Origin: a bacterium
GTDB taxonomy: Archaea > Thermoproteota > Nitrososphaeria > Nitrososphaerales > Gagatemarchaeaceae
Reading direction: 5' to 3'
NCBI GenBank assembly: GCA_027310575.1
Contig: DAIDAO010000056.1
Location: forward strand, 31,881-95,880
Length of the DNA stretch: 64,000 nucleotides
The notes beneath the pieces are model-generated. The model was given only the letters and a program-made list of their open reading frames with translations. It did no database searches and had not been told where the DNA came from. The number at the start of each line of letters is the position of its first letter. The stretch's first letter is position 1. Made by a program: the position numbers and the translations under genes. Shown here piece after piece: positions 1 to 64,000 of the stretch.

Positions 1-1
1 G

Positions 2-763
2 AAGGTCCTGAAGACCGCAGCGAAGCCGCCGACTGACACAGTGGACGTCGTCCTCAGCCCCGAGCTTTCGAGCATAGCAGCCCACGAGTCTGTGGGGCAC
101 CCGCAGGAGGCGGACAGGGTCCTCGGGAGGGAGGGCGCTCAGGCCGGGGAGTCGTACCTGAAGGCCGACGGCCTCGGAAGGAGGGTGGGGAGCCCCGAGG
201 CGAACGTCAGCGACGACCCGACCCTGCTGCACTCGAACGGCTACGTTCCAGTCGACGACGAGGGGGTCGTCGCGAGGAAGCGGCTGCTCATCAAGGAGGG
301 GGTCATCAACGAGTTCCTGCAGAACAGGACGACAGCGAAGGAGTTCGGGCTCCGGAGCAACGGAGCTTCGAGGAGCGTGTCCTTCAACAGGGAGCCGATC
401 ATCCGCATGTCGAACACCTTCGTCGAGCCCGGGGACTACACGACCGATGAGCTCCTGAAGGAGGTGAAGCACGGCGTCCTGTTCAAGACATTCACCGAGT
501 GGAACATCGACGACAAGCGTCTCAACCAGAGATACGTCGCACTCGAAGCGTACTTAATCGAGCACGGGGAGCTGAAGGGGCTGGTGAAGTCTCCGGTCCT
601 CGAGATCACGACGCCGAAGCTGTGGGGGAGCGTGAAGGCGAGGAGCAAGCACATGGAGTTCGAGGCGGCCACGTGCGGCAAGGGGGACCCGATGCAGGGT
701 GCGCCGGTGTGGACCGGGGGCCCGGAGACGCTGCTCGCCGGGATAAGGCTGGGGGCGAGGTAG
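2..763 (+). CDS. tldD: TldD-family metalloprotease, C-terminal part (5' end lies outside the window)
   Basis: The frame is open to the window edge, and the track 'M' at 41 is an internal GTG. It has the HExxxH-type motif AHESVGH and a TldD/PmbA (peptidase U62)-like C-terminus. A pmbA-like gene follows 3 nt later. Confidence 0.85.
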   Translation, partial: KVLKTAAKPPTDTVDVVLSPELSSIAAHESVGHPQEADRVLGREGAQAGESYLKADGLGRRVGSPEANVSDDPTLLHSNGYVPVDDEGVVARKRLLIKEGVINEFLQNRTTAKEFGLRSNGASRSVSFNREPIIRMSNTFVEPGDYTTDELLKEVKHGVLFKTFTEWNIDDKRLNQRYVALEAYLIEHGELKGLVKSPVLEITTPKLWGSVKARSKHMEFEAATCGKGDPMQGAPVWTGGPETLLAGIRLGAR

Positions 764-765
764 AC

Positions 766-2097
766 ATGGACCTGCAGGAGCTGAACGAAAGGGCGGTCTC
801 CGCGGCAAGGAGGCTGGGCGCGGACGACGCGGTAGCACTGAGCGCCAACAGCGCGGACAGCATGATCAGGTTCGCCAACAACTCCGTGTCGGTCGTCAAC
901 CGGGTGGAGGAGGCTGAGCTGACGGTCTACCTGGCCAAGGGAGGGAAGAGGGCCATTGCGTCGACCTCGAACCTGGAGCCGGCTTCGGTGAAACAGTTCG
1001 TGTCCGAGCTGTTCGGGTCGCTGAAGGGCCTCCCGAAGTCGGAGTACGTCCCGCTCCCGGACAGGGCGGTCAGGTACTCCCCGAGCAGGCTGAGCTACGA
1101 CAGGAGGCTGGAGGACGTGGACAGCGAGCTCCCGGGGCTCGCGAAGGAGGCGATCGACGCGTCCCTCGAGGCAGGGGGGAGGAGGGCCGCGGGAGTGATC
1201 AACGCGGGCAAGGGGACGATCGCGATAATGACCTCCGCCGGGACCCAGGGGATCGACTCCCGCACGGCCATAACCCTCAACATCAGGACCTTCGCCGAAA
1301 ACGAGGCGAGCGGGCACGGCCTTTCGTGCTCGTCGACCCTGTCGCACTTCGACCCCAAGGAGGCCGGGAGGCGGGCGGGGGAGGGTGCCAGGCGGATGAA
1401 AGACGCCTCAGAACCCGAGGCAGGGAAGTACGAAGTCCTCCTGAGCCCGACCGTGGCGTCGAACCTGATCGAGACGGTCGCAGGGGCTGCGTCCGCGTTC
1501 TCCGTCGACGCAGGCACGTCGTACCTGGCCGAGAAGGTGGGGAAGAAGGTCGCGTCGCCTCTGTTCAGCCTGACGGACCACGGGGTCGTGGAAGGGGGCC
1601 TCGGGGGCCGGGTGTTCGACGACGAGGGGGTGAAGACGAGGACGAACAAGATCATCGACGGCGGCGTCCTCCAGGGGTACCTGCACAACCTGACGACAGC
1701 TAAGAAGTGGAAGACCGAGAGCACGGGGAGCGCGGGGTTCGTGACCCCCCATGCCTGGAACCTGGAGGTGGGGGCCGGTGACTCCTCGTACGACGAGATG
1801 ATAGCGGAGATCAAGCGGGGCATAGTGCTCACGAGCAACTGGTACACCCGCTTCAAGAACTACAGGACAGGGGAGTTCTCCACGGTCCCACGGGACGGAG
1901 CGTACCTGGTCGAGAACGGGAAGGTGGTGAGGTCGCTCAAGGGGATGAGGGCGGGGGACGACCTAGAGAGGCTCCTCTCGTCGGTCCGGCTCGTCTCAAA
2001 GGACAGGGAATGGGTACAGTGGTGGGAGGTCGACACGCCGACCCTCTGCCCATGGCTGCTCGTCGACGGGGTCACGATAACCCGCGCGTACGGATAG
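766..2097 (+). CDS. pmbA: PmbA/TldE-family protein (TldD partner)
   Basis: ATG at 766, in the frame of track ORF 499..2097. It is a TldD/PmbA-family sequence without the HExxxH motif. The tldD-pmbA tandem is typical. Confidence 0.8.
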   Translation: MDLQELNERAVSAARRLGADDAVALSANSADSMIRFANNSVSVVNRVEEAELTVYLAKGGKRAIASTSNLEPASVKQFVSELFGSLKGLPKSEYVPLPDRAVRYSPSRLSYDRRLEDVDSELPGLAKEAIDASLEAGGRRAAGVINAGKGTIAIMTSAGTQGIDSRTAITLNIRTFAENEASGHGLSCSSTLSHFDPKEAGRRAGEGARRMKDASEPEAGKYEVLLSPTVASNLIETVAGAASAFSVDAGTSYLAEKVGKKVASPLFSLTDHGVVEGGLGGRVFDDEGVKTRTNKIIDGGVLQGYLHNLTTAKKWKTESTGSAGFVTPHAWNLEVGAGDSSYDEMIAEIKRGIVLTSNWYTRFKNYRTGEFSTVPRDGAYLVENGKVVRSLKGMRAGDDLERLLSSVRLVSKDREWVQWWEVDTPTLCPWLLVDGVTITRAYG

Positions 2098-2107
2098 AAG
2101 AAGGGGA

Positions 2108-2126
2108 GGCTGCGGTGGCCGCAGCC
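2108..2126. terminator. 8-bp perfect hairpin between convergent genes
   Basis: GGCTGCGG-tgg-CCGCAGCC lies between the pmbA stop (2097) and the trpB2 stop (2137). Function is not established, since archaeal termination usually relies on T-tracts. Confidence 0.3.
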
Positions 2127-2136
2127 TGCTATCGGG

Positions 2137-3504
2137 CTACCTGACTACTGGGAGCGATTCGAGGGCCTTCCCCAGGGCAGCGGAGTCTGGCTCGTAGTCG
2201 ATGAGCTTGTTCGCCAGCTTGTCTTCGTAGGCCTTGAGGTCCAGAAGGCCGTGGCCGCTGAGGTTGAAGAGGATGGTCTTGGCCTCGTTCTTCCGCTTGC
2301 ACTCCAGCGCTATGTCGACCGCCGCCTTGACTGCGTGGTTGGATTCGGGGGCTGGGACTATCCCCTCGGTCTGCGCAAGGAGGAGGCCGGCGTCCATGAT
2401 CTCGTTCTGGGTGTAGGCGACGCTGCGCATGAATCCCTTGTCGATGAGCATGCACATCGACGGGGCCTTCCCGTGGTACCTGAGGCCGCCTGCGTGGATC
2501 GGGGGGCACTGGTAGGAGTGGCCGACTGTGTGCATCTTGATGAGCGGCGTCGTCTCGCCTGTGTCTGCGAAGTCGTACCTGTACTCGCCTCTGGTCGTCG
2601 ACGGGACGGCCTTGGGCTCGGCAGCGACGAACACCGCGTCGCTCCTCCCGCGGAGCTTGTCCCGCATGAAGGGGTACGCGAGGCCGGCGTAGTTGCTCCC
2701 TCCCCCGATGCACCCGACGATGTAGTCAGGGTCTTCGCCGAACTCCTCCATCTGGAGCTTCGCCTCCTGGCCGATGACAGACTGGTGGGTGAGGACGTGG
2801 TTGAGGACGCTCCCGAGCGCGTACTTCGTGTTGTCGTGCGTGACGCAGTCTTCGATGGCCTCGCTGATGGCTATCCCGAGGCTCCCAGGGTGGTTGGGGT
2901 CCTGGCCCAGGAACTTCTTGCCTGCGCTCGTCTTCGAGCTCGGAGAAGCGTGCACTTCAGCCCCATAGACCTCCATCAGCGTCCTGCGGTAGGGCTTCTG
3001 GTCGTAGCTGGCCCTGGTCATGTAGACCGTGAGGTCTATGTCGAAGAGCGCTGTGGCGAGCGCGAGCGCGCTCCCCCACTGCCCCGCGCCCGTCTCGGTG
3101 GTGAGCCGCTCTGTGCCTTCTTTCCTGTGGTAGTACGCCTGGGCGATGGCGGTGTTCGGCTTGTGGCTTCCGGCGGGGTTGAGGTCTTCGCGCTTGAAGT
3201 AGATTTTGGCAGGGGTCCCCAGCTTCTGCTCGAGGCGCGTCGCCCTGTAGAGGGGGGTCGGCCGGCCGAGCCTGAGATACGCTTCCCTGACTTCCTCTGG
3301 GATGGGTATGAACTCCTGGGTGGAGACCTCCTGCATTACGCACTCCTTCGCGAAGAGGCGCAGCAGCGGCTCCGGGGACATGGGCTGGAGCGTCCTGGGA
3401 TCGAGGGGGGGCGGAAGAGGTTCGGGCAGGTCGTGCTGGATGTTGTAGTAGTCGGTGGGTAGTTGGTCCTGCGTAAGGACCGCCTTGAGCTGTGTCTTGC
3501 TCAT
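2137..3504 (-). CDS. trpB: TrpB2-type tryptophan synthase beta-like PLP enzyme
   Basis: 455 aa. It has the PLP-lysine motif GSHKPNTA and the long-form (about 450 aa) architecture typical of TrpB2. No trpA is present in the window. Confidence 0.85.
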   Translation of the reverse strand: MSKTQLKAVLTQDQLPTDYYNIQHDLPEPLPPPLDPRTLQPMSPEPLLRLFAKECVMQEVSTQEFIPIPEEVREAYLRLGRPTPLYRATRLEQKLGTPAKIYFKREDLNPAGSHKPNTAIAQAYYHRKEGTERLTTETGAGQWGSALALATALFDIDLTVYMTRASYDQKPYRRTLMEVYGAEVHASPSSKTSAGKKFLGQDPNHPGSLGIAISEAIEDCVTHDNTKYALGSVLNHVLTHQSVIGQEAKLQMEEFGEDPDYIVGCIGGGSNYAGLAYPFMRDKLRGRSDAVFVAAEPKAVPSTTRGEYRYDFADTGETTPLIKMHTVGHSYQCPPIHAGGLRYHGKAPSMCMLIDKGFMRSVAYTQNEIMDAGLLLAQTEGIVPAPESNHAVKAAVDIALECKRKNEAKTILFNLSGHGLLDLKAYEDKLANKLIDYEPDSAALGKALESLPVVR

Positions 3505-3617
3505 GAAGTACGTCGGTTTTCTGGGGGTTAAATCGAATCCTGACGCTTTCTGTACATGAAATCCCAGGCGCGGAATGACAAAAACGTCATAAGTGCACAG
3601 ATTAGTACACGCCCCAG

Positions 3618-4124
3618 ATGTGGACCAACATCCGGAAGGAGTTCGAAAGGCAGGTCGTGAGGCCCGAGATCGTCAGGAAGATGATCGAGTGCGGCATGCG
3701 GGTCTCTGACGACGAGAAGATCTACGTCGACGACGTCGAGGTGGACTATACCGCAGTGGCCAATGCGCTCGACGTTGACAGGAGGGTGGTCAAGAGCACA
3801 GCCCAGCAGATACGGCAGAACAGGTACCTGTACTCCCTTTTCTCGAAGACGAGACCGCTCGGCACGAGCCTGGTCGACGTCGTATCCCACCTGGGTTACA
3901 CCGCGATAATCATAGAAGCGGATCCGAAGTCGCCCGGGGTGATGGCTGGGGTCGCCGAGATCTTGGCCCGCCACGGCATGGTCGTGCGCCAGGCGGTGGC
4001 GGAAGACCCCGAGATGGTGCCAGACGCCAAGATGACCCTTGTGGTCGCAGGCCAGTTGACCGGCCAGGCGCTGGAAGAGCTGAACGGGCTCAAGGTCGTC
4101 AGGAGCATAAAGATCCTGAAGTAG
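3618..4124 (+). CDS. ACT-domain putative regulator of amino-acid metabolism (COG2150-like)
   Basis: 168 aa with an N-terminal small DNA/ligand domain and a C-terminal ACT-like segment (IIIEADPKSPGVMAGVAEILARHGMVVRQ). It is divergent from trpB2. Confidence 0.6.
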   Translation: MWTNIRKEFERQVVRPEIVRKMIECGMRVSDDEKIYVDDVEVDYTAVANALDVDRRVVKSTAQQIRQNRYLYSLFSKTRPLGTSLVDVVSHLGYTAIIIEADPKSPGVMAGVAEILARHGMVVRQAVAEDPEMVPDAKMTLVVAGQLTGQALEELNGLKVVRSIKILK

Positions 4125-4125
4125 C

Positions 4126-5088
4126 ATGCCCCGCGCATTCGACGTGGCCGTGATGCACGACTTCTACGTAGACAGGCTGCTCTACTCCGGGCCGATCGAC
4201 GCCTTCGCCAGGACTATCAGAGAGAAGAAGGCGGCTGGGGGCGGGGGCATCCACGGGGTCAGGCAGGTGGACGCGCGAGGCGGGAACGCCGTCAACCTGG
4301 CCCACGCGCTGGCAAGGCTCGGGCTGAGGACCCTCCTGATCACCCACAGCGACTGGACCCACGAGGGCATCCTGAGGCAGACGTTCGAAGGGCTGGACGT
4401 GGAGCTCAGGGTCAAGCCCCGTCCCACTGCGCTGACCGTGGCTCTCGAAGGGGACGTGAACGTGATGCTCGGGGACGGGAGGGGAGCGTCGGACTTCGGC
4501 CCCGCGCTCCTGGACAACAGAGACTGGCGCGCCCTGGAGAGCTCCAGGCTGGTCTGCTCGGTCAACTGGGCAATCAACAGGCGGGGGACGGAGCTGCTCG
4601 CGGCCCTGAGGCGGCGGCTCGGCGCGGGCAAGGCGATCTTCCTCGACGCCGCGGACTTCCGGGACAGGGGGGCGGACTTTCCCGAGCTGCTCGGCGCCAT
4701 CGCGAAGAAGCGGCTGGTCGACTGGGTGAGCATGAACGAGCAGGAGGGGGTCGCCGCTGCGAGGATCCTTGGAATCGCGTCGGAAGACATGCGCGAGATG
4801 TGCAGGGGCCTCGCGAGAAGGCTCGGCGTTGTCTTCGACCTGCACGCCGAGGACGCCTCCTACAGCAGCGAGGGGACCCGCGTGTCTAGCGCCCCGGTCA
4901 GGAAGGTGAAGGCGGAGAGGCTCACCGGCGCCGGGGACGTCTGGGACGCGGGGGCGATCTATGGGAGGCTGAACGGGATGGACGAACCGCGAAGGCTCGA
5001 GTTCGCGAACGCCGTGGCGAGGCTCTACCTCGAAAGCGAGGAACTCGTGCCGCCCACCCTGGCGCAGGCGAAGAAGGCCGTGGCGTAG
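4126..5088 (+). CDS. PfkB-family carbohydrate/nucleoside kinase
   Basis: 320 aa. It carries the C-terminal PfkB signature TGAGDVWDAGAIYG. The ATG lies 2 nt after the preceding stop. Confidence 0.7.
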   Translation: MPRAFDVAVMHDFYVDRLLYSGPIDAFARTIREKKAAGGGGIHGVRQVDARGGNAVNLAHALARLGLRTLLITHSDWTHEGILRQTFEGLDVELRVKPRPTALTVALEGDVNVMLGDGRGASDFGPALLDNRDWRALESSRLVCSVNWAINRRGTELLAALRRRLGAGKAIFLDAADFRDRGADFPELLGAIAKKRLVDWVSMNEQEGVAAARILGIASEDMREMCRGLARRLGVVFDLHAEDASYSSEGTRVSSAPVRKVKAERLTGAGDVWDAGAIYGRLNGMDEPRRLEFANAVARLYLESEELVPPTLAQAKKAVA

Positions 5089-5616
5089 CTACTTCTCGAG
5101 CATTCTCGAGAAGGTCCACGCGACCGTGCTGAGGATCTCGTTGAGCCTGGCCTTGTCCCTGTAGTTCTCGACTATCAGCTTGGAGACCGACCCGTTGCTC
5201 TCTTCGAGGTCGAAGCGGAGCTCGGAGCCCTTCGGCAGCTTCCCGGCCTTGATCAGCTCCTCGTCCTTGGCCTTCATCCCCTGGAGTATCTTCCCGATGA
5301 GGAATGACTTGAAAGGCGGCGTGGCGGACTTCAGGACCACCCCGGCCGGCTCGATCTCGACCGCGTCCGGCGTTATGGACGCCTTCCCGATCACCTGCCC
5401 TCCCTTGTCACGCTTGAGCTCCCTGACCTCTGGCGCCTCCTTTGGCTCTGCCATCATCTCTATGGCTGGCTTGAAGGTCGACGCCCTGAGCGACGCGTCC
5501 ACGTAGCCGAGGGTCTCGCGCAACCGCTCCAGCTCCTCCTGAAGCTGCGCAATCCTCCCCTCGAGCCAGAGCTTGGTCTCGGCCGCCCTTTTCACGTCGG
5601 TTTCGGAGGAAGCCAT
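5089..5616 (-). CDS. hypothetical protein with N-terminal coiled coil
   Basis: 175 aa with an ATG start. Codon usage resembles the neighbouring genes. It has the heptad-like stretch LWLEGRIAQLQEELERLRETL. I recognise no family. Confidence 0.5.
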   Translation of the reverse strand: MASSETDVKRAAETKLWLEGRIAQLQEELERLRETLGYVDASLRASTFKPAIEMMAEPKEAPEVRELKRDKGGQVIGKASITPDAVEIEPAGVVLKSATPPFKSFLIGKILQGMKAKDEELIKAGKLPKGSELRFDLEESNGSVSKLIVENYRDKARLNEILSTVAWTFSRMLEK

Positions 5617-5693
5617 CGAGAGACGTCGGGGGGGGTTGCGCTAAAAACGTTAGCGGGAGGGACGTCTGTGAAAGTGTTAAGACGCCAGCCGCG

Positions 5694-6449
5694 TTGGCCA
5701 TTGTTCTGCTCAGTTCCAAGCGAAGGAGCACCCTGGTGGCCGGCGCCGCGATCTTTGCTGCCCTCTTTGCGGTGCTCGGCCTTGTCCCGATCTCGAGGCT
5801 TGTCGGCCTGGCCAGCTTCATCACGATGAGGGAGGCGATCAGCCCGCTCATTGGGATGCTGCTCGGGCCCCTCGGCGGGGCGTCGGTGATCATAGGCGTC
5901 TTCCTGGATTTCGGCCTCGGCAGGCCGGTCGTCTTCCTCGGCCTGGACTTCATGATCGACCTGGCCGCGGCGGTTACCGCCGGGCTCGCATTCACGGGGA
6001 GGAGGAAGCTCGCGGTGCTCCTCCCGGCTGCCCTGATAGTCATCTTCGTCGTCAGCCCGTCCTCGGCGGGTCTGGTGGGCGTCGGGGGCGTTCAGATTCC
6101 GTTCGTATGGATGCACGTCTCTTCAGTCGTGGTGCTGGCTGCCGCCCTTCACCTCGAAGCGGAGGGGCGGGTCACGAGGCTGAGCTCGGCCTTCGTCGGC
6201 GCGGTCGTGTTCGCCTCAACAATGGCCGGGCACATAACCGGAGGGATTCTCACCGAGTACGTCTACCTCGACCAGGGGATACTGTTCGGGGCTGGCTCGA
6301 CCGGGGCATACTGGTCCACCGTGTTCTTCCTCTACCCGGCTGAAAGGGTCTTCCTCACCGTCGTCGGCACAGCTGTGTCGCTCCCGGTGCTGCGCGCGCT
6401 CTCCAGGAGGGTGCACAAAGACGCGACCGCTGAAGCGGCCCGGTCATGA
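5694..6449 (+). CDS. polytopic integral membrane protein (about 6 TM), family unknown
   Basis: 251 aa, hydrophobic throughout. The TTG start is uncertain. It loosely resembles ECF S-components, but I cannot assign it. Confidence 0.5.
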   Translation: MAIVLLSSKRRSTLVAGAAIFAALFAVLGLVPISRLVGLASFITMREAISPLIGMLLGPLGGASVIIGVFLDFGLGRPVVFLGLDFMIDLAAAVTAGLAFTGRRKLAVLLPAALIVIFVVSPSSAGLVGVGGVQIPFVWMHVSSVVVLAAALHLEAEGRVTRLSSAFVGAVVFASTMAGHITGGILTEYVYLDQGILFGAGSTGAYWSTVFFLYPAERVFLTVVGTAVSLPVLRALSRRVHKDATAEAARS

Positions 6450-6498
6450 ATCGGTTCGGGAGCAGCTTTTAATCCGCTGACGCGGGGCTCGCCCCGCC

Positions 6499-7704
6499 AT
6501 GTCCGGGAAGGACGCTTCTTACGAAGTTGCTGTCGCACACTTCCGCAAGCTGGTGCAGGAGCAGGCCGAGCGGGTCGAAAGGATCAGCAAGCAGGCGGAG
6601 TGGCTGGACTACTCGAAGCTGCCGAAGCTCGTTATCGGCGTCATCGGCGGGGACGGGATAGGCCCGATCATAGCGAAGGAAGCGACGCGCGTGCTGAAGG
6701 AGCTCCTGAAGGACGAGGTCAGGTCGGGGAAGGTCGAGATCAGGGAAATCGAAGGGCTCACGCTCGAGCGGAGGATCAAGCTGATGCAGCCTCTACCTGA
6801 CGACGTGCTCGCGGAGATCAGGAAGTGCCACGTCCTGCTGAAGGGGCCGACGACGACCCCAGAGGAGGGGAGCGGGATGCCGAACATCGAGAGCGCGAAC
6901 ATCGCCATCAGGAGGACGTTCGACCTTTTCGCGAACGTGCGCCCCGTGCGGGTCCCGTCTCAGGGGATAGACTGGATATTCTTCAGGGAGAACACGGAAG
7001 GCGAGTACGTGCTCGGCAGCAAGGGGCTGATGGTCACCCCAGAGATGGCAATGGACTTCAAGGTCATCACCAAGCCCGGCGCGGAGCGAATCATACGGCT
7101 CGCCTTCGAGCACGCCAGGAAGACGGGCAGGAAGAAGGTCACGGTCGTGACGAAGGCCAACGTCATCAAGACGACGGACGGCCTCTTCCTGGAGACTGCG
7201 AAGAGGATAGCCAAGGAGTTCCCGGAGATAAGATGGGACGGCTGGTACATCGACGTCTTCACTGCGAAGCTGATCGACGAACGGAGGAGGAGGGAGTTCG
7301 AGGTCGTCGTCCTCCCGAACCTCTACGGAGACATCGTCACCGACGAGGCTGCTGAGCTCCAAGGGGGCGTCGGGACAGCGGGGAGCGCGAACATAGGATC
7401 GAGATTCGGGATGTTCGAGGCCATCCACGGCTCGGCCCCGAGGATGATAACCGAGGGGAGAGGGCAGTACGCGGACCCGCTGAGCCTGATGAGGGCGGCG
7501 GTGATGCTGCTCGAGCACGTGGGCATGGTGGACAGGGCGAGGAAGCTCGGAAAGGCGCTGGACGTATGCGGCATCTATGACCAGAAGGCGAAGATCACCG
7601 GGCACCCCGACGGCGCGACGGCGGGGCAGTTCGGGGACCACGTGATATCCACTCTGGCCGATCCGAAGCTCGATGCCAGATGGGAATCATACCAGAAGAG
7701 CTGA
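6499..7704 (+). CDS. isocitrate/isopropylmalate dehydrogenase family protein
   Basis: 401 aa. It has GGDGIGPII nucleotide/substrate loops, NLYGDIVTDEAA and GSAPRM motifs typical of beta-decarboxylating dehydrogenases. Confidence 0.8.
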   Translation: MSGKDASYEVAVAHFRKLVQEQAERVERISKQAEWLDYSKLPKLVIGVIGGDGIGPIIAKEATRVLKELLKDEVRSGKVEIREIEGLTLERRIKLMQPLPDDVLAEIRKCHVLLKGPTTTPEEGSGMPNIESANIAIRRTFDLFANVRPVRVPSQGIDWIFFRENTEGEYVLGSKGLMVTPEMAMDFKVITKPGAERIIRLAFEHARKTGRKKVTVVTKANVIKTTDGLFLETAKRIAKEFPEIRWDGWYIDVFTAKLIDERRRREFEVVVLPNLYGDIVTDEAAELQGGVGTAGSANIGSRFGMFEAIHGSAPRMITEGRGQYADPLSLMRAAVMLLEHVGMVDRARKLGKALDVCGIYDQKAKITGHPDGATAGQFGDHVISTLADPKLDARWESYQKS

Positions 7705-7708
7705 ACGC

Positions 7709-7981
7709 TCAACCGTGAATCCGGAAGTCCCGGTGGTTCCTCGGGGCAGTGACTTGGACGTCGACCTTGTCCACCCGAGCCCGCGGGGGGCCTGACCGGG
7801 CCCATTCGAGGACCCTCTTCACCCTCCTTTCATCCCCCTCCAGGAACGCCTCCACCGAACCGTCGGGGAGGTTCCTCACCCACCCCCTCACACCCAGATC
7901 TGCGGCCAGCTGCGCCATGCTCGAGCGGAACGACACGCCGTGCACCAGCCCCTTGATCCTGACGCGGACCGCGGTAACCAA
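7709..7981 (-). CDS. acyP: acylphosphatase
   Basis: The last 90 codons of track ORF 7709..8404 read VRVRIKGLVHGVSFR...GWVRNLPDGSVEA, the acylphosphatase signature. The TTG at 7981 is the only plausible start before the marC stop. Confidence 0.75.
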   Translation of the reverse strand: MVTAVRVRIKGLVHGVSFRSSMAQLAADLGVRGWVRNLPDGSVEAFLEGDERRVKRVLEWARSGPPRARVDKVDVQVTAPRNHRDFRIHG

Positions 7982-7989
7982 GGCCCCCG

Positions 7990-8607
7990 CTACAGGGCAG
8001 GGAAGAGGCCGGTTATCCCTGTTGCTATGAACGAAACTGCGAGCGCAGCTATGAGGAGCGCCGTGATCCTCGAGAGCGCTATCGTGCCGTTCTTGCCGAT
8101 GACCCGCCTGACCCACTCCGAGCCGGAGAGGATGACGAAGCAGAGCACGGCGTTGACCGCTATGACCACGAGGGCGAGGAAGGGGCTGTACGGGCTGGAG
8201 GAGATGATTATCACTGTCGAGATGGCTCCCGGGCCCGCGAGGAGGGGCGTCGCGAGGGGGAACGCGGCGACGTCGGACGGCTCCAGTCCCTTCGAGCGGT
8301 CGCCTTCTCCCTGGAGGTGGTCGACTGCCACTATGAACAGGATGATCCCCCCTGCGACCCGGAAGTCGTTTATGGTGATGCCGAAGATGTCGAAGATGAG
8401 CCACCCGAACAGCGCGAAAAGGACGAGTATCACCGTCGATATGATCACTGCCTGCCTGACTATCCGCCGCCTGTCTCCGGGGTAGCCTTCGGTCAGCCCG
8501 ATGAAGATCGGGACGGTGCCGACCGCATCGATGACTGCGAACAGCAGGACGAAGGCTTCGAAGAAGAGGACGACGTCAAAGGCGAAGAATGACGAAACAA
8601 GCGACAT
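7990..8607 (-). CDS. MarC-family (UPF0056) membrane protein
   Basis: ATG at 8607 (CAT confirmed on the + strand). 205 aa. FAVIDAVGTVPIF is the family N-terminal motif. Confidence 0.75.
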   Translation of the reverse strand: MSLVSSFFAFDVVLFFEAFVLLFAVIDAVGTVPIFIGLTEGYPGDRRRIVRQAVIISTVILVLFALFGWLIFDIFGITINDFRVAGGIILFIVAVDHLQGEGDRSKGLEPSDVAAFPLATPLLAGPGAISTVIIISSSPYSPFLALVVIAVNAVLCFVILSGSEWVRRVIGKNGTIALSRITALLIAALAVSFIATGITGLFPAL

Positions 8608-8667
8608 TGCTTCGACCCCCCACGGCCTCCAAACGGATAAATAAGCAATTGAGCAAAAACACCGAGC

Positions 8668-8976
8668 TTGTCCCAGGTGGAACGGTCGGCCATCGACTCG
8701 GCACTGGCCAAGATCATGGACCCCGAGCTCGGCCGCTCCATAACGGAGCTGAGGCTCGTCGACAGGATGACGGTCAGCGGCGGGTCCGTAGACCTCGAGT
8801 TCCATCTGACCGCCCCGTTCTGCCCCCCGATGTTCGCGCTGAAGATCGCGACCGACATCAAGGCCGGGCTGATGTCAGTGCCAGGGGTGATCGAGGCGAA
8901 GGTCACGCTGCGCGGCCACTACCTGGCAGACGCAGTGAACAAGCAGGTCAACAGGCCAGCCCAGCCCGCGCACTAG
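8668..8976 (+). CDS. DUF59/MIP18-family Fe-S assembly protein
   Basis: 102 aa. It has the DPELGRSITELRLV...LTAPFCPP motif. The start is TTG 8668, or an in-frame GTG at 8677. Confidence 0.7.
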   Translation: MSQVERSAIDSALAKIMDPELGRSITELRLVDRMTVSGGSVDLEFHLTAPFCPPMFALKIATDIKAGLMSVPGVIEAKVTLRGHYLADAVNKQVNRPAQPAH

Positions 8977-9443
8977 TGGTCCGATTGGGCAGCAGGGAGC
9001 GGGTCGTCGACTATCTCAGACGGTCGGGGGCCAGCGTCGATCTGAGGGAGTTCGGCGAGAGCACGAGGAACTCGGCCCTGGCAGCACAGGCGCTGGGCTG
9101 CACCGTAGCTGAGATCGCGAAGAGCGTCGTGTTCGTGGGAAGGAAGACTGCGGTCGTGATAATATCAGGGGACAAGAGGGTCAGCTCGGCCCGCCTCGGG
9201 AGCGTGGCAGGCGAATCCCTGCGGGTTGCTACCCCTGATGAGGTGCGCGAGAGGACAGGCTTTCCCATAGGCGGAGTCCCGCCCTTTCCTCACGCCGAGG
9301 AGGTGGTTGTCCTCCCTGACTCGTCCCTGCTGAGGTTCGACAGGGTGTGGGCTGCCGCAGGGACGCCGAACGCCGTGTTCAGAATAGGCTCGTCGGACCT
9401 CCTGAAGCTGGTGGGGAGCGGCCCGTTCGAGCTCGCGGAGTAG
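8976..9443 (+). CDS. YbaK/prolyl-tRNA editing-domain (aminoacyl-tRNA deacylase) protein
   Basis: The GTG at 8976 overlaps the preceding TAG. About 155 aa of YbaK/EbsC-like sequence (AEIAKSVVF...GFPIGGVPPF). The upstream part of track ORF 8589..9443 overlaps the DUF59 gene. Confidence 0.7.
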   Translation: MVRLGSRERVVDYLRRSGASVDLREFGESTRNSALAAQALGCTVAEIAKSVVFVGRKTAVVIISGDKRVSSARLGSVAGESLRVATPDEVRERTGFPIGGVPPFPHAEEVVVLPDSSLLRFDRVWAAAGTPNAVFRIGSSDLLKLVGSGPFELAE

Positions 9444-9484
9444 CGTGGAAGAGTTTTAGACTCCCCATAGAGAACTCTAGAGGC

Positions 9485-10474
9485 ATGCCAGGCCGGAAGG
9501 CGATCGAGATGGGGGAGGGCACGATACTCGTCTCGCTCCCGAAGGAGTGGGTGAGGAAGAACGGCATCAAGAAAGGAGACACCCTGTCCGTCGACGAGCT
9601 GTCGGCCAGGAAGCTCGTCGTGAGACCCTACGAAGGGGGGGACGAAGAGAAGAAACAGATCGCAATCGAGTATCCGCAGGACGACTTCAGCCAGGTGGCC
9701 AACGACGTGACCGGGGCGTACCTGCTCGGCTACGACATCATCAGGGTGGTCGGGAACAGGGTGATATCGAGGGAGGACAGGTCCGGGATCAAGGCGACGA
9801 TGAGGAGGCTGGTAGGGCTGGAGATAATGGACGAAGACTCGAAGAAGATGACCCTGCAGTTCCTCCTTGAGCCGACGGCGATAGTCCCGGCGCAGATAGT
9901 GATGAGGATGTCCGGCCTCCTCGACGGGATGCTGAAGGACGTCGCCGAAGCCCTTTCGAAGGGCGACCCCAAGCTCCTCGCTCTCGTTGCTGAGCGGGAC
10001 GACGAGGTGGACAGGCTCTACTTCCTCCTAGTGAGGGCCACCAGGACCGCGATCGTCAGGCCCGACATGGCCGAGGGGTACGGGCTCTCCCCCGTGGACC
10101 TGCTCGACTACCGCGTGCTCGCGAGCTTCCTTGAGAGCATAGGCGATGCGCTGAGCGAGCTCTCGCAGAAGCTGCAGAAGGTGCTCGGAGTGAAGGGCGT
10201 CGCAAAGGAGTACGCTGCGTGCGTCACGACGCTCAAGGGGATGAACGACCTCGCGACCCAGGGGTTCGTCTCAAGGAGGGCGGGGCGGCCGCGGACCATA
10301 AGCAAGCAGGTCAGGGCACTCGCGCAGGAGGTGTCTGACGGACTCGCAGGCATCGCGAAGACGCCTTCCGGGGACGGCGCGAACACAGCGGAGACGCTGG
10401 CCTCGCTCGACCAGGTGAGCAAGCTGCTGGTAGACGTGTCGGACCTCGCGGTCATCACCCAGCAGATTTCGTGA
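9485..10474 (+). CDS. AbrB/SpoVT-domain plus PhoU-domain regulator (archaeal PhoU homolog)
   Basis: ATG at 9485. It has an N-terminal AbrB-like segment, SLPKEWVRKNGIKKGDTL. The C-terminal helical repeats with DDEVDRLYF are PhoU-like. Confidence 0.7.
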   Translation: MPGRKAIEMGEGTILVSLPKEWVRKNGIKKGDTLSVDELSARKLVVRPYEGGDEEKKQIAIEYPQDDFSQVANDVTGAYLLGYDIIRVVGNRVISREDRSGIKATMRRLVGLEIMDEDSKKMTLQFLLEPTAIVPAQIVMRMSGLLDGMLKDVAEALSKGDPKLLALVAERDDEVDRLYFLLVRATRTAIVRPDMAEGYGLSPVDLLDYRVLASFLESIGDALSELSQKLQKVLGVKGVAKEYAACVTTLKGMNDLATQGFVSRRAGRPRTISKQVRALAQEVSDGLAGIAKTPSGDGANTAETLASLDQVSKLLVDVSDLAVITQQIS

Positions 10475-10491
10475 GAGCGTCCCCTCGCAAC

Positions 10492-10502
10492 GCTTAATTA
10501 CG
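10492..10502 (+). promoter_or_regulatory. TATA-like box upstream of pyrG
   Basis: GCTTAATTACG lies 20-30 nt upstream of ATG 10522. Similar CTTAA-type boxes occur at comparable distances before other genes. Confidence 0.4.
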
Positions 10503-10521
10503 AACTGCCCCTCGCTGGAAT

Positions 10522-12162
10522 ATGCCGAAGTTCCTCTTTGTGACCGGAGGCGTGATGTCGGGCCTCGGGAAGGGGATAACAACATCCTCCGTGGCCAAGC
10601 TCCTCCAGCTCTCCGGCGTAGAGGTAACCTCCCTGAAGATAGACCCGTATCTGAACTTCGACGCCGGGACGATGAACCCCTACACCCACGGGGAGGTCTT
10701 CGTGACGGACGACGGCGGGGAGACGGACATGGACCTCGGCAACTACGAGCGGTTCCTGAACAGGGACATGACGAAGGCCAACAACATCACCACGGGCCAG
10801 ATCTACAAGAAGGTGATCGACGACGAGAGGAGGGGGAGGTTCCTAGGCAAGTCCGTGCAGATCATCCCCCACGTCACAGACGAGATCAAGCGGAGGATAA
10901 GGGAGCTGGCCGAGGCGGAGAAGGTGGACGTCCTAGTCGTGGAGTGCGGCGGAACGGTCGGGGACATCGAGAGCCTCCCGTTCCTGGAGGCGTTCAGGCA
11001 GATGAGGATGGAGGAGGGTCCGTCGAAGACCCTCTTTCTCCACGTGAGCCTGGCCCCCGAGCTGTCTGTGGTCGGGGAGATGAAGACGAAGCCCACCCAG
11101 CACAGCGTGCAGGAGATGAGGAGGATCGGGCTTCAGCCGGACATCATAGTGATCAGGGGGACGAGAGTGCTCCCCCAGGAGACGAAGGAGAAGGTCTCTC
11201 TCTTCACCAGCGTCCCCGTCGAGAGCGTCATCTCTGACCCGGACGTGGAGTCGATCTATCAGGTCCCGCGCCTGCTCGAGAGGGAGGGGATACTGAAGCC
11301 GATAAGGAAGCAGCTCGGGCTGCGGACGAAGCTGGACATGCGGAGCTGGAACGCGGTCGCAGACCGCTTCGTGGACCACGAGGCCACTGTGAGGATCGCA
11401 ATGGTCGGGAAGTACGCCAACCTGGCAGACAGCTATGTGAGCGTGAACCAGGCGCTGTCCCACGCTGCGGCTGTGAACGGGGCGAACGTCAGGATATCGT
11501 GGATCGAATCTGAGGAGCTCGAGAAGGACACGTCGAGGCTGCAGCTGATGCAGGCTTACGACGGGGTCGTCCTGCCGCAGGGATTCGGGAGCAGGGGGAT
11601 CGAGGGGAAGATAGCGGCTGCCAACGAGGCGAGGGCGTCCGGGATCCCGTTCCTCGGGCTCTGCTACGGGTTCCAGCTCGCGAGCGTCTCCTTCGCCAGG
11701 CACGTGCTCGGGCTGAAGGACGCGAACACGACCGAGGCCGACCCGCAGACGCAACACCCGATCATCGACCTCCTCCCCGAGCAGCGCCAGGTCTCAGACC
11801 TCGGCGGGACCATGAGGCTGGGGGGGCACGACGTCTTCATCAAGAAGCCCAGCCGTGCGTACGAGATCTACAGGACAGACAAGATCAGGGAGAGGCACAG
11901 GCACAGGTTCGAGTTCAACCAGAAGTATCTGGAGAGGTTCGAACAGAAGGGGATGCGGTACACCGCGTTCAGCGACAACGGGAGGAGGGCCGAGATAATG
12001 GAGCTGGAGGGGCACCCGTTCTACATGGCGACCCAGTACCACCCGGAGTACATCAGCAGGCCGGAGAAGCCCGAACCGATCTACGTCGCCTTCGTGGAGG
12101 CGTGCGTCAGGCGCGCCCGCCAGGCGAGGCCGCCGGAGAAGGTCAGGACGCTAGTGCGCTGA
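10522..12162 (+). CDS. pyrG: CTP synthase
   Basis: 546 aa. It has the N-terminal motif [12 protein letters not shown] and the glutaminase motif GLCYGFQ. Confidence 0.95.
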
Positions 12163-13092
12163 GTAGGCCGTCGCCAGCTTCAGCGCACTGTCGACCACCT
12201 CGGTGGCGCTCTTCCCGAAGAGGTAGACGTTGGGCTCGATCCCCCGCCCGCCATGGTCGGCGACCGCGTCGAACGCGGCCCTGACCTCTGCCAGCCTGCG
12301 CGCCAGGGCGTCGACGGTGGAGTCCCTCGCCTCTGACTCGGAGTGGTCCTCGATCTCAAGGGTCTTCAGACCGAGCTTCTTCAGCGCAGCGGCCATCCTG
12401 CTGTCGTATCGCAGGTTGATCGCCGCCCGGTAGTCCTTCCTCCGCGTCCGCACGAGCAGCAGCATATTCGCCATGTGCCCTGAAGCGCCGAACTCGGGTT
12501 GCCGCGTGGCCTTGGCCGAGTCCCTGACCTTCACTATCCTCCCGGGTATGGCTACCACGTCCTCGGGGAGGCCTGAGTCCCCTGAGACGCATGCGAGGTT
12601 CACCGAGACCTCTGGCATCACCCTGACGAACGCCGCCGACGACTCGATCGCTTTCACCGCCTGCGCCACCTCAGAGAGCGCATCGCCCCCCTTGTCGCTG
12701 TGATTCCCGTACGCCCTCATGCAGACGTCGCAGTTCTCCAGGGAAGGGTATGACCGCCTGTGGGCGTCGCACGCGAGCCCCCTGCCGAGGATGCTCAGCC
12801 ATATGCTCCCCAGGGTCTCCACCGCATACGCGGCGCTCCTTTTCGCATCGTCTGCCAAGAGCGCAGCGTACCTGTCCGCCTCCTCCTTCGATATGTGGAG
12901 AGCGCCCATCGAGGAGTAGGCCTTGCCAGGGCTCGAAGAGAGGTAGAGGCTCACGGACGCCTGGGTGACGCCGAGGACCGAAGCGATCCTGCTCTGGGAG
13001 AATCCCTGCCTGCGGAGCTCCCTTGCAACCAGCAGCCTGACAGAAGGGAGGAACTCCTCCACCATCAGCTCGTCGGGGGGCTGCAACGGCAT
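12151..13092 (-). CDS. thiR: HTH plus ThiN-domain protein (ThiR-like thiamine regulator / ThiN family)
   Basis: ATG at 13092 (CAT confirmed). It has an N-terminal HTH (RIASVLGVTQASVSLYL). The C-terminal segment MPEVSVNLA...AIPGRIV...FGASGHMA matches the ThiN fold as I recall it. It is divergent from thiT. Confidence 0.7.
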   Translation of the reverse strand: MPLQPPDELMVEEFLPSVRLLVARELRRQGFSQSRIASVLGVTQASVSLYLSSSPGKAYSSMGALHISKEEADRYAALLADDAKRSAAYAVETLGSIWLSILGRGLACDAHRRSYPSLENCDVCMRAYGNHSDKGGDALSEVAQAVKAIESSAAFVRVMPEVSVNLACVSGDSGLPEDVVAIPGRIVKVRDSAKATRQPEFGASGHMANMLLLVRTRRKDYRAAINLRYDSRMAAALKKLGLKTLEIEDHSESEARDSTVDALARRLAEVRAAFDAVADHGGRGIEPNVYLFGKSATEVVDSALKLATAYSAH

Positions 13093-13120
13093 AAGTCGTT
13101 TATTAGGTGGTTTATAAGTC
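13091..13120. promoter_or_regulatory. divergent thiR/thiT promoter region with direct repeat ATAAGTC
   Basis: ATAAGTC occurs at 13091-13097 and 13114-13120, flanking GTTTATTAGGTGGTTT. The TTTATAA box lies 24-33 nt upstream of the thiT TTG start. This is a candidate ThiR operator. Confidence 0.3.
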
Positions 13121-13141
13121 TGGGAACGGGGCCTCTTCTCG

Positions 13142-13747
13142 TTGACAGGCGCTGGGAGCGGAGAGGCGGGAAGGACGGAGATTGGGTCGAAAGGGACGCC
13201 GCGGGCCAGAATCCTGGCAGAGTCGGCTGTGATGATCGCTCTTGCGACAGTCCTCAACTCGATTAAGATCTTCACATTCCCGGAAGGGGGATCGATCACC
13301 CTCGGCGCCATGATTCCGCTCCTGCTCCTTTCGCTCAGGAGAGGGGCGAAGGTGGGGATGGCAGCGGGCGCCGTCTTCGGGATCATCGACGTCTACTTCG
13401 AGCCGTTCGTCTACAACCCCGCCCAGTTCCTGCTCGACTACCCGTTCGCATTCGGCGCTCTGGGGCTGGCCGGGCTGCTCAGAGGGAGGACGACCGGGAA
13501 GCCGGAGGCCAAGGGGATGGCCCCTGCCCTCTGGTCAGTCGCAGCCGTCGCGCTCGGGATAACTGGAAGGTTCGTCAGCCACTTCTTCTCAGGGCTGATC
13601 TTCTTCGCGAGCTACGCCCCGGCGGGCGAGAGCCCAGTCCTCTACTCCGCAGTCTACAACGCGAGCTACCTTCTGCCCGAGCTGGTCATAAGCGCGTTCG
13701 TGATGTTCATCCTGGTCAGCCGGGGAATCAATAAGGTGCGTCTGTAG
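13142..13747 (+). CDS. thiT: ThiT/YuaJ-like thiamine transporter (ECF S-component type)
   Basis: About 200 aa and 6 TM. IPLLLLSLRRGAKVGMAAGAVFGII closely parallels the ThiT motif IPILLLSLRRG. The TTG start is supported by the TATA spacing, with alternatives at GTG 13229 and ATG 13232. Confidence 0.7.
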   Translation: MTGAGSGEAGRTEIGSKGTPRARILAESAVMIALATVLNSIKIFTFPEGGSITLGAMIPLLLLSLRRGAKVGMAAGAVFGIIDVYFEPFVYNPAQFLLDYPFAFGALGLAGLLRGRTTGKPEAKGMAPALWSVAAVALGITGRFVSHFFSGLIFFASYAPAGESPVLYSAVYNASYLLPELVISAFVMFILVSRGINKVRL

Positions 13748-13757
13748 GAGGGGGAGG

Positions 13758-14831
13758 GTGCCACCGCGGAGCCGCGAGTCCAGGCAGACGCTCGGAAAGG
13801 CGGCCCCGGGCGTGATGGACAGGTCCGTCTACCCGAACCTGGGAGAGAAGCGAGAAGCAGTCCTCGTCGGCCCTGGCAGGGGGCTGGACAATGCGGCGAT
13901 CTCACTCCCTGATGGCGGGGTGATGATACTGACCGTGGACCCCGTCTCGATGATACCTGCTGTGGGCGCCAGGACGTCAGCCTGGTTGAGCGTGCACCTG
14001 ATCGCTTCAGACATCACTGCCTCCGGGGTCGACCCCGAATTCGCGGCTTTCAGCTACAACTTCCCCCCGGAGGTGTCCGCCGCACAGAGAGACGCCTACC
14101 TGCGCTCGGTGGGGGACGAGTGCAAGAGGCTCGGCATAGCGATCGTCGGCGGGAACACCGGGTCTTACCCCGGGAGCGGGTTCACGGTCATCGGCGCCGG
14201 GACCATGCTCGGCACGTCGCAGGAGGGCGCGTTCGTGACCCCTGCCATGGCGATGCCCGGGGACTCCATCCTGATGACGAAGCATGCCGCCATCGAGGCC
14301 ACAGCGTCCCTGGCCTCCTCCTTTCCAGGACTCGTGGCCGGGGAGGTGGGAGACAGTGCAGCGGCCAGGGCTCGGGCGATGCTGAAGCTCTGCACCACGG
14401 TAGGTGATGCGCAGGCCGCGCGGAGGGTGGGCCTCGGCACGGAGGGCATAACGTCCATGCATGACGCGACCGAAGGAGGGATCCTCGGGGCACTGGACGA
14501 GATGTCCTCGGCGTCGGGGAGGGCGTTCGCGGTAGATCCCGGGAAGATCCCCGTCTCGAGCGAGGCTGCGTCGGTCTGTAGCCTCTTCGGTCTGAACCCC
14601 TTGGAGACCATGAGCGAAGGCGCACTGCTGATCACCTGCAGGCCGCAGAGGGTCGAGGAGCTCCTGAAGACCATGAGGCGCGGGGGGGGCCCCGTCACCC
14701 TGATCGGCAGTGTGGGCAGGGGACACGGCCTGCTGCTCAGCGGGCGTGACGGCCGGGCGAGGGCCTTCCGCCCCGGACCCGACGGGTACTGGGGAGCCTA
14801 CGAGCGCGCTTCGAGCAGCGGCTCGGCGTAG
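13758..14831 (+). CDS. PurM-fold 'AIR synthase-related' ATP-binding protein (HypE/ThiL-like)
   Basis: 357 aa. It has VGPGRGLDNAAI...TVDPV and GGNTG motifs of the PurM superfamily. It starts 10 nt after thiT. Start is GTG 13758 or ATG 13815. Confidence 0.65.
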   Translation: MPPRSRESRQTLGKAAPGVMDRSVYPNLGEKREAVLVGPGRGLDNAAISLPDGGVMILTVDPVSMIPAVGARTSAWLSVHLIASDITASGVDPEFAAFSYNFPPEVSAAQRDAYLRSVGDECKRLGIAIVGGNTGSYPGSGFTVIGAGTMLGTSQEGAFVTPAMAMPGDSILMTKHAAIEATASLASSFPGLVAGEVGDSAAARARAMLKLCTTVGDAQAARRVGLGTEGITSMHDATEGGILGALDEMSSASGRAFAVDPGKIPVSSEAASVCSLFGLNPLETMSEGALLITCRPQRVEELLKTMRRGGGPVTLIGSVGRGHGLLLSGRDGRARAFRPGPDGYWGAYERASSSGSA

Positions 14832-14897
14832 GTCCGCCGACCGCCGGGCGGCCGCTCCATTTGATATATCATCGACGGCCGAGCGCAGGACCAGGGG

Positions 14898-15785
14898 ATG
14901 TCGACAGTAGAGAACGCGGCGAGGGCCCTGAAGTCCCTGAAGGACGAGGAATGGAGGACCCTTGCGGGGCTGGAGCGCGCGTCGAGCGGGTCCGGGACGC
15001 CGGACATGGGGAGGCTCTCCAGGATGAGCCGCCTCCCTCTGGAGCGGGTCCGGTTCGCTACGGACGCGCTCGAGAAGAAGGGGCTGGCTGCCCGCCGAGG
15101 CCATGGGTACGTGCTGACCAGGGAGGGCGTGGAGGTGATGGCCCTCAAGGACTACGTGAAGAAGGACCTGATCTTCGCTCTGGGCGCGGCGATAGCGAAA
15201 GGGAAGGAGTCGGACGTGTATGAAGCGCTCACGGAGGAGGGGACCGCCTATGCGCTCAAGTTCTACAAGATAGGGAGGACGAGCTTCACGAGCGTCAGGA
15301 AGAAGAGGGTCAGGGAGCAGGCGGAATTCCGGAGCTGGATGACGGCCAACTACGACGCGGCGAGGAGGGAGTACGACGCCCTGCGGAAGCTTCAGGGGCT
15401 GTCCCCCGCATTCCCGAGGGCGGTCGCCTACAGCAGGAGCACTGTCCTTCTTGAGGAGCTCTCAGGGGTGAGGCTGTCAAACAGGCCGTACCTCGAAGAC
15501 CCGAGATCCGCGTTCCTGTCCATCGTAGAGTCCATGCGGACAGCCTACCTGAAGGCGAATCTGGTCAACGCCGACCTGAGCGAGTACAACGTGCTGACGG
15601 ACGGCGCGTCGGTCTGGCTGATCGACTGGCCGCAGGCGGTCGACGCCACCCACCCGAACCACTCGGAGCTGCTGATGCACGACGTGAGCGCGGTCGCGGC
15701 CTTCTTCAAGAGGGCGTACAGAGTGGGATCTGACCCCGGCGCGACCTTCCGGTACGTGAGCGGAGCCACGCAGCGGCTAGAATAG
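14898..15785 (+). CDS. rio2: RIO2-type atypical serine kinase with N-terminal winged helix
   Basis: 295 aa. It has GKESDVYEA, ALKFYKIGRTSF and DLSEYNVL...IDWPQ motifs. Confidence 0.85.
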   Translation: MSTVENAARALKSLKDEEWRTLAGLERASSGSGTPDMGRLSRMSRLPLERVRFATDALEKKGLAARRGHGYVLTREGVEVMALKDYVKKDLIFALGAAIAKGKESDVYEALTEEGTAYALKFYKIGRTSFTSVRKKRVREQAEFRSWMTANYDAARREYDALRKLQGLSPAFPRAVAYSRSTVLLEELSGVRLSNRPYLEDPRSAFLSIVESMRTAYLKANLVNADLSEYNVLTDGASVWLIDWPQAVDATHPNHSELLMHDVSAVAAFFKRAYRVGSDPGATFRYVSGATQRLE

Positions 15786-16988
15786 GTCGATCTTCTTCTG
15801 GAGGATGAGCCCGGTGACGCGCCTGATGTCGTCCAGGGAGCCGTCCATTATCGATCTGATGTCGCCCTCCACAGCGGAAAGCCTCGACCCGTCATCCATC
15901 ACCACGGCTGCGCTCGCTATCAGCGGCTGGTCGATGGGCCTGCCTATCCTGCTCAGAATCCTGACGTACGTCTCCTTCACGGTCGGGACCTTCTTCACGA
16001 TCTCGCGGGCCGTGAGCACCGCCAGAGCGTTCAGTATCTTGCCTGTGTGGTTCACAGGATTCTTCCCAGCCGTCGCCTCCATCGAGTACTGGCGCATGGG
16101 CGAGATGAGCCCGTTGACCCTGTTCCCCCTCCCAGTGTTGCCGTCGTCCCCCATCTCCGCGGACGTGCCTGTGACCGTCAGGTAGAACTCGCCGTGCTTG
16201 GGGTTGTCGGCGGCGTTCAGCTTGAAGTGGACGTCCAGCTTCGACTTCGAGGCGAGCTTCTCCAGCTCCTCTGTCACGTCGCCTATGACGCTGACGTAGT
16301 GGCTCGCGTCAGGGACCTTCGAGCTCACCATCGCAGCCGCGACCGTCATCTCGAGCTTCTTCCCCTGCCTGAGCCCCATCACCTTGACGTCTTCTCCCAC
16401 TTCCGGGTACTTGCCCTTGAATGCGCGAGAGTTGAGCAGCTTCTCCACAGAAAGCACGAGCTCCTCCGTGGGGGTGAGCGGGGCGTACCCCACGCCGATT
16501 GAAGTGTCGTTCGAGACAGGCATCTCTCCCTTCCTCATGAACACGGCTACAAGGTCCCGGGACCCCTGCTTGATCTTCGTGTCGATCGTCACGTGCCTGT
16601 CCGGGTCGAGGAACCGCATCGTTTCGCTGATGAACCCCCGTATCGACTGCTTGGCGATTTCGTCCACAGGGACGCTCACGTCCTTGCCGCCCAACGGGAC
16701 GACCTCAGTCGCTCGCCCGGCCACCATCAGGTAGATCGGAGACGTCACCTTCCCGCCCCCGAATCTGGGCTCCGACCTTCCGCCCACGAGTATTCCCTTG
16801 TCGACGTTGTGATGCAGGATCGCGTCGAAGTGCTTCAGATAGTACTCGCTGAGCCCGAGCGACACGGCCTCCGAAGCTCCGTCGATCAGGCTGTCAGGGT
16901 GCCCCTTGCCCTTGCGCTCGACGATTTCGACGTCGAGGTCTGCTACGCCGTGCCCCCTAATCTCCTCTACGTGGATGGACCTCGGCAC
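15777..16988 (-). CDS. archaeal-type S-adenosylmethionine synthetase
   Basis: 403 aa with a GTG start. ERKGKGHPDSLIDG and the overall archaeal MAT layout are present. Confidence 0.9.
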   Translation of the reverse strand: MPRSIHVEEIRGHGVADLDVEIVERKGKGHPDSLIDGASEAVSLGLSEYYLKHFDAILHHNVDKGILVGGRSEPRFGGGKVTSPIYLMVAGRATEVVPLGGKDVSVPVDEIAKQSIRGFISETMRFLDPDRHVTIDTKIKQGSRDLVAVFMRKGEMPVSNDTSIGVGYAPLTPTEELVLSVEKLLNSRAFKGKYPEVGEDVKVMGLRQGKKLEMTVAAAMVSSKVPDASHYVSVIGDVTEELEKLASKSKLDVHFKLNAADNPKHGEFYLTVTGTSAEMGDDGNTGRGNRVNGLISPMRQYSMEATAGKNPVNHTGKILNALAVLTAREIVKKVPTVKETYVRILSRIGRPIDQPLIASAAVVMDDGSRLSAVEGDIRSIMDGSLDDIRRVTGLILQKKIDLF

Positions 16989-17003
16989 CCGGCGGGCGGC
17001 CCC

Positions 17004-17255
17004 CTAGAGCCTGTCCTCTATCTTCACGTAGAGGACGTTGTTGCCGCGGATGACGACCTTGCCGTAGTTCGCCACCTTTGACCCGTTCTCGGTCTCTTCC
17101 GCGTCAACCAGTATCACGTTCATGTAAGGGTCGACGTTGGCCATCTTCCCCTTGTACTCGATCTCGTTCTTGAGCCTCACGCAGACCTGCTTGTTGGTGG
17201 CCTTCTGCAGCACGTTGAGGGGTCTCTTTGATTGCGTAGGGGCCTGCGGATTCAC
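17004..17255 (-). CDS. Sm-like (LSm/SmAP) protein
   Basis: It has the Sm1 motif (VRLKNEIEYKGKMANVDPYMNVIL) and the Sm2 motif (VVIRGNNVLYV). The GTG at 17255 is the first usable start codon in the frame. Confidence 0.8.
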   Translation of the reverse strand: MNPQAPTQSKRPLNVLQKATNKQVCVRLKNEIEYKGKMANVDPYMNVILVDAEETENGSKVANYGKVVIRGNNVLYVKIEDRL

Positions 17256-17335
17256 TTCAGAAACTTTCTCACGGGGCTTCGACTCACAGTTAAAAAGACA
17301 TCGGTGATGAAACGGATGAATCGGGAGCAGGGGGC

Positions 17336-18046
17336 ATGACCGTAGGCGCTGAAGAGACAGCCGACGCCGCAATCAGGCGGGTCTCGTCCTTCCCTGCGTT
17401 CGCGACCGGCTCCACCAGCTTCGACGCCCTTCTTGCAGGAGGATACAGGGCGGGGACGCTGACGCTGCTCTTCGGCCGGAGCAACAGCGGCAAGACCCAG
17501 CTCGCGATGCAGGCTGCGATGCTCTGTGCCAAGGGCGGGAGCCTTGCGCTCTTCGTCGACACGGAAGGGTCGTTCAGACCAGAGAGGGTCGAGGAGATCG
17601 CCGGGATGAGGGGGCTGGATGCGGCGGAGATACTCAGGAGGATCGTGTATCTCAGGTCCGACTCGGTCTCTGAACAGATGGACATCGTCCGCAACATGGC
17701 AGCCAGGGAGGAGACGGCGCAGTGTGGCCTGGTCGTGGTCGACACGCTGACCCGCAACTTCTCCGTCGAGCTCCCGGGGAGGGCGAACGTGTCCAGCAGG
17801 CAGGCCGCCCTGAACGTCCATCTCAGTGAGATGGCGAGGGACGCCTACCTGAACGGCAGGGCCTACCTGCTGACGAACAGGGTCACGTTCGGGAGCGACC
17901 ACGACGTCGGCATAGGCGGGAAGACAGTGGAGCAGCTCGTCGGCAGGACCGTGCTGCTGGAGAGGGACGGCTCAAGGGTGAGGGGCACTCTCATGGGCTC
18001 GGGGGAGCGCGCCGCGGCCGAGATGGGGAAGGCCGGCATCGACTGA
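17336..18046 (+). CDS. RecA-superfamily ATPase, RadA paralog (RadB/aRadC-like)
   Basis: 236 aa. Walker A is GRSNSGKTQ, and no N-terminal HhH domain is present. Confidence 0.7.
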   Translation: MTVGAEETADAAIRRVSSFPAFATGSTSFDALLAGGYRAGTLTLLFGRSNSGKTQLAMQAAMLCAKGGSLALFVDTEGSFRPERVEEIAGMRGLDAAEILRRIVYLRSDSVSEQMDIVRNMAAREETAQCGLVVVDTLTRNFSVELPGRANVSSRQAALNVHLSEMARDAYLNGRAYLLTNRVTFGSDHDVGIGGKTVEQLVGRTVLLERDGSRVRGTLMGSGERAAAEMGKAGID

Positions 18047-18112
18047 AAGTGACTGATTGTCCAACTATTTTGGGCCACGAGCTTAAGGAAGGTTAAATAT
18101 CGTATAGTCGGT

Positions 18113-18445
18113 GTGCTCGCGAAAGTCATGCAGGCAAGCATAGCGTCGATTCTCGATTCCTTGAAACGGTCCGACCTCGAGGAGGCGAAGCGGAAGATCC
18201 AGGCCCTGACCCCTGAGGTGAGGACGGAAAGGGAGCGCGGGGGGCTGCTGGCTGCGACCGGGATCTATGCCAGCATGTCGAGGGCGAAGGAAGGGACGAT
18301 GCAGACCTGGGACAGCGCGAGGATCGAGAGGGCGGCCAAGTCGATAACTGTCAGCCAGATGTCGGACGAGTTCGATATAGGGTACGCCGAGACGCTGCTG
18401 AACTACTCGAAGCTCACACTGAGTAGCCAGCAACCTGCAGGGTAA
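18113..18445 (+). CDS. hypothetical small soluble protein
   Basis: 110 aa. Start is GTG 18113 or ATG 18128. I recognise no family. The coding call rests only on ORF length and codon usage. Confidence 0.4.
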   Translation: MLAKVMQASIASILDSLKRSDLEEAKRKIQALTPEVRTERERGGLLAATGIYASMSRAKEGTMQTWDSARIERAAKSITVSQMSDEFDIGYAETLLNYSKLTLSSQQPAG

Positions 18446-18758
18446 AGAAGAGCATCCAAGTGAAAAGGAAGACTAGGACGAACCCGCCTACGCCCGTGCT
18501 GTAGACCTTCCCCTGCATCTCCCTCGGCATCCCGCGATACCAGGTGAAGAGCGCACCGTAGTACGTAAGCAGATAGACCCCGATGCCGATCGACACCCCT
18601 ATGGACCAGTCTGTGCCGACCGAGCTCTGGAGCAGCTGGGTGACAACACCGGCGATGGCTGCGGAACCCAGCCTCAACCAGTATAGCTTATCAAACGCAG
18701 CTGCCGGCTGAGGCTTCGTGGCCGAGCTATCTGGCTTCGAAGTCTTGGGGTTGCTCAA
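18414..18758 (-). CDS. small membrane protein (2-3 TM), family unknown
   Basis: Start is TTG at 18758, or an in-frame TTG at 18677. The hydrophobic segments are AAIAGVVTQLL, IGVSIGIGVYLLTYYGALF and GGFVLVFLFTWMLFF. If 18758 is used, the 5' end overlaps the NFACT start. Confidence 0.45.
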   Translation of the reverse strand: MSNPKTSKPDSSATKPQPAAAFDKLYWLRLGSAAIAGVVTQLLQSSVGTDWSIGVSIGIGVYLLTYYGALFTWYRGMPREMQGKVYSTGVGGFVLVFLFTWMLFFTLQVAGYSV

Positions 18759-20535
18759 AGAGATTGGAGCGGCGCTGCGAGGAGCCTACGTTAATAACGT
18801 TTACACGGCCGGAGCGTCTCATCTGATCCGTTTCAGGAAGCCGGACGCGGGCGACCTCTGGCTGGTCGTCTCGCCCCGGAAGGGGGTCTGGCTGTCCAAG
18901 GGCGTGACCGAGAGGACAGAGACGACCGAGTTTACCACAAGGCTCAGGACAGAGCTGGAGAGGGCCAGGTTCCTCGGCGCACGGCAAGCCGACCTCGACA
19001 GGGTCTTCGAGCTCGAATTCGAAGGCAGGGGGGAGCGGCGCCTCATAGTGGAGCTCATGCCACCTGGCAACATCGTGGTGACGGGCGCAGACGGCAGGGT
19101 AGCGGCCGCTCTCCGGGACGTGCGCGCGCCCGGGAGGCGGGTGGTCAGGGGGGAGGCTTACCAGCCCCCGGCCCAGAGCCGCATCAGCCCCGCAGACATC
19201 CGGGAGGAGGACGTGAAGTCGATGCTCAGGGGAGAGAAGACCGCGGGGGGCGCGGTCGGGAGGCACGTCGCGCTCCCGAGGAAATACGTGTCCGAGTGCC
19301 TGGCGAGGCTGGGGCTGGCCGACGGTTCGCCCTCGGCAGGCCTGGAAGGGAGGGAGTCGGATGTCGTCCGGACGCTTGCTGCGATGGTGGAAGAGGCACG
19401 CGACAGGCCCAGGCCCTGCATCTGCGAGACGCCGAAGGGGGACGAGATCTTCGCGTTCCCTCCGAGAGGACTCCTGGTGAAGGAGACGGCAGGCACCCTG
19501 TCGGAACTCTGTGACGGGCTCTTCCTGCAGGAGGCCCAGGCGGAGCCGGCTGCAGCGTCGCCTGCGGAGACGAAGCGCAAGGAGATGGAGGTCACGATCG
19601 TGAAGCTGAGGTCGGAGTCGGCTTCGCTGCGTGCGGCAGCGTCGAAGGCGAGGGAGTCGGCGGAGAGGGCGCGCTCCCTGGCGCTGAAGGAGGCCCTTGA
19701 CATCCTCAAGGAGACCGGCGTGAAGCCCCCCAGGGAGCTGTCGTCCCCCGACGCCGTGGCGTCGGCCCTCTTCGACCACGCGAAGCAGCTCGAGTCGAAG
19801 TCGGCGGTGGCTGCCGAGTCCGCAGAGAAGCTCGAGAAGAAGGTGCCCAAGGTCGCGCCGAAGGAGACGAAGCGGACCACGCCGCTGGCGGCCCGGAAGC
19901 AGGAGTGGTACGAGAAGTTCAGGTGGTTCTTCACGAGCGAAGGGAAGCTCGCTGTGGGAGGGAGGGACGCCCAGACCAATTCTGCGCTGATCGGCAGATA
20001 CATGGAGGACCACGACACAGTGTTTCATGCCGACCTCTTCGGTTCCCCCTTCTTCGTCCTCAAGGGGGGGCGCGCGCAGAGCGAAGAGGAGGTCAGGCAG
20101 GTCGCCCAGGCGACCGTGGCGTTCAGCAGCGCCTGGAAGACCGGGCTCGGCTCGGCTGACGCCTACTGGGTCGGGCCCGAGCAGGTCAGGACCGCGGCGC
20201 CGAGCGGGGAGTACCTCCAGCGAGGGAGCTTCGCGATAGCCGGGAAGAAGAACTTCGTGACCAGGAACCTCGTGGAGGTCGCAGTGGGGGTCGACGCCGA
20301 CGGGAGGGTCGTGGCTGGCCCTGAGGACGCCATAAGGGGGCGGTCCCAGCGGTACCTCGTCCTGCGGCCGCAGAGGGAGAAGGGGTCTGACACAGCGAAA
20401 CGGGTGCTGAAGGACCTCGCCGGCCCGGACCAGGACGGCAGGCAGCCGCCGAGCCTCGACGAAGTGCTCCGCATGCTCCCCACTGGGGGCGGGAAGGTGG
20501 TCCGCCGAAGCGCAGGCGCACCCCGCGCCACCTAG
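18718..20535 (+). CDS. NFACT/FbpA-family protein (Rqc2/Tae2 homolog, with DUF814)
   Basis: 605 aa with a GTG start. It has an NFACT-N-like N-terminus, a central coiled coil and the DUF814-type block GGRDAQTNSALIGRYMEDHDTVFHADLFGSPFFVLK. Confidence 0.8.
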   Translation: MAELSGFEVLGLLKEIGAALRGAYVNNVYTAGASHLIRFRKPDAGDLWLVVSPRKGVWLSKGVTERTETTEFTTRLRTELERARFLGARQADLDRVFELEFEGRGERRLIVELMPPGNIVVTGADGRVAAALRDVRAPGRRVVRGEAYQPPAQSRISPADIREEDVKSMLRGEKTAGGAVGRHVALPRKYVSECLARLGLADGSPSAGLEGRESDVVRTLAAMVEEARDRPRPCICETPKGDEIFAFPPRGLLVKETAGTLSELCDGLFLQEAQAEPAAASPAETKRKEMEVTIVKLRSESASLRAAASKARESAERARSLALKEALDILKETGVKPPRELSSPDAVASALFDHAKQLESKSAVAAESAEKLEKKVPKVAPKETKRTTPLAARKQEWYEKFRWFFTSEGKLAVGGRDAQTNSALIGRYMEDHDTVFHADLFGSPFFVLKGGRAQSEEEVRQVAQATVAFSSAWKTGLGSADAYWVGPEQVRTAAPSGEYLQRGSFAIAGKKNFVTRNLVEVAVGVDADGRVVAGPEDAIRGRSQRYLVLRPQREKGSDTAKRVLKDLAGPDQDGRQPPSLDEVLRMLPTGGGKVVRRSAGAPRAT

Positions 20536-20551
20536 CGGGTCCGAGCCCGGC

Positions 20552-22369
20552 CTACAGGCACTCTGCGACTATCTCTGCGACGTCCCTGACGTCCATCCCC
20601 GTGTTCATGACCTTCGTGGTGTCGTCGAACATGGAAAGGCAGAAGGGGCACTCGGTTGCGATCGCCTTCGCTCCTGTCTTCTGGGCCTCCTCCGTCCGTA
20701 TCCCTGCGATCGAGCGCTGCTGAGGGACCTTGTACCAGTAGTTGGAGCCCCCGGCCCCGCAGCAGAAGGTCTTCTCCTTCCTCCGCCCCATCTCGCGGAC
20801 GTCCGAGACCGAAGCGCCCAGTATCTCCCGCGGCTCGTCGAACACGTTGTTGTACCTCGAGGCGTAGCAGGCGTCGTGGAGGGTGACCGAGATCTTCTGT
20901 ATCTTCTCTGCCGGGACCCTGATCCTCCCCGCCTTGATGAGGTCGGAGATGAGCTGGGTGTGATGGACGACCTCGTACCTCCCTCCGAACTGGGGATACT
21001 CGTTCTTGAGCGCGTTGAAGCAGTGGGGGCAGGTCGCTATGATCTTCTTCACCCCGTAGGAGTTCAGCTTCTCGATGTTCTGGTAGGCTAGCTCCTGGTA
21101 CCTCCCCTCCTCCCCCAGGCGGCGCGCCGGGTCTCCCACGCAGAACTCTTCGGCCCCGAGTATCGCGAAGGACACGCCCGCCTGCTTGAGTATCTTCGAC
21201 AGCGCCCTGGCGATCCTCTGGGCCCGCTGGTCGAACGAGGAGAGGCACCCGACCCAGTAGAGATATTCTGCCTTCGGGTTCGTTGCGAGCGTGTCGACTC
21301 CGAGACCCCGGGCCCAGTCCCCGCGCGTCGCGTTCTTGAAGCCGTACGGGTTCTGGTTCTGAGCGAGGTTCTCGAGCATCGCCGACTTCTCCTTGTCCAG
21401 CTTCCCCTTAGCGACCAGGCCGCGCCTCAGGTCGTAGATGACGTCGAGGTGCTTGACGCTCACAGGGCAGCTGCTCATGCAGGCGCCGCAGGACGTGCAC
21501 GACCAGAGCTCGTCCTCGCCGACAGTGGTGAACGGGTCCGCTGAGCCGCCCCCCTCCCTGGCGAGGAGGCTCACCTTCCTGACGAGGACCCGGGGGGAGA
21601 GGGGGCGGCCGGCAGCCGTCGCAGGGCACGCTGCCTCGCAGGCGCCGATCTCGACGCAGGAGTCGAAGGTGAGTCGCTGGGAGGTGTCGAAGTCCGATAT
21701 CTTGCCCGCGCCTATGCTGATCGCCGAAGCGTCGGTCTTCCCTGACATGACGTCCGCGAGGTTGAACGGCGTCCTGACCGCTGAGAGCGGCCTGTCGAAG
21801 TTGCCGACCAGGTTGACGCTGGGCCTGCTGTAGTATACAGCCACGAGCGAGTTCCTGACCACGCCGACCAGGCCCGAAGCGATGACCAGGGACGGGAACC
21901 AGAAGAGGGCAAGCTCCGACGCGGTCAGCGCGACGGCCAGCATCAGGATGAGCTGGAGGAAAGTGGAAGCGGAGGTGAACGAGGCGGTCGACTTGAACTC
22001 CCTCTCCACCCCCTTGCTCCTGAAGTAGACCTGGATCCGCCAGACGAAGGCCGCCACCAGGCCGACTATGAGGGGGACCGAGAGGACAAGGAAGGCGTCC
22101 TTCAGGAGCGGCACGTAGGGCATCACAGGGTCGAGTATGGCGTTGGCTATCGACAGCCCTATCCCGACTGCGATCGAAAGGTGCATCAGGAAGACCGGGT
22201 CCCCGCTCGCCAGACGGCGGGCTTCGTCCTCGCCCAGGCCCAGCAGACGCCCGGGTCCGATGCTGGTCGAGGTCCTGCGTGCATGCCAGAGGATCGCGTA
22301 ACCGAAGACAGCGACGCTCGCCAGGGAGAGCAGGTAGACCGCCAGGTACCCGACGTCGAGACCTGCCAT
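20552..22369 (-). CDS. membrane-anchored Fe-S oxidoreductase (2x[4Fe-4S] plus CCG domains; HdrD/GlcF-like, putative ETF:quinone oxidoreductase)
   Basis: 605 aa with about 5-6 N-terminal TM helices. It has CVEIGACEAACP and CTSCGACMSSCP ferredoxin motifs and CCG-type cysteine motifs (CPHCFN, FCCGAGG, CPFC). It lies directly downstream of etfBA. Confidence 0.8.
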   Translation of the reverse strand: MAGLDVGYLAVYLLSLASVAVFGYAILWHARRTSTSIGPGRLLGLGEDEARRLASGDPVFLMHLSIAVGIGLSIANAILDPVMPYVPLLKDAFLVLSVPLIVGLVAAFVWRIQVYFRSKGVEREFKSTASFTSASTFLQLILMLAVALTASELALFWFPSLVIASGLVGVVRNSLVAVYYSRPSVNLVGNFDRPLSAVRTPFNLADVMSGKTDASAISIGAGKISDFDTSQRLTFDSCVEIGACEAACPATAAGRPLSPRVLVRKVSLLAREGGGSADPFTTVGEDELWSCTSCGACMSSCPVSVKHLDVIYDLRRGLVAKGKLDKEKSAMLENLAQNQNPYGFKNATRGDWARGLGVDTLATNPKAEYLYWVGCLSSFDQRAQRIARALSKILKQAGVSFAILGAEEFCVGDPARRLGEEGRYQELAYQNIEKLNSYGVKKIIATCPHCFNALKNEYPQFGGRYEVVHHTQLISDLIKAGRIRVPAEKIQKISVTLHDACYASRYNNVFDEPREILGASVSDVREMGRRKEKTFCCGAGGSNYWYKVPQQRSIAGIRTEEAQKTGAKAIATECPFCLSMFDDTTKVMNTGMDVRDVAEIVAECL

Positions 22370-22428
22370 GTTTCACGTGCGCCGATTCCTGGGCTTAAAG
22401 GGTGTTCCTCGAGGGACTTGCGCCAGAC

Positions 22429-23361
22429 CTATCGACGGCTCGCGAGAGCCTTCCTGATCGCAGGGACGATCTGATAGAGGTCCCCCACGATCCCGTAGTC
22501 AGAGGCCTGGAAGATCGGCGCGTCCTTGTCCGTGTTGACCGCGGCCACGACCTTGGAGTCCTTCATCCCAGCGGTGTGCTGCAGCTGACCAGATATCCCG
22601 AGCGCCAGGTAGAGGTCTGGCTTCACCGTCACCCCCGTGAGCCCGATGTGGTGCTCCTCCGGGAGCCATCCGAGGTCTGAGGAGAGCGGCCTCGAGCAGC
22701 CTAGGGCGCCGTGCATCTCCCTGGCCAGCTCCTCCAGCATCGGGAGGTCCTCCTTCTTCTTCACCCCCCTCCCTGCGGAGACTATCACCTTCGCGGACCT
22801 CAGGTCCACAGCCCCCGCAGCCTTCTTCTCCCTGCTGACGACCTTCACGAGGGGGTTGACCTGGCCGACGTCCGACTCGGTCACCGCAGTGCCTGCGGAC
22901 TCGACCGCGGCGTAGTACCCCACCTTCACAGTGGCTATGGCCGGGAGCGCGCAGCTCACCTTCGCCACCACCTTGCCGGCGAACGCGTTCCTTTCGCCCG
23001 CGAGCGCGTTCCCGTCAGCGCTGAGCTTCGACACCTCTGAGAGGCAGCCGACCGTCAGCTTCACTGCCAGCCTCGACGCTATCTCGCGCCCATACCTTGT
23101 CGCGCCGATGAGGATGGCCGCAGGCTGCAGCTGCTTCGACGCCTTCGCGATCGCCTCAGCCGCGACCTCAGGAGGGACGTCGGACGTCGCGGGACCCTTG
23201 AGGAGGAGCTTGGCCCCTGGCGCCCTGACTCCGGCTCGGACAGCCCCTATCTCGAGCACCACAGGCTCGGCGGATGCCCCCTTCGCGACGTCGGCCGCAG
23301 CCGACGCGACCTCGTTCGAGACCGATTCGTTCTCAGAGTACGACCAGACGGCGCCGCTCAC
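22429..23361 (-). CDS. etfA: electron transfer flavoprotein alpha subunit
   Basis: 310 aa with the C-terminal FAD motif GLTGVTVKPDLYLALGISGQLQHTAGM. It has a 4-nt overlap with etfB. Confidence 0.9.
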   Translation of the reverse strand: MSGAVWSYSENESVSNEVASAAADVAKGASAEPVVLEIGAVRAGVRAPGAKLLLKGPATSDVPPEVAAEAIAKASKQLQPAAILIGATRYGREIASRLAVKLTVGCLSEVSKLSADGNALAGERNAFAGKVVAKVSCALPAIATVKVGYYAAVESAGTAVTESDVGQVNPLVKVVSREKKAAGAVDLRSAKVIVSAGRGVKKKEDLPMLEELAREMHGALGCSRPLSSDLGWLPEEHHIGLTGVTVKPDLYLALGISGQLQHTAGMKDSKVVAAVNTDKDAPIFQASDYGIVGDLYQIVPAIRKALASRR

Positions 23362-24125
23362 TTGGACAGGACCCCCTCCCTGATCAGCGCCTCGACGAGC
23401 TTCGCCGCAGCCTCGTCCGGGCTCCCTTCGATCATGACGTGCTTCCTCGCCGACTGCTGCGCAGACATGGACACGACGGACGCCTGCCTGTAGGCGCCTG
23501 CAGGCTGGAGCTGGTCCCCGTTCAGCTCCTCAAGCGGCTTCTTTCCCGCCTGCATTATCTGGATGAGGGTCGGGTATCTGGGCTCGTTGATCTCGCTGAC
23601 GACGGACGCCACGACCGGGAGAGGCGCTTCCACGACCTCCAGGCTGTCTTCGAGTGAGCGCTCGACCCTCGCGGTCTGGCCGTTGACCTCCAGCTTCCGC
23701 GCGTAGCCGGTGAAGGCCGCCCCCAGCATCTCGCCGAGCATCGGCGGAACCTGCCCGCTGTAGGTGTCCGACGACCCTTCCGAGCAGAGTACGACGTCGA
23801 ACGGGCCTGCCTTCTTGATGGCAGCTGCCAGCAGGCTGGCGGTCCTCATCGTGTCGATGCTTGTAGTATCGGCTGTGACGAGCACCCCCTTGTCCGCGCC
23901 CATCGCCAGCGCCTCCTTCATCGTCTTCTTCGAGTCCGACGGGCCGACCGTGAAGATGACGACCTCGCCCTGGTGGGCCGCCTTCAGGCGGAGCCCCTCC
24001 TCTACTGCGTTCTTGTCGAAGGTGCTCATCCTGCTGGTTGCCCCGCTGAGAAGCGGCTTCCCTCCTGAGTCGATCTTGAGCTCGGTCTCGTCGACCGCGT
24101 GTTTCACGCAGACTGCGATCCTCAT
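23358..24125 (-). CDS. etfB: electron transfer flavoprotein beta subunit
   Basis: 255 aa with the N-terminus MRIAVCVKHAVD. It has a 4-nt overlap with the acyl-CoA dehydrogenase gene. Confidence 0.9.
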   Translation of the reverse strand: MRIAVCVKHAVDETELKIDSGGKPLLSGATSRMSTFDKNAVEEGLRLKAAHQGEVVIFTVGPSDSKKTMKEALAMGADKGVLVTADTTSIDTMRTASLLAAAIKKAGPFDVVLCSEGSSDTYSGQVPPMLGEMLGAAFTGYARKLEVNGQTARVERSLEDSLEVVEAPLPVVASVVSEINEPRYPTLIQIMQAGKKPLEELNGDQLQPAGAYRQASVVSMSAQQSARKHVMIEGSPDEAAAKLVEALIREGVLSK

Positions 24126-25291
24126 AGCTCCCTCGACAGCTCCCTTCTCGCGATAAGCATCCGAAGGACTTCGGAGGTCCCCTCGCCTATGGTGAGGAGC
24201 CGTGCGTCCCTCCAGTGCCTGTGGAGGTCGTCTGTCGTGTAGCCGTAGCCGCCGTGGATCTGTATGGCCTCGTCGGAGACCCTGAGCGACATCTCGGTCG
24301 CGAAGACCTTGGCCTGGGAAGCCTCTGAGGAGAAGTCCCCTCCCAGCTCCTTGACCTTCGAAGCGTAGAGGTAGAGGAGACGGCCGGCGCTTATCTCCGT
24401 CTTCATGTCCGCTATCTTCTCCTTGATGAGCTGGAACTCTGAGATCGACTTGCCGAACGCCCTCCTCTGCTTGGCGTACGCGACTGCCTTCCCGTACGCG
24501 AGCTGTGAGATGCCGACGTTGAGCGCTGCGACGACGATCCTCGCCCCGTGGAGGATCTCCTTTGCGTAGTCTGCGCCCTTCCCCTCCTCGCCTACCAGAT
24601 TCTCCTCCGGGACGCGGCAGTCTGAGAATATGACCTCGTGGGTCTTCGAGCCCCTCATCCCCAGCTTCTGGAGCTCTGCCCCGAACCTGAGCCCCCTGTT
24701 CGGCGCTTCGAGTATGAACGCGGATGGCCCCTTCTTCGTCCGCGCGAATACGAGGTAGACGTCCGCCTCCCCCGCGTTGGTGATGAACATCTTCGACCCG
24801 TTGATTACGAACTCTCCAGCTTTCTTCTCCGCTGTCGTCGCCATGGTCCCTGCGTCGGAGCCGGATGCCGGCTCGGTCAGCGCGAATGACGCCAGCTTCC
24901 TTCCAGTGATTATCTTCTCGACGTAGCTTTCCTTCTGGCTCTCGCTGCCGAAGTTCACCAGCCCCTCCGCGACCGCGTTGTGGATCTCGACGCTCAGCGC
25001 GATCGACGCGTCGGCAGTCCCCAGGAGCTCGACCGAAATCGCGTAGACCGAGAACGGAAGGCCCAGGCCGCCGTACTCTGTCGGGAACGGGATCTGGCCC
25101 ATGCCCTGCGCGAAGAGAGCCGCCCTCGGCCCCTTGATCGAGGCGGTCCCGGCGTCGAGCTTCGGGGAGAGCGGAAGGATCTCCTTCTCCATGAAGGCCC
25201 CCAGCGAAGTCAGGAGCTCGGAGTACTCTTGGTGGTGTGAAGGGTGCAACATCTGCATCAGCCGCCTGTGTTCGGCGCTGAATATCGCCAA
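24122..25291 (-). CDS. acyl-CoA dehydrogenase
   Basis: 389 aa with a TTG start. The C-terminal motif is QIHGGYGYTTDD...RDARLLTIGEGTSEV. Confidence 0.9.
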   Translation of the reverse strand: MAIFSAEHRRLMQMLHPSHHQEYSELLTSLGAFMEKEILPLSPKLDAGTASIKGPRAALFAQGMGQIPFPTEYGGLGLPFSVYAISVELLGTADASIALSVEIHNAVAEGLVNFGSESQKESYVEKIITGRKLASFALTEPASGSDAGTMATTAEKKAGEFVINGSKMFITNAGEADVYLVFARTKKGPSAFILEAPNRGLRFGAELQKLGMRGSKTHEVIFSDCRVPEENLVGEEGKGADYAKEILHGARIVVAALNVGISQLAYGKAVAYAKQRRAFGKSISEFQLIKEKIADMKTEISAGRLLYLYASKVKELGGDFSSEASQAKVFATEMSLRVSDEAIQIHGGYGYTTDDLHRHWRDARLLTIGEGTSEVLRMLIARRELSREL

Positions 25292-25347
25292 GATGAAACG
25301 CTGAATCGCGCCGCCTTCGGGGGAGATTTAATCGTTCTCACTAACGC

Positions 25348-26760
25348 ATGAGAATTCCTAAAAGCGCAACCGACCGGCCGCAGGTCGTGGAGCTGGCAGC
25401 GCGCCTCGCAGAGTATGCGCTCTCGACGAAGTTCCAGAAGCTCGACGCCAGGACGATCAAGGAGATGAAGGCGCGAATGGTGGACGCGCTCGGCTGCGCG
25501 ATAGGCGCGTACGACGAGGGTCCGGTGCGGATGGCAAGGCGGACCGTGCTTGGGCTGCGGGACAGCGGCCCTTCGACTGTGCTGGGGACTGCGTCGCGCT
25601 CGTCCCCCGACCTCGCGACGTTCGTGAACGGGTTCATGGTGCGCTACTTCGACTACAACGACACCTACCTCTCAAAGGAGCCGGCGCACCCGAGCGACAA
25701 CCTCGCGCCGTGCCTCTCGGTCGCAGAGGCAGAGGGGTCGTCGGGGAGGGAGCTGATCGCCGCCGCTGTGGCTGCGTACGAGATTCAGTGCAGGCTCTGC
25801 GACGCCGCGGACATCAGGCACAGAGGATGGGACCACGTCAACTACGGCCTCGTCTCCTCTGCGCTCGCGGCGTCCAAGCTGATGGGGCTCGGCGAAGCGA
25901 AGTCCACGCAGGCGGTCAACCTTGCTCTCAACGGGCACATCGCGATGAGGCAGGTGAGGGCCGGGGAGCTCTCGATGTGGAAGGGGGCGTCCTTCGCCAA
26001 CGCTGCGAGAAACGGGGTGTTCGCCGCTGCGCTCGCGAGGGAGGGGGTGACCGGACCCTCCCCAATCTTCGAGGGGGAGATGGGCTTCTTCAAACAGGTC
26101 TCCGGGCCGTTCGAGCTCGAGGTCGGCAGGTTCGGCGGGAGGTCCGGCGGGTACAAGGTCAACGAGACCTACGTGAAGTACTGGCCGGCAGAATACCACG
26201 CGCAGTCCGCCATCTGGGCTGCGCTCGAGCTGCGCGGGAAGGTCGGCGAACTCCGCCGCGTCGAATCCGTGCTCGTCGAGACCCACGAGGCAGGGTACAC
26301 CATCCTCGGCAAGGACCCCGAGAAGTGGAAGCCGAAGACGAAGGAGACCGCGGACCACAGCCTCCCTTTCATAGTCGCCATGGCGCTCCTGAAGGGGACC
26401 GTCGACAACGCCACGTATTCGCAGGCGAGCCTCCGCGATCCCGAAGGCCTGGCCCTGACGGCAAGGGTCAGGGTCGCGGAAGACCCGGGGCTCACGTCGA
26501 TGTACCCTGACCGGGGGATGCCCAACAGGATCACGGTGAAGATGACGGACGGAAGGGAGGCGAGAGCCCAGGTCGACGTCCCCAAGGGGCACCCGGCCAA
26601 TCCGATGTCGAAGGATGACATCGACGGCAAGTTCCTGAGGCTGGCGACCAGGCACCTGGGAGACGCCAGGGCGAAGAGGGCTCTGGACAGACTCTGGAGA
26701 CTGGACGAAGAGAGGGAGGCAGGGGATGTCCTCGGCCTCCTGCGCGTAAGAGAGCGCTAG
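25348..26760 (+). CDS. MmgE/PrpD-family dehydratase (2-methylcitrate dehydratase-like)
   Basis: 470 aa with full-length similarity to the PrpD family (DALGCAIGA...HPSDN...DHSLPF). Confidence 0.85.
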   Translation: MRIPKSATDRPQVVELAARLAEYALSTKFQKLDARTIKEMKARMVDALGCAIGAYDEGPVRMARRTVLGLRDSGPSTVLGTASRSSPDLATFVNGFMVRYFDYNDTYLSKEPAHPSDNLAPCLSVAEAEGSSGRELIAAAVAAYEIQCRLCDAADIRHRGWDHVNYGLVSSALAASKLMGLGEAKSTQAVNLALNGHIAMRQVRAGELSMWKGASFANAARNGVFAAALAREGVTGPSPIFEGEMGFFKQVSGPFELEVGRFGGRSGGYKVNETYVKYWPAEYHAQSAIWAALELRGKVGELRRVESVLVETHEAGYTILGKDPEKWKPKTKETADHSLPFIVAMALLKGTVDNATYSQASLRDPEGLALTARVRVAEDPGLTSMYPDRGMPNRITVKMTDGREARAQVDVPKGHPANPMSKDDIDGKFLRLATRHLGDARAKRALDRLWRLDEEREAGDVLGLLRVRER

Positions 26761-26796
26761 AACGCTTAAAGCGGTTCTTCCTAGGCGTCGCAAAGG

Positions 26797-27786
26797 ATGA
26801 AGCTGGGTCTCGGCTTCAACCCGGTCCTGAGCCTCGACGAGGCGGTCGCGACCGCAGCAAGGGCGGAGTCGCTCGGATACGACTCGATCTGGATGCATGA
26901 AAGCCTGTTCCAGCGCGACGTGGTGACCTATCTTTCCTGCATGGCTTCAGGGACGAAGAGAATCAGGCTGGGGTCGGGCGTGATCAACACCTTCACGAGG
27001 CACCCAGTGACCGCAGCGACCACGTTCGCCACGCTTTCGGAGGCCTCGGGGGGGAGGGTGACCCTGGGTCTTGGGCTCGGGAGCTTCCCTACGATACCCC
27101 TGATAGGGCACGAGATCTTCCCAGTCGAGAGGACCAAGCCCATGCGGAGGATCAAGGAGTATGTCCAGGTGGTCAGGATGGTCTGGGAAGGGAAGAAGGT
27201 GGAGTTCGACGGCGAGTTCTTCCAGGTGCACGGCCTTACGCTCGGTTTCAAGGTGAACGGGGGGGTGCCGATATTCGTGGCGTCGCTCTCCCCAAAGACC
27301 CAGGCGTTCGCGGCGACCGTCGCCGACGGCGTGATCCTTTCGCCCGCCCTGAACACAGTGTGGGGGACTGAGAGGATGGTGGACAACGTCAAGAAGGGAG
27401 AGGCGAAGAGGGGGAAGGAGGTCGAGAGGGCGTCCTACATGCTGACATCCCTCGACCCGGACCCGGCGAAGGCGGCACAGGCGGTCAGGGACTACTACTT
27501 CTTCGTCTACCAGCTGGCAGACGTGGTCCGCCCCGAAGTACTCGCCCCCTACGGCGTCTCGGAAGAGAAGCTGAAGCCCATGAAAGAAGCCTGGAAGAAG
27601 GGGGACGTCCCCGAAGCCAAGCGGCTCATCCCAGCCGAGGCGATCGAAGCCCTCACGGTGACAGGCAGCGCAGACCACGCGGCAGACAGGATACGGGAGT
27701 ATTCCAAGGCGGGCGTCACCCTCCCGATAGCGATGCCGATAGGGGACGTGGGCTATACGGTCGAAGCCCTCTCGAGCACGATCTGA
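26797..27786 (+). CDS. luciferase-like (LLM class, possibly F420-dependent) oxidoreductase
   Basis: 329 aa with the GYDSIWMHES motif and TIM-barrel LLM features. The palindromic TATA-like box CGCTTAAAGCG lies at 26763-26773. Confidence 0.8.
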   Translation: MKLGLGFNPVLSLDEAVATAARAESLGYDSIWMHESLFQRDVVTYLSCMASGTKRIRLGSGVINTFTRHPVTAATTFATLSEASGGRVTLGLGLGSFPTIPLIGHEIFPVERTKPMRRIKEYVQVVRMVWEGKKVEFDGEFFQVHGLTLGFKVNGGVPIFVASLSPKTQAFAATVADGVILSPALNTVWGTERMVDNVKKGEAKRGKEVERASYMLTSLDPDPAKAAQAVRDYYFFVYQLADVVRPEVLAPYGVSEEKLKPMKEAWKKGDVPEAKRLIPAEAIEALTVTGSADHAADRIREYSKAGVTLPIAMPIGDVGYTVEALSSTI

Positions 27787-27798
27787 TATCAGCGGGCG

Positions 27799-27822
27799 GG
27801 TCCGCGTCGAGGGGTGCGGACC
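27799..27822. terminator. 7-bp hairpin between convergent genes
   Basis: GGTCCGC-N10-GCGGACC lies between the LLM stop and the prenyltransferase stop. Function is unproven. Confidence 0.3.
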
Positions 27823-27825
27823 TGC

Positions 27826-28722
27826 TCAGACTTTGAACGGGAAGTAGTAGGAGACGGCGAGCGAGGCCATGTAGAGGATTGAGAACTTCAGCGCGAGCGC
27901 GGCCGTCCGGGGGTCCGCGTTGTCCGGGATGGAGCCTTTGAACATCCCTGCCAACTTCAGCGCTTCGGGGGCTGTGAGGAAGACTGCCAGCGACCACAGG
28001 GGGAGGAGCTGCGCGATGACGCCGAGGACGACCATGGCGTAGGCCGCGGCCAGCAGAGTGGCGTAGACCTTCTCGGCCCTCGGGGCGCCGAGGACCACGG
28101 CGACCGTCCTGTTCCCCACGGATCCGTCGTACGCTATGTCCCTGACGTTGTTCGCCAGCAGGACTAGGGCGACGAAGATCCCGATGGGGACTGCGGCCGC
28201 GACCGGGGAGAACGAATAGGCCCCTGTCTGCGTCATGTACGCCCCCAGCGGGATCAGCAGGCCCCACATCGCGAACACCGTGAACTCCCCGAGCGCCCTG
28301 GCCTTCAGGACGACCGGGTCTGCGGTGTAGAGCACGCTCCCAGCGATGCCAGCGCCGAGGATGATCAGGATTGAAAGGCTCGAGACGTAGGCGAGGTAGA
28401 CCCCTGCGAGGATCGTCAGGGCGTAGAGCCCCAGGGAGAACCCGAGTATGGTCGTCAGCGGGGTCTGCCCGAAAGCGGCCGGGTGAAGCCTGTACTTCGT
28501 CGTCGGGGCCCCCACCCTGTCGACCCCGTGCCTGACGTCGAAGAAGTCGTTGAGCACGTTCGTGGCCGCGTGGAACGCGACCATCCCCCCGAGGGTGAGC
28601 AGGTAGATGAAAGGGTCGAACCTTCCTGCGAGGGCTGCAACCAGAGTCCCCATGGTGACCGACGAGAAGGTCATGGTGAACGACCAAGGCCTCGTCGACA
28701 GGAAGGCGGTCTTGAGGTTCAA
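27826..28722 (-). CDS. UbiA-family prenyltransferase, MenA-like
   Basis: It has NVLNDFFDVRHGVD and NNVRDIAYDGSVGNRTV motifs resembling 1,4-dihydroxy-2-naphthoate prenyltransferase. The TTG at 28722 is favoured because the shared TATA-like box at 28748-28760 lies 26 nt upstream. The track ORF runs on to 28938. Confidence 0.7.
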   Translation of the reverse strand: MNLKTAFLSTRPWSFTMTFSSVTMGTLVAALAGRFDPFIYLLTLGGMVAFHAATNVLNDFFDVRHGVDRVGAPTTKYRLHPAAFGQTPLTTILGFSLGLYALTILAGVYLAYVSSLSILIILGAGIAGSVLYTADPVVLKARALGEFTVFAMWGLLIPLGAYMTQTGAYSFSPVAAAVPIGIFVALVLLANNVRDIAYDGSVGNRTVAVVLGAPRAEKVYATLLAAAYAMVVLGVIAQLLPLWSLAVFLTAPEALKLAGMFKGSIPDNADPRTAALALKFSILYMASLAVSYYFPFKV

Positions 28723-28774
28723 GGCTCGCCACCGTGCGAGTGATGGTGTTTTAACGATAGCAGTCCCGTCCCCG

Positions 28775-29437
28775 ATGGTGGCGCCGCAGGGCTTATCCCT
28801 GCAGGCGCCGGACCTGCGGCCGTTGAAGCATCCCAGGCTGGTCCCTGGCCTGGCGCTGGTCGTCGCGTCCATGGTCGTCCTCTTCACCGTCCCGAGAGAG
28901 TACTTCGCTGCTGTGACGATCATATCGACCAGCAGCATGCTGCTCGCCGCCTGGTACGCGGGCGCGCTGAACGTCGCGAGGAGGCTCCGCTACGCGTCGG
29001 TCGGGGCCGGCCTGCTGTCTGCCGCTGCGCTCTACCTGGTCTTCTTCCTGGGGGGCGCGGCGGTCGACGCCTTTCATCCCCTCGGGGTCACTTCGGCGTC
29101 TGAGGCGTCGATCTACTCTCTGATCTCATCCCCTTCGAACCCGGTCTACTTCCAGGTCGTGTTGCTGCTGTTCGACTCCGCAGGATTCGAGGCGTTCTTC
29201 CGCGGCGCCCTGCAGGCGAGGCTGCAGGGGAGGATCGGGGTCGCTGCTGCGCCTGCCGTCGCGCTCGTCGATGCGGCCATACACCTCGTCACGCTGAACC
29301 CGATCTGGGTCGGTGGGACCTTCGTCGCCGATCTCGTCTGGGGGCTGACGTACTACTACGGCAGAGGCATCCAGGCCAGCTTCACTAGCCACCTGGCGTG
29401 GGACCTCGCGATATTCATCGTCCGCCCCATCGTCTGA
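28775..29437 (+). CDS. CPBP-family (CAAX-type) intramembrane glutamic endopeptidase
   Basis: ATG at 28775. It has the motifs GFEAFFRG (EExxxR-like) and SHLAWD. It is a multi-TM protein. Confidence 0.65.
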   Translation: MVAPQGLSLQAPDLRPLKHPRLVPGLALVVASMVVLFTVPREYFAAVTIISTSSMLLAAWYAGALNVARRLRYASVGAGLLSAAALYLVFFLGGAAVDAFHPLGVTSASEASIYSLISSPSNPVYFQVVLLLFDSAGFEAFFRGALQARLQGRIGVAAAPAVALVDAAIHLVTLNPIWVGGTFVADLVWGLTYYYGRGIQASFTSHLAWDLAIFIVRPIV

Positions 29438-29485
29438 CCCTTCAGGGAACTTTTCTTATAGCCAACAGCTGCCCGCCCAGCACCG

Positions 29486-31447
29486 ATGCCCGCCGGCAGG
29501 CTGCTCTGGGAACCCGACTCCGCCTTCGCACGGAGGACGAACATCGCCGCCTTCATGAAGTGGCTCGAGAAGCGGGGGCAGAGCTTCGACGGGTACCAGG
29601 AGCTCTGGTCGTGGTCTGTAGACGACCTGGAGGGGTTCTGGGGCTCGGTGTGGAAGTACTTCGAGGTGTCCGACGCAGACTACCCCGTCCTCCCGGACAG
29701 GAGGATGCCCGGGGCGCGGTGGTTCGAGGGGTCCGAGGTGAACTTCGCCCGGCACGTCTTGGGGAAGAAGAGGGACGGGCCCGCCCTGATCTCGAAGAGC
29801 GAAAGGAAGCCCCTCCGGACGGTCACCTGGCAGGAGCTCGAGAAGAGGACGAGCGCCCTAGCGGCGGACCTCAGAGAGTCCGGCGTCGGAGTAGGTGACA
29901 GGGTGGCCGCGTATCTCCCCAACGCACCCGAAGCCGCAGTCGCGTTCCTCGCCTGCGCCAGCATAGGCGCGATATGGTCCTGCTGCTCCCCAGACTTCGG
30001 GGCCCCGGCCGTCATCGACAGGTTCAGCCAGATCGAGCCGAAGGTCCTGATCGCGACCGACGGTTACAGCTACGGCGGAAAGTGGTATGACAGGTCCTCC
30101 GAGGTCGCCTCGATAGAGAGGTCTCTCCCGAGCCTCAAGCGGAGGATACACGTCCGAGGGAAGCCCGACAGCGGCCCGCTCCCCGGGGCTGACGCCTGGG
30201 AGGACGCAGTGACAGGCAGGGGGAGCGCGGAGTACGAGTCCCTCCCCTTCGACCACCCTCTCTGGATCCTGTATTCGTCAGGGACCACCGGGCTCCCGAA
30301 GCCCATCGTGCACGGCCACGGCGGGATCCTCGTGCAGCTGCTGAAGGAGGTCTCGCTGCACTCGGACGTAAGGCCGAACGACCGCTTCTTCTGGTTCACG
30401 ACCACAGGATGGATGATGTGGAACTACCTGATCGGAGGCCTGCTCCACGGGGCGTCCATGGTGATGTACAGCGGGAGCCCGTCCTTCCCGGACATGGATT
30501 CCCTGTGGGATCTAGTCGAAAAGACCCAGACGACGTTCATGGGGGGGAGCGCGGCGTACTTCGCGTCCTGCCTCAAGGCTGGCCTCGAGCCGAGGTCGTC
30601 CCACTCGCTGGCGAAGCTCCGCGGGATCGGGTCGACCGGGTCCCCGCTGTCTTCCGACTCGTTCGAATGGGTCTACTCCTCTGTGAAGGACGACGTCTGG
30701 CTGGCATCGATAAGCGGGGGGACCGACGTCTGCTCCCCGTTCGTCGGCGGGTGCCCCATACTCCCTGTGCATTCCGGGGAGATACAGTGCAGGTCGTTGG
30801 GCTCGAAGGTCGAGGCGTACGACGAGACAGGCAAGGCTGTCGTCGGCCAGGTGGGGGAGCTCGTCCTCACTGAGCCCATCCCGAGCATGCCCCTCTACCT
30901 GTGGGGGGACGAAGACGGGAGCAGGTACAGGGAGAGCTACTTCAGCACCTTCCCTGGGGTCTGGAGGCACGGCGACTGGGTCGAGATAACGAAGAGGGGG
31001 GCCTGCATCATCTACGGCAGATCGGACGCGACGATAAAGCGGATGGGGGTGAGGATAGGCACGAGCGAGATATACAGGGTGGTCGAGTCGATCCCTGAAG
31101 TCGCGGACTCGATAGCCGTCGAGCTGGAGGAGGAAGGGGGGGACGGAAGGCTGGTCCTGTTCGTCGTGCCCGCGCGAGGGGGGAAGGTCGACAGGGCGCT
31201 CGAAGAGAAGATCCGCTCAAAGGTCCGGGCCGACCTGTCTCCGAGGTACGTGCCGGATGCGATCATCCAAGCGCCGTCAGTCCCCAAGACGCTCAACGGC
31301 AAGAAGCTCGAGATCCCGGTGAGGAAGATCCTCAGGGGAGAGGACCCCGCGGGCGTCCTGAACAGGGACTCGGTCTCGGATCCCTCGTCGATAGATTTCT
31401 TCGTGGCCAGGGCGAAGTCGATCGGCCGAAGCGCTGCCTCCGGCTAG
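29486..31447 (+). CDS. acetoacetyl-CoA synthetase (AMP-forming)
   Basis: 653 aa with the AMP-binding motif YSSGTTGLPKPIVHGHGG. The N-terminal region is typical of acetoacetate-CoA ligases. Confidence 0.85.
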   Translation: MPAGRLLWEPDSAFARRTNIAAFMKWLEKRGQSFDGYQELWSWSVDDLEGFWGSVWKYFEVSDADYPVLPDRRMPGARWFEGSEVNFARHVLGKKRDGPALISKSERKPLRTVTWQELEKRTSALAADLRESGVGVGDRVAAYLPNAPEAAVAFLACASIGAIWSCCSPDFGAPAVIDRFSQIEPKVLIATDGYSYGGKWYDRSSEVASIERSLPSLKRRIHVRGKPDSGPLPGADAWEDAVTGRGSAEYESLPFDHPLWILYSSGTTGLPKPIVHGHGGILVQLLKEVSLHSDVRPNDRFFWFTTTGWMMWNYLIGGLLHGASMVMYSGSPSFPDMDSLWDLVEKTQTTFMGGSAAYFASCLKAGLEPRSSHSLAKLRGIGSTGSPLSSDSFEWVYSSVKDDVWLASISGGTDVCSPFVGGCPILPVHSGEIQCRSLGSKVEAYDETGKAVVGQVGELVLTEPIPSMPLYLWGDEDGSRYRESYFSTFPGVWRHGDWVEITKRGACIIYGRSDATIKRMGVRIGTSEIYRVVESIPEVADSIAVELEEEGGDGRLVLFVVPARGGKVDRALEEKIRSKVRADLSPRYVPDAIIQAPSVPKTLNGKKLEIPVRKILRGEDPAGVLNRDSVSDPSSIDFFVARAKSIGRSAASG

Positions 31448-31510
31448 AGGCGGGCACCTGCACCCTATCGTGGGAAGGAAATTAATACCGGCAGAATTGC
31501 CGTCCCCGAT

Positions 31511-32863
31511 GTGCCGGGACAGAGGAAGGTCTACGCCATATCCGGCGGTGTCACGAAGTTTGCGAAGGCCCATCCGGACATGGACTTCCGGCTGATGGTG
31601 AAGCGGGCGTACGACTACGCGATGAAGGACGTCCCGAACCTGAAGCCCTCTGACATACAGAGCAGCAGGATATCATACTTCTCTGACCATTTCGCGCGGC
31701 AGCTGAAGGCCGCGTCGATGGTGCAGGACTTCCTCGGGCTCAACCCGATCGACTCGAGGAGGATCGAGTGGGGGGGCGCGACCGGGGGCCAGGCCATCCA
31801 GGCGGGGTGGGAGGCGATCGCGAGCGGCAGGAACGACGTGTGCCTCGTCGCGGGCTTCGAGACCATGTCCCACGTCCAGACGTGGAAGGGGAACGAGTTC
31901 ATAGCGCTGGCCTCTGACACCAACTTCGACTACCCGGTGGGCGGGTTCTACACGGGCTACTACGCCCTAATGGTCCAGCGCCACATCTACGAGTACCTCA
32001 GGAGGGGGAAGTTCGCGGGGGTCAAGGACGAAAGGAAGGCGCAGAAGGCCGCTGCGGAGGAGGCGAAGAGGATCATGGCCATGGTCTCCGTGAAGAACCA
32101 CGTCAACGCACTGTACAACCCGTACTCGCAGTATCCCCAGAAGCTGAGCATGAAGGGGGCGATGGGCGGGGAGATGGTCTCGTTCCCGCTGAACAGGCCG
32201 TCAATCTGCACGATGAGCGACGGGGCCGCGGTGATGATACTCGCCTCAGAGGACGTCGCATCGAGATACACAGACCATCCCGTGCTGATCAGCGGCGTAG
32301 GGTGCGGCACGGACACGATGAGGCTCGCCGACAGGCCCCACGGCAAGGTCCCCCTTTTCCCCTGGGAGTCCGCCGACTACTACGCGAACCTCGACTATCC
32401 GGGCGTCCACTCCTTCCGGGCTGGGAGGACCGCTGCGCTTGAGGCTTACAAGAACGCAGGGATCACGAACCCTGGGGAGGAGCTGGACTTCGTCGAGCTG
32501 CACGACGCGTACGCCAGCTCGGAGATACAGACGTACGAGGACATCGGCCTCTGCAGGTATGGAGAGGGATACGACTTCGTCGACAAGGGGTACCCCTTCC
32601 TGGAGAACGTCGAGTACGGCCTCGAGCTCCCCGGCAGGGGCAAGATGCCGGTGAACCCGTCCGGCGGCCTCATCGCGTGCGGGCATCCGGTCGGAGCGAC
32701 CGGGATCATGCAGGGGGTCTTCGCCCTCTGGCAGCTGCAGGGCGCGATCGGCAAGCACTTCGGGGACGACAGGCTCCAGATCAGGGACGCGAAGAGGGGC
32801 CTGATCCATTCGCACGCGGGGACAGGGAGCTCGGTGACAGTGACCATCATGGAGAGGAGCTGA
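31511..32863 (+). CDS. thiolase-fold protein (archaeal SCP-x-type acetyl-CoA acetyltransferase)
   Basis: 450 aa with a GTG start. It has thiolase-like C-terminal motifs (GGLIACGHPVGATG). A DUF35 gene follows 2 nt later, as in archaeal thiolase/DUF35 pairs. Confidence 0.8.
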   Translation: MPGQRKVYAISGGVTKFAKAHPDMDFRLMVKRAYDYAMKDVPNLKPSDIQSSRISYFSDHFARQLKAASMVQDFLGLNPIDSRRIEWGGATGGQAIQAGWEAIASGRNDVCLVAGFETMSHVQTWKGNEFIALASDTNFDYPVGGFYTGYYALMVQRHIYEYLRRGKFAGVKDERKAQKAAAEEAKRIMAMVSVKNHVNALYNPYSQYPQKLSMKGAMGGEMVSFPLNRPSICTMSDGAAVMILASEDVASRYTDHPVLISGVGCGTDTMRLADRPHGKVPLFPWESADYYANLDYPGVHSFRAGRTAALEAYKNAGITNPGEELDFVELHDAYASSEIQTYEDIGLCRYGEGYDFVDKGYPFLENVEYGLELPGRGKMPVNPSGGLIACGHPVGATGIMQGVFALWQLQGAIGKHFGDDRLQIRDAKRGLIHSHAGTGSSVTVTIMERS

Positions 32864-32864
32864 G

Positions 32865-33407
32865 ATGGCAGGGCCGCGGAAGTTCGCGAAGTTCAGGGAC
32901 GTCATGCACGAGGTGGACAGGAAGGGCGCAGCCATCTACAGGAACCCTGTCGGGACAGAGGACCTCGTCGTGCTCTCCCCCTACAATGTCAAGTATATCC
33001 ACAGCTATGCCGAGGACTCGCAGTTCTTCCTCGGGCTGGCCAACGGGAAGCTCCTGGGGAGCGAGTGCACGAGCTGCCACTACAGGTACGCCACGCCAAG
33101 GAGCCACTGCATGAACTGCGGGCACGAGACCAGATGGTTCGAGCTCCCGCTTGAAGGGCGGGTCCACTCCTGGACCACCTGTTACTTCGGGAGCGAGGAG
33201 TTCCTGAAGGAGACCCCGTTCAACCTCGCGATGGTCGAATTCGACGGCGTGGACACGCTGCTGCTGTCGAGGCTGACGGGGGTGAAGGAGCCGGACATCT
33301 ACATCGGCATGAAGGTCAAGGCGGAGTTCAGGAAGAAGCCGCGGTATCTGATCTCGGACGTGCACTTCGCTCCTGTCAGGCAGAAGGGGAAGGGCAGGCC
33401 GGACTAG
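32865..33407 (+). CDS. DUF35 OB-fold/zinc-ribbon acyl-CoA-associated protein
   Basis: 180 aa with the Cys4 ribbon CTSCHYRYATPRSHCMNCG followed by an OB-fold-like region. Confidence 0.8.
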   Translation: MAGPRKFAKFRDVMHEVDRKGAAIYRNPVGTEDLVVLSPYNVKYIHSYAEDSQFFLGLANGKLLGSECTSCHYRYATPRSHCMNCGHETRWFELPLEGRVHSWTTCYFGSEEFLKETPFNLAMVEFDGVDTLLLSRLTGVKEPDIYIGMKVKAEFRKKPRYLISDVHFAPVRQKGKGRPD

Positions 33408-34315
33408 GGGACGCGGGTCAGCCACTTCGAGTAGCGCTTGACCTTCCCGTGGACGGTCTGGTCGTAGAGCTTCGCGATCTTGTCTGTTATCGGGGTCCCG
33501 TCGTAGCCGATCTTCCTCCCGTCGATCTCGCTGACCTTCGCGACCCCTGCTGCCGTCCCGCTGAAGAAGACCTCGTCCGAAGTGTACAGCTCCTCTTTGG
33601 TGGCGTCGTTCCTGTAGAAGGGTATCTTCTCGTCCCGGGCGAACTGGATGACCGTGTCGCGGGTGATCCCCCTCAGGATCCCTGAGCTCGCAGGGGGCGT
33701 GCTGAGCACGCCGTCCCTGACCCTGAAGATGTTCTCACCCGGACCCTCGGCGACGACCCCCTGGGTGTTCAGGAGGATGGCCTCGTCGTAGCCCGCTGAG
33801 AGGGCCTCCATCTTCGCCAGAGCGGAGTTGGCGTAGTTGGCAGCGCACTTCGCCTGCACGGGCATCGAGCGCGAGTCTATCCTCACCCAGCTGGAGAACG
33901 TAGCCCGCACCCCCTTCTTCGTCGTGTCCCCGAGGTAGGCACCCCACTCCCAGGACGCTATCGCGACTGACACCTTGCTGGTGAGGGGGTTGAGCCCCAT
34001 CTCCCCGTAGCCTGTGAAGGCGATGGGGCGGATGTAGACCTCCTTTGAAGGGTTGACCCTTACGAGGTCTACGCACGCTTTCACGAGCTCCTTGACCGAG
34101 TACCCGAGGTCCATCCTGTAGATCTTTGCGCTGTTCAGGAAGCGCTCGATGTGCTCCTGCAGCCTGAACACCGCAGCGCCGTCGGGGGTCTTGAACGAGC
34201 GGATCCCTTCGAAGATCGCCATGCCGTAGTGCAGCCCATGGGTTAGAACATGAATCTTCGCGTCGTCCCAGTCGACGAACTTCCCGTCCATCCAGATCTT
34301 AGATTGGGCCTTCAA
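33404..34315 (-). CDS. ilvE: branched-chain amino-acid aminotransferase
   Basis: 303 aa of class IV aminotransferase sequence (FEGIRSF, GENIFRV, GITRD). Confidence 0.9.
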   Translation of the reverse strand: MKAQSKIWMDGKFVDWDDAKIHVLTHGLHYGMAIFEGIRSFKTPDGAAVFRLQEHIERFLNSAKIYRMDLGYSVKELVKACVDLVRVNPSKEVYIRPIAFTGYGEMGLNPLTSKVSVAIASWEWGAYLGDTTKKGVRATFSSWVRIDSRSMPVQAKCAANYANSALAKMEALSAGYDEAILLNTQGVVAEGPGENIFRVRDGVLSTPPASSGILRGITRDTVIQFARDEKIPFYRNDATKEELYTSDEVFFSGTAAGVAKVSEIDGRKIGYDGTPITDKIAKLYDQTVHGKVKRYSKWLTRVP

Positions 34316-34389
34316 CGTCGACCGGGCCCGACGGCCGACTCTATTTAGGGAAAGCGCCTAAAGAAGTCCGCGGCATTTAATATCGTGGA

Positions 34390-35586
34390 TTGCCGAAGGC
34401 GGGCAGCGTGCGACAGCCTGTAATCATCTCCGCGTGCAGGACGCCCATAGGCAAGTTCGGCAAGAGCCTGGTCGGGGTCGCTGCCCCCGAGCTCGGGGCA
34501 GCGGTGATCGAGGAGGCGGTCAAGAGGGCGAGGGCGAAGCCAGGGGACGTCGACGAGGTCATAATGGGCAACGTGGTCTCGGCCGGGCTCGGGCAGAACC
34601 CTGCGAGGCAGTCTGCGATTCATGCCGGGATCCCGTTCGGAGTGGGCTCCTTCACGGTCAACAAGGTGTGCGGGTCGGGGCTGAAGGCGGTGATGCTGGC
34701 CGCGCAGTCCATCAGGGCGGGGGACAACGATATCGTGGTCGCAGGGGGGATGGAGAGCATGAGCAACGCGCCCTACCTCGCGAAGGGGGTCAGGTGGGGG
34801 ACGAAGTTCGGGGACGCCAGGCTCCTGGACGCGATGATCGCAGACGGCCTCTGGGACGCCTACCACAACTACCACATGGGGATCACCGGGGAGCTCGTAG
34901 CGAAGAAGTACGGCATTGGACGAAGGGAGGCTGACGAGTTCTCGCTCTCCAGCCACGTGAAGGCGGCGAAGGCCGAGGCAGCGGGGCACTTCGACGCGGA
35001 GAAGGTGAGCGTGAAGATCTCAAGGGAGGGAGGGGAGGTCGCGGAGTTCGACAAGGACGAGTGCATCAGGGAGGACACCACGATGGAGAAGCTCGGCAGG
35101 CTCAAGCCGGTGTTCAAGCCGGGGGGGGTGCTCACGGCAGGCAACTCCTCGCAGCTGAGCGACGGGGCTTCGGCGCTGGTCGTGGCGTCGGAAGAAGCGG
35201 CGGACGAGCTCGGCGCGAAGCCGCTCGCGAGGATCAGGGCATACGGGACCGGGGGGCTCGAGCCAGCCAGGGTGATGGAGGCTCCGATCCCGACCACCAG
35301 ATCCCTCCTGAGCAGGGCCAAGATGAGCGTCGACGACATAGACCTGTTCGAGCACAACGAGGCGTACTCCACAGCGTCGATCGCAGTCCGGAAGGTCCTC
35401 GGCGTGGACCCGGCGAGGTTCAACGTGAGCGGGGGCGCAGTGGCTCTGGGGCACCCGATCGGATGCAGCGGGGCGAGGGTCCTCACGACCCTGATCTACG
35501 GGCTGAAGAGGACGGGGAAGAAGACCGGGCTGGCGACTCTGTGCCTGGGCGGCGGCAACGCGGTCTCTATGATCGTTGAGGCGTGA
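34390..35586 (+). CDS. acetyl-CoA C-acetyltransferase (thiolase II)
   Basis: 398 aa. Motifs are NKVCGSGLKAV (active Cys), ALGHPIGCSGAR and CLGGGNAVSM. The start is TTG 34390 or GTG 34408. Confidence 0.9.
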   Translation: MPKAGSVRQPVIISACRTPIGKFGKSLVGVAAPELGAAVIEEAVKRARAKPGDVDEVIMGNVVSAGLGQNPARQSAIHAGIPFGVGSFTVNKVCGSGLKAVMLAAQSIRAGDNDIVVAGGMESMSNAPYLAKGVRWGTKFGDARLLDAMIADGLWDAYHNYHMGITGELVAKKYGIGRREADEFSLSSHVKAAKAEAAGHFDAEKVSVKISREGGEVAEFDKDECIREDTTMEKLGRLKPVFKPGGVLTAGNSSQLSDGASALVVASEEAADELGAKPLARIRAYGTGGLEPARVMEAPIPTTRSLLSRAKMSVDDIDLFEHNEAYSTASIAVRKVLGVDPARFNVSGGAVALGHPIGCSGARVLTTLIYGLKRTGKKTGLATLCLGGGNAVSMIVEA

Positions 35587-37249
35587 GCTCCCGCAGCTTC
35601 CTTCTCAGGACCTTCCCTATCAGGGTCTTGGGCAGCTCGTTCACGAACTCGACCTTCTTCGGAGCCTTGAACTTCGCGAGCCGCTTCTGACAGAAGTCGA
35701 TGACCTCCTGCTCTGTCGGCTTCTTCGAAGGGTCCTTGAGGACCACGAAGGCCTTCACCGCCTCCCCGCTGAAGTCGTCAGGGATTCCGACCACCCCTGC
35801 CTCCTTGATGTCCGGGTGCTCGAATAGGACGTCCTCCACCTCCCTCGGATACACCTTGAACCCGCCCACGTTGACCATGTCCTTCTTCCTGTCGACGATG
35901 TAGAAGTAGCCGTCCGCGTCCATCTTCGCGATGTCTCCGGTCAGGAACCACCCGTCCTTCAGGACCTTCTTCGTCTCCTCATCCTGGCGCCAGTAGCCTT
36001 TCATCACCTGCGGGCCCTTGACCGCGAGCTCCCCTGTCTCGCCCATCGGGAGCGTCCTGTCCCTGTCGTCTATGTCGACGATCTTGGCGTCGGTGGCGCA
36101 GAACGGCGGCCCGATCGAGCCCTCCTTGACGACTCCCCCCCTCAGCGGGTTGACGTGCGTGACCGGGCTGGTCTCGGAAAGGCCATACCCCTCCACGAGG
36201 TTGCCGCCGGTGAGCTCCATGAACTTCTTCCTGACCGCTGGTGGCAGGGCCGAGCCCCCCGACACGCACGCGCGGACGGAGCGGAGGTTGAAGCTCTTGG
36301 CGTTCGGCTTGCTGTTGATGGCTATGTACATCGCCGGGGCGCCCATGAAGAGAGTGACCTTCAGCTTCTGGATCGTCTTCACCACTTCGTCCACGTGGAA
36401 GCTGGGGAGGAGCACGATGGTCGCGCCGGCCGCGAGCGCCATGTTCATGGTCGCGGTCATGCCGTAGATGTGGAAGAGCGGGAGGACGCAGAGCGAGACG
36501 TCCGCCTCGGAGACTGGGAAGGTGTGGACGCAGTAGACCGCGTTCGACACCAGGTTGTAGTGGGTCAGCATCGCCCCCTTTGCGACGCCGGTGGTCCCCC
36601 CCGTGTACTGAAGGACCGCGACGTCGTTCGCCGGGTCCGCCTGAGCGAACTGGGCCAGAGGCGGGTGGGACTCCACGAGCTTGACGAAGTCGAGCGTGTC
36701 GGCCCTCGGGACGTCCTTGACCCCGACCAGCCCCGCGAGCGGCCTCTTGAAGGCGGGAAGGTAGTCGGGGATGCCTGCGGCTATGACGTGCCGGAGATGC
36801 AGCCTCCCCCTGCACGCCTCGAGGCTGGCGAAGAGGTCCAAGCCCTTCGCGACGGTCCTCGTGGCGACGACCACTTCGGCCCCCGAGTCGCTGAGCTGAT
36901 GCTCGAGCTCCCTCTCCTTGTAGACAGGGTTGCACATCACCACGACCCCGCCCATCTTCAGGATCCCGAAGTAGGCGAAGGTCAGCTGCGGGATGTTCGG
37001 CATGAATATCGCCACCCTGTCCCCCTTCTTGACCCCCAGCGAGACGAGCGCGGAGGCGAATCGGGACGATATCTCGTCCACCTGCGCGTAGGTGAAGTTC
37101 CTTCCCTGATAGTGCAAGCAGACCCTGTCGGGGTGGAGCTTGGCCGAGTCAGTGAGTAGCGCGTAGAGCGGCCTCTGTTCCGGGGTCGGCAGGGAGTACC
37201 GTCCGTCCAGCTGGGACTTCAGCCACGGGTGCTCTGCCAGCTCCTGCAA
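35567..37249 (-). CDS. medium/long-chain fatty-acid--CoA ligase
   Basis: 560 aa with a TTG start. AMP-binding motifs are LQYTGGTTGVAKGAMLTH and TGDIAKMDADGYFYIVDRKKD. The 3' end overlaps the thiolase gene by 20 nt. Confidence 0.9.
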   Translation of the reverse strand: MQELAEHPWLKSQLDGRYSLPTPEQRPLYALLTDSAKLHPDRVCLHYQGRNFTYAQVDEISSRFASALVSLGVKKGDRVAIFMPNIPQLTFAYFGILKMGGVVVMCNPVYKERELEHQLSDSGAEVVVATRTVAKGLDLFASLEACRGRLHLRHVIAAGIPDYLPAFKRPLAGLVGVKDVPRADTLDFVKLVESHPPLAQFAQADPANDVAVLQYTGGTTGVAKGAMLTHYNLVSNAVYCVHTFPVSEADVSLCVLPLFHIYGMTATMNMALAAGATIVLLPSFHVDEVVKTIQKLKVTLFMGAPAMYIAINSKPNAKSFNLRSVRACVSGGSALPPAVRKKFMELTGGNLVEGYGLSETSPVTHVNPLRGGVVKEGSIGPPFCATDAKIVDIDDRDRTLPMGETGELAVKGPQVMKGYWRQDEETKKVLKDGWFLTGDIAKMDADGYFYIVDRKKDMVNVGGFKVYPREVEDVLFEHPDIKEAGVVGIPDDFSGEAVKAFVVLKDPSKKPTEQEVIDFCQKRLAKFKAPKKVEFVNELPKTLIGKVLRRKLRELTPQRS

Positions 37250-37356
37250 CGGGGCCGAGCGGGGACGAACTTGCCTTAAGCGTATCCCCTAAGTCCGGGC
37301 GTCGTTCGGCAGTCTAGGCTTAAGTATAAACCACCACGGCTTCCCGACGAAGCGAG

Positions 37357-38478
37357 ATGGCCGAGGCTGCGGAGCGGTTTCTTGTCCTCTGTGTCGACAG
37401 GGACAACGATCTGGGCGCGAAGGCCAAGATCCAGTCGCCGGTCGTGGGAAGGGACGCGGCGGTCGCCGCGGCTGCCAGCCTGGCTCTGTCCGACCCCGAG
37501 GAGGCCGATGCCAACGCGATCTTCGCGGCTGTGAAGAAGTACGACGAGCTGGTCAGGGCGAAGACGGCGTGCGAGGTGGCCATAGTGTGCGGGGACGTGA
37601 ACAGGGGGTTCGAAGCCGACAGGCGGGTGGGCAGGCAGGTCGCGAACGTCCTGGCCGGGTCGGACTTCACCGGCGTGATCCTCGTCTCTGACGGCGGAGA
37701 GGACGAGCAGGTCGTACCGATCATCCAGAGCCTCAAGCCGATCGTGTCCGTCCAGCGGGTCGCAGTCAAGCACAGCGAGACGGTCGAGGAGTCATACCAG
37801 GTCCTCGGAAGGTACCTCAGGATGCTCGTCTTCGACCCACACTACTCGAAGTATGCGCTGGGGGTGCCAGGGCTCATCCTGGTCCTCGCCGGGATACTCA
37901 CGCTCGCGGGCAAGGTGACAGAGGCGGGGCTTGCCACCCTGCTGATCCTGGGAGGGGCATTCCTCGTGAGGGGATTCAGCGTCGACAGGACCGTGGTCGG
38001 CCTGCTGCAGAGGGGTCCGACGGGCTACATCAGGTTCGTCTCGATGATCTTCGCCACCATACTCGCCATCACGGGGATAGACGCAGGCTACGTCGCCATG
38101 ATGGCGGACACGGTCGCGGTGGCCGCGGTCCAAGCCGACGCGTCGCAGATATTCGTCTACGGGGGGACCCTCGTGGGGTACTTCATCGGCGGGAGCCTGA
38201 ACCTCGTGTGGATCGGAATCGCGATCTACGCGATAGGCGCCCTGCTTTCTCACGCCGCGAGGGACAGCATCAGATGGCGGAGGGACGCCTATACGCTGAT
38301 CATACTCGGGATCCTCTACTTCCCGATGCTCACGTTCTCCAGCTTCCTCGTCAACGGGACCGCGGCTGCCACGTTCTTCCTGATATCCTACATACTCCTC
38401 GGGCTGCTGACGATCTTCGTGCTCACGATATACTTCTATCCGCGCGTCCGACCGAAGTCTCCGGCTGAAAACGAGTAG
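37357..38478 (+). CDS. DUF373-family archaeal membrane protein
   Basis: 373 aa. It has an N-terminal soluble domain, FLVLCVDRDNDLG, followed by about 7 TM helices, as I recall for DUF373. Confidence 0.7.
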   Translation: MAEAAERFLVLCVDRDNDLGAKAKIQSPVVGRDAAVAAAASLALSDPEEADANAIFAAVKKYDELVRAKTACEVAIVCGDVNRGFEADRRVGRQVANVLAGSDFTGVILVSDGGEDEQVVPIIQSLKPIVSVQRVAVKHSETVEESYQVLGRYLRMLVFDPHYSKYALGVPGLILVLAGILTLAGKVTEAGLATLLILGGAFLVRGFSVDRTVVGLLQRGPTGYIRFVSMIFATILAITGIDAGYVAMMADTVAVAAVQADASQIFVYGGTLVGYFIGGSLNLVWIGIAIYAIGALLSHAARDSIRWRRDAYTLIILGILYFPMLTFSSFLVNGTAAATFFLISYILLGLLTIFVLTIYFYPRVRPKSPAENE

Positions 38479-38480
38479 CC

Positions 38481-39263
38481 ATGCTGGAATCCGTGCTGAG
38501 GTACGTCGGCGCCTACAGGGTCTACGAGGGGAGGCTCAAGGCGCAGGTGGAAGGGGACGAGATCCCGGGTCACATCGGGATAATCCTCGACGGGAACAGG
38601 AGGTGGGCCCAGAACCAGGGGGTCATCAGGGGCCTGGGGCACGAAGAAGGGGCAAACAGAGCCGAAGAGCTCCTGGACTGGTGCCATGAGCTGGGTGTCA
38701 AGACCGTGACCCTCTACGTGCTCTCGACGGAGAACCTGGACAGGACCCCCGACGAGCTGAAGGAACTATTCGACCTGATACAGGCCAGGCTGAGCAAGCT
38801 CCTCAACGACGAGAGGATAGTGAGGTACAAGGTGAACGTCCGCGCGATAGGCCACCTCAGCCTCCTCCCGGACTCGGTCCTCGGCCTCCTCCAGGCGATC
38901 GAGAAGAAGACGTCGGGTTTCCACGACCACTACCTCAACATAGCCGTGGCATACGGGGGGAGGGCCGAGATCACAGACGTAGTGAAGTCGGTCGCGCGCG
39001 ACGTCAAGAGCGGGAAGCTGAGCCCTGACGCGATAACGGAAGAGACCGTTTCGCAGAGGCTCTACACCTCGTACCTTCCCAACCAGGAGCCTGACCTGAT
39101 CATAAGGACGTCCGGGGAGGAGAGGACGAGCGGGTTTCTGCTCTGGCAGGGGGCCTATTCGGAGCTCGTCTTCGTCGACGTCTTCTGGCCAGCCTTCAGG
39201 CTCATCGACCTCCTCAGGGCGATACGGACGTATCAGAAGCGAAGGCGCAGGTACGGCAGGTAA
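38481..39263 (+). CDS. uppS: cis-prenyltransferase (undecaprenyl/tritrans,polycis diphosphate synthase)
   Basis: 260 aa with HIGIILDGNRRWA and DLIIRTSGEERTSGFLLWQGAYSE motifs. Confidence 0.9.
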   Translation: MLESVLRYVGAYRVYEGRLKAQVEGDEIPGHIGIILDGNRRWAQNQGVIRGLGHEEGANRAEELLDWCHELGVKTVTLYVLSTENLDRTPDELKELFDLIQARLSKLLNDERIVRYKVNVRAIGHLSLLPDSVLGLLQAIEKKTSGFHDHYLNIAVAYGGRAEITDVVKSVARDVKSGKLSPDAITEETVSQRLYTSYLPNQEPDLIIRTSGEERTSGFLLWQGAYSELVFVDVFWPAFRLIDLLRAIRTYQKRRRRYGR

Positions 39264-39291
39264 TTCACAACAATTATATCGGAACGCACAG

Positions 39292-39762
39292 ATGGGGACT
39301 GCCACGTTGAAGGTCGCCCTCGGGACGTTCAAGGACAAGGGTACCGAACTGGTCGCTTTCCTGGAGCCGAGGGTGGGGACCAAGCCGTCGCTGTCCGGGG
39401 ACTCGATAGAGATAGAGGATGCGGGCGTGAGGGAGGGGGTGAAGCCCAGACAGGTGAAGACCTACATCAAGAGGTTCCTCTTCATGAACGGGGTAAGGAA
39501 GAAGTACAGGGTCTTCGTGTCAGGGAAGGAGCTCACGATACAGGAGATCGAGCTGGGCGAGGAAGAGGAGGAAGAGAAGGAGAAGAAGGCCCCGGCCAAG
39601 AAGCCAGAGGAAGCGGCAGCAGAAGAGGCGAAGCCCGAAGAGGCGGAAGAGGAGGCGGAGCCTGCGGTCGAAGCAGCGGCGGAGGAGCCGAAGGCGAAGC
39701 CCAAGAAGGCTGCGGCGAAGAAGCCGCGCGCCAAGAAGAAGAAGGCAGAGGAAGAATCCTAG
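39292..39762 (+). CDS. small basic protein with eL22-like core and acidic/lysine-rich tail (hypothetical)
   Basis: 156 aa. Residues about 5-85 can be aligned ungapped to eukaryotic eL22 as I recall its sequence (see finding). The tail is an E6 run followed by a K/A/E/P low-complexity region. The start is ATG 39292 or an in-frame TTG at 39307. Confidence 0.5.
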   Translation: MGTATLKVALGTFKDKGTELVAFLEPRVGTKPSLSGDSIEIEDAGVREGVKPRQVKTYIKRFLFMNGVRKKYRVFVSGKELTIQEIELGEEEEEEKEKKAPAKKPEEAAAEEAKPEEAEEEAEPAVEAAAEEPKAKPKKAAAKKPRAKKKKAEEES

Positions 39763-40151
39763 GCCGGACGGGCCTTTCTCGCCCGTTTCAGCCGTTTTTC
39801 ACGGAGCAGCGCCCTCAGGTAGTTCCTCGACTCGCGCAGCTCCTTCAGGGCCCGGGGGAGGTCCCCGAGCGCGAAGTCGTCGGCGCCCTTCTTCAGGTTC
39901 CTGGCAGCGAAGTGGAGGGCCTGCCTCTCGTCTGGGACGGCGTAGCTGCGCAGGCGGACGAAGCGCCCCGGGTCCTCTTCGTTCAGTTCGAACTTGATGA
40001 AGGCCACGCTCTTCTCTATATTCAGGTAGGCCAGCCAGATCGACCTGATCTGCTCGGCGGAGGGCTCCCCTGCGATCGTCTCCAGGGCCGACCCCAGCCT
40101 GCGGGCGGCGTCCGCAAGGTCGTCCGCGGTCTCTCCGCGCCACTCGCTCAC
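39759..40151 (-). CDS. hypothetical helical protein
   Basis: About 130 aa from GTG 40151, the first start codon downstream of the A/T-rich intergenic region. It has a basic C-terminus, KRLKRARKARPA. I recognise no family. Confidence 0.4.
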   Translation of the reverse strand: MSEWRGETADDLADAARRLGSALETIAGEPSAEQIRSIWLAYLNIEKSVAFIKFELNEEDPGRFVRLRSYAVPDERQALHFAARNLKKGADDFALGDLPRALKELRESRNYLRALLREKRLKRARKARPA

Positions 40152-40216
40152 GCCCCGCCCCGGGCGGCCTCGGACAAATAGTCTGGTTTCTGCCCGTTCA
40201 AGCTTATAACCAACAC

Positions 40217-40909
40217 ATGGGCGCCCGGCCACGCTTGCCGAAGAAGGACGAAAGGATCGGTGGTGCATGCTACGTCGGACTCGACTCGCTTCTCGAGCTG
40301 GGGAGGCTGTCCTGCGCGCTCGAGCGCGCGCCCTTCCCCCTGTTCGCGTTCAAGCACGGGAAGGCGACTCGGATCGCCGCGCAGGCGGACCTGTTCATGG
40401 GGACGCCGGTCTTCTACTACTTCGACAACGGGAAGGTGGACGAATTCCTCGCGTACAGGATCACAGGTGAAGGGGAGGAGGTGCAGCTGGTGAGCTCCGC
40501 GAGCAACGCCTCGTACCTCTACGCGCCCGTTATCAGGGTGCAGAAGATGCCCAAGGTCCTGGACTCGAAGGACGCCTTCCAGGACAAGTTCATGTCGATC
40601 GAGGTCGAGAACATCCCGAGCCTCGTGAAGGTGGGAGCCTACAAGACCCTCTTTGAGGAGCCCCCCCTCCCCCTCTTCGCCTTCAGGGACGGCGGGGGCT
40701 GGGTCGTCGGGACCTTCGCGCGGATAGACGACTATGAAGAGGCCTCGATCTTCTTCTACACCCGCGTGAACGAAGAGCCCTCAGGCTTCCTCAGGTACAG
40801 CTACGACAAGATAACCGAGACGACCTATGTGAAGAGGACCGACGAGCCCGGCTTCCACTACATCAAGGTGGTGAAGCTCACCACCCCCCACCCCCTGGTC
40901 GAGTTCTAG
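40217..40909 (+). CDS. hypothetical protein with internal domain duplication
   Basis: 230 aa. It contains two about 100-aa repeats, each opening with P(F/L)PLFAF(K/R)(H/D)G (residues about 38 and about 150). The start is ATG 40217 or TTG 40235. Confidence 0.5.
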   Translation: MGARPRLPKKDERIGGACYVGLDSLLELGRLSCALERAPFPLFAFKHGKATRIAAQADLFMGTPVFYYFDNGKVDEFLAYRITGEGEEVQLVSSASNASYLYAPVIRVQKMPKVLDSKDAFQDKFMSIEVENIPSLVKVGAYKTLFEEPPLPLFAFRDGGGWVVGTFARIDDYEEASIFFYTRVNEEPSGFLRYSYDKITETTYVKRTDEPGFHYIKVVKLTTPHPLVEF

Positions 40910-41352
40910 GAAGAGCCCCTCAGGAACTTCTCAGCTTCTGAAAGCGTGATCTTCGAGTTGTCGTAGGACGCCCGCTCGAGCGCCTCGTCGTACGGGAACC
41001 ATCCGAAGCCCTGGTGCTCGAAAGATATCCTGACCTTCGCCTCCGCCGTCGAGGCCAGGAGGTAGACCACCTGCTTGTGTATGTTCTTCCCGTCCCTCCT
41101 GTAGAAGTATTCGATCACCTTGCGGAACCCTGGGAGGATCTCGATCTCGCTGAGCCCGGTCTCCTCTTCGACCTCCCTCGCCACGGTCTGGAGCTCGCTC
41201 TCCCCTTTTTCCATGCCCCCTTTGGGGAAGTCCCAGCGGCCGGCGTTCTGGAGGAGGAGGTAGAGCCTCCTGCCCCCGGCCTTCCTGAAGACCACGGCCC
41301 CGGCCGACCTTTCTTCCATGCCCAAGTCGGCTCGGGGTCCGATTATTAGCAT
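40906..41352 (-). CDS. NUDIX hydrolase
   Basis: The Nudix box is GGMEKGESELQTVAREVEEETGL. ATG 41352 lies 22-33 nt from the palindromic TATA-like box, with an alternative ATG at 41319. Confidence 0.8.
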   Translation of the reverse strand: MLIIGPRADLGMEERSAGAVVFRKAGGRRLYLLLQNAGRWDFPKGGMEKGESELQTVAREVEEETGLSEIEILPGFRKVIEYFYRRDGKNIHKQVVYLLASTAEAKVRISFEHQGFGWFPYDEALERASYDNSKITLSEAEKFLRGSS

Positions 41353-41373
41353 TCTCTCACGCCGTCGGCCAAA

Positions 41374-41385
41374 CCGTTTTAACGG
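41374..41385. promoter_or_regulatory. palindromic bidirectional TATA-like box CCGTTTTAACGG
   Basis: It sits 28-39 nt upstream of the MIPS TTG (41413) and 22-33 nt upstream of the NUDIX ATG (41352) on the other strand. Confidence 0.4.
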
Positions 41386-41412
41386 CGCCTCAGTCGGGCC
41401 TTCCATTCCAGC

Positions 41413-42474
41413 TTGGCAAAGATCAAGGTGGCCATAGCAGGCGTGGGGAACTGCGCCTCTGCGCTCATCCAGGGGCTTCACTACTACTCGAAGAAGGGGC
41501 CAGACGAAGGGCTGACCTACTGGGACGTCGGCGGGTACACCCCGAAGGACATCGAGTTCGTGGCCGCGTTCGACGTGAACTCGAAGAAGGTGGGGAAGGA
41601 CCTTTCGCAGGCCATCATGCAGCACCCCAACAACACGCTCAAGATCGCGGACGTGCCGAGCCTCGGCGTCAGGGTGAAGAAGGGGCCCGTACTCGACGGG
41701 ATAGGCAAGTACCTCAAGGACGTCGTCGCCGTCTCGGGCCAGGCAGAGGAAGACGTCGCCCGGGAGCTGAAGGACACGGGCGCCGAGATCCTGGTCAACT
41801 ACCTGCCCGTCGGCAGCACCGCTGCCTCAGGGGCGTATGCTGAGGCTGCGCTGAAGGCGGGAGCGGCTTTCGTGAACGCCATCCCAGTCTTCATCGCGTC
41901 TGAGCCCCGATGGGCCGGGCGCTTCGCCGCCGCCGGTCTCCCGGTCGCAGGGGACGACGTCATGAGCCAGGTGGGCGCGACCGTCCTGCACAAGACGCTG
42001 GTGAAGATGGCAGTCGACAGGGGGGTCAAGGTGGACGAGACCTACCAGCTCAACATAGGGGGGGACACCGACTTCCTCAACATGCTCGAGGAGAGCCGGC
42101 TGAAGGACAAGAGGGAGAGCAAGACGAGCGCGGTCAGGGCGATGTCCCCATACGAGGTGCCCACGAGGATAGGGCCGAGCGACTACGTCCCGTTCCTGGA
42201 CAACGACAAGGTCTGCTACATCTGGCTGAAGGGGCGCTACTTCGGCGGGACCGTGGTCAAGATGGACGTGAAGCTGCACGTCGTGGACGCCTACGACAGC
42301 GGAGGGGTGATGGTGGACGCCATCAGGGGGACCAAGCTGGCGCTGGACAGAGGCGTCGCAGGGCAGCTCGAGAGCCTGTCGGCATTCTGCTTCAAGCACC
42401 CGCCGATCCAGATGCCCTACCCAGCCGCGAAGGCTGCGTTCGAAGAGTTCACTTCGGGGAAGAGGGAGCGGTAG
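41413..42474 (+). CDS. myo-inositol-1-phosphate synthase (archaeal short form)
   Basis: 353 aa with a TTG start. The N-terminal NAD motif is KVAIAGVGNCASALIQG, and the length is typical of archaeal MIPS. Confidence 0.85.
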   Translation: MAKIKVAIAGVGNCASALIQGLHYYSKKGPDEGLTYWDVGGYTPKDIEFVAAFDVNSKKVGKDLSQAIMQHPNNTLKIADVPSLGVRVKKGPVLDGIGKYLKDVVAVSGQAEEDVARELKDTGAEILVNYLPVGSTAASGAYAEAALKAGAAFVNAIPVFIASEPRWAGRFAAAGLPVAGDDVMSQVGATVLHKTLVKMAVDRGVKVDETYQLNIGGDTDFLNMLEESRLKDKRESKTSAVRAMSPYEVPTRIGPSDYVPFLDNDKVCYIWLKGRYFGGTVVKMDVKLHVVDAYDSGGVMVDAIRGTKLALDRGVAGQLESLSAFCFKHPPIQMPYPAAKAAFEEFTSGKRER

Positions 42475-45175
42475 CGGCCTTCCTCCGCACGTAGTAGGCC
42501 ACTGCGAACACAGCGAGTATCACGAACGCGGTGGGGATGACATACCTGATGGTCACGTCCTCGGCGATCGCGATCCCTGACGACTTCGGGACTGTGCCGC
42601 TTATCGTCACCCCGCTGTAGGTGAAGGTCAGCTTCGCCTTCTCGAACGGGACTGTGATCCCCGAGCTCGCGACGGCGCGCGCGCTGGCGGTGAAGTTGCC
42701 GTAGGGCTGGATAGTACTGGTCAGCACCACGAGCGACCCGCGGGACACCTCAGCGTTCACGAATCCGGACAGGGCCAGCCCTGAGGGGACCGGGAGGGTG
42801 AAGTTGACGTCGGACACCTGCACGTTAGTCGGATTGGTGATCACTATGACTATCGTGAAGTTCCTCCCCTCTACTGGCGTGGCCGGAATCGTCCTGATCG
42901 ACACCCCCAGCGGCTGATAGACCTGGACCTTGGGGGGGGATCCCTGGATGGAGAAGGGGGTACCGCCGAAGTAGAACGAGGCAGTGGCAACTTTCGCGGT
43001 CTGCACCCCCGAGACCTGCAGTATGGTCACGCCGTACGACACGGTGGTGTTGCCCCCCGGAGAAATCTGGGCGGTGCCCTTGGAGAGCACCGCTGTCGGG
43101 GCCACGGTGTCGAAGGCGTCGACCGTGGACCCCACGGTCGCGTTGTAGGCAGGAAGCGGGCCTGCGTTCGTCGCAGCCACCTTCACGGTAGAGCTCATCC
43201 CGGCGAAGAGCTGCGAGGGGGTGAACTGCTTGGAGACGACGAGCCCTGCCGGGATCGCGACCGGGTTCGACCTGCCCGTGACGTTGCTCCCGGAGGTCGC
43301 TCCCTGGAAGCTGAGCGGCCCTAGTATGTAGTTCAGAGGGCTGGTCAGATTGTACTTCATGTAGGCGGTAAGCGTCGAAGACTTGTTCAGCACGGGATAG
43401 GCGATCGTCACGAGGTTCCCTGAACAGGTCAACCCGGTCCCGTTGATCGTCCCGCACCCCAGCCCTGGGGGAAGGGCCCCCTCGGCCTTGAATGAAGTGA
43501 CGTTCGCAGGGCCGGAGTTCGTCGTGGAGAACGTGAGAGTGAGGTTCGTATGCAGGTTCGCAAGGCTGGCGATCCGGGCGCTCACGGTCAGGGACGGGAA
43601 TCCCAGGCGCATGGCGGAGTGCGAGAAGATGTCGTAGACCACGTTCGTCGATGCGTTGAGGGTTGCGCCGGCTGGGTCCTGGTATGTGACAGAGTATGAC
43701 CGGGTGTTGTTGACGCCGAGCATGCCGACTGCTGACTGGGACACTGTGACCGTGGCCGTCCCCCCTGCCTGGCTTCCTGACTTCGCGGCGAGCCCTGGGA
43801 TGGACTGGCCTGCGACCACCACGGACGACGCAGGCTCGGTGCCGACGTTGGTGACCGTGATGTTGAAGTTCTGGACCGAGCCGACCGGCTTGCCGAAGCC
43901 TCCGGTCGGGACTATGGTCGCGTACACAGCCGCGTCGTCGGCGCCCAGAGACAGCCTGATGGGGTTGAGGACCGTCGTCGCGTTGAAGGTCACGCCCCCG
44001 ACCGCGTACTGGTACCTCACGACCGACGCGGGGATGATGACGGATCCTGCGGTCGTTCCGGTGTACTGCAGGCGATAGACGGGGGTGATGCTCGCCCCCG
44101 GAGCGACAGCGCTCTTGGAGACGTTATCGCTCCCGCTGAGGAACTTGAAGACCCCGGTCGCGTTCCACCAGTTGTCCGTGAACGTGAGGGAGGTGACGCT
44201 CGACGTCGAAGACGGGTTCTTGAAGTTCAGGGTGACCGCGATGTCGTCGCCCGTCCTGAGGACCCCCACGTCGACCGCCCTGTAGGCCAGGAGGGGCGCT
44301 GGCTGCTCAACGACCGTCGCATTCACCTTGGTCAGCTTGCTCCCTGCGGCAAGCCTGAGGGCGTACGACCCGGTGAACTGGGCGTAGTTCGACGTCACGT
44401 TGGCCTTGTCGGAAGACCTGACCACGCCGTCAAGGAACCTGATCTGGATGGTCGACGACGAGCTCCTGTTGGCGGCCCGCAGGGAGGAGACAGAGCTGCC
44501 GAAGTAGCTCATTATAGCCGGCTGCCCGTTGCTGAGCGCGCTCGCAGTCGCCGAGCCGGCCACGAGGCTGTGGCTGAACCCCGACGACGACTTCACCCCC
44601 TCGAAGACGATGAAGGGAGAAGCGGTCGAAAGGAACCCTGTGTTCGTCAGGGCAGCGGCGAACCCCCCTTCTGAGGAGGGTAGGAGCCGGAGGAGGGTGG
44701 CTGGCATGAGGTCGCTGAAAGAGAGCGGGCTGTAGAACGAGTAGGTCCCGGTCCCGTTCGACAGCGAAGTGAAGGAGGTGAGCAGGTATGAGCTCAGCGC
44801 GGACGCGGCCGAGGCAGCGTCAGGAAAAGAGTCGGAGCCCACGGTCAGGAAGAGCCCCTGGGACGGGAGGAACGGGGCCGGGAAGATGTTGTAGCCTCCG
44901 GGCCCGAACATCTGGAAGTCGGACGACCACCCCGAAGTCGCTGTCTTGATCGCGGTGATGTTGTACCAGGTCAGGCCGGGGGCGGACTCGAGAGCCGAGA
45001 GCTTGGCTGAGGCGTTGACCCCTCCGAAGGTGAAGTACCAGAGGGCGTCGGAACCAGCCACGAACACGTTCAGTTTCTCGGTATAAGAGCCGGCCGCGTG
45101 AGCCTCCTGCACGGGGACTGCAGAGAGGAGCATCAGGGCAACGACGAATACTGCTACCAGCTGAGAACGCTTCAA
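42449..45175 (-). CDS. large secreted, C-terminally anchored glycoprotein (S-layer protein candidate)
   Basis: 908 aa with a TTG start. It has a signal peptide (MKRSQLVAVFVVALMLLSAVPVQEAHA) and a single C-terminal TM plus basic tail. I count 23 N-x-S/T sequons (x not P). Composition is Ser/Thr/Val/Ala/Gly-rich. Confidence 0.7.
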   Translation of the reverse strand: MKRSQLVAVFVVALMLLSAVPVQEAHAAGSYTEKLNVFVAGSDALWYFTFGGVNASAKLSALESAPGLTWYNITAIKTATSGWSSDFQMFGPGGYNIFPAPFLPSQGLFLTVGSDSFPDAASAASALSSYLLTSFTSLSNGTGTYSFYSPLSFSDLMPATLLRLLPSSEGGFAAALTNTGFLSTASPFIVFEGVKSSSGFSHSLVAGSATASALSNGQPAIMSYFGSSVSSLRAANRSSSSTIQIRFLDGVVRSSDKANVTSNYAQFTGSYALRLAAGSKLTKVNATVVEQPAPLLAYRAVDVGVLRTGDDIAVTLNFKNPSSTSSVTSLTFTDNWWNATGVFKFLSGSDNVSKSAVAPGASITPVYRLQYTGTTAGSVIIPASVVRYQYAVGGVTFNATTVLNPIRLSLGADDAAVYATIVPTGGFGKPVGSVQNFNITVTNVGTEPASSVVVAGQSIPGLAAKSGSQAGGTATVTVSQSAVGMLGVNNTRSYSVTYQDPAGATLNASTNVVYDIFSHSAMRLGFPSLTVSARIASLANLHTNLTLTFSTTNSGPANVTSFKAEGALPPGLGCGTINGTGLTCSGNLVTIAYPVLNKSSTLTAYMKYNLTSPLNYILGPLSFQGATSGSNVTGRSNPVAIPAGLVVSKQFTPSQLFAGMSSTVKVAATNAGPLPAYNATVGSTVDAFDTVAPTAVLSKGTAQISPGGNTTVSYGVTILQVSGVQTAKVATASFYFGGTPFSIQGSPPKVQVYQPLGVSIRTIPATPVEGRNFTIVIVITNPTNVQVSDVNFTLPVPSGLALSGFVNAEVSRGSLVVLTSTIQPYGNFTASARAVASSGITVPFEKAKLTFTYSGVTISGTVPKSSGIAIAEDVTIRYVIPTAFVILAVFAVAYYVRRKAATAPSSPK

Positions 45176-45202
45176 ACGAGACGCGGAGGGGCGCCCGGTT
45201 CA

Positions 45203-45214
45203 CCATATAAAACC
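45203..45214 (-). promoter_or_regulatory. strong TATA-like box for the S-layer-like gene
   Basis: The minus strand reads GGTTTTATATGG, 28-39 nt upstream of the TTG start at 45175. Confidence 0.4.
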
Positions 45215-45226
45215 GTTAGCGAGTTG

Positions 45227-46228
45227 CTACTTCTTTCTGGTGGTTTCTTCGGATGGGTCGTCGACGCCCTTCTCGTCGAGCATGAAGACCGTGTCCCTCT
45301 CTGGGTGGTAGGGGCTGTCGACCATCCTCGCTATGCGGTTCTTGGCAGCCTTCCTCAGGTAGATCCTGTAGGTGCTGGTGTGGGCGACCACGTGCCCGCC
45401 GGTCGGCCTGGTGGGGTCGCCGAAGAAGGAGTCGGGCGCGGCCTGCACCTGGTTCGTCACGACCACGGCTATGTTGTATATCTCCGCGGTCCGCAGAAGC
45501 TGGTGCATGAACCTGTTGAGCCTCTGCTGCCTTTCTGCCAGCGTCCCCCTCCCGAGGAACTCGGCCCTGTAGTGGGCGACCGCGCTGTCGAGGATCACGA
45601 GCTTGACCTTGTTGGGCTCGATCACACGCCCAAGCTCCTTCACTATCAGCTCCTGGTGTGCGCTGTTGTATGCGCGCGCGACCGTGATGTGCGAGAGTAC
45701 CTTCTCTGCGTCCATGTCCCTGGCCTCGGCTATCTCCTGGATCCTTTCGGGTCTGAAGGTGCCCTCGGTGTCAACGTAGACCGCGCCTGCGTCAAGGCCC
45801 CCTTCTTCCTTCGGCTTCTGCGCCATCACGCAGAGGGTGTGGCAGATCTGGCTCTTCCCGGACCCGAACTCGCCGAAGAACTCGGTCATGGCCCAGGTCT
45901 CTATGCCGCCTCCGAGGAGGTCGTCGAGGTTCTTGGAACCCGTGGAGATCCTGTCTATGGCCTTCCTCTTCGTGAGAAGGTCAGCCGCGTTGATGAAGTC
46001 CGGCTCCAGGCGGTTCAGCTCCACGAGCTTCTTGCGCGCCTTGTTGTTCAGGTCGACCGCCTTCGAGATGTCGATGTCGACCGCTTCTGCTATGTCCATC
46101 GGGCCGGAGGTGGCCAGGTCGAGTATCGTCTCGATCCCCGCGTCCTTCAGCTTCTGCTTGGTCGCGGGACCGACGCCGGGGAGCTCGTCGAGCTCCAGCT
46201 CCTCCTCGGCTTTAGTTTCAGGCAACAC
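45227..46228 (-). CDS. radA: DNA repair and recombination protein RadA
   Basis: 333 aa with a GTG start. It has an N-terminal HhH (LPGVGPATKQKLKDAG) and Walker A GEFGSGKSQ. Confidence 0.95.
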   Translation of the reverse strand: MLPETKAEEELELDELPGVGPATKQKLKDAGIETILDLATSGPMDIAEAVDIDISKAVDLNNKARKKLVELNRLEPDFINAADLLTKRKAIDRISTGSKNLDDLLGGGIETWAMTEFFGEFGSGKSQICHTLCVMAQKPKEEGGLDAGAVYVDTEGTFRPERIQEIAEARDMDAEKVLSHITVARAYNSAHQELIVKELGRVIEPNKVKLVILDSAVAHYRAEFLGRGTLAERQQRLNRFMHQLLRTAEIYNIAVVVTNQVQAAPDSFFGDPTRPTGGHVVAHTSTYRIYLRKAAKNRIARMVDSPYHPERDTVFMLDEKGVDDPSEETTRKK

Positions 46229-46262
46229 TACTCACGAGCGTCTTCCACTAGATAAGTGTGCC

Positions 46263-47600
46263 TCAGGGAGAGATCCGTGAAACTGTCCGGGGGAAGAGGC
46301 TCGCGGAGCGGATGTGCTTCAGCCCGGCTATCCACCTCGTCGTCCGTTCGACGCCTATGCCGAACCCTGAGTGCGGGGGCATCCCGAACTTCCTGAGCTC
46401 CAGGTACCACGAGAAGGCCTCGGCTGGGAGTTCCTGGGACGCGATCCGCTCCATGAGCTGAGACTGCTCGTGGATCCTCTGGCCCCCTGTAGCGAGCTCC
46501 CCGATCCCTTCGGGCGCCATGAGGTCTGCGGACTTCGTCACCTTCGGCCTGTCAGGGTAGGTCATGTGGTAGAAGGCGCGTGCCGAAAGCGGGTAGTCTG
46601 TTACGAAGAAGGGCGAGTCGAAGGCCTGGCTGATCGCCCTCTCCGATTCCGCCCCGATGTCGTCCCCCCACTCGAACCCGAACCCCTTCTTCCCCGCTAT
46701 CTCCCTGGCCTCGTCGTAGGTGACCCTCTGGAGGGGGAGCGAGACCTCCTTCAGCGTCCTTCCGAGGGTCTTCAGGTCGTCCTGCCTGTTGTCGAGGACC
46801 CGTTTCACCATCACAGCGAGGAGCCCTTCCATGACGCCCATGTTCGCAGCCTGGTCGGCGAAGGCCTGCTCTGCCTCGATCATCCAGAACTCAGTCAGGT
46901 GCTTGTTCGTCTTCGACTTCTCCGCGCGGAACGCGGGCTGGTAGATCCAGACCTTCTGGAGGGCCGGGAGCGCCGCCTCCTCGTAGAACTGGGCGCTCTG
47001 GCTCAGGTAGGCGGCCTTGCCGAAGTAGTCGACAGGGAACAGGGTCGACCCCCCTTCCACAGCCGCCCGTACGAACGTAGGGCCGCTTATCAGCGTGAAC
47101 CCGTTGTCCCGGAAGTAGTCGAAGGCAGCGCCGACCACCTCCGTCCGTATCCTCATGCTCGCGACCGCCTTCGGCCCGCGGATGCTGAGGTGCCTGACGT
47201 CGAAGAGGTAGGAGGCGGACTTCGCAGCGGTCTTCGTGATGGGCCAGGTCTCGGCGCGCGCCACGACCTCGAACTCCCTCGCAGCCACCTCCTTCCCGCC
47301 CGGGGCCCTCCTGTCCTCCCTGACCTCCCCTCTCACGACCACGGCCGACTCCCTTGTCACACCTTTCGCAGCTTCGAAGTCCCTGTCGGGGAGGTTCCCC
47401 TTCTTCACCGAGACCTGCACGTAGCCCGAGCCGTCCCTGATGACCGCGAAGACGAGCCCCCCGACGGTGTGCCTCCGCGCGACCCACCCCCGCACCTCGA
47501 CGTCCTTCTGGGAGCGGCCTGCGACGACGTCCGAGGCGCTCGAGAGCCTGAAGCCTGTCTCTTTCACGGGGCTGCCTCGGCTGGCACTCGCTAAAAGCAT
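46263..47600 (-). CDS. asnS: asparaginyl-tRNA synthetase (class IIb)
   Basis: 445 aa. FRAEKSKTNKHLTEFWMIE and PPHSGFGIGVER...FPR favour AsnRS over AspRS. Confidence 0.8.
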   Translation of the reverse strand: MLLASASRGSPVKETGFRLSSASDVVAGRSQKDVEVRGWVARRHTVGGLVFAVIRDGSGYVQVSVKKGNLPDRDFEAAKGVTRESAVVVRGEVREDRRAPGGKEVAAREFEVVARAETWPITKTAAKSASYLFDVRHLSIRGPKAVASMRIRTEVVGAAFDYFRDNGFTLISGPTFVRAAVEGGSTLFPVDYFGKAAYLSQSAQFYEEAALPALQKVWIYQPAFRAEKSKTNKHLTEFWMIEAEQAFADQAANMGVMEGLLAVMVKRVLDNRQDDLKTLGRTLKEVSLPLQRVTYDEAREIAGKKGFGFEWGDDIGAESERAISQAFDSPFFVTDYPLSARAFYHMTYPDRPKVTKSADLMAPEGIGELATGGQRIHEQSQLMERIASQELPAEAFSWYLELRKFGMPPHSGFGIGVERTTRWIAGLKHIRSASLFPRTVSRISP

Positions 47601-47656
47601 GATGCGTCAGCCTCAAGGGTTAAAGGAGCCGGGGTAGCGCCGGCGCAGACGTCCCC

Positions 47657-48628
47657 ATGCCAGTGAAGCGGACGACGATCCTCAGATGGACCGGCAGGGG
47701 GAGCCTTTCGAGCCTCAGAGATTCGGTCGGGTATGCGCTGCGGGTACGCGGCGTCCGCTGTGACGTCTCTGAAGTCGGCCACTCCGTCATAGTGCGCGGC
47801 CCCGAGCCCGTAGGGGTCGCATCGCTGCTGCAGCATATGCCTGGCATCGCCTGGATCGCGGCAGGGCGGGCGGCCGGCTCCGCGAACGAGCTGGCAAGCG
47901 GAAGCGCGTCGCTCGCTAGGGCGTACCTGCGGCGCGGATACGGCTTCTCGGTCCATGCGGAAGGCACTGGGGGTGTCCTCGCCTCGGATGTGTCAGGGGC
48001 GGTCACGTCGAAGGTCCTGGAGACTGTGAAGGGAGCCAGGGTGTCAGAGTCGCCCAGGGTGAGGTTCAGGGTCGCGGTGGACGGCAGGGAGGGAGCCGTG
48101 GGGGTCGAGGTCAGGGTAGGGGATGGCGGCGTCCCGACCGGCGAGGACGGCGCGTCCTGCCTTGTTTCCGGCGGGAGGCACAGCTCGGTCGTGGCATGGA
48201 TGGCCGTGCTCGCTGGGTACAGGGTCCGGCTCGTGCATGCGAAGGTGAGCGAGGAGAGCGTCCTCGCAGTGGCCAGGCTCTATTCAGAGCTTTCCAACCG
48301 CGCAGACCCGCGCGGGCTGAGCCTCGAAGTCATCGAAGGCGGGTCCCCGCAGGGGGCGGTCGTCGGCTATGCACCCGGCCCGAAGGGCGGCGCGTTCGCA
48401 GGTTTCCATGCAGGGGGGGCGCGCGTGCCGGCGAAGCTGCGTGGGAAGGTCTCCTCTCCGCTCTATCTCATGCCTGAGGAGACGTACAGCGCCGAGTTCG
48501 AGTCGCTCGGGGTGAGGGCCTTCGAAGAAAGGGCGAGATGGGGGGAAGCAGGCCCTTCGAAGTTCAGGTCCAGGACCTTCGCGGGCGGACCCGTGGACGT
48601 GAGCGGCGTCCTTGACGGCCTGAGCTAG
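47657..48628 (+). CDS. ThiI-like protein (NFLD/THUMP-like N-terminus plus degenerate PP-loop domain)
   Basis: 323 aa. LVSGGRHSSVVAW stands where ThiI has SGGxDS, and the bona fide thiI at 51758-52978 has SGGIDSPVAAW. The C-terminal domain is shortened. Confidence 0.55.
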   Translation: MPVKRTTILRWTGRGSLSSLRDSVGYALRVRGVRCDVSEVGHSVIVRGPEPVGVASLLQHMPGIAWIAAGRAAGSANELASGSASLARAYLRRGYGFSVHAEGTGGVLASDVSGAVTSKVLETVKGARVSESPRVRFRVAVDGREGAVGVEVRVGDGGVPTGEDGASCLVSGGRHSSVVAWMAVLAGYRVRLVHAKVSEESVLAVARLYSELSNRADPRGLSLEVIEGGSPQGAVVGYAPGPKGGAFAGFHAGGARVPAKLRGKVSSPLYLMPEETYSAEFESLGVRAFEERARWGEAGPSKFRSRTFAGGPVDVSGVLDGLS

Positions 48629-49242
48629 CCGCCTGTGCTCTGCCGGTCGACCGGCCCCCGCGGGGACTCCTCTGCGAAGATCTCTGCCTGGAAGGCCTGC
48701 ACGCGGGTCTCCTTGTCGAGCCACGAGTCCGGGGGGAGCCCAGCCTTCATGCACGCCTGCGACAGGAACTCGACCTGGTCCATTCCGAACTCCGTGGCCA
48801 CCTGGGGGAGCAGGAGGCCGCTCAGGCCGAAGCGCGAGACGATCAGGCCGTCCACGCCTATCCTGACGTGCTTCGGCAGGTCTTTCGGGCTTGAGTCTAT
48901 GGCTGCGGGCTTGGTGAGTACGCTCACCTCGACGACCACGGAATCGAGCTCGCTGCGGGCCACGGGTGGGAAGCGTGGGTCCTGCGAAGAAGCAGCGATG
49001 GTCGCCTCCACCAACGCCTCGCCGAGGGGCCTGACTGGGTACGGGAACCCGATGCACCCTCTGAGCCTCTCGACCCCGGGGACAGCCCTGTTTATCGTCA
49101 CGAAGACCCCCCTGAGTTCGGAGAAGACGCCTTCCGTCGGCGGCCTGGGCGTGCGCTTGGAGGAGACGTGCGAGTCAAGGGTCCCTCTCGCCAGGGCCAC
49201 TGCTGCTCTCCCCTCCTCGAGGGAAAGGGGCAATCTAATCAT
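48625..49242 (-). CDS. AMMECR1-domain protein
   Basis: 205 aa with the LRGCIGFP signature. Confidence 0.85.
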   Translation of the reverse strand: MIRLPLSLEEGRAAVALARGTLDSHVSSKRTPRPPTEGVFSELRGVFVTINRAVPGVERLRGCIGFPYPVRPLGEALVEATIAASSQDPRFPPVARSELDSVVVEVSVLTKPAAIDSSPKDLPKHVRIGVDGLIVSRFGLSGLLLPQVATEFGMDQVEFLSQACMKAGLPPDSWLDKETRVQAFQAEIFAEESPRGPVDRQSTGG

Positions 49243-49726
49243 CCCTCAGGAGCCGGGAGAGCGACCTTAACTTTTTCCAGTGGCCCCCCCTCCAGTAGAG
49301 CTTCCCGCATCGGACGCATTCGTAGAAGCGCCTGTGCCGCTTCTCCACCGACTGGGGGACCCTCCCGGCGACCTCGTGCCTCGTGATGGTCCTCAGGGCG
49401 CCGTCGCAGATCGAGCAGAGCGGGTCGCCGGGGGTCAGGGACACCCCCATGGCCCGGGCAGTCCTCGTCATCTCCCTGATCCTGATCCCGTCGCTTCTGC
49501 CGGACATGAAGATGACCCTGAGCCCCTTCCGCCGCGCGGTCGTCGCGAGGGACCGGTCCGACGTCAGGATGACCCTCCCTTCGGTCGTGGCCATGTCGAG
49601 CAGCTCCGAGTCGTCCCCGGACTTGAAGTAGGCCGTGTCGAACCCGAGCGCCCTCAGCTTCCTCGCGAGCGAGCCGAGCATGGCGTCTGCCAAGAACCTC
49701 GCCCTCTGCGCTCCGGACGCAGGCAT
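49235..49726 (-). CDS. Mut7-C/DUF82 PIN-like RNase-domain protein with C-terminal zinc ribbon
   Basis: 163 aa. The N-terminus is FLADAMLGSLARKLRALGFDT. The Cys pairs are CSICDG and CVRCGKLYW. It has an 8-nt overlap with the AMMECR1 gene. Confidence 0.75.
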   Translation of the reverse strand: MPASGAQRARFLADAMLGSLARKLRALGFDTAYFKSGDDSELLDMATTEGRVILTSDRSLATTARRKGLRVIFMSGRSDGIRIREMTRTARAMGVSLTPGDPLCSICDGALRTITRHEVAGRVPQSVEKRHRRFYECVRCGKLYWRGGHWKKLRSLSRLLRDD

Positions 49727-49744
49727 TCTCGCACCGGGCTCTTC

Positions 49745-50842
49745 CTATCTTGTGGTCTCCGCTGACTTCACAGACTCGTAGAGCTTCCTGGCCGACGCGT
49801 CCTTCACGAAGTGGTCCCTGATCGGGGCGATTATGCCGTCGAGCGCCTGCCCCACGCCCTTCTTCAGGTCGGCCGGGTGGAGGCCCCCGCTCCTGTATGC
49901 GCCTTCGAGCTCGTCTGCGGACGAATACTCGACGTTCCCGCCGTACTTCTCCGGCCGCTCCACCCTGAGCGACTTCTGCTTCCGGAATATGATGTACCTG
50001 GAGTACTCGATGAGCGCGTTCCCTTCGAGGACCTTCGGGGGGCAGTAGGCGGAGTTGACCTTCCGCATGATCGTCTCCGCGCTGTCGTGGACGAAGATCG
50101 AGGTCTCGGGGATGCTCTTGCTCATCTTGCTCGATATCTCCGCGTCGATGGCGCCGTCTTCGTCGAAGGAGCCCTCAGGCTCCTTCTTCCCCTGGAGGCC
50201 GATGAGCATATGGTGATGCACTGCCACGGGCTTCTTCCATTTCATCCTGTCCGCGATCTCCCTCGCGAGGATGTTGGCCCTGCGCTGGTCCAGGCCGAGC
50301 TGGCAGATGTCGACGTCGAGCCAGAATATGTCTGCGACCTGCATCATCGGGTAGAAGAGCTGGGCGGCCTGGAGCGACTCCTTCGTCGTCCTCCCGGCGA
50401 TCGTGAGGGCCCTCTGCGCCCTGCCCATCGTGGTGTTCTGCGCGACCGTTATCACCCTCTTCCAGTACTCCTCCTGCGCGGCAGCTTCGCTGGTCCAGAG
50501 GACTTCGACCTTGCTCATGTCGACCCCCGCCGCCTTCCAGACCTCGATGAAGTACTTCCCGACCTCCTGGATCTTCTCGAGGTCCCCGCCCATCTTGTTG
50601 TTCACCCATGCGAACCAGTCCGCGATCCAGAGCTTCATCCTGACGCCTGCCTTCAGCATGTCTTCCACTAGTATGGGGCGCAGGACGCCGAACGGGAGGT
50701 GGGCCAGTCCGCTCGGCTCGAAGCCGTCGTAGGCCGCCGGATGGTCGTTGGTCTCCAGCAGGGTGCGCAGCTCCTTCTCTGTGATTATCTCCTCGCCGAC
50801 CCCCTTGATCAGCTGGAAGCGCGTCTCCAGGTCCAAACTCAT
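49745..50842 (-). CDS. tyrS: tyrosyl-tRNA synthetase (archaeal type)
   Basis: 365 aa with YDGFEPSGLAHL, the KMSKS loop and GLDQRR motifs. Confidence 0.85.
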   Translation of the reverse strand: MSLDLETRFQLIKGVGEEIITEKELRTLLETNDHPAAYDGFEPSGLAHLPFGVLRPILVEDMLKAGVRMKLWIADWFAWVNNKMGGDLEKIQEVGKYFIEVWKAAGVDMSKVEVLWTSEAAAQEEYWKRVITVAQNTTMGRAQRALTIAGRTTKESLQAAQLFYPMMQVADIFWLDVDICQLGLDQRRANILAREIADRMKWKKPVAVHHHMLIGLQGKKEPEGSFDEDGAIDAEISSKMSKSIPETSIFVHDSAETIMRKVNSAYCPPKVLEGNALIEYSRYIIFRKQKSLRVERPEKYGGNVEYSSADELEGAYRSGGLHPADLKKGVGQALDGIIAPIRDHFVKDASARKLYESVKSAETTR

Positions 50843-50871
50843 CGGGCGCGCCGCGGGGGTCTAATAAACGG

Positions 50872-51318
50872 CTACGACTCCCGGAACGAAACAGCGGCCG
50901 CTGCGACAGTGGACCCGAACACCAGGAGCGCGAACGCCTGGTGCATGGTCACCGCGAGCGGGGACAGGCCGGTGTTGACCACGATCCCCCCGATCACTAT
51001 CTCGACCACCACGGCCCCGACTGCGAGATAGACCAGGCGCCTCGCGGCTGCCGGCGAGAACTCCCTCGCCTTCCAGAAGGCCACAGCTGTGAGTATCAGG
51101 AACAGCCCTGACAGCGAGGCGAGTATCCTGTGGGTGTACTCGACTATGGAGCCGATGTCAGGAGGGGGTATCAGCTGGCCGTTGCACAGGGGCCAGTCTT
51201 CCGGGGTGTTCAGTCCGCAGAGACCTCCGTACCCAGCGGCGGTGACGTACGCCCCGACTACGAGCAGCAAGAACAGGAGGACCACAGACGCGGCAAGGAG
51301 CGTGTTCCTGCCCTGCAT
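50872..51318 (-). CDS. ctaA: half-size (4-TM) COX15/CtaA-family heme A synthase candidate
   Basis: 148 aa and 4 TM. It has a conserved Cys pair in the first loop (GGLCGLNTPEDWPLCNG) and His residues (EYTHR, MHQAF), as in the compact Aeropyrum-type CtaA. ctaB lies 1.7 kb away. Confidence 0.6.
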   Translation of the reverse strand: MQGRNTLLAASVVLLFLLLVVGAYVTAAGYGGLCGLNTPEDWPLCNGQLIPPPDIGSIVEYTHRILASLSGLFLILTAVAFWKAREFSPAAARRLVYLAVGAVVVEIVIGGIVVNTGLSPLAVTMHQAFALLVFGSTVAAAAVSFRES

Positions 51319-51354
51319 GCGGCCGGGAGGCCGGAGTTCTGCTTTAATGGGTTT

Positions 51355-51690
51355 CTACGCGTTCTTCGCGAGGGACTCTACCTTGGACTTCAGGACCGAC
51401 GACGGGACCGCGCCTATGACTATGTCCTCGACCTTTCCCTTGGAGAAGAACATCACAGTGGGGATGCTCATGATGCCGAACTGCACGGCGAGCTCCTGGT
51501 TGGCGTCCGTGTCCACCTTGACGAACTTGACCTTGCCCTGGTACTCCTCGGACAGCTTGTGTATGACCGGCTCTATGATCTTGCAGGGGCCGCACCAGTC
51601 CGCGTAGAAGTCGACGACCACGGGCTGGCTCGATTTCACCACTTCGTCCTGGAATCTGCTCGCCTGGATCGCGATTACGCTGTCTGCCAT
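51355..51690 (-). CDS. trxA: thioredoxin
   Basis: 111 aa with the WCGPCK active site. Confidence 0.9.
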   Translation of the reverse strand: MADSVIAIQASRFQDEVVKSSQPVVVDFYADWCGPCKIIEPVIHKLSEEYQGKVKFVKVDTDANQELAVQFGIMSIPTVMFFSKGKVEDIVIGAVPSSVLKSKVESLAKNA

Positions 51691-51757
51691 GTCTGAAGTG
51701 TCGCCGGCTTCCGCCTGCTTATAATTCTGGCTCCGCCAAGATGAGGGGGACGACGGC

Positions 51758-52978
51758 TCAGGCAGACGGAGGCGGGGTCGCGGCTGCCTTCGGGATCGAA
51801 TCGGACAGCGGCGCTGCCTTCAGCGCGTCCCCCTTCGGGTCGTAGGCCACGAGGGTGGCTCCGTCGACCGACTTCCAGACGAGGTCAGCGAACCCGAACT
51901 TGCCTGCGTACTCTGAGACCACGGCTCCCTTCAGCCTGGTCCTCGGGTGTCTCGTGATGATCGCGCAGCAGTCCTTGTACTCCTCGAGGGAGAGGTCGTA
52001 CGTGCCGATGCGCCTCGCCAGGGCGACGATCTCCTCCTTGTCGTATGTCAGGAGGGGCCTGAGGACCGGGAGCGAGCTCCCCTCGTCGAACGAGGCCATG
52101 TTCCAGAGGGTCTGGGACGCGGCCTGGGAGAGGGAGTCGCCGGTGGAGATGGCCGAAGCGCCGAACCTGGGCGCGAGGGCCTCAGCCGTCATCCGCATGA
52201 ACCTCCTGAAGAGGGAAGGCTCGAGCTCTGGGGGCACCCCGGCGGTCGCCAGCTGATACTCGGCGAAGGGGACCAGGACGAGGGTGCTCCTCCCCCCGTA
52301 GCGCGCGAGGACCTTCACGAGCTTCGTGATCTTGCTCTCGATGGCGGACCGCGGGGTCGGGGCGAGGTAGAAGTGCAGGTACACGGGGCGGGTACCCCTC
52401 TTCATCATGAGCCATGCGGCGACCGGCGAGTCGATGCCGCCTGAGAAGAGGTGGACCGTCCTGCCGGCAGTCCCGAGAGGAAGACCGCCCGGACCCTTGG
52501 ACCTGTCCGTGTAGATCAGGGCGCGCCCTTTCACTACGTCGACGTGGATCGTGAGGTCGGGCTCGGACAGGTCCACGGACAGGCCCGTGGACTTCGCGAC
52601 CTCCGCGCCGAGCTTCGAGGCAAGCTCCTGCGACGACAGCGGGAACGACTTGTCCGTGCGCCTGGGCGCGATCTTGAAGGTGGAACCCTTCGCGCCGGAG
52701 GCGGAGCCGAGCGCGGCTTCCAGGATCTTGGCGTAGTCCTGAGGGACGTCGGACACAGGGGCGAACCAGGAAACCCCGAAGACCGAGGAGAGCCTTCCGC
52801 TGACGTCGTCAGCCGTGCCTTCGGCGTCGACCACGAACCTGCCTTCTGTGTACGTGATCGTGTGGCCGAGCCCTGAAAGGGACCTGTTGATGTTCTTCCT
52901 GAGGGCACGCACGAATTCGGGCCTGTTGTTGCCCTTCAGGGCGACCTCGGAGTAGTGGACCACGAACCTCTGCGCCAA
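51758..52978 (-). CDS. thiI: tRNA sulfurtransferase ThiI (THUMP plus PP-loop)
   Basis: 406 aa with a TTG start and the PP-loop SGGIDSPVAAW. Confidence 0.85.
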   Translation of the reverse strand: MAQRFVVHYSEVALKGNNRPEFVRALRKNINRSLSGLGHTITYTEGRFVVDAEGTADDVSGRLSSVFGVSWFAPVSDVPQDYAKILEAALGSASGAKGSTFKIAPRRTDKSFPLSSQELASKLGAEVAKSTGLSVDLSEPDLTIHVDVVKGRALIYTDRSKGPGGLPLGTAGRTVHLFSGGIDSPVAAWLMMKRGTRPVYLHFYLAPTPRSAIESKITKLVKVLARYGGRSTLVLVPFAEYQLATAGVPPELEPSLFRRFMRMTAEALAPRFGASAISTGDSLSQAASQTLWNMASFDEGSSLPVLRPLLTYDKEEIVALARRIGTYDLSLEEYKDCCAIITRHPRTRLKGAVVSEYAGKFGFADLVWKSVDGATLVAYDPKGDALKAAPLSDSIPKAAATPPPSA

Positions 52979-53026
52979 TCTCGTGCCGCCGTTGGGCCGA
53001 CGGGTGAAAAGGATTGCCCACGCGCC

Positions 53027-53902
53027 CTAGGCTGGGATCACAGCGGCCGCCATCGCGGCTAGGAATATGACAGCGAGGTAGGGGCTGGAGAACTTGAAGG
53101 CGAGCCAGGCGTTGGCCTTCGTGGGGGACTTGAACAGCTTGATGTTCGTCCCGAGCAGGAGGAGGTCGAAAACGACAGCAACCGCAGTGTAAACGAAGAA
53201 CCCTACGCCGGCGAAGTAGAAGATGTAGAGGAGGCTCACTGGGATCAGGAGGAGGGTGTTGACGACTATGTACCTGGACGCGGCCACAGGACCCACAACC
53301 GAGGGGAGCATGGGCACGTTCACGGCCGAATAGTCCTCTTCCGTGATCACAGCGAGCGACCAGAAGTGGCTCGGGGTCCAGACGAACACGAGGGCGCCCA
53401 GGAGCCACCCAACCTGCCAGGAGCCCCAGGCAGACGGGATCGCGTACCAGCCTGCGAGCGCGGCGCAGCTCCCCGCGAACCCCCCGAGGACGATGTTCCA
53501 GCTCGTCCTCGGCTTCAGGAAGAGCGTGTAGACTGGCACGTAGATGAACGCGCCGAGCGCTATGAAGAAAGTCGCAAGATAGTCGAGCGTGAGGGCAGCG
53601 ACCAGCAGCCCCCCCGCGACGAGGCCGATGCCGATGGCGAGTGCGTGGGAGGCGGGGACTATCTTCCCCGACGGGAGGGGCCTCCCCATCGTCCTCTTCA
53701 TCTTCGCGTCCATGTCCATCTCCAGGTAGCTGTTCAGAGCCAGCGCCCCGCTCGAGGCGAGCGCGCCCCCGACGAGGACGCCAGCCAGGACGGTGACGGG
53801 CGGGATACCCCGCGCGGCGACGACAGACGACCCAAGGGCCGCCATGAGCAGCAGCGGGGTGATCTTGGGTTTCGTGAGCGCCAGATAGTCTGAAAGGCTC
53901 AT
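53027..53902 (-). CDS. ctaB: protoheme IX farnesyltransferase (heme O synthase)
   Basis: ATG at 53902 (CAT confirmed). 291 aa of UbiA family with the YLEMDMDAKMKRTMGRPLPSG motif. The track ORF extension to 54121 runs antisense through the tRNA gene. Confidence 0.85.
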   Translation of the reverse strand: MSLSDYLALTKPKITPLLLMAALGSSVVAARGIPPVTVLAGVLVGGALASSGALALNSYLEMDMDAKMKRTMGRPLPSGKIVPASHALAIGIGLVAGGLLVAALTLDYLATFFIALGAFIYVPVYTLFLKPRTSWNIVLGGFAGSCAALAGWYAIPSAWGSWQVGWLLGALVFVWTPSHFWSLAVITEEDYSAVNVPMLPSVVGPVAASRYIVVNTLLLIPVSLLYIFYFAGVGFFVYTAVAVVFDLLLLGTNIKLFKSPTKANAWLAFKFSSPYLAVIFLAAMAAAVIPA

Positions 53903-53967
53903 GTGCTTACCGGGACGAGAGCGACGCCCCGTGGGCGCGTATTTTGGCCTTCCCTCTGAGCTGAAAT

Positions 53968-53978
53968 GCTTAAGAAAT
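53968..53978 (+). promoter_or_regulatory. TATA-like box of the tRNA-Tyr gene
   Basis: GCTTAAGAAAT lies 23-33 nt upstream of tRNA position 1 (54001). It is bracketed by the inverted repeat CCCTCTG (53952-53958) and CAGAGGG (53982-53988). Confidence 0.5.
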
Positions 53979-54023
53979 CTCCAGAGGGTCGGCAGCCCGT
54001 CCCGCAGTAGCTCAGCCTGGTAG

Positions 54024-54040
54024 ACCCGTGAGGGGCCGTA
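54024..54040 (+). other. tRNA intron 1 (17 nt, D-arm position 22/23; register ambiguous by 1 nt)
   Basis: Removing it restores the D-stem GCUC/GAGC. It forms a relaxed BHB. The 4-bp helix 54018-54021/54035-54038 contains two G-U pairs. The 3-nt bulges are 54022-54024 and 54039-54041. The inner stem is CCC/GGG capped by a GUGA tetraloop. Confidence 0.7.
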
Positions 54041-54055
54041 AGCTTCCGGCTGTAG

Positions 54056-54100
54056 AGGTCGGCCAAAGGCTGACCCGTCCAGCCTACTCAGGCCACAGTC
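54056..54100 (+). other. tRNA intron 2 (45 nt, canonical position 37/38)
   Basis: This is a canonical BHB. The anticodon stem is 54045-54049/54102-54106. The 4-bp helix is 54050-54053/54095-54098. The 3-nt bulges are 54054-54056 and 54099-54101. The inner helix is 54057-54060/54091-54094. Confidence 0.8.
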
Positions 54101-54122
54101 ACCGGAGTGTCGTCGGCTCAAA

Positions 54123-54144
54123 ACCGCCGCAAGGCGCGTGAGGT
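54123..54144 (+). other. tRNA intron 3 (22 nt, T-loop position 59/60)
   Basis: The BHB is built on the T-stem 54112-54116/54146-54150. The 4-bp helix is CUCA/UGAG (54117-54120/54139-54142). The 3-nt bulges are 54121-54123 and 54143-54145. The inner hairpin is CGCC-GCAA-GGCG. Confidence 0.7.
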
Positions 54145-54181
54145 TCCGACCTGCGGGATATTGTTCAAATCAGCCTATTTT

Positions 54182-55075
54182 CTAGATTCTGACCCATTTC
54201 CTGCCTTCTTTTCGATATCGCGAGGTGAACCAGGCGAATCTGCGTTGAGGTCCCATCTGCGACATTAGGAGGAGGTCGTCAAGTTTCCCGGCCTTTGTCC
54301 TGTTCCGGAAGCCAACCAGAGCTCTGAATCGCCTGACCTGACCGATTCCTCCTATAGTCAGGTGGTAGACATTCTTGCGTCTGACCCATGTCCTACCACG
54401 AATTGTCATTGTCCGTCCCTCCTTGTTGGTGACTCTGAGATGTGGCGCAAACCCCAACGCATCCAGGGACGCGCGTATGGCGTGGAGATAATCGGGATCG
54501 GTGTTCGCCACCCCGACATGGATTCCCTTGACGCGGTGCCAGGCTGCGTCCACATTGCACGTGACATATCCTTCGGCGTCGAAGAACCCCTGGAGGAAAT
54601 CTCGAGCGAAATCCTTCAGATGTTCGACGAGTTTCTCCACATCCTGGTTCAGGAAGATGCTCAGGACTACCGAATCGTACTGAACCGTATAGAACGCGCC
54701 GTCACGGCCGAGTGGCTTGGGGGCTCTGCCGAGGATCTTCGCCACGAGCCCTCCGACATACTCGAGCTGTTCCCGGTCGGCCAACTCGAACCTGACTTTG
54801 TGCTCCTCGCCGGCGTCCTTTCCGTCTCCCAAGTAGAAGCCGGCGACATACGCAAGATCACTGCTCGGACTGAGGTCAGGTTCGTATCGGCCCACGCGCT
54901 TGGGCCTGTTTCCCCTGAGCCAGTACCCGACAATGTCTCTGCTCACACCGAGAGCACTGCCGATTCGGCTATTCGACTGGCCGTCCCTGTGGAGGGCGAC
55001 CGCCCTCTCGTACAGGTCAATCCTGTCCCGGAGGCCCTTCGGGAGCAGTGTGCAGCCGGACAAGCCCATTGACAC
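54182..55075 (-). CDS. free-standing HTH plus double-motif LAGLIDADG endonuclease-like protein
   Basis: About 296 aa (GTG 55075 or ATG 55069). The LAGLIDADG motifs are LAYVAGFYLGDGK and FLQGFFDAEGYV. The N-terminal HTH is IGSALGVSRDIVGYWLRG. G+C is lower than in the flanks (31/60 and 34/60 in two hand-counted samples). Confidence 0.8.
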   Translation of the reverse strand: MSMGLSGCTLLPKGLRDRIDLYERAVALHRDGQSNSRIGSALGVSRDIVGYWLRGNRPKRVGRYEPDLSPSSDLAYVAGFYLGDGKDAGEEHKVRFELADREQLEYVGGLVAKILGRAPKPLGRDGAFYTVQYDSVVLSIFLNQDVEKLVEHLKDFARDFLQGFFDAEGYVTCNVDAAWHRVKGIHVGVANTDPDYLHAIRASLDALGFAPHLRVTNKEGRTMTIRGRTWVRRKNVYHLTIGGIGQVRRFRALVGFRNRTKAGKLDDLLLMSQMGPQRRFAWFTSRYRKEGRKWVRI

Positions 55076-55168
55076 TGTCTGGGCCTAATTAGCGCCCCAG
55101 GTGCAGCGTGAGAGGTTGCCGCTTGGGAGACAAAAGCATATGACCAGGCATCAGAGGCGGGGCCGAGA

Positions 55169-55384
55169 ATGAAGGCATGGGTCCCGGTCGCCACGGTCGC
55201 ACTGGTGGCCGTCGCGTACGCGTTCTTCTATGAGCTGAGCGCGGTCGAGAACGAGGGCTCGCTCTCGCTGGGCCTGGCCAACGTGGCAGGGCTGGCCGCT
55301 GTGCTCGTCGGCCTGGTCGCCGCTGGGTTCATCCTGAGGAGGGGCGGGCCGCCGGCAGAGACGAGAGAATCAGGAAATCCTTAA
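55169..55384 (+). CDS. small 2-TM membrane protein (hypothetical)
   Basis: 71 aa with an ATG start and two hydrophobic helices. I recognise no family. Confidence 0.4.
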   Translation: MKAWVPVATVALVAVAYAFFYELSAVENEGSLSLGLANVAGLAAVLVGLVAAGFILRRGGPPAETRESGNP

Positions 55385-55414
55385 GAAAGGTTCGGCGCTC
55401 GCGAAATCCGAGCT

Positions 55415-55903
55415 TTGGACAAGGGATTCTTAGCCCTCTCAATCGTGTTCATGATCCTCGGCATCACGGGGATAGTCCTGTTCAGCAGCCTCTTCTACAA
55501 CGGCTCGATCTTCCCGCAGATGACCTCTTCAGGGGACTCGTGCTACTGCGTGATTTCGAGCCCCGAGCCTTCGGCCGCCCAGGGGACTTCCAGCATCATC
55601 CTAGCGCTCGGCGTCATGTTCTTCCCGATGGGGCTGATGAAGGGCGGGCTCCCCTCTTTCCGAAGGGGGCCGGCCGCACCATCGCAAGTCCAGCTCCCCA
55701 GCGGGCGCGTGGTCAGTCCGGTCCAGATCACGAGCGGGAGATACCTCGCGTTCGGGCTCCTCGTCCTCCTCGTGGGGATTGACGCCCTCCTCTTGCCCGG
55801 GTACCTGATCTACAAGAACGTCTACTACGAGCTGGCAGGCGCGATGCTGACAGCGGCGGGCGCTATCTCAGTGGCCTGGGGGATCAGGAAGCCCAAGAGC
55901 TGA
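55415..55903 (+). CDS. 4-TM membrane protein (hypothetical)
   Basis: 162 aa. The TTG start is uncertain. I recognise no family. Confidence 0.45.
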   Translation: MDKGFLALSIVFMILGITGIVLFSSLFYNGSIFPQMTSSGDSCYCVISSPEPSAAQGTSSIILALGVMFFPMGLMKGGLPSFRRGPAAPSQVQLPSGRVVSPVQITSGRYLAFGLLVLLVGIDALLLPGYLIYKNVYYELAGAMLTAAGAISVAWGIRKPKS

Positions 55904-55959
55904 TTCTGGAAGCTCGCAAGGAACCGTTTTATGCCCCACCTGGACGGGTTGCGAAAGCG

Positions 55960-56547
55960 TTGAGCACTGTTCTACGTAGGCGCAGGAAGGCGAAAGACGA
56001 GGGCGCTGTCGAAGAGGTGAAGGAGGAGGTCAAGAAGTTGGAGAAGGCCACGGTCAAGGAAGCAAAGAAGGCGGAGAAGGCGGTTGAGCACAGACTTGGG
56101 AGGCCGATGGTCAGGCCCTCGCGGCCCACGGGGCGCGTTCCTCAGGCAATGGTCACTGCGAGGCACGGCTCGGGCATGATCACCAGGTCCGGAAGAGGCT
56201 TCTCGCTCGGGGAGCTCGCAGGGGTAGGGTTGGCGCCCGGTCTGGCGGCCGAGTGGGGCGTGAGGATCGACGCCAGAAGGAGGAGCGTGCTGGACGGGAA
56301 TGTGGCTTCTCTCAAGACCTGGCACGCGACCGCAGGCACCAGGGAACGGGTCGAGCACGAGGCGAAGAAGGCGGAGCAGGAACTGGCGAAGGTCGGGAAG
56401 GAAGTCGAGAAAGAGGCGGTCGCAGTCGAGAAGGAGGTCGTGAAGGTCGAGAAGGCGGCGAAGAAGGAAGTGAAGAGGGCGGAGAAGGCAGTCAAGGAGA
56501 AGGCCGAGAAGCCGAAAGCTCGGCCGAAGAAGAAAGAGAAGGCGTAG
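55960..56547 (+). CDS. rpl13e: ribosomal protein eL13 with K/E-rich heptad extensions
   Basis: The core RSGRGFSLGELAGVGL...GVRIDARRRSVLDGNVASLK matches the L13e signature. The TTG start lies 25-36 nt downstream of CCGTTTTATGCC. Both flanks are K/E/V/A heptad repeats. Confidence 0.8.
   Translation: MSTVLRRRRKAKDEGAVEEVKEEVKKLEKATVKEAKKAEKAVEHRLGRPMVRPSRPTGRVPQAMVTARHGSGMITRSGRGFSLGELAGVGLAPGLAAEWGVRIDARRRSVLDGNVASLKTWHATAGTRERVEHEAKKAEQELAKVGKEVEKEAVAVEKEVVKVEKAAKKEVKRAEKAVKEKAEKPKARPKKKEKA
56404..56508 (+). repeat. imperfect 21-nt tandem repeat (5 units, first 3 clear) encoding heptads
   Basis: The units GTCGAGAAAGAGGCGGTCGCA, GTCGAGAAGGAGGTCGTGAAG and GTCGAGAAGGCGGCGAAGAAG are followed by two degenerate units. 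They encode VEKEAVA, VEKEVVK, VEKAAKK and further heptads in the eL13 C-terminal tail. Confidence 0.6.
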
Positions 56548-57463
56548 CCCCGGCCTCGGACTCGCGTGCAGCCATGAAGAGATACTGCTGGGCGTACCCC
56601 GCGTACCTTCCGAACCTGCCCCGGGCCGCCTTCGAGATTCTGAAGTAGTCCCCCCGCGACAGCCTGAGCTTCCCGTCGCGCGCAAGCCTTGACTTCAGTG
56701 CGGAGTCGAGGAGCTTCGGGTAGGACCTAGCCAGCGCCCTCGCGACCCAGACGTCGATTGGGAACGCTTCGTCCTTCCCGCATGAGAACAGCAGGACGCA
56801 GTCCGCGACCTTCGGGCCGACCCCCAGCAGCAGCTTCTCCCCGAAGAGGTCCTTCAGCAGCTCGTCGCGGGCCTCCTCGTAGCTCAATGACGCGACGCGG
56901 GTGAAGTCCACCCTCCCCTCTGCGACCGAGGACGCGACGTGCTTCAGGAAGGGCGCCCTGTAGCCCAGTCCCATCCGTCTCAGGTCCGCCACCGGCGCTG
57001 CGGCGAGGGCCTCGGGGCGTGGGAAGGCGTGCAGCGTCTCTCCTTCGAACTCGAAGGCCGCGCCGCAGGAGTCGCACACCTCCGCGACCATCTTCTTGAT
57101 TCTCGGGATGTTCGCGTTGGTCGCGAGGACGAAGGATGCAAGGCATTCCCACGCGTCCTGCCTTACCAGCCTCATGCCGTAGTACTTCTGCGCAGCCCTC
57201 GCGACGGGCTGGTCCCTGGATATCGACGCGAGTATGTGCTCAAGGTCCTCGTCCAGCCTGAAGTACCTGGCGACGAACCCGCTGCCGACGGAGTCAGAGG
57301 AGGCCGAGCAGCGGAGGACGTCCCCTTCCTGCCTGACCTTCAGCGCGGAGCCGCCCACGACCCCGTGCCACCACTCCCCCTTCCTCGACCACCTGAAGAG
57401 CTGGCCGCTCTCCATCGTGTATTCGAGGCTGAAGGGAGAGTCGAGCGCTACGGTGAATTCCAA
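56492..57463 (-). CDS. ogg: 8-oxoguanine DNA glycosylase/AP lyase (Ogg1-type, HhH-GPD)
   Basis: 323 aa from TTG 57463 (CAA confirmed on the + strand). Motifs are TMESGQLFRW, LLGVGPKVADCVLLF and FPIDVWV. The rest of track ORF 56492..58786 is antisense to hemL. Confidence 0.8.
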   Translation of the reverse strand: MEFTVALDSPFSLEYTMESGQLFRWSRKGEWWHGVVGGSALKVRQEGDVLRCSASSDSVGSGFVARYFRLDEDLEHILASISRDQPVARAAQKYYGMRLVRQDAWECLASFVLATNANIPRIKKMVAEVCDSCGAAFEFEGETLHAFPRPEALAAAPVADLRRMGLGYRAPFLKHVASSVAEGRVDFTRVASLSYEEARDELLKDLFGEKLLLGVGPKVADCVLLFSCGKDEAFPIDVWVARALARSYPKLLDSALKSRLARDGKLRLSRGDYFRISKAARGRFGRYAGYAQQYLFMAARESEAGATPSLSSSAELSASRPSP

Positions 57464-57550
57464 CCCTCGGTGGGGTTTGGAAGCCTGCGATAATTGACTC
57501 TTGTGCCGAGAACGGGCTTGAAATAGGCGGACAGGGGGCCTTCCGGGAAG

Positions 57551-58888
57551 ATGGCCCGGGAGTACGAGGCGAGGACGCGCGGTTCGGAGCGGCTGTTCGA
57601 GAGGGCAAAGAAAGTCTTCGCGGGCGGAGTCAACCACAACGCCCGCTTCTACGAGCCGTACCCGATCTTCGTGAAGAAGGCGAAGGGGCAGCACATCTGG
57701 GACGAGGACGGACATCGCTACACAGACTACTGGATGGGGCACATGGCCCTGATCCTCGGGCACTCGCCGAAGGTGGTCGTCGACGCCCTCAGGCCGCAGA
57801 TAGCGAAGGGGACCCACTACGGGATGGGGAGCAGGCTCTCGGTCGAGCTGGGGGAGGAGATTCAGGGGACGGTTCCCTGCGCCGAAGCGATGAGGTTCTG
57901 CAACACCGGCGCGGAGGCCACGATGTACCTTGTGAGGCTGGCCAGGGCCTACACCGGCAGGCGCGTGGTGATCAAGATGGCCGGGGGCTGGCACGGATAC
58001 AACACGCAGCTGAACATGGGGGTCCACACCCCCTTCGACAGGGCCGAGAGCGCTGGGATCCTGGAGGAGGAGCAGTCGCACGTCAGGAACGTCAGGTTCA
58101 ACGACCTGGATGCTGCCGAGTCGGAACTGAAGAGGGCCGAAGGGGACGCAGCCGCGATCTTCCTCGAGCCGGTCCTCGGCGCCGGTGGGTGCATACCCGC
58201 GGACAGGGACTATCTCAAGGGGCTCCGGGAGCTGGCCGACTCTCGCGGCGTGCTGCTCTGCTTTGACGAGGTCATCACGGGGTTCAGGCTTGCGCTCGGC
58301 GGCGCGCAGGAGTGGTACGGCGTCAGACCCGACCTGGCCGCCTTCGGGAAGATAGCGGGGGGCGGCCTCCCCATAGGCCTCGTCTGCGGGAGGCGAGAGA
58401 TTCTCGCCCTCGCTGACCCCTCGCGAAAGGCTGCGAACTTCGTCTCGATCGGCGGGGGAACTTTCTCCGAGAACCCCCTGAGCATGGCTGCCGGCCTTGC
58501 CACTGTCAGGTACCTCAGAAAGAACGCGAAATCGGTCTATCCGAAACTCGACAGGGTCGGGAAGGAGACCAGGGTCGGAATAGACAAGGCGTTCGCAGAC
58601 GCAGGGGTCGAAGCGCACACGACGGGAGCAGGCTCGCTCTTCCTTACTCATTTCGGGAAAGAGCCCAAGAACGCAGAAGAGGCGGCGGGTGAGGACAAGG
58701 GAATCGTTTCGAGCTACGCTCTCCATCTGATGGCTTCGGGGACCTTCCTCCTGCCGGGTCACCCGGGAGGGACATCGACGGCGCACACGTCTGAGGACAT
58801 CGAAGAACTGGCCAGGGAGAGCGGTACGTTCGGCGAATCGCTTAGGGAGAGGCGACAGCAGAGCGCATTCGGACCAGTTTCAGCCTAG
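57551..58888 (+). CDS. hemL: glutamate-1-semialdehyde 2,1-aminomutase (class III aminotransferase)
   Basis: 445 aa with FDEVITGFR and FGKIAGGGLPIG (PLP-Lys) motifs. Confidence 0.85.
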   Translation: MAREYEARTRGSERLFERAKKVFAGGVNHNARFYEPYPIFVKKAKGQHIWDEDGHRYTDYWMGHMALILGHSPKVVVDALRPQIAKGTHYGMGSRLSVELGEEIQGTVPCAEAMRFCNTGAEATMYLVRLARAYTGRRVVIKMAGGWHGYNTQLNMGVHTPFDRAESAGILEEEQSHVRNVRFNDLDAAESELKRAEGDAAAIFLEPVLGAGGCIPADRDYLKGLRELADSRGVLLCFDEVITGFRLALGGAQEWYGVRPDLAAFGKIAGGGLPIGLVCGRREILALADPSRKAANFVSIGGGTFSENPLSMAAGLATVRYLRKNAKSVYPKLDRVGKETRVGIDKAFADAGVEAHTTGAGSLFLTHFGKEPKNAEEAAGEDKGIVSSYALHLMASGTFLLPGHPGGTSTAHTSEDIEELARESGTFGESLRERRQQSAFGPVSA

Positions 58889-58956
58889 CCTCCCCCCGCA
58901 ATAGGGCCACCTCTCAGCCAGAATTGAATAACCGGGACCTGAAAGCAGGTTGATCA

Positions 58957-59766
58957 TTGCCGAAGCACCACAGAGTGCCTCCGCTCGATGTCCGAATGAA
59001 AGCGCATTCACGATTCATGTCTCTTAAGTTGATTCGTTCAAGGAGAGATGTAGTCAGGAGGATTTCATCGGCGTACGGGGTAACCGAGACCACGGTCTAC
59101 CAATGGTACAAAGGCGCGACCCCATTCGGACGACGCGCTGGCAGAATTGCAAGAGTGCCTGAGCTGCTCTACGTTCTGGGAGCCCTCTTGGGAGACGGTT
59201 GCATCTACCACTGGCGCAATCACTTCCAAGTCTGGCTGGTCGGCGAGGAGGCTTTCACCGCGAAATATGCTCGGATGCTCTCCGCATGCTTGGGGAGGGA
59301 GATCAAGAACTACAAGTATGGGTCAAAGAACGCATGGTTCGTCAGGGTTGATAACGCGGAGCTGTTCTACCTATTGCAGTCCGTGAGAAGGGACCACTCT
59401 CGTATCGCGGAGACTGTCGAGGAAATAGATATGAAACAAGGATGGGCTAGGTTCATAGAGGGATTCTTCGACGCTGAAGGTTGCGTGAAGATCATCGGCG
59501 GCAGGGAAAGGAGGACTCCGAAGGCGTGTCTTGACTTCTGCAACACGGACCTCCGTCTGCTAGAGCTTGTCCGATTGGCGCTCGCGAAGTTGGGCATCAA
59601 GTCTGCGATATCGGAACAGAAGACGGACCTTCCAAGAAGGACTTCGTTCCATCTTAGAATGTACTCGAAGGCTGGAATCGCAGACTTTCTGGCGCTGATA
59701 CAGACTACTAAACTCACCGAATCGAAGAAGCCGCTCGTCTATGCGTGGCTCGCAAAAGGGGGTTGA
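58957..59766 (+). CDS. free-standing HTH plus double-motif LAGLIDADG endonuclease-like protein (second copy, divergent)
   Basis: About 269 aa. The TTG at 58957 lies 25-35 nt after GAATTGAATAA, with ATG alternatives at 58996 and 59017. The motifs are LLYVLGALLGDGC and FIEGFFDAEGCV. The HTH is ISSAYGVTETTVYQWYKG. G+C is low (28/60 and 32/60 in two samples). Confidence 0.75.
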   Translation: MPKHHRVPPLDVRMKAHSRFMSLKLIRSRRDVVRRISSAYGVTETTVYQWYKGATPFGRRAGRIARVPELLYVLGALLGDGCIYHWRNHFQVWLVGEEAFTAKYARMLSACLGREIKNYKYGSKNAWFVRVDNAELFYLLQSVRRDHSRIAETVEEIDMKQGWARFIEGFFDAEGCVKIIGGRERRTPKACLDFCNTDLRLLELVRLALAKLGIKSAISEQKTDLPRRTSFHLRMYSKAGIADFLALIQTTKLTESKKPLVYAWLAKGG

Positions 59767-59776
59767 GGGAAAGCGC

Positions 59777-60382
59777 CTACTTGGCGACTTTCCCCAGTCT
59801 TGAGTCCACGTCAGACCAGTTGACCACATTCCACCAGTTCTCGATGTACTTTGGTCGGTCTGGGCCTACGTCATACAGGTAGGCATGCTCCCAGACGTCG
59901 AGCCCGAGCAAGATAGCCGCGCCGCCCAGATGCATCAGGTTCTGCTTCTCGATTTGGGTGAGGACCAGCGACTCCGTGAGAGGGTCATGCAGAAGGAGGG
60001 CCCATCCGACGCCTTCAACGGTCTTGGCTGCGTCTGTGAACTGAGCCTTGAATTTGTCGAACCCTCCGAAGTCGCGGTTAATCGCGTCCGCGAGCTTTCC
60101 CCCGGGAGCACCTCCGCCTTTCCCGGTGGGGGCCATGTTCGGCCAGAATATGGAGTGGAGGACGTTTCCGTCGTAGTTGAAGCTGAAGTCCCTCAGGACT
60201 GCCCTTGTGTCAATCTGCGCCTCGCCTCTTCTTGCCTTCTCGAGCTTCTCCAGCGCCGCGTTCGCTCCATTCACGTAGGCCTGGTGATGCTTAGTGTGAT
60301 GGAGGGTCATAGTCTTCTCTGAGATGTGAGGTTCTAGAGCTTTGTAGGAGTATGGCAGTGGTGGTAGTGTGTAGTTCTTCAT
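59777..60382 (-). CDS. sod: Fe/Mn superoxide dismutase
   Basis: 201 aa with HHTKHHQAYVNG and DVWEHAY motifs. G+C is low (29/60 and 31/60 in two samples). Confidence 0.95.
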   Translation of the reverse strand: MKNYTLPPLPYSYKALEPHISEKTMTLHHTKHHQAYVNGANAALEKLEKARRGEAQIDTRAVLRDFSFNYDGNVLHSIFWPNMAPTGKGGGAPGGKLADAINRDFGGFDKFKAQFTDAAKTVEGVGWALLLHDPLTESLVLTQIEKQNLMHLGGAAILLGLDVWEHAYLYDVGPDRPKYIENWWNVVNWSDVDSRLGKVAK

Positions 60383-60419
60383 GTTGCACTGCCGAGGGCG
60401 ATTATGTAAAAACTTGTCC

Positions 60420-61085
60420 CTAGACTGTGATGGAGGCCTTGGCCTTCTTCGCCTTCTCCCAGTCTTCCAGGAACCGCTTCAAGCCCGCGTCTGTTAGGGG
60501 ATGCTGCATCATCTTCTCCATCACCTCAGGGGGCATAGTGGCTATGTTGGCGCCAGCCTTCGCGGCCTCAAGCACGTGCTGAGGGTGTCTGATGCTCCCG
60601 ACGAGGACCTCGGCCTTCAGGCTGTAGTTGTCCCTAATCCTGACGAGGTCTTCGACGACGTCCATCCCCCTCTGCCCGATGTCATCCAGGCGGCCTATGA
60701 ACGGGCTGACGAAGGACGCCCCGGCCTTCGCTGCCAGAAGCCCCTGGTTGGCGGAGAAGATCAGTGTCATGTTCACCCTGATCCCCCTCTGACTGATCGC
60801 CTTCGTGGCCCTGAGCCCTTCGGGGATCATCGGGATCTTCACAACGACGTTCGGGGCGAGGGTGGAGAGGTGCTTCGCTTCTGCGACCATCCCGTCGAAG
60901 TCTGTCGCCACCACTTCAGCGCTGACGTCCCCCCTGATTTCGCTGCAGATGGCCTTGACTATCTCCTCGAACTCCCCCGGCTCCTTGGCCACCAGCGTCG
61001 GGTTCGTTGTGACCCCGTCGACCACCCCCATCGCGTTGAGCTTCTTTATCTGGGCGAGGTTGGCTGTGTCGAGGAAGAGCTTCAT
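60420..61085 (-). CDS. tal: transaldolase / fructose-6-phosphate aldolase family (short type)
   Basis: ATG at 61085 (CAT confirmed). 221 aa with MKLFLDTANL...GVTTNPTL. Confidence 0.9.
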   Translation of the reverse strand: MKLFLDTANLAQIKKLNAMGVVDGVTTNPTLVAKEPGEFEEIVKAICSEIRGDVSAEVVATDFDGMVAEAKHLSTLAPNVVVKIPMIPEGLRATKAISQRGIRVNMTLIFSANQGLLAAKAGASFVSPFIGRLDDIGQRGMDVVEDLVRIRDNYSLKAEVLVGSIRHPQHVLEAAKAGANIATMPPEVMEKMMQHPLTDAGLKRFLEDWEKAKKAKASITV

Positions 61086-61118
61086 TCCTCTTCTGACCCC
61101 GCTCAACTGTATTTATGA

Positions 61119-62060
61119 CTAACGGACCTTCGAGAGGCCCAGGGCCGCCTGCTCGATGTCCGCAGAGGTCAGGCCATACTTCTTCAGCAGTTCGCCCGCG
61201 TCGCCGCTCTCGCCGAAGGTGTCCATGACCCCGACCCGCTTCATGAGCGTGGGGCACCTCTCCCCCAGGACCTCGGCCACGGCAGAGCCCATCCCGCCCA
61301 TGACGTTGTGCTCTTCTGTAGTCACTACCCTCCCGCACTTCTGGGCGAACTTCGTGACCGTGTCCGAGTCGATGGGCTTTATGGTGTGAAGGTCGATCAC
61401 GGCAGCCGAGACCCCCTTGGCCTTCAGCGAGTCGGCTGCCTTCAGCGCCTCCGGGACCATTATGCCGCACGCGAAGAGCGCGACGTCTGAGCCGTCGCGG
61501 AGGACGTTCGCCTCCCCGAACTTGTACTCGAAGCCGCTCTCGTAGATGATCGGGGTCGAGGGCCTGGTAAGGCGGACGTAGAAGGGCCCCGGGATGGTCG
61601 CTATCGCCTTGACCGCCCCCTTGGTCGAAGGCGCGTCTGCGGGGACGATGACCTTCATCTTGGGTATCGCCCTCATGATCGCGATGTCCTCGACCTGCTG
61701 GTGTGACGCGCCATCCGGGCCGACGGAGATGCCTCCGTGTGAGCACACGATCTTGACGTTGAGGTTCGGGTACGCGATGTTGTTGCGGATCTGGTCGACC
61801 GACTTCCCAGGGACAAATATGGCATAGGTGCCTGCGTATGCGATCTTCCCAGCCAGCGCAAGGCCAGCGGCTATGGAGACCAGGTTCTGCTCCGCTATCC
61901 CGACGTTGAAGAACCGCTCGGGGTACTTCGAGGCGAAGACGCCGGACTTCAGGGAGCCTGTGGTGTCTGCCCCGACGACCACGACGTCCTTGTTCGTCGC
62001 TCCCAGTTCGAGCAGCGCCTCCCCGTATGCGTCCCGCATCGCAGCCTGCTTCGACGACAT
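61119..62060 (-). CDS. transketolase, C-terminal (pyrimidine-binding) subunit
   Basis: ATG at 62060 (CAT confirmed). 313 aa with the FFNVGIAEQNLV motif. The upstream part of track ORF 61119..62570 overlaps rpe in another frame. Confidence 0.9.
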   Translation of the reverse strand: MSSKQAAMRDAYGEALLELGATNKDVVVVGADTTGSLKSGVFASKYPERFFNVGIAEQNLVSIAAGLALAGKIAYAGTYAIFVPGKSVDQIRNNIAYPNLNVKIVCSHGGISVGPDGASHQQVEDIAIMRAIPKMKVIVPADAPSTKGAVKAIATIPGPFYVRLTRPSTPIIYESGFEYKFGEANVLRDGSDVALFACGIMVPEALKAADSLKAKGVSAAVIDLHTIKPIDSDTVTKFAQKCGRVVTTEEHNVMGGMGSAVAEVLGERCPTLMKRVGVMDTFGESGDAGELLKKYGLTSADIEQAALGLSKVR

Positions 62061-62746
62061 CAGTCCTTCCTCCTCGCGCTCTCGGCCTTGTCTCTGAGGA
62101 CGCCGATCGCAGCGATTGGGTCCTTCTTGGCGTAGACCCCTGCCCCAGCGACGAGGACGTTTCCCCCTCTCCTGACCACTTCCTGCACGTTCTCGGGCTC
62201 GACCCCGCCGTCCACTTCGATGTCTGTCCCCGCCCCCCTCTCCTCCACGAGCGCTCTCATCCGCTGCAGCTTGGGCATCACCGACATGTCCATCGTCTGG
62301 CCGCTGAACCCCGGGTTGACAGTCATGACGACCAGCGTCGAGATCTTGTCCAGCTTGGCTGAGGCCCACTTGGGGAGCTGTGTCTGCGGCTTGATCGCGA
62401 GCCCGACCTCCTTCCCCTTTGCGTTCACCGTCCTGAAGAACTCGTCGAAGCGCTCCCCGTTCATCACCTCGGCATGGACGGAGAGCAGGTCCGAGCCTGC
62501 GTCCAGGAATCTGTCCGCGTACTTCTGCGGCTCTTCGATCATGAGGTGGGTGTCGAACTTCAGGTCGCACCTCCGCCTAAGAGCCTTCACGGTCCCTGGC
62601 CCGAAGGTGATGTTGGGCGCGAAGTGCCCGTCGATGACGTCGAGGTGCACCTGGTCGGCCCCTCCCTTCACGGAGATCTCGACCGCGCCTTCCAGGTCGC
62701 CGAGGTCCCATGCGAGTATCGAGGGAGCAATGCGGATCCCATTCAA
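62060..62746 (-). CDS. rpe: ribulose-phosphate 3-epimerase
   Basis: 228 aa with a TTG start, plus HLDVIDGHFAPNITFG and MTVNPGFSGQ motifs. Confidence 0.9.
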   Translation of the reverse strand: MNGIRIAPSILAWDLGDLEGAVEISVKGGADQVHLDVIDGHFAPNITFGPGTVKALRRRCDLKFDTHLMIEEPQKYADRFLDAGSDLLSVHAEVMNGERFDEFFRTVNAKGKEVGLAIKPQTQLPKWASAKLDKISTLVVMTVNPGFSGQTMDMSVMPKLQRMRALVEERGAGTDIEVDGGVEPENVQEVVRRGGNVLVAGAGVYAKKDPIAAIGVLRDKAESARRKD

Positions 62747-62749
62747 TGA

Positions 62750-63568
62750 CTACTTCAGCTCGCTCAGCACGTCTGAGAGCTTCTCCTTGGAGGGGGCGGT
62801 GCCGTGGTAGTGAGGGGACCACTCCATGAATGATATCCCCTTCCCCTTCACCGTGTGCGCAATTATCACCGTGGGCCTGTTCCTCGTGCTGGCTGCGAGG
62901 TCAAAGCCGTCCATGATCTGGTTGAAGTCGTAGCCGTCGACCTCGATCACGTTCCAGTTGAACGCCCTCCACTTCGCTGCGAGCGGCTCCAGGGGCATTA
63001 TCTGCTCGGTGAGGCCGTCCTGCTGTATGCCGTTCCTGTCGATTATTGCCGTGAGGTTGTCGAGGCGGAACTTCGACGCGGCCATCGCAGCCTCCCACAC
63101 CTGCCCCTCCTGCTGCTCCCCGTCCCCCATGAGCACGTAGGTCCTGTAGGGCTTCCCGTCCAGCTTTGCTGCGAGGGACGTCCCGACTGCGAGCGACAGG
63201 CCGATCCCTTCGGAGCCCGCCGGTGCCTCGATGCCTGGAATCCCCATGGAAGGGTGCCCCTGAAGCCTTGAGCCGGTCTTCCTCAGGGTCATCAGCTCCT
63301 CGACCGGGAAGTAGCCCGCCTGTGCCAGGATCGAGTAGAGCAGTGGCGCGGCGTGCCCCTTGCTCAGGAAGAACCTGTCCCTGTCTGGCCACTTCGGGTC
63401 CTTCGGCTCGTAGTGCATCACGTGGAAGAATAGCGTCACCAGCAACTCGACCGCGGAGAGGGACCCTCCGGGGTGGCCTGAGCCTGCCTCTGCGAGGCTC
63501 TCGAGGATCAGCTTCCTGGTGTTCCTTGCTATCTCCTTCAGCCTCACGACTTCCTGCGCGGTCTCCAC
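62750..63568 (-). CDS. transketolase, N-terminal (TPP-binding) subunit
   Basis: 272 aa with a GTG start, plus GHPGGSLS and GDGEQQEGQVWEA motifs. Confidence 0.9.
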   Translation of the reverse strand: METAQEVVRLKEIARNTRKLILESLAEAGSGHPGGSLSAVELLVTLFFHVMHYEPKDPKWPDRDRFFLSKGHAAPLLYSILAQAGYFPVEELMTLRKTGSRLQGHPSMGIPGIEAPAGSEGIGLSLAVGTSLAAKLDGKPYRTYVLMGDGEQQEGQVWEAAMAASKFRLDNLTAIIDRNGIQQDGLTEQIMPLEPLAAKWRAFNWNVIEVDGYDFNQIMDGFDLAASTRNRPTVIIAHTVKGKGISFMEWSPHYHGTAPSKEKLSDVLSELK

Positions 63569-64000
63569 TATCTCCTCACCGGAACCTGGACGATCTTGCG
63601 GACGAACTCTTCCACCCCTGAGGAGTGGGTCTCGAGGTCATGGATCGAAAGGGAGGCGATCCTGGGGAGCTCGCTCCTCACCTGCCCCGCCAGGTTGCTC
63701 AGGACCGCGGCCTGGTATGCGTTCCCGCCGGAAGCCAGGGCTAGGCCGAAGACCCCTGTCATCGCGTCCCTGACCCCCACCTTGCTGAAGAGGTTCTTCT
63801 TCCCACCGATGGGTGGGAGGAGCGTGACGTTCTCCTTGTCGAAGAGGGTCACTCCGGCCTCCCCCCTCGTGACGAGTATCGCCTTCGAGTCGAGGCGGCT
63901 CAGGAGGTTCACCCCCAGGTTCCTCAGGCTCGTCTCGTTGACCATAGCCATCCCGGTCGCGTGCGCGGCCTCTTCCAGGTTCGACTTCACGTACGTCACC
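63568..64000 (-). CDS. PfkB-family sugar kinase, C-terminal part (5' end lies outside the window)
   Basis: The frame is open to the window edge. It is ribokinase-like C-terminal sequence (ILVTRGEAG...VRDAMTGVFG). Its stop overlaps the transketolase-N start. Confidence 0.6.
   Translation of the reverse strand, partial: VTYVKSNLEEAAHATGMAMVNETSLRNLGVNLLSRLDSKAILVTRGEAGVTLFDKENVTLLPPIGGKKNLFSKVGVRDAMTGVFGLALASGGNAYQAAVLSNLAGQVRSELPRIASLSIHDLETHSSGVEEFVRKIVQVPVRR

Follow-up and report, generated by a model that had tools for sequence, protein, structure and literature searches.

A probable diverged eL22 homologue with a charged C-terminal tail in non-ammonia-oxidising Nitrososphaeria

Background

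Ribosomal protein eL22 is described in the literature found as eukaryote-specific apart from Asgard archaea, and it has been used as a eukaryotic signature protein. Homologues in Lokiarchaeum are attributed to Zaremba-Niedzwiedzka 2017 by later papers that cite that work. A 64,000-nt stretch of DNA from the Nitrososphaerales genome G000 (the whole stretch is referred to below as the window) carries a small open reading frame at 39292..39762 on the forward strand, and its N-terminal part had been aligned with eL22 in a preliminary description made from the sequence. The locus raises two questions, namely whether the product belongs to the eL22 lineage and, if so, whether it serves as a protein of the large ribosomal subunit. 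Like the product of this gene, the Asgard proteins are archaeal, small and putative on sequence grounds rather than from ribosome data; they differ in having been presented as a signature shared with eukaryotes, whereas the present gene belongs to Nitrososphaerota, and the two are likened by description only.

Gene start and upstream signals

The open reading frame at 39292..39762 (+) was confirmed as real; it encodes 156 aa, and its residues are those quoted in the preliminary description. Comparison of 45 related loci placed the start of the gene probably at the TTG codon at 39307, 15 nt downstream of the ATG at 39292, because the codon directly before AAG-GTN was always TTG or ATG in those loci and the alignment of distant homologues begins at residue 6 of the 156-aa frame; the upstream ATG was not conserved among the 45 loci. 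The conserved gene would accordingly extend over 39307..39762 (+) and encode 151 aa.

The gene lies 28 nt downstream of a cis-prenyltransferase gene of the UppS family (38481..39263, +; PF01255, E 5.7e-73), and the 28-nt spacer contains a TATA-like box, aattatat (39272..39279, +). The position just after uppS and the A/T-rich box of its own had both been noted in the preliminary description, and the box proved to be conserved: in the 45 related loci a TTATA(A/T)- or ATATA-type element precedes the conserved start codon by about 28-35 nt. The box at 39272..39279 is taken as the putative promoter of the eL22-like gene. A purine run, GGGGA (39294..39298, +), is located 9-13 nt before the TTG start, and a GGGG or GAGGGA run at equal distance from the start is conserved across related loci; the run is possibly Shine-Dalgarno-like. 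Four of the five listed DNA sequencing runs containing the stretch were mine-drainage metagenomes from one sample, and no RNA run containing it was present in that run listing.

Sequence relationship to eL22

The two eL22 strings used for the original alignment were both found in solved eL22 chains (7o7y_BU and 8q7z_BU). A recount of window residues P52-E87 against eL22 K80-F115 returned the same 10 identities in 36 ungapped positions, and the acidic run said to follow the core is present in both proteins. From the single sequence alone the resemblance to eL22 is not significant. The Pfam model PF01776 (Ribosomal_L22e; its gathering cut-off of 23.6 bits was used as the operational threshold) gave no match to the protein at E ≤ 10 and no match in a scan of the whole window genome, Pfam and NCBIfam searches with the single protein returned only low-complexity noise from its tail, and phmmer with the first 90 residues against the PDB returned three matches only, all of them eL22, at E 0.36-1.1.

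An exhaustive homologue search yielded 54 representatives, many of them single-domain proteins of about 85 aa, and a profile, termed A1, was made from 45 of these. Against the PDB, profile A1 gave 59 matches at E ≤ 10, of which 58 were eL22 (best E 5e-6); the sole exception was HypA (E 0.014). Since eL22 chains without an acidic tail still scored E 2-3e-4, the shared glutamate run is not the driver of the match. When the 45 relatives were scanned singly, 25 of them matched PF01776 at E ≤ 1. Relatives scored 14-19 bits on this model.

Predicted fold

The globular eL22-like domain (39307..39555, +; residues 6-88 in ATG numbering, about 83 residues) was predicted to have a beta-alpha-beta-beta-alpha-beta-beta order. 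AlphaFold2 run on the A1 alignment gave a pLDDT of 87.6 for the domain, and in the full-length model the domain exceeded 90. A Foldseek search of the PDB with the domain model returned eL22 chains in all of its top 50 positions (TM 0.63-0.78). The program VIA, which is independent of Foldseek, gave its first 13 places to eL22 chains (Z 8.4-12.0, rmsd 1.7-2.4 Å over 73-87 residues), with the next fold at Z 7.1. Structure prediction and structural search, as proposed in the preliminary description, thus pointed to eL22 and to nothing else at a comparable level, and the domain as modelled has the eL22 fold.

The agreement with the eukaryotic chains 7o7y_BU, 3j79_X and 6zj3_Lj extends to the whole predicted fold (Z to 12.0, rmsd 1.8 Å over 81 residues), to an acidic run placed directly after the last strand, and to a conserved helix motif that reads K..YLKRFL...LR..YRV in the window protein and K..LTKKYL...LR..LRV in eukaryotic eL22. 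The differences are nevertheless considerable. Identity is only 12-24%; the window protein is without the approximately 15-35 N-terminal residues of eukaryotic eL22, so that the alignment starts at chain residue 34-37; it carries a polyampholyte tail of 68 aa with a conserved basic end where eukaryotic eL22 has an acidic tail of about 10 residues; and, unlike eukaryotic eL22, it falls below the threshold of PF01776 and its binding to the ribosome is a prediction.

Orthologues in Bathyarchaeia and database names

In a sample of 301 genomes of the window's phylum, profile A1 matched 52 genomes and PF01776 matched 32, with 25 of the latter exceeding the Pfam cut-off. The two models struck identical open reading frames in several Thermoproteota families, for example at G061:C3:111114-111407 with A1 and at 111120-111362 of the same contig with PF01776. 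The product of this gene, P0176 (Bathyarchaeia, 91 aa), scored 41.5 bits on PF01776, is named 'MAG: 60S ribosomal protein L22 [Candidatus Bathyarchaeia archaeon]' at NCBI, and aligned end to end with the window domain by BLASTP (29% identity, E 3e-9). Bathyarchaeia orthologues as a group scored 24-41 bits on PF01776, over the cut-off, and were matched by A1 at E 1e-12 to 1e-16; the nearest clusters in the ESM Atlas were Bathyarchaeota proteins labelled 'putative 60S ribosomal protein L22'. Because the window protein is orthologous to these PF01776-positive genes, it is placed in the eL22 lineage.

The assignment of the protein to the eL22 (Ribosomal_L22e) lineage, on a branch that has diverged beyond the reach of the Pfam model, is supported by the profile and by the model of the domain, and homology to eL22 is regarded as very highly probable. 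The eL22-like core originally proposed thus holds on the profile matches to the PDB, on the predicted fold and on the orthologues that exceed the Pfam cut-off, and the profile search and the survey of TACK genomes that had been recommended alongside it both came out in its favour.

Although they belong to the same orthologous family, the Bathyarchaeia '60S ribosomal protein L22' entries such as P0176 differ from the window protein in passing the PF01776 cut-off and in being annotated already, in their length of about 90 aa with few acidic residues after the domain in place of a long tail, and in their gene neighbourhood. Among 568 close Nitrososphaerota clusters none carried an eL22 name; these were unnamed, 'hypothetical' or bore stray automatic names ('TonB', 'sRNA-binding protein'). 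eL22 in TACK archaea is therefore already in the databases, through Bathyarchaeia, and the Nitrososphaerota branch is still labelled 'hypothetical protein'. The view that a homologue in a TACK-type genome would be noteworthy was right about the genome, as its relatives are named Nitrososphaerota or Thaumarchaeota, and agrees with the papers found, which give eukaryotes plus Asgard archaea; its novelty is reduced by the names that NCBI already gives to the Bathyarchaeia homologues.

Distribution across Thermoproteota

Every one of the 24 genomes of the window's own family (f1) contained one match each, and the window's genome itself contained one. This single copy throughout the family is a housekeeping pattern. 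Identity among homologues in the sampled genomes of the family was 80-90%, and conservation of the domain was similar to that of neighbouring housekeeping enzymes (87% vs 86% for UppS in locus L001). Within the window's order, matches were also found in 13 of 13 genomes of family f55 (a count that takes in the unpublished genome G397), in 9 of 10 genomes of f59 and in 4 of 4 genomes of f60.

No genome was matched in three other families of the order, f2 (0/23), f62 (0/23) and f57 (0/11), and f2 was also negative in the phylum sample (0/43). Closed genomes of these three families encode archaeal AmoA, and a closed genome of the window's genus is without it. The eL22-like gene was thus not found in 100 searched genomes of three families with an amoA-bearing tested representative; among the relatives it is general in those that do not oxidise ammonia, and the search of ammonia oxidisers did not recover it. 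Across the phylum the 52 positive genomes are distributed patchily, and many other Thermoproteota families were negative. Since the gene was not found in the amoA-bearing families or in many further families of Thermoproteota, archaeal ribosomes in general can do without it. The gene may have descended vertically in Thermoproteota, with a loss in the families that oxidise ammonia.

Gene neighbourhood

The order DUF373 - uppS - eL22-like gene - convergent helical ORF - 230-aa protein was conserved in Nitrososphaeria down to 40% identity, which points to a long history of vertical descent in the class. The convergent ORF (39759..40268, -; 169 aa as listed) belongs to no family, and its stop overlaps that of the eL22-like gene by 4 nt; in the distant loci L047 (6258-6644) and L056 (6261-6614) its helical homologues, 117-128 aa long, are arranged tail-to-tail with the gene. 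The 230-aa protein (window 40217-40909, +) has no Pfam family and is found downstream of the eL22-like gene throughout Nitrososphaeria; it retains 40-47% identity in distant loci and by eye appears to consist of two similar halves (...PLPLFAF...).

No translation or ribosomal gene was conserved beside the eL22-like gene in the Nitrososphaeria or Bathyarchaeia loci. Neighbours in Nitrososphaeria were DUF373, UppS, adenylosuccinate synthetase and proteins of unknown function, and those in Bathyarchaeia were PhoU_div and an ABC ATPase. As small genes for ribosomal proteins are often dispersed in archaeal genomes, the lack of a ribosomal context carries little weight. Further along the window, a 908-aa protein with DUF11/CARDB-type repeats (42449-45175, -), probably a surface protein, diverges faster than its surroundings, with 34-71% identity across loci where neighbours keep 70-90%.

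Basic helix and charged tail

The best-conserved stretch of the protein is the basic helix alpha-2, K51-M65 (KPRQVKTYIKRFLFM; 39442..39486, +), which is the predicted RNA-binding face. Residue K60 is invariant, and K56, Y58, R61 and L63 are conserved in at least 90% of 45 relatives. Window residues K51-F64 align with human eL22 K80-K93, and the human protein needs residues 80-93 to bind 28S rRNA with high affinity and to be incorporated into the ribosome (PMC2668802). As the helix aligns with these rRNA-binding residues, it may bind 23S rRNA in the same manner.

Yeast eL22 lies between eL31, eL19 and eL38 at the outer face of 25S domain III. By analogy, the domain would dock on 23S rRNA at the outer face of domain III near eL31, eL38 and eL19, with the conserved basic helix K51-M65 as the contact. 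Two of these eukaryotic neighbours of eL22 have a counterpart or a candidate counterpart in the window genome, which encodes eL31 in the usual L39e-L31e-aIF6 cluster (L39e and aIF6 were named by eye) and, outside the window, an eL38-like ORF (L090 1423-1647 = G000:C6, +; 74 aa, probably 65 aa from MPREL...). The latter scored 22.2 bits on PF01781, for which the cut-off is 27. Sulfolobus, which formed part of the control set, was likewise missed by PF01781, and Pfam thus seems to under-detect eL38 in archaea.

The domain is followed by a Glu/Lys/Ala/Pro tail of 68 aa (39556..39759, +; residues 89-156 in ATG numbering) that is predicted to be disordered and is composed of 34% E, 24% K, 26% A and 10% P with a net charge of -6. 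In the numbering of the 151-aa form, a short helix is predicted at 86-94; block-mean pLDDT was 59-54 over the first 20 tail residues and 39-48 from residue 99 onward. Median tail length in 116 close homologues was 63 aa. The layout of the tail is fixed and consists of an acidic run (GEEEEEEKEKK), a variable Glu/Ala/Pro spacer, a basic motif with the consensus KPKKAAAKKPRAKKKK and a short acidic end. The motif, which in the window protein reads PKAKPKKAAAKKPRAKKKK (39688..39744, +) and lies near the C-terminus, is kept while the preceding spacer varies, and four tail lysines are conserved in at least 90% of sequences. More distant relatives of about 85-105 aa, including all of the Bathyarchaeia ones, are without the tail, so the tail is a lineage-specific addition.

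A comparable architecture is present in Drosophila eL22 (4v6w_CU, 299 aa), in which an eL22 core that matches the model at Z 11.6 is fused to a long low-complexity extension. The fly extension is N-terminal (core 188-299), whereas the tail of the window protein is C-terminal, and the two are of independent origin. The fly extension has been described as H1-like.

Ribosomal role and alternative explanations

The explanation preferred here, and considered moderately probable as a whole, is that the protein is a diverged archaeal eL22, inherited vertically, which would act as a constitutive large-subunit protein in the non-ammonia-oxidising Nitrososphaeria, docking on 23S rRNA through its basic helix with the tail projecting from the subunit; that the basic end of the tail would contact nearby rRNA is a guess. 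True residence on the ribosome, taken as a separate point, is given a modestly favourable estimate. The eL22 fold is no proof of it, because yeast eL22 is non-essential and eukaryotic eL22 binds non-ribosomal RNAs. A true eL22-fold RNA binder that is not a stable ribosome component, such as an assembly factor, an RNA chaperone or a regulator acting on structured RNA, with the tail tuning its binding, is a rather unlikely alternative. It would suit the binding of EBER-1 as well as 28S rRNA by eukaryotic eL22 (PMC2668802), the action of yeast eL22 mainly in 60S assembly, the patchy distribution in Thermoproteota and the lack of a ribosomal gene neighbourhood, but the last of these counts for little given how scattered such genes are in archaea, the single match at 80-90% identity in every sampled genome of the family is the pattern of a structural housekeeping protein, and the conserved positions match the ones on which human eL22 depends for incorporation into the ribosome.

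Two further readings depart more widely from a ribosomal eL22. The domain could have been re-used as a nucleic-acid binder in a nucleoid or chromatin protein, with the Ala/Lys/Pro-rich end of the tail acting like that of linker histone H1; KPKKAAAKKPRAKKKK does resemble H1-type tails in composition, and the long extra region of the Drosophila chain offers a parallel. This is improbable, as most relatives are without the tail, which places the ancestral function in the eL22 domain, and as the tail is net acidic and no chromatin genes are nearby. Still less credible, and at the far end of the range considered, is a common small alpha/beta fold belonging to the aIF2-beta/eIF5 or SUI1/eIF1 family. 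Nine of the 45 relatives weakly matched PF01873 (eIF-5_eIF-2B; best 19.8 bits, cut-off 27), NCBIfam aIF2-beta models matched weakly (23.7 bits, cut-off 129), and VIA placed SUI1-type and eIF5 domains at Z 5.3-5.5 (2e9h at Z 5.3 and rmsd 5.3 Å; 4uer_F, 5oa3_0 and 1d1r at Z 5.4-5.5). Common small alpha/beta arrangements give values of this order, which fall far short of the Z of 12 obtained for eL22; the sequence scores are likewise far below their cut-offs and far below the eL22 scores, PF01873 gave no match to the window protein itself, no PDB chain of aIF2-beta or SUI1 was matched by profile A1 at E ≤ 10, and the orthologues pass the Pfam model of eL22. The aIF2-beta/eIF5 and SUI1 identities are therefore disfavoured on profile and Z scores.

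Implications for the eL22 family

The protein is a diverged addition to a known family. Because the Nitrososphaerota orthologue is continuous with Pfam-positive Bathyarchaeia genes, the eL22 family is wider than Asgard archaea and eukaryotes, which makes eL22 a poor Asgard marker, and the family appears older as well. The broader proposition, that it is a genuine large-subunit protein in non-ammonia-oxidising Nitrososphaeria and Bathyarchaeia and that eL22 is at least as old as the common ancestor of Thermoproteota, Asgard archaea and eukaryotes and has been lost repeatedly, is held to be evenly balanced between true and false. If it is true, eL22 is not an Asgard-eukaryote innovation, its losses include one at the base of the ammonia oxidisers, and the tail in the window's family is a lineage-specific extension gained on the ribosome surface; the ammonia oxidisers would then be a further case in which a lineage has lost an archaeal ribosomal protein. 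Annotation could be given to hundreds of entries now labelled 'hypothetical protein' (the 568 clusters). The gain is limited in that the Bathyarchaeia genes are already labelled in databases and the function proposed here is inferred.

Comparison of 23S rRNA genes

No 23S gene was found in the window's MAG, and 23S genes of related genomes were compared. Six gene-carrying families of the order possess an additional hairpin with a GNRA cap, located just 3' of the conserved GGGAAACUGGUUAAUAUUCCAG hairpin at a place assigned to 23S domain III by position only, and the three ammonia-oxidiser families have neither the hairpin nor the gene. Two families are exceptions: f54 has the hairpin but no gene was found in it, and f52 lacks the hairpin but has a diverged gene. 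In the wider phylum, some lineages that lack the gene (f36, f18 and a genome of f3) carry the hairpin too. The hairpin was therefore rejected as support for the eL22-like gene, since the link seen inside the order breaks down at the level of the phylum. In the loci compared (L097-L126, L157-L168) it is present in most Thermoproteota sampled and missing in f52, f9 and the three ammonia-oxidiser families, and it is lengthened in the window's family.

The 23S genes of the window's family measured 3345 and 3886 nt, whereas those of ammonia oxidisers are about 2960-3000 nt long. This difference is due to insertions of 594, 645 and 407 nt at different sites, the first in L095 (G309, same genus; 2787-3380) and the other two in L096 (G423, same family; 2760-3404 and 2219-2625). 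Open frames of about 183-185 aa occur in two of the three, and a LAGLIDADG-like motif, LVGILFGDGS, is present in the frame from G423. The insertions are probably rRNA introns with homing endonucleases; their interpretation as expansion segments is disfavoured by the differing sites and the open frames. The 3' part of both long 23S genes (L095 and L096) aligns poorly and may hold more insertions.

What the first reader, a model, noticed from the sequence alone, without database searches (positions are those of the whole stretch)
54001..54158. tRNA-Tyr(GUA) gene interrupted by three BHB introns (D-arm 22/23, anticodon 37/38, T-loop 59/60)
No protein gene explains 53903-54181. The track ORF covering it is an antisense run-on of ctaB.

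On the + strand, CCCGCAG-TA-GCTC-AGCCTGGTA-GA is a textbook acceptor/D-arm 5' half. CTGCGGG-A at 54151-54158 is its exact complement plus discriminator. The two ends are 158 nt apart.

Deleting 54024-54040 (17 nt), 54056-54100 (45 nt) and 54123-54144 (22 nt) leaves 74 nt: CCCGCAG UA GCUC AGCCUGGUA GAGC U UCCGG CUGUAGA CCGGA GUGUC GUCGG CUCAAAU CCGAC CUGCGGG A. All 21 stem pairs are Watson-Crick and the invariant positions are present.

The anticodon loop CUGUAGA, the C1-G72 pair and A73 are the archaeal tRNA-Tyr identity set. The layout is the same as M. jannaschii tRNA-Tyr as I recall it.

Each intron folds into a bulge-helix-bulge with the cut after the second bulge nucleotide. Introns 2 and 3 are canonical. 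Intron 1 is relaxed, with two G-U pairs in its 4-bp helix.

Multi-intron tRNAs are known in Thermoproteales-like archaea, but they are easily missed by ORF- or standard tRNA-based annotation.

One oddity is that position 54 is C rather than U. The cognate tyrS lies only 3.2 kb away (49745-50842).
Basis: partly seen in the sequence, partly recalled or inferred. Interest (0 to 1): 0.75.

Follow-up and report, generated by a model that had tools for sequence, protein, structure and literature searches.

The report
Three-intron tRNA-Tyr gene, thaumarchaeal
The stretch is a real tyrosine tRNA gene cut into four pieces by three short archaeal-type introns; this kind of gene is already known in this group of archaea, so it is a sound but fairly ordinary find that default tRNA finders miss.

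Summary
Window 54001-54158 (+) holds four exon pieces. Joined, they give a 74-nt tRNA-Tyr(GUA) that ARAGORN accepts, and that aligns without gaps to intron-less haloarchaeal tRNA-Tyr genes.

Each of the three insertions (22/23, 37/38, 59/60) sits in the bulge-helix-bulge register used by the archaeal splicing endonuclease.

Comparative data settle the question:
- The same split gene lies at the same syntenic place (L13e - tRNA - ctaB - thiI - trx - ctaA - tyrS) in related Nitrososphaerota contigs.
- Exons are 96% conserved. Introns 1 and 3 are 68% and 57% conserved.
- Acceptor and T stems show compensatory changes, and the intron helices covary.
- Several relatives with the identical mature sequence lack intron 3 exactly at the predicted junction.
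- A conserved TTAAGAAAT box sits about 30 nt upstream.

The host is a 64% GC, non-AOA soil thaumarchaeote, close to Gagatemarchaeaceae. It is not a member of Thermoproteales. Multi-intron tRNAs in Thaumarchaeota are already documented, so this is a new member of a known kind.

Three side findings are more interesting:
- Related metagenomic tRNA-Tyr genes carry four BHB introns.
- The T-loop intron is polymorphic.
- A patchy free-standing LAGLIDADG homing-endonuclease gene always abuts the 3' end of this tRNA.

The parts
53970..53978 (+). TTAAGAAAT box, likely archaeal TATA/BRE promoter element, centred about 27 nt upstream of tRNA position 1
   Evidence: (C)TTAAGAAA is present at the same distance in every orthologue with 5' flank shown, while the surrounding flank averages 61% identity. 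Promoter function is inferred.
54001..54023 (+). Exon 1: acceptor 5' strand, U8 A9, D-stem 5' strand, D loop and G22
   Evidence: Identical or with compensated changes in all orthologues.
54024..54040 (+). Intron 1 (17 nt) at 22/23, relaxed BHB (HBh')
   Evidence: H = UGGU x GCCG, h' = CCC/GGG, bulges AGa and uaA. Across 68 distinct intron-1 sequences H(b) is always RCCA, GCCG or GUCA, and h' covaries. A shift to 23/24 gives the same mature RNA but destroys the BHB.
54041..54055 (+). Exon 2: A23-C25, U26, anticodon-stem 5' strand, C32 U33 G34 U35 A36 G37
   Evidence: Identical in L001-L007.
54056..54100 (+). Intron 2 (45 nt) at the canonical 37/38 position
   Evidence: H = CUGU x ACAG, bulges AGa and ucA, outer helix is the anticodon stem. 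88% conserved among orthologues. Contains a covarying hairpin and a conserved CAGCCUAC motif.
54101..54122 (+). Exon 3: A38, anticodon-stem 3' strand, variable loop GUGUC, T-stem 5' strand, C54-A59
54123..54144 (+). Intron 3 (22 nt) at 59/60 in the T loop
   Evidence: H = CUCA x UGAG, bulges AAa and guU, outer helix is the T stem, h' is a GC-rich hairpin with a GCAA loop. It is absent, with an exact junction, in L007, L017, L127 and L248, which have the identical mature sequence. It is present in 42 and absent in 36 of 78 distinct genes.
54145..54158 (+). Exon 4: U60, T-stem 3' strand, acceptor 3' strand, discriminator A73. CCA is not encoded.
   Evidence: Compensatory changes with exons 1 and 3 in L001-L003.
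54178..54181 (+). TTTT run 20 nt after the tRNA, a possible archaeal oligo-T terminator (weak inference)
   Evidence: Sequence only. The bacterial-type terminator scan found nothing here.
54182..55075 (-). Neighbour: free-standing two-motif LAGLIDADG homing-endonuclease-like gene, convergent with the tRNA
   Evidence: Pfam LAGLIDADG_3. AF2 model with pLDDT 89 matches PI-PfuI, I-Tsp061I and I-DmoI. Homologues always sit at the 3' end of D-intron tRNA-Tyr genes.
53027..53902 (-). Neighbour: ctaB (heme O synthase), divergent from the tRNA
   Evidence: Pfam UbiA. A 291-aa homologue matches at 100% identity and coverage.
49745..50842 (-). tyrS, tyrosine-tRNA ligase, 3.2 kb away. The synteny is conserved.
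   Evidence: NF006330, 380 bits against a cut-off of 220. Synteny.

Best explanation
Window 54001-54158 (+) is the functional tRNA-Tyr(GUA) gene of a high-GC, non-ammonia-oxidising thaumarchaeote (Nitrososphaerota, close to Gagatemarchaeaceae).

Proposed mechanism:
1. The gene is transcribed from a TTAAGAAAT-type promoter about 30 nt upstream, as a precursor of about 158 nt.
2. In the precursor, the D loop, the anticodon loop and the T loop each pair with the following intron. Each pairing forms a 4-bp helix flanked by two 3-nt bulges (bulge-helix-bulge).
3. The archaeal splicing endonuclease is expected to be the broad-specificity (alpha-beta)2 type. It cuts after the second nucleotide of each bulge, at 54023/24, 54040/41, 54055/56, 54100/01, 54122/23 and 54144/45.
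4. An RNA ligase joins the four exons.
5. CCA is added after transcription.
6. The 74-nt tRNA carries C1-G72, A73 and the GUA anticodon, and is charged by the TyrRS encoded 3.2 kb away.

Shown here: the exon and intron layout, the BHB geometry, conservation, covariation and the intron presence/absence alleles.

Inferred: transcription, the identity of the enzymes, and the order of intron removal.
For: - Spliced product. It is called tRNA-Tyr(gta) by ARAGORN, with 21 of 21 Watson-Crick stem pairs, and the cloverleaf is its minimum-free-energy fold. It aligns gap-free, 52 of 74 identical, to the haloarchaeal intron-less gene L008:1267-1340. That gene scores 60.2 bits on Rfam RF00005.
- Orthologues at the same syntenic site. 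L001-L007 carry the same four exons. There are compensatory changes: A6:U67 to G6:C67, and T stem GUCGG/CCGAC to GCAGG/CCUGC.
- Covariation. On 36 spliced tRNA-Tyr sequences the cloverleaf is 100% paired. 13 pairs show double changes, and 0 of 500 shuffles reach the observed score.
- Conservation pattern. Exons are 96% identical, against 68% for intron 1, 57% for intron 3 and 51-61% for the flanks.
- Intron 3 polymorphism. Intron 3 is missing at exactly the predicted junction in L007, L017, L127 and L248, all with the identical mature sequence. It is present in 42 and absent in 36 of 78 distinct genes.
- BHB register. The register holds in all relatives, and the h' helices covary.
- Compatibility. 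The three BHBs can form together in one nested fold of the precursor.
- Promoter. A conserved promoter box lies upstream.
- Literature. Thaumarchaeota are known to have multiple non-canonical tRNA introns and (alpha-beta)2 EndA (PMC8450103, PMC5829648, PMC4090602).
Against: - No RNA data exist for this locus.
- The splicing endonuclease of this genome was not seen. It is not in the part of the window that I examined, and the rest of the genome is not available.
- Only the window was available, so a second tRNA-Tyr copy elsewhere in the genome cannot be excluded.
- The outer helix of intron 1 is weak (1 contiguous pair, or 3 pairs with a 1-nt bulge).
- The unconstrained MFE of the precursor (-71.9 kcal/mol) is not the triple-BHB fold (-63.1 kcal/mol).
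- My exon parser required stem pairing, so the 100% paired figure is partly built in.
- C54 replaces the near-universal U54.
Confidence: 0.93

Rival explanations
1. It is a decaying tRNA-Tyr pseudogene. The three insertions are junk that inactivated the gene, and the working tRNA-Tyr lies elsewhere in the genome.
For: Default tRNA finders and Rfam see nothing here. C54 is unusual. The rest of the genome could not be searched.
Against: - The interrupted gene is kept at the same syntenic place in many species, with 96% exon identity, compensatory stem changes and a conserved promoter box.
- Every insertion keeps a BHB register with covarying helices.
- In the truncated scan of species-representative genomes, no genome of this clade showed a second, intron-less copy matching the D-arm/anticodon pattern.
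Confidence: 0.04
2. It is a real split tRNA-Tyr gene, but one or more splice sites differ from those proposed. For example, intron 1 could be cut at 23/24, or the T-loop intron at 58/59 as in Nitrososphaeraceae.
For: Intron 1 begins with A and exon 2 begins with A, so cuts at 22/23 and 23/24 give the same mature RNA. In Nitrososphaeraceae the T-loop intron is best placed at 58/59 (and my reading of it).
Against: In the window only the 22/23 register gives a 4-bp helix with 3-nt bulges. The shifted register gives 1 of 4 pairs. For intron 3 the flanking bases (...GGU|U) leave only 59/60 if the mature loop is CUCAAAU. That is the loop seen in the intron-less alleles.
Confidence: 0.03
3. It is a chance resemblance, or part of a protein-coding region (the 364-aa antisense ORF 53027-54121).
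For: A mechanical ORF covers the 5' three-quarters of the region, to 54121.
Against: ctaB homologues are 288-291 aa and align from 53902. The 15-nt D-arm motif TAGCTCAGCCTGGTA occurs once in the window. The comparative evidence above is incompatible with chance.
Confidence: 0.005

Closest known systems
Multi-intron tRNA genes of Thermoproteales and Thaumarchaeota (Sugahara et al. 2007/2008; handled by tRNAscan-SE 2.0, PMC8450103)
   Same: Up to three short BHB introns per gene, at canonical and non-canonical positions. The motifs include relaxed HBh' forms. Removal is by (alpha-beta)2 EndA.
   Different: This particular gene, tRNA-Tyr with 22/23 + 37/38 + 59/60, and this clade (high-GC soil thaumarchaeotes of Group I.1c type) were not described in the papers I could read. 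Whether GtRNAdb or GenBank already annotate it could not be checked.
tRNA-Tyr of Nitrososphaeraceae (Nitrososphaera, Nitrosocosmicus), loci L013, L016, L047, L060 and others
   Same: It is an orthologous 74-nt tRNA-Tyr with C54, a canonical intron carrying the same CAGCCUA motif, and a T-loop intron.
   Different: It has no D-arm intron. Its canonical intron is longer (54-65 nt). Its T-loop intron is 28-31 nt and is best placed at 58/59, not 59/60.
Cyanidioschyzon merolae nuclear tRNA-Ile(UAU) (PMC3728597)
   Same: It has three BHB introns in the D arm, at 37/38 and in the T loop. Stepwise removal was shown experimentally.
   Different: It is eukaryotic and nuclear, a different isoacceptor, and an independent origin.
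Methanocaldococcus jannaschii tRNA-Tyr (identity set C1-G72, A73, G34; from my own knowledge)
   Same: The same 74-nt class I layout, a 9-nt D loop, a 5-nt variable loop and the same identity elements.
   Different: It has no introns and has U54.
Free-standing homing endonuclease next to an intron-bearing gene ('collaborative homing', F-CphI/psbA in cyanophage; PMC6083498, PMC3984707). This concerns the LAGLIDADG neighbour only.
   Same: A free-standing endonuclease gene with patchy distribution sits directly beside a conserved gene that carries endonuclease-less introns.
   Different: The enzyme family differs (LAGLIDADG), the introns are BHB rather than group I, and the host is archaeal. No cleavage site is known, and the link to the introns is untested.

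Membership tests
tRNA (Rfam RF00005 / cloverleaf) | 7-bp acceptor, 4-bp D, 5-bp anticodon and 5-bp T stems, with the conserved nucleotides U8, A14, G18 G19, A21, U33, G53, U55, C56, A58 and C61 | tested here: met
   ARAGORN calls the spliced 74-mer a tRNA, and all stems are Watson-Crick. All listed nucleotides are present by direct reading. Exception: C54 in place of U54.
tRNA (Rfam RF00005 / cloverleaf) | The genomic sequence scores above the family threshold | tested here: not met
   There is no RF00005 match at gathering score or at E<=10 on the unspliced locus. This is expected for a gene with three insertions. The one-, two- and four-intron orthologues tested (L010, L013, L007, L157) are missed as well, whereas intron-less L008 scores 60.2 bits.
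Archaeal tRNA-Tyr | GUA anticodon, C1-G72 first pair, discriminator A73 | tested here: met
   Read directly from the sequence and from the ARAGORN call. The same features are present in all 117 parsed tRNA-Tyr genes. That these are the identity elements rests on published M. jannaschii work, recalled from memory.
Archaeal BHB (bulge-helix-bulge) intron | A 4-bp central helix flanked by two 3-nt bulges on opposite strands, with the cut after bulge nucleotide 2 at both sites | tested here: met
   All three introns fit this register: 4 of 4 pairs for introns 2 and 3, and 2 G-C plus 2 G-U pairs for intron 1.
Archaeal BHB (bulge-helix-bulge) intron | Flanking helices h (exon-exon) and h' (intron-intron) are present (strict hBHBh'); if one is missing the motif is relaxed (HBh' or hBH) | tested here: met
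   - Intron 3: h is the T stem (5 bp), and h' is a 5-bp hairpin with a 1-nt irregularity.
- Intron 2: h is the anticodon stem. h' can be drawn as 4 bp, but comparative data favour a local hairpin.
- Intron 1: h is weak, so it counts as the relaxed HBh' form.
Archaeal BHB (bulge-helix-bulge) intron | Excision is precise: alleles without the intron are colinear at the predicted junction | tested here: met
   - Intron 3 is absent in L007, L017, L127 and L248, which have the identical mature sequence.
- Intron 1 is absent in Nitrososphaeraceae, Nitrosopumilales and haloarchaea.
- Intron 2 is absent in haloarchaea.
Archaeal BHB (bulge-helix-bulge) intron | Cleavage by the splicing endonuclease EndA and ligation, shown by RNA junctions | not testable with these tools
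   No transcript data are available. EndA of this genome was not looked for beyond the ORFs scanned.
Multi-intron tRNA genes of TACK archaea | The host encodes a broad-specificity (alpha-beta)2 or epsilon2 EndA | not tested
   From the literature only: (alpha-beta)2 EndA is conserved in Thaumarchaeota (PMC5829648, PMC4090602). The host is placed in Nitrososphaerota by ctaB homologues and by the titles of the tRNA-Tyr orthologue records.
Split or permuted tRNA genes | Exons are encoded at separate loci or in permuted order | tested here: not met
   All four exons are colinear within 158 nt on one strand.

The most novel reading that the evidence does not exclude
The tRNA-Tyr gene and the convergent LAGLIDADG gene at its 3' end form a selfish unit. 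The endonuclease is an active free-standing homing enzyme whose target is the tRNA-Tyr gene or its empty 3' flank. Repair-driven co-conversion would then carry the linked multi-intron tRNA allele into naive genomes. That would give a DNA-level route for the spread of BHB tRNA introns in this clade. The same clade holds tRNA-Tyr genes with four introns, one more than the published maximum of three.
Probability: 0.15. Interest if true: 0.7.

Novelty: new member of a known kind. Interest (0 to 1): 0.35.

Why it matters
For annotation: this appears to be the only tRNA gene in the 64-kb window. It is very likely the organism's tRNA-Tyr, yet ARAGORN and Rfam miss it completely. Genomes of this abundant soil lineage will look as if they lack tRNA-Tyr unless an intron-aware archaeal mode is used.

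For biology: the gene adds little to what is known about BHB splicing. The comparative series built around it is more useful. It runs from 0 to 4 introns in one orthologous 74-nt tRNA, includes a T-loop intron that is present or absent among genes with identical exons, and has a homing-endonuclease gene docked at the tRNA's 3' end. That makes it a compact natural system for asking how archaeal tRNA introns are gained, lost and possibly mobilised.

Tried and rejected
- ARAGORN (default, intron mode, lowered threshold) and Rfam (gathering score and E<=10) on the unspliced locus found nothing. The one low-threshold ARAGORN hit, a 'tRNA-Arg' with a 136-nt intron, is an artefact.
- Low-threshold ARAGORN on the whole window gave 13 weak calls (tRNA-Gln, Phe, Ala and others). 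I took them to be noise on score alone. A motif scan found no second D-arm or T-arm pair.
- The GTTCAAATC motif at 54163-54171 is at chance frequency: 5 matches found, about 4 expected by my estimate.
- Exact-sequence look-ups of tyrS and of the 100% identical ctaB (P0001) found no contig on record, so the source genome could not be retrieved.
- I considered a C/D-box guide RNA in the well-conserved intron 2. There is no C box, and the CUGA is lost in L077, L084 and L096. Rejected.
- I considered that the canonical h' of intron 2 (GGUC x GGCC) is the conserved helix. It is not maintained in L018, L084 and L096, whereas hairpin 1 covaries.
- L080 has a 21-nt insertion after position 43 with no BHB in any equivalent register. 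It is left unresolved and not counted as a fourth intron.
- I looked for a link between the LAGLIDADG gene and the T-loop intron. There is none: the gene occurs with both allele types.
- A sequence search of the LAGLIDADG protein against the PDB found nothing. Only the fold search did.
- The neighbours of the four-intron locus L157 gave no taxonomic clue.
- EndA was not searched for in the window beyond the ten ORFs.

Full report
**1. What is in the sequence**

Removing 54024-54040, 54056-54100 and 54123-54144 leaves 74 nt:

CCCGCAG UA GCUC AGCCUGGUA GAGC U UCCGG CUGUAGA CCGGA GUGUC GUCGG CUCAAAU CCGAC CUGCGGG A.

- ARAGORN calls this RNA tRNA-Tyr(gta), and all 21 stem pairs are Watson-Crick.
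- The cloverleaf is within 1.1 kcal/mol of its minimum-free-energy fold, which differs from it by one extra pair.
- ARAGORN on the whole window, Rfam at gathering score, and Rfam at E<=10 on 53900-54260 all find nothing on the unspliced DNA.
- The mechanical ORF 53027-54121 is a run-on. The heme O synthase gene (Pfam UbiA) has a homologue of 291 aa with 100% identity and coverage that starts at 53902.

**2. BHB geometry**

I used the register of the archaeal motif:
- 5' bulge = the last two exon nucleotides plus intron nucleotide 1.
- Central helix H = the four exon nucleotides before that bulge, paired with intron nucleotides n-5 to n-2.
- 3' bulge = the last two intron nucleotides plus the first nucleotide of the next exon.

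| Intron | H | Bulges | h' | Outer helix h |
|---|---|---|---|---|
| 1 | UGGU x GCCG (2 G-C, 2 G-U) | AGa / uaA | CCC/GGG closing GUGA | One contiguous pair, or A14-U26, G15-C25, C16-G24 with C17 bulged |
| 2 | CUGU x ACAG | AGa / ucA | GGUC x GGCC can be drawn | Anticodon stem |
| 3 | CUCA x UGAG | AAa / guU | GC-rich hairpin with a GCAA loop and one bulged base | T stem |

Sliding the intron 1 or intron 2 junction by one base gives the same mature RNA but destroys the motif. All three motifs can be drawn together in one nested structure of the precursor. It has -63.1 kcal/mol when the rest is allowed to fold, against an unconstrained MFE of -71.9.

**3. Who carries it**

- The window has 62-66% G+C.
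- ctaB homologues are named Nitrososphaerota or Thaumarchaeota.
- A ribosomal protein L13e gene lies nearby. By my recollection L13e is confined to the TACK archaea.
- Orthologous tRNA loci carry titles such as 'Nitrososphaerales archaeon' soil MAGs and Candidatus Gagatemarchaeum stordalenia.
- Gagatemarchaeaceae are aerobic soil heterotrophs with 54-62% G+C (PMC10640624).

So the host is a non-AOA thaumarchaeote, not a member of Thermoproteales.

**4. Comparative test**

Contigs that encode ctaB homologues of 76-89% identity keep the gene order L13e - [gap] - ctaB - thiI - thioredoxin - ctaA - tyrS. In the gap, on the strand opposite to ctaB, they carry the same four exon pieces.

- **Compensatory changes.** L001-L003 differ from the window by A6:U67 to G6:C67, and by two T-stem pairs (GUCGG/CCGAC to GCAGG/CCUGC).
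- **Intron-less allele.** L007 has introns 1 and 2, but exon 3 runs straight into exon 4 (...GGCTCAAA|TCCGAC...). This is exactly the predicted 59/60 junction.
- **Promoter box.** (C)TTAAGAAA lies about 30 nt upstream in every locus shown with 5' flank.
- **Conservation.** Among twelve three-intron orthologues, exons are 96% identical, intron 1 68%, intron 2 88%, intron 3 57% and the flanks 51-61%.

**5. Wider series**

One scan of species-representative genomes, and one of metagenomes, used a D-arm/anticodon pattern. A parser of mine gave the following picture:

| Group | Introns in tRNA-Tyr |
|---|---|
| Haloarchaea | None |
| Nitrosopumilales, Caldarchaeales, Bathyarchaeia and others | Only 37/38 (34-69 nt) |
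| Nitrososphaeraceae | 37/38 plus a T-loop intron, best placed at 58/59 |
| The window's clade | D-arm intron (13-24 nt), 37/38 (43-47 nt), and the T-loop intron (15-25 nt) in 42 of 78 distinct genes |

- All 117 parsed genes give 74-nt products that align without gaps.
- On 36 of them the cloverleaf is 100% paired. 13 pairs have changes on both sides, and no shuffle or slid control comes near. My parser demanded paired stems, so the percentage is partly built in. The conserved unpaired positions and the constant length are not.
- Across 68 distinct intron-1 sequences, H(b) is always RCCA, GCCG or GUCA, and h' covaries (CG, UA, AU, GC).
- Across 36 intron-3 sequences, h' is 5-6 bp in most and covaries. 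H has 3-4 of 4 pairs in 27 cases and only 1-2 of 4 in the other nine.
- As a calibration, the intron-less gene L008:1267-1340 scores 60.2 bits on RF00005 and is called tRNA-Tyr by ARAGORN. Every intron-bearing orthologue is missed by both.

**6. Mechanism**

The best-supported reading is an ordinary archaeal pre-tRNA pathway: transcription, cleavage at six bulge sites by EndA, ligation, CCA addition (CCA is not encoded here), and charging by the nearby TyrRS (NF006330).

The literature places (alpha-beta)2 EndA in Thaumarchaeota. This is the type able to cut relaxed, non-canonical motifs (PMC5829648, PMC4090602). Neither the enzyme nor the RNA was observed here.

**7. Novelty**

The tRNAscan-SE 2.0 paper makes three relevant statements (PMC8450103):
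- Crenarchaeota and Thaumarchaeota have tRNA genes with multiple non-canonical introns.
- Archaeal tRNA genes contain up to three introns.
- A Thaumarchaeota-specific BHB model was built, and it found 107 non-canonical introns in that phylum.

The finding is therefore a new member of a known kind. It is worth recording for annotation, but it is not surprising to a specialist.

**8. Side findings**

(a) Four-intron genes.
- L157, L182, L187 and L217 have insertions at 22/23, 37/38, 53/54 and 59/60. L157 and L217 were tested: all four insertions are in BHB register, h' helices are present in both with different sequences, and the product is a normal 74-nt tRNA-Tyr.
- L132, L223 and L232 appear to combine D, 37/38, variable-region and T-loop insertions, but their variable-region insertion did not fit a BHB register in the one case tested (L223).
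- L183-type genes have a third intron at 44/45 instead of 59/60.
- My full-text search of the held library found no report of a four-intron archaeal tRNA.

(b) The LAGLIDADG gene at 54182-55075 (-).
- It is a two-motif enzyme with invariant D84 and E168.
- Its model (pLDDT 89) matches PI-PfuI, I-Tsp061I and I-DmoI.
- Its small family (60 proteins) was found only immediately 3' of, and convergent with, D-intron tRNA-Tyr genes. That holds for 14 of 74 such loci with enough flank, 0 of 84 loci without the D-arm intron, and three more distant members fetched independently of the tRNA pattern.
- Truncated or frameshifted remnants (L209, L214, L218, L251) and a terminal remnant of about 110 nt (L007) lie at the same place.
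- L005 looks like an empty site.
- This is the pattern expected of a free-standing homing endonuclease gene cycling at a tRNA-adjacent target.
- Any role in spreading the introns is speculation. The association with the D-arm intron is confounded by phylogeny.

(c) Intron 2 is unusually conserved. Across distant TACK lineages it keeps a covarying hairpin that starts at intron nucleotide 2, and a CAGCCUAYCAGGC segment whose loop contains UAC, the complement of the anticodon. I have no tested explanation for this.

**9. Verdict**

I put the probability that this is a functional three-intron tRNA-Tyr gene at about 0.93. Interest is 0.35.

Noticed in passing
window 54182-55075 (-); also L004:905-1798, L018, L089, L108, L134, L140, L159, L161, L163, L166, L186, L229, L236, L248:2501-3394, L249:2222-3205: A free-standing two-motif LAGLIDADG homing-endonuclease-like gene has an N-terminal HTH-like segment and invariant D84 and E168. 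Its fold matches I-DmoI, I-Tsp061I and PI-PfuI. In every case it is convergent with a D-intron tRNA-Tyr gene, with its 3' end next to the tRNA 3' end (stop codon 23 nt away in the window). It is present in 14 of 74 such loci and in 0 of 84 tRNA-Tyr loci without the D-arm intron. Close relatives L001, L002 and L005 lack it.
   Followed up: yes
L209, L214, L218, L251:2501-3034, and L007 (first ~110 nt after the tRNA 3' end); empty site in L005: Truncated, frameshifted or terminal remnants of the same LAGLIDADG gene lie at the same position. L005 looks like a clean empty site (GGGATATT|TCACAGCTTAAAGG, against GGGATATT|GTTCAAATCAG... in the window). The cassette in the window spans roughly 54163-55150. 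This suggests a cycle of gain, decay and loss.
   Followed up: partly
L157 (tRNA on + strand, starts ~7960), L182, L187, L217 (metagenome contigs Ga0315282_10001414, Ga0315279_10116138, Ga0153916_10659218 and one more): These tRNA-Tyr(GUA) genes have four insertions, at 22/23, 37/38, 53/54 and 59/60. In the two tested (L157, L217) all four are in BHB register and the spliced product is a normal 74-nt tRNA with encoded CCA. The tRNAscan-SE 2.0 paper gives three as the maximum for archaeal tRNA genes, and I found no paper that reports four. The taxon of these ~48% GC contigs was not determined.
   Followed up: partly
L132, L223, L232 and L080 (JACPTA010000227.1, + strand from ~3045): These are further tRNA-Tyr genes with a fourth insertion, in or just before the variable loop. 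In L080 it is 21 nt after position 43, and no BHB fits any equivalent register. L080's T-loop insertion is also irregular. It could be a relaxed motif, a pseudogene or an assembly error.
   Followed up: partly
L141, L183, L191, L169, L179, L197, L202, L215, L219, L227: A sister group of tRNA-Tyr genes has its third intron at 44/45 (CCGGAG|CUUGGCGAUCGGCCAACCGGAG|UGUC, with H = CCGG x CCGG) instead of in the T loop. The intron positions differ between lineages while the 74-nt product stays the same.
   Followed up: partly
window 54056-54100 and intron 2 of L010-L123: The canonical tRNA-Tyr intron is much more conserved than introns 1 and 3 (88% against 68% and 57%). Across Nitrososphaeria, Caldarchaeales, Bathyarchaeia and Brockarchaeota it keeps a covarying hairpin from intron nucleotide 2. 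It also keeps a CAGCCUAYCAGGC segment whose loop holds UAC, the complement of the anticodon. An alternative pairing of G31-G34 with CAGC has one compensated change (L011). Its function is unknown.
   Followed up: partly
window 54117 (tRNA position 54); the same position in L001-L007, L013-L120: C54 replaces the near-universal U54. It is conserved in most tRNA-Tyr genes of the window's clade, throughout Nitrososphaeraceae, and in Nitrosopelagicus (L011). Most other lineages have U54. C54 is part of the central helix of the T-loop BHB, but it also occurs in genes without that intron.
   Followed up: partly
L013, L016, L026, L033, L047, L060 and other Nitrososphaeraceae loci: Their T-loop intron (28-31 nt) is best placed at 58/59 (H = GCUC x GAGU; L016 reads CTCAA|T...). 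That is one nucleotide away from the 59/60 site of the window's clade. It may reflect intron sliding or an independent gain.
   Followed up: partly
L004:5147-6792: An IS605-type pair, a TnpB/Cas12f-like OrfB gene and a Y1 transposase gene, sits next to thiI in the relative GCA_028867035.1. It replaces the thioredoxin-ctaA-tyrS part of the otherwise conserved gene order.
   Followed up: no
L004:1982-2851, L006:1050-1922, L007:1989-2834, L251:1495-2382: A gene of ~280-295 aa with no Pfam match lies between tRNA-Tyr (or the LAGLIDADG gene) and ctaB in some relatives. It is absent from the window. In L006 and L251 the tRNA is inverted relative to ctaB (in L251 together with the LAGLIDADG remnant).
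   Followed up: no
window 55167-~55400 (+) and 55415-55903 (+): A small ORF (MKAWVPVATVALVAVAYAFFYEL...) and a 162-aa ORF without a significant family lie between the LAGLIDADG gene and L13e. Both have homologues in L005 and L007.
   Followed up: no
window 56492-58786 (-): This mechanical 764-aa ORF carries the OGG_N and HhH-GPD domains only in residues 451-689. Relatives encode a ~303-aa 8-oxoguanine glycosylase, so the long ORF is a high-GC run-on.
   Followed up: no
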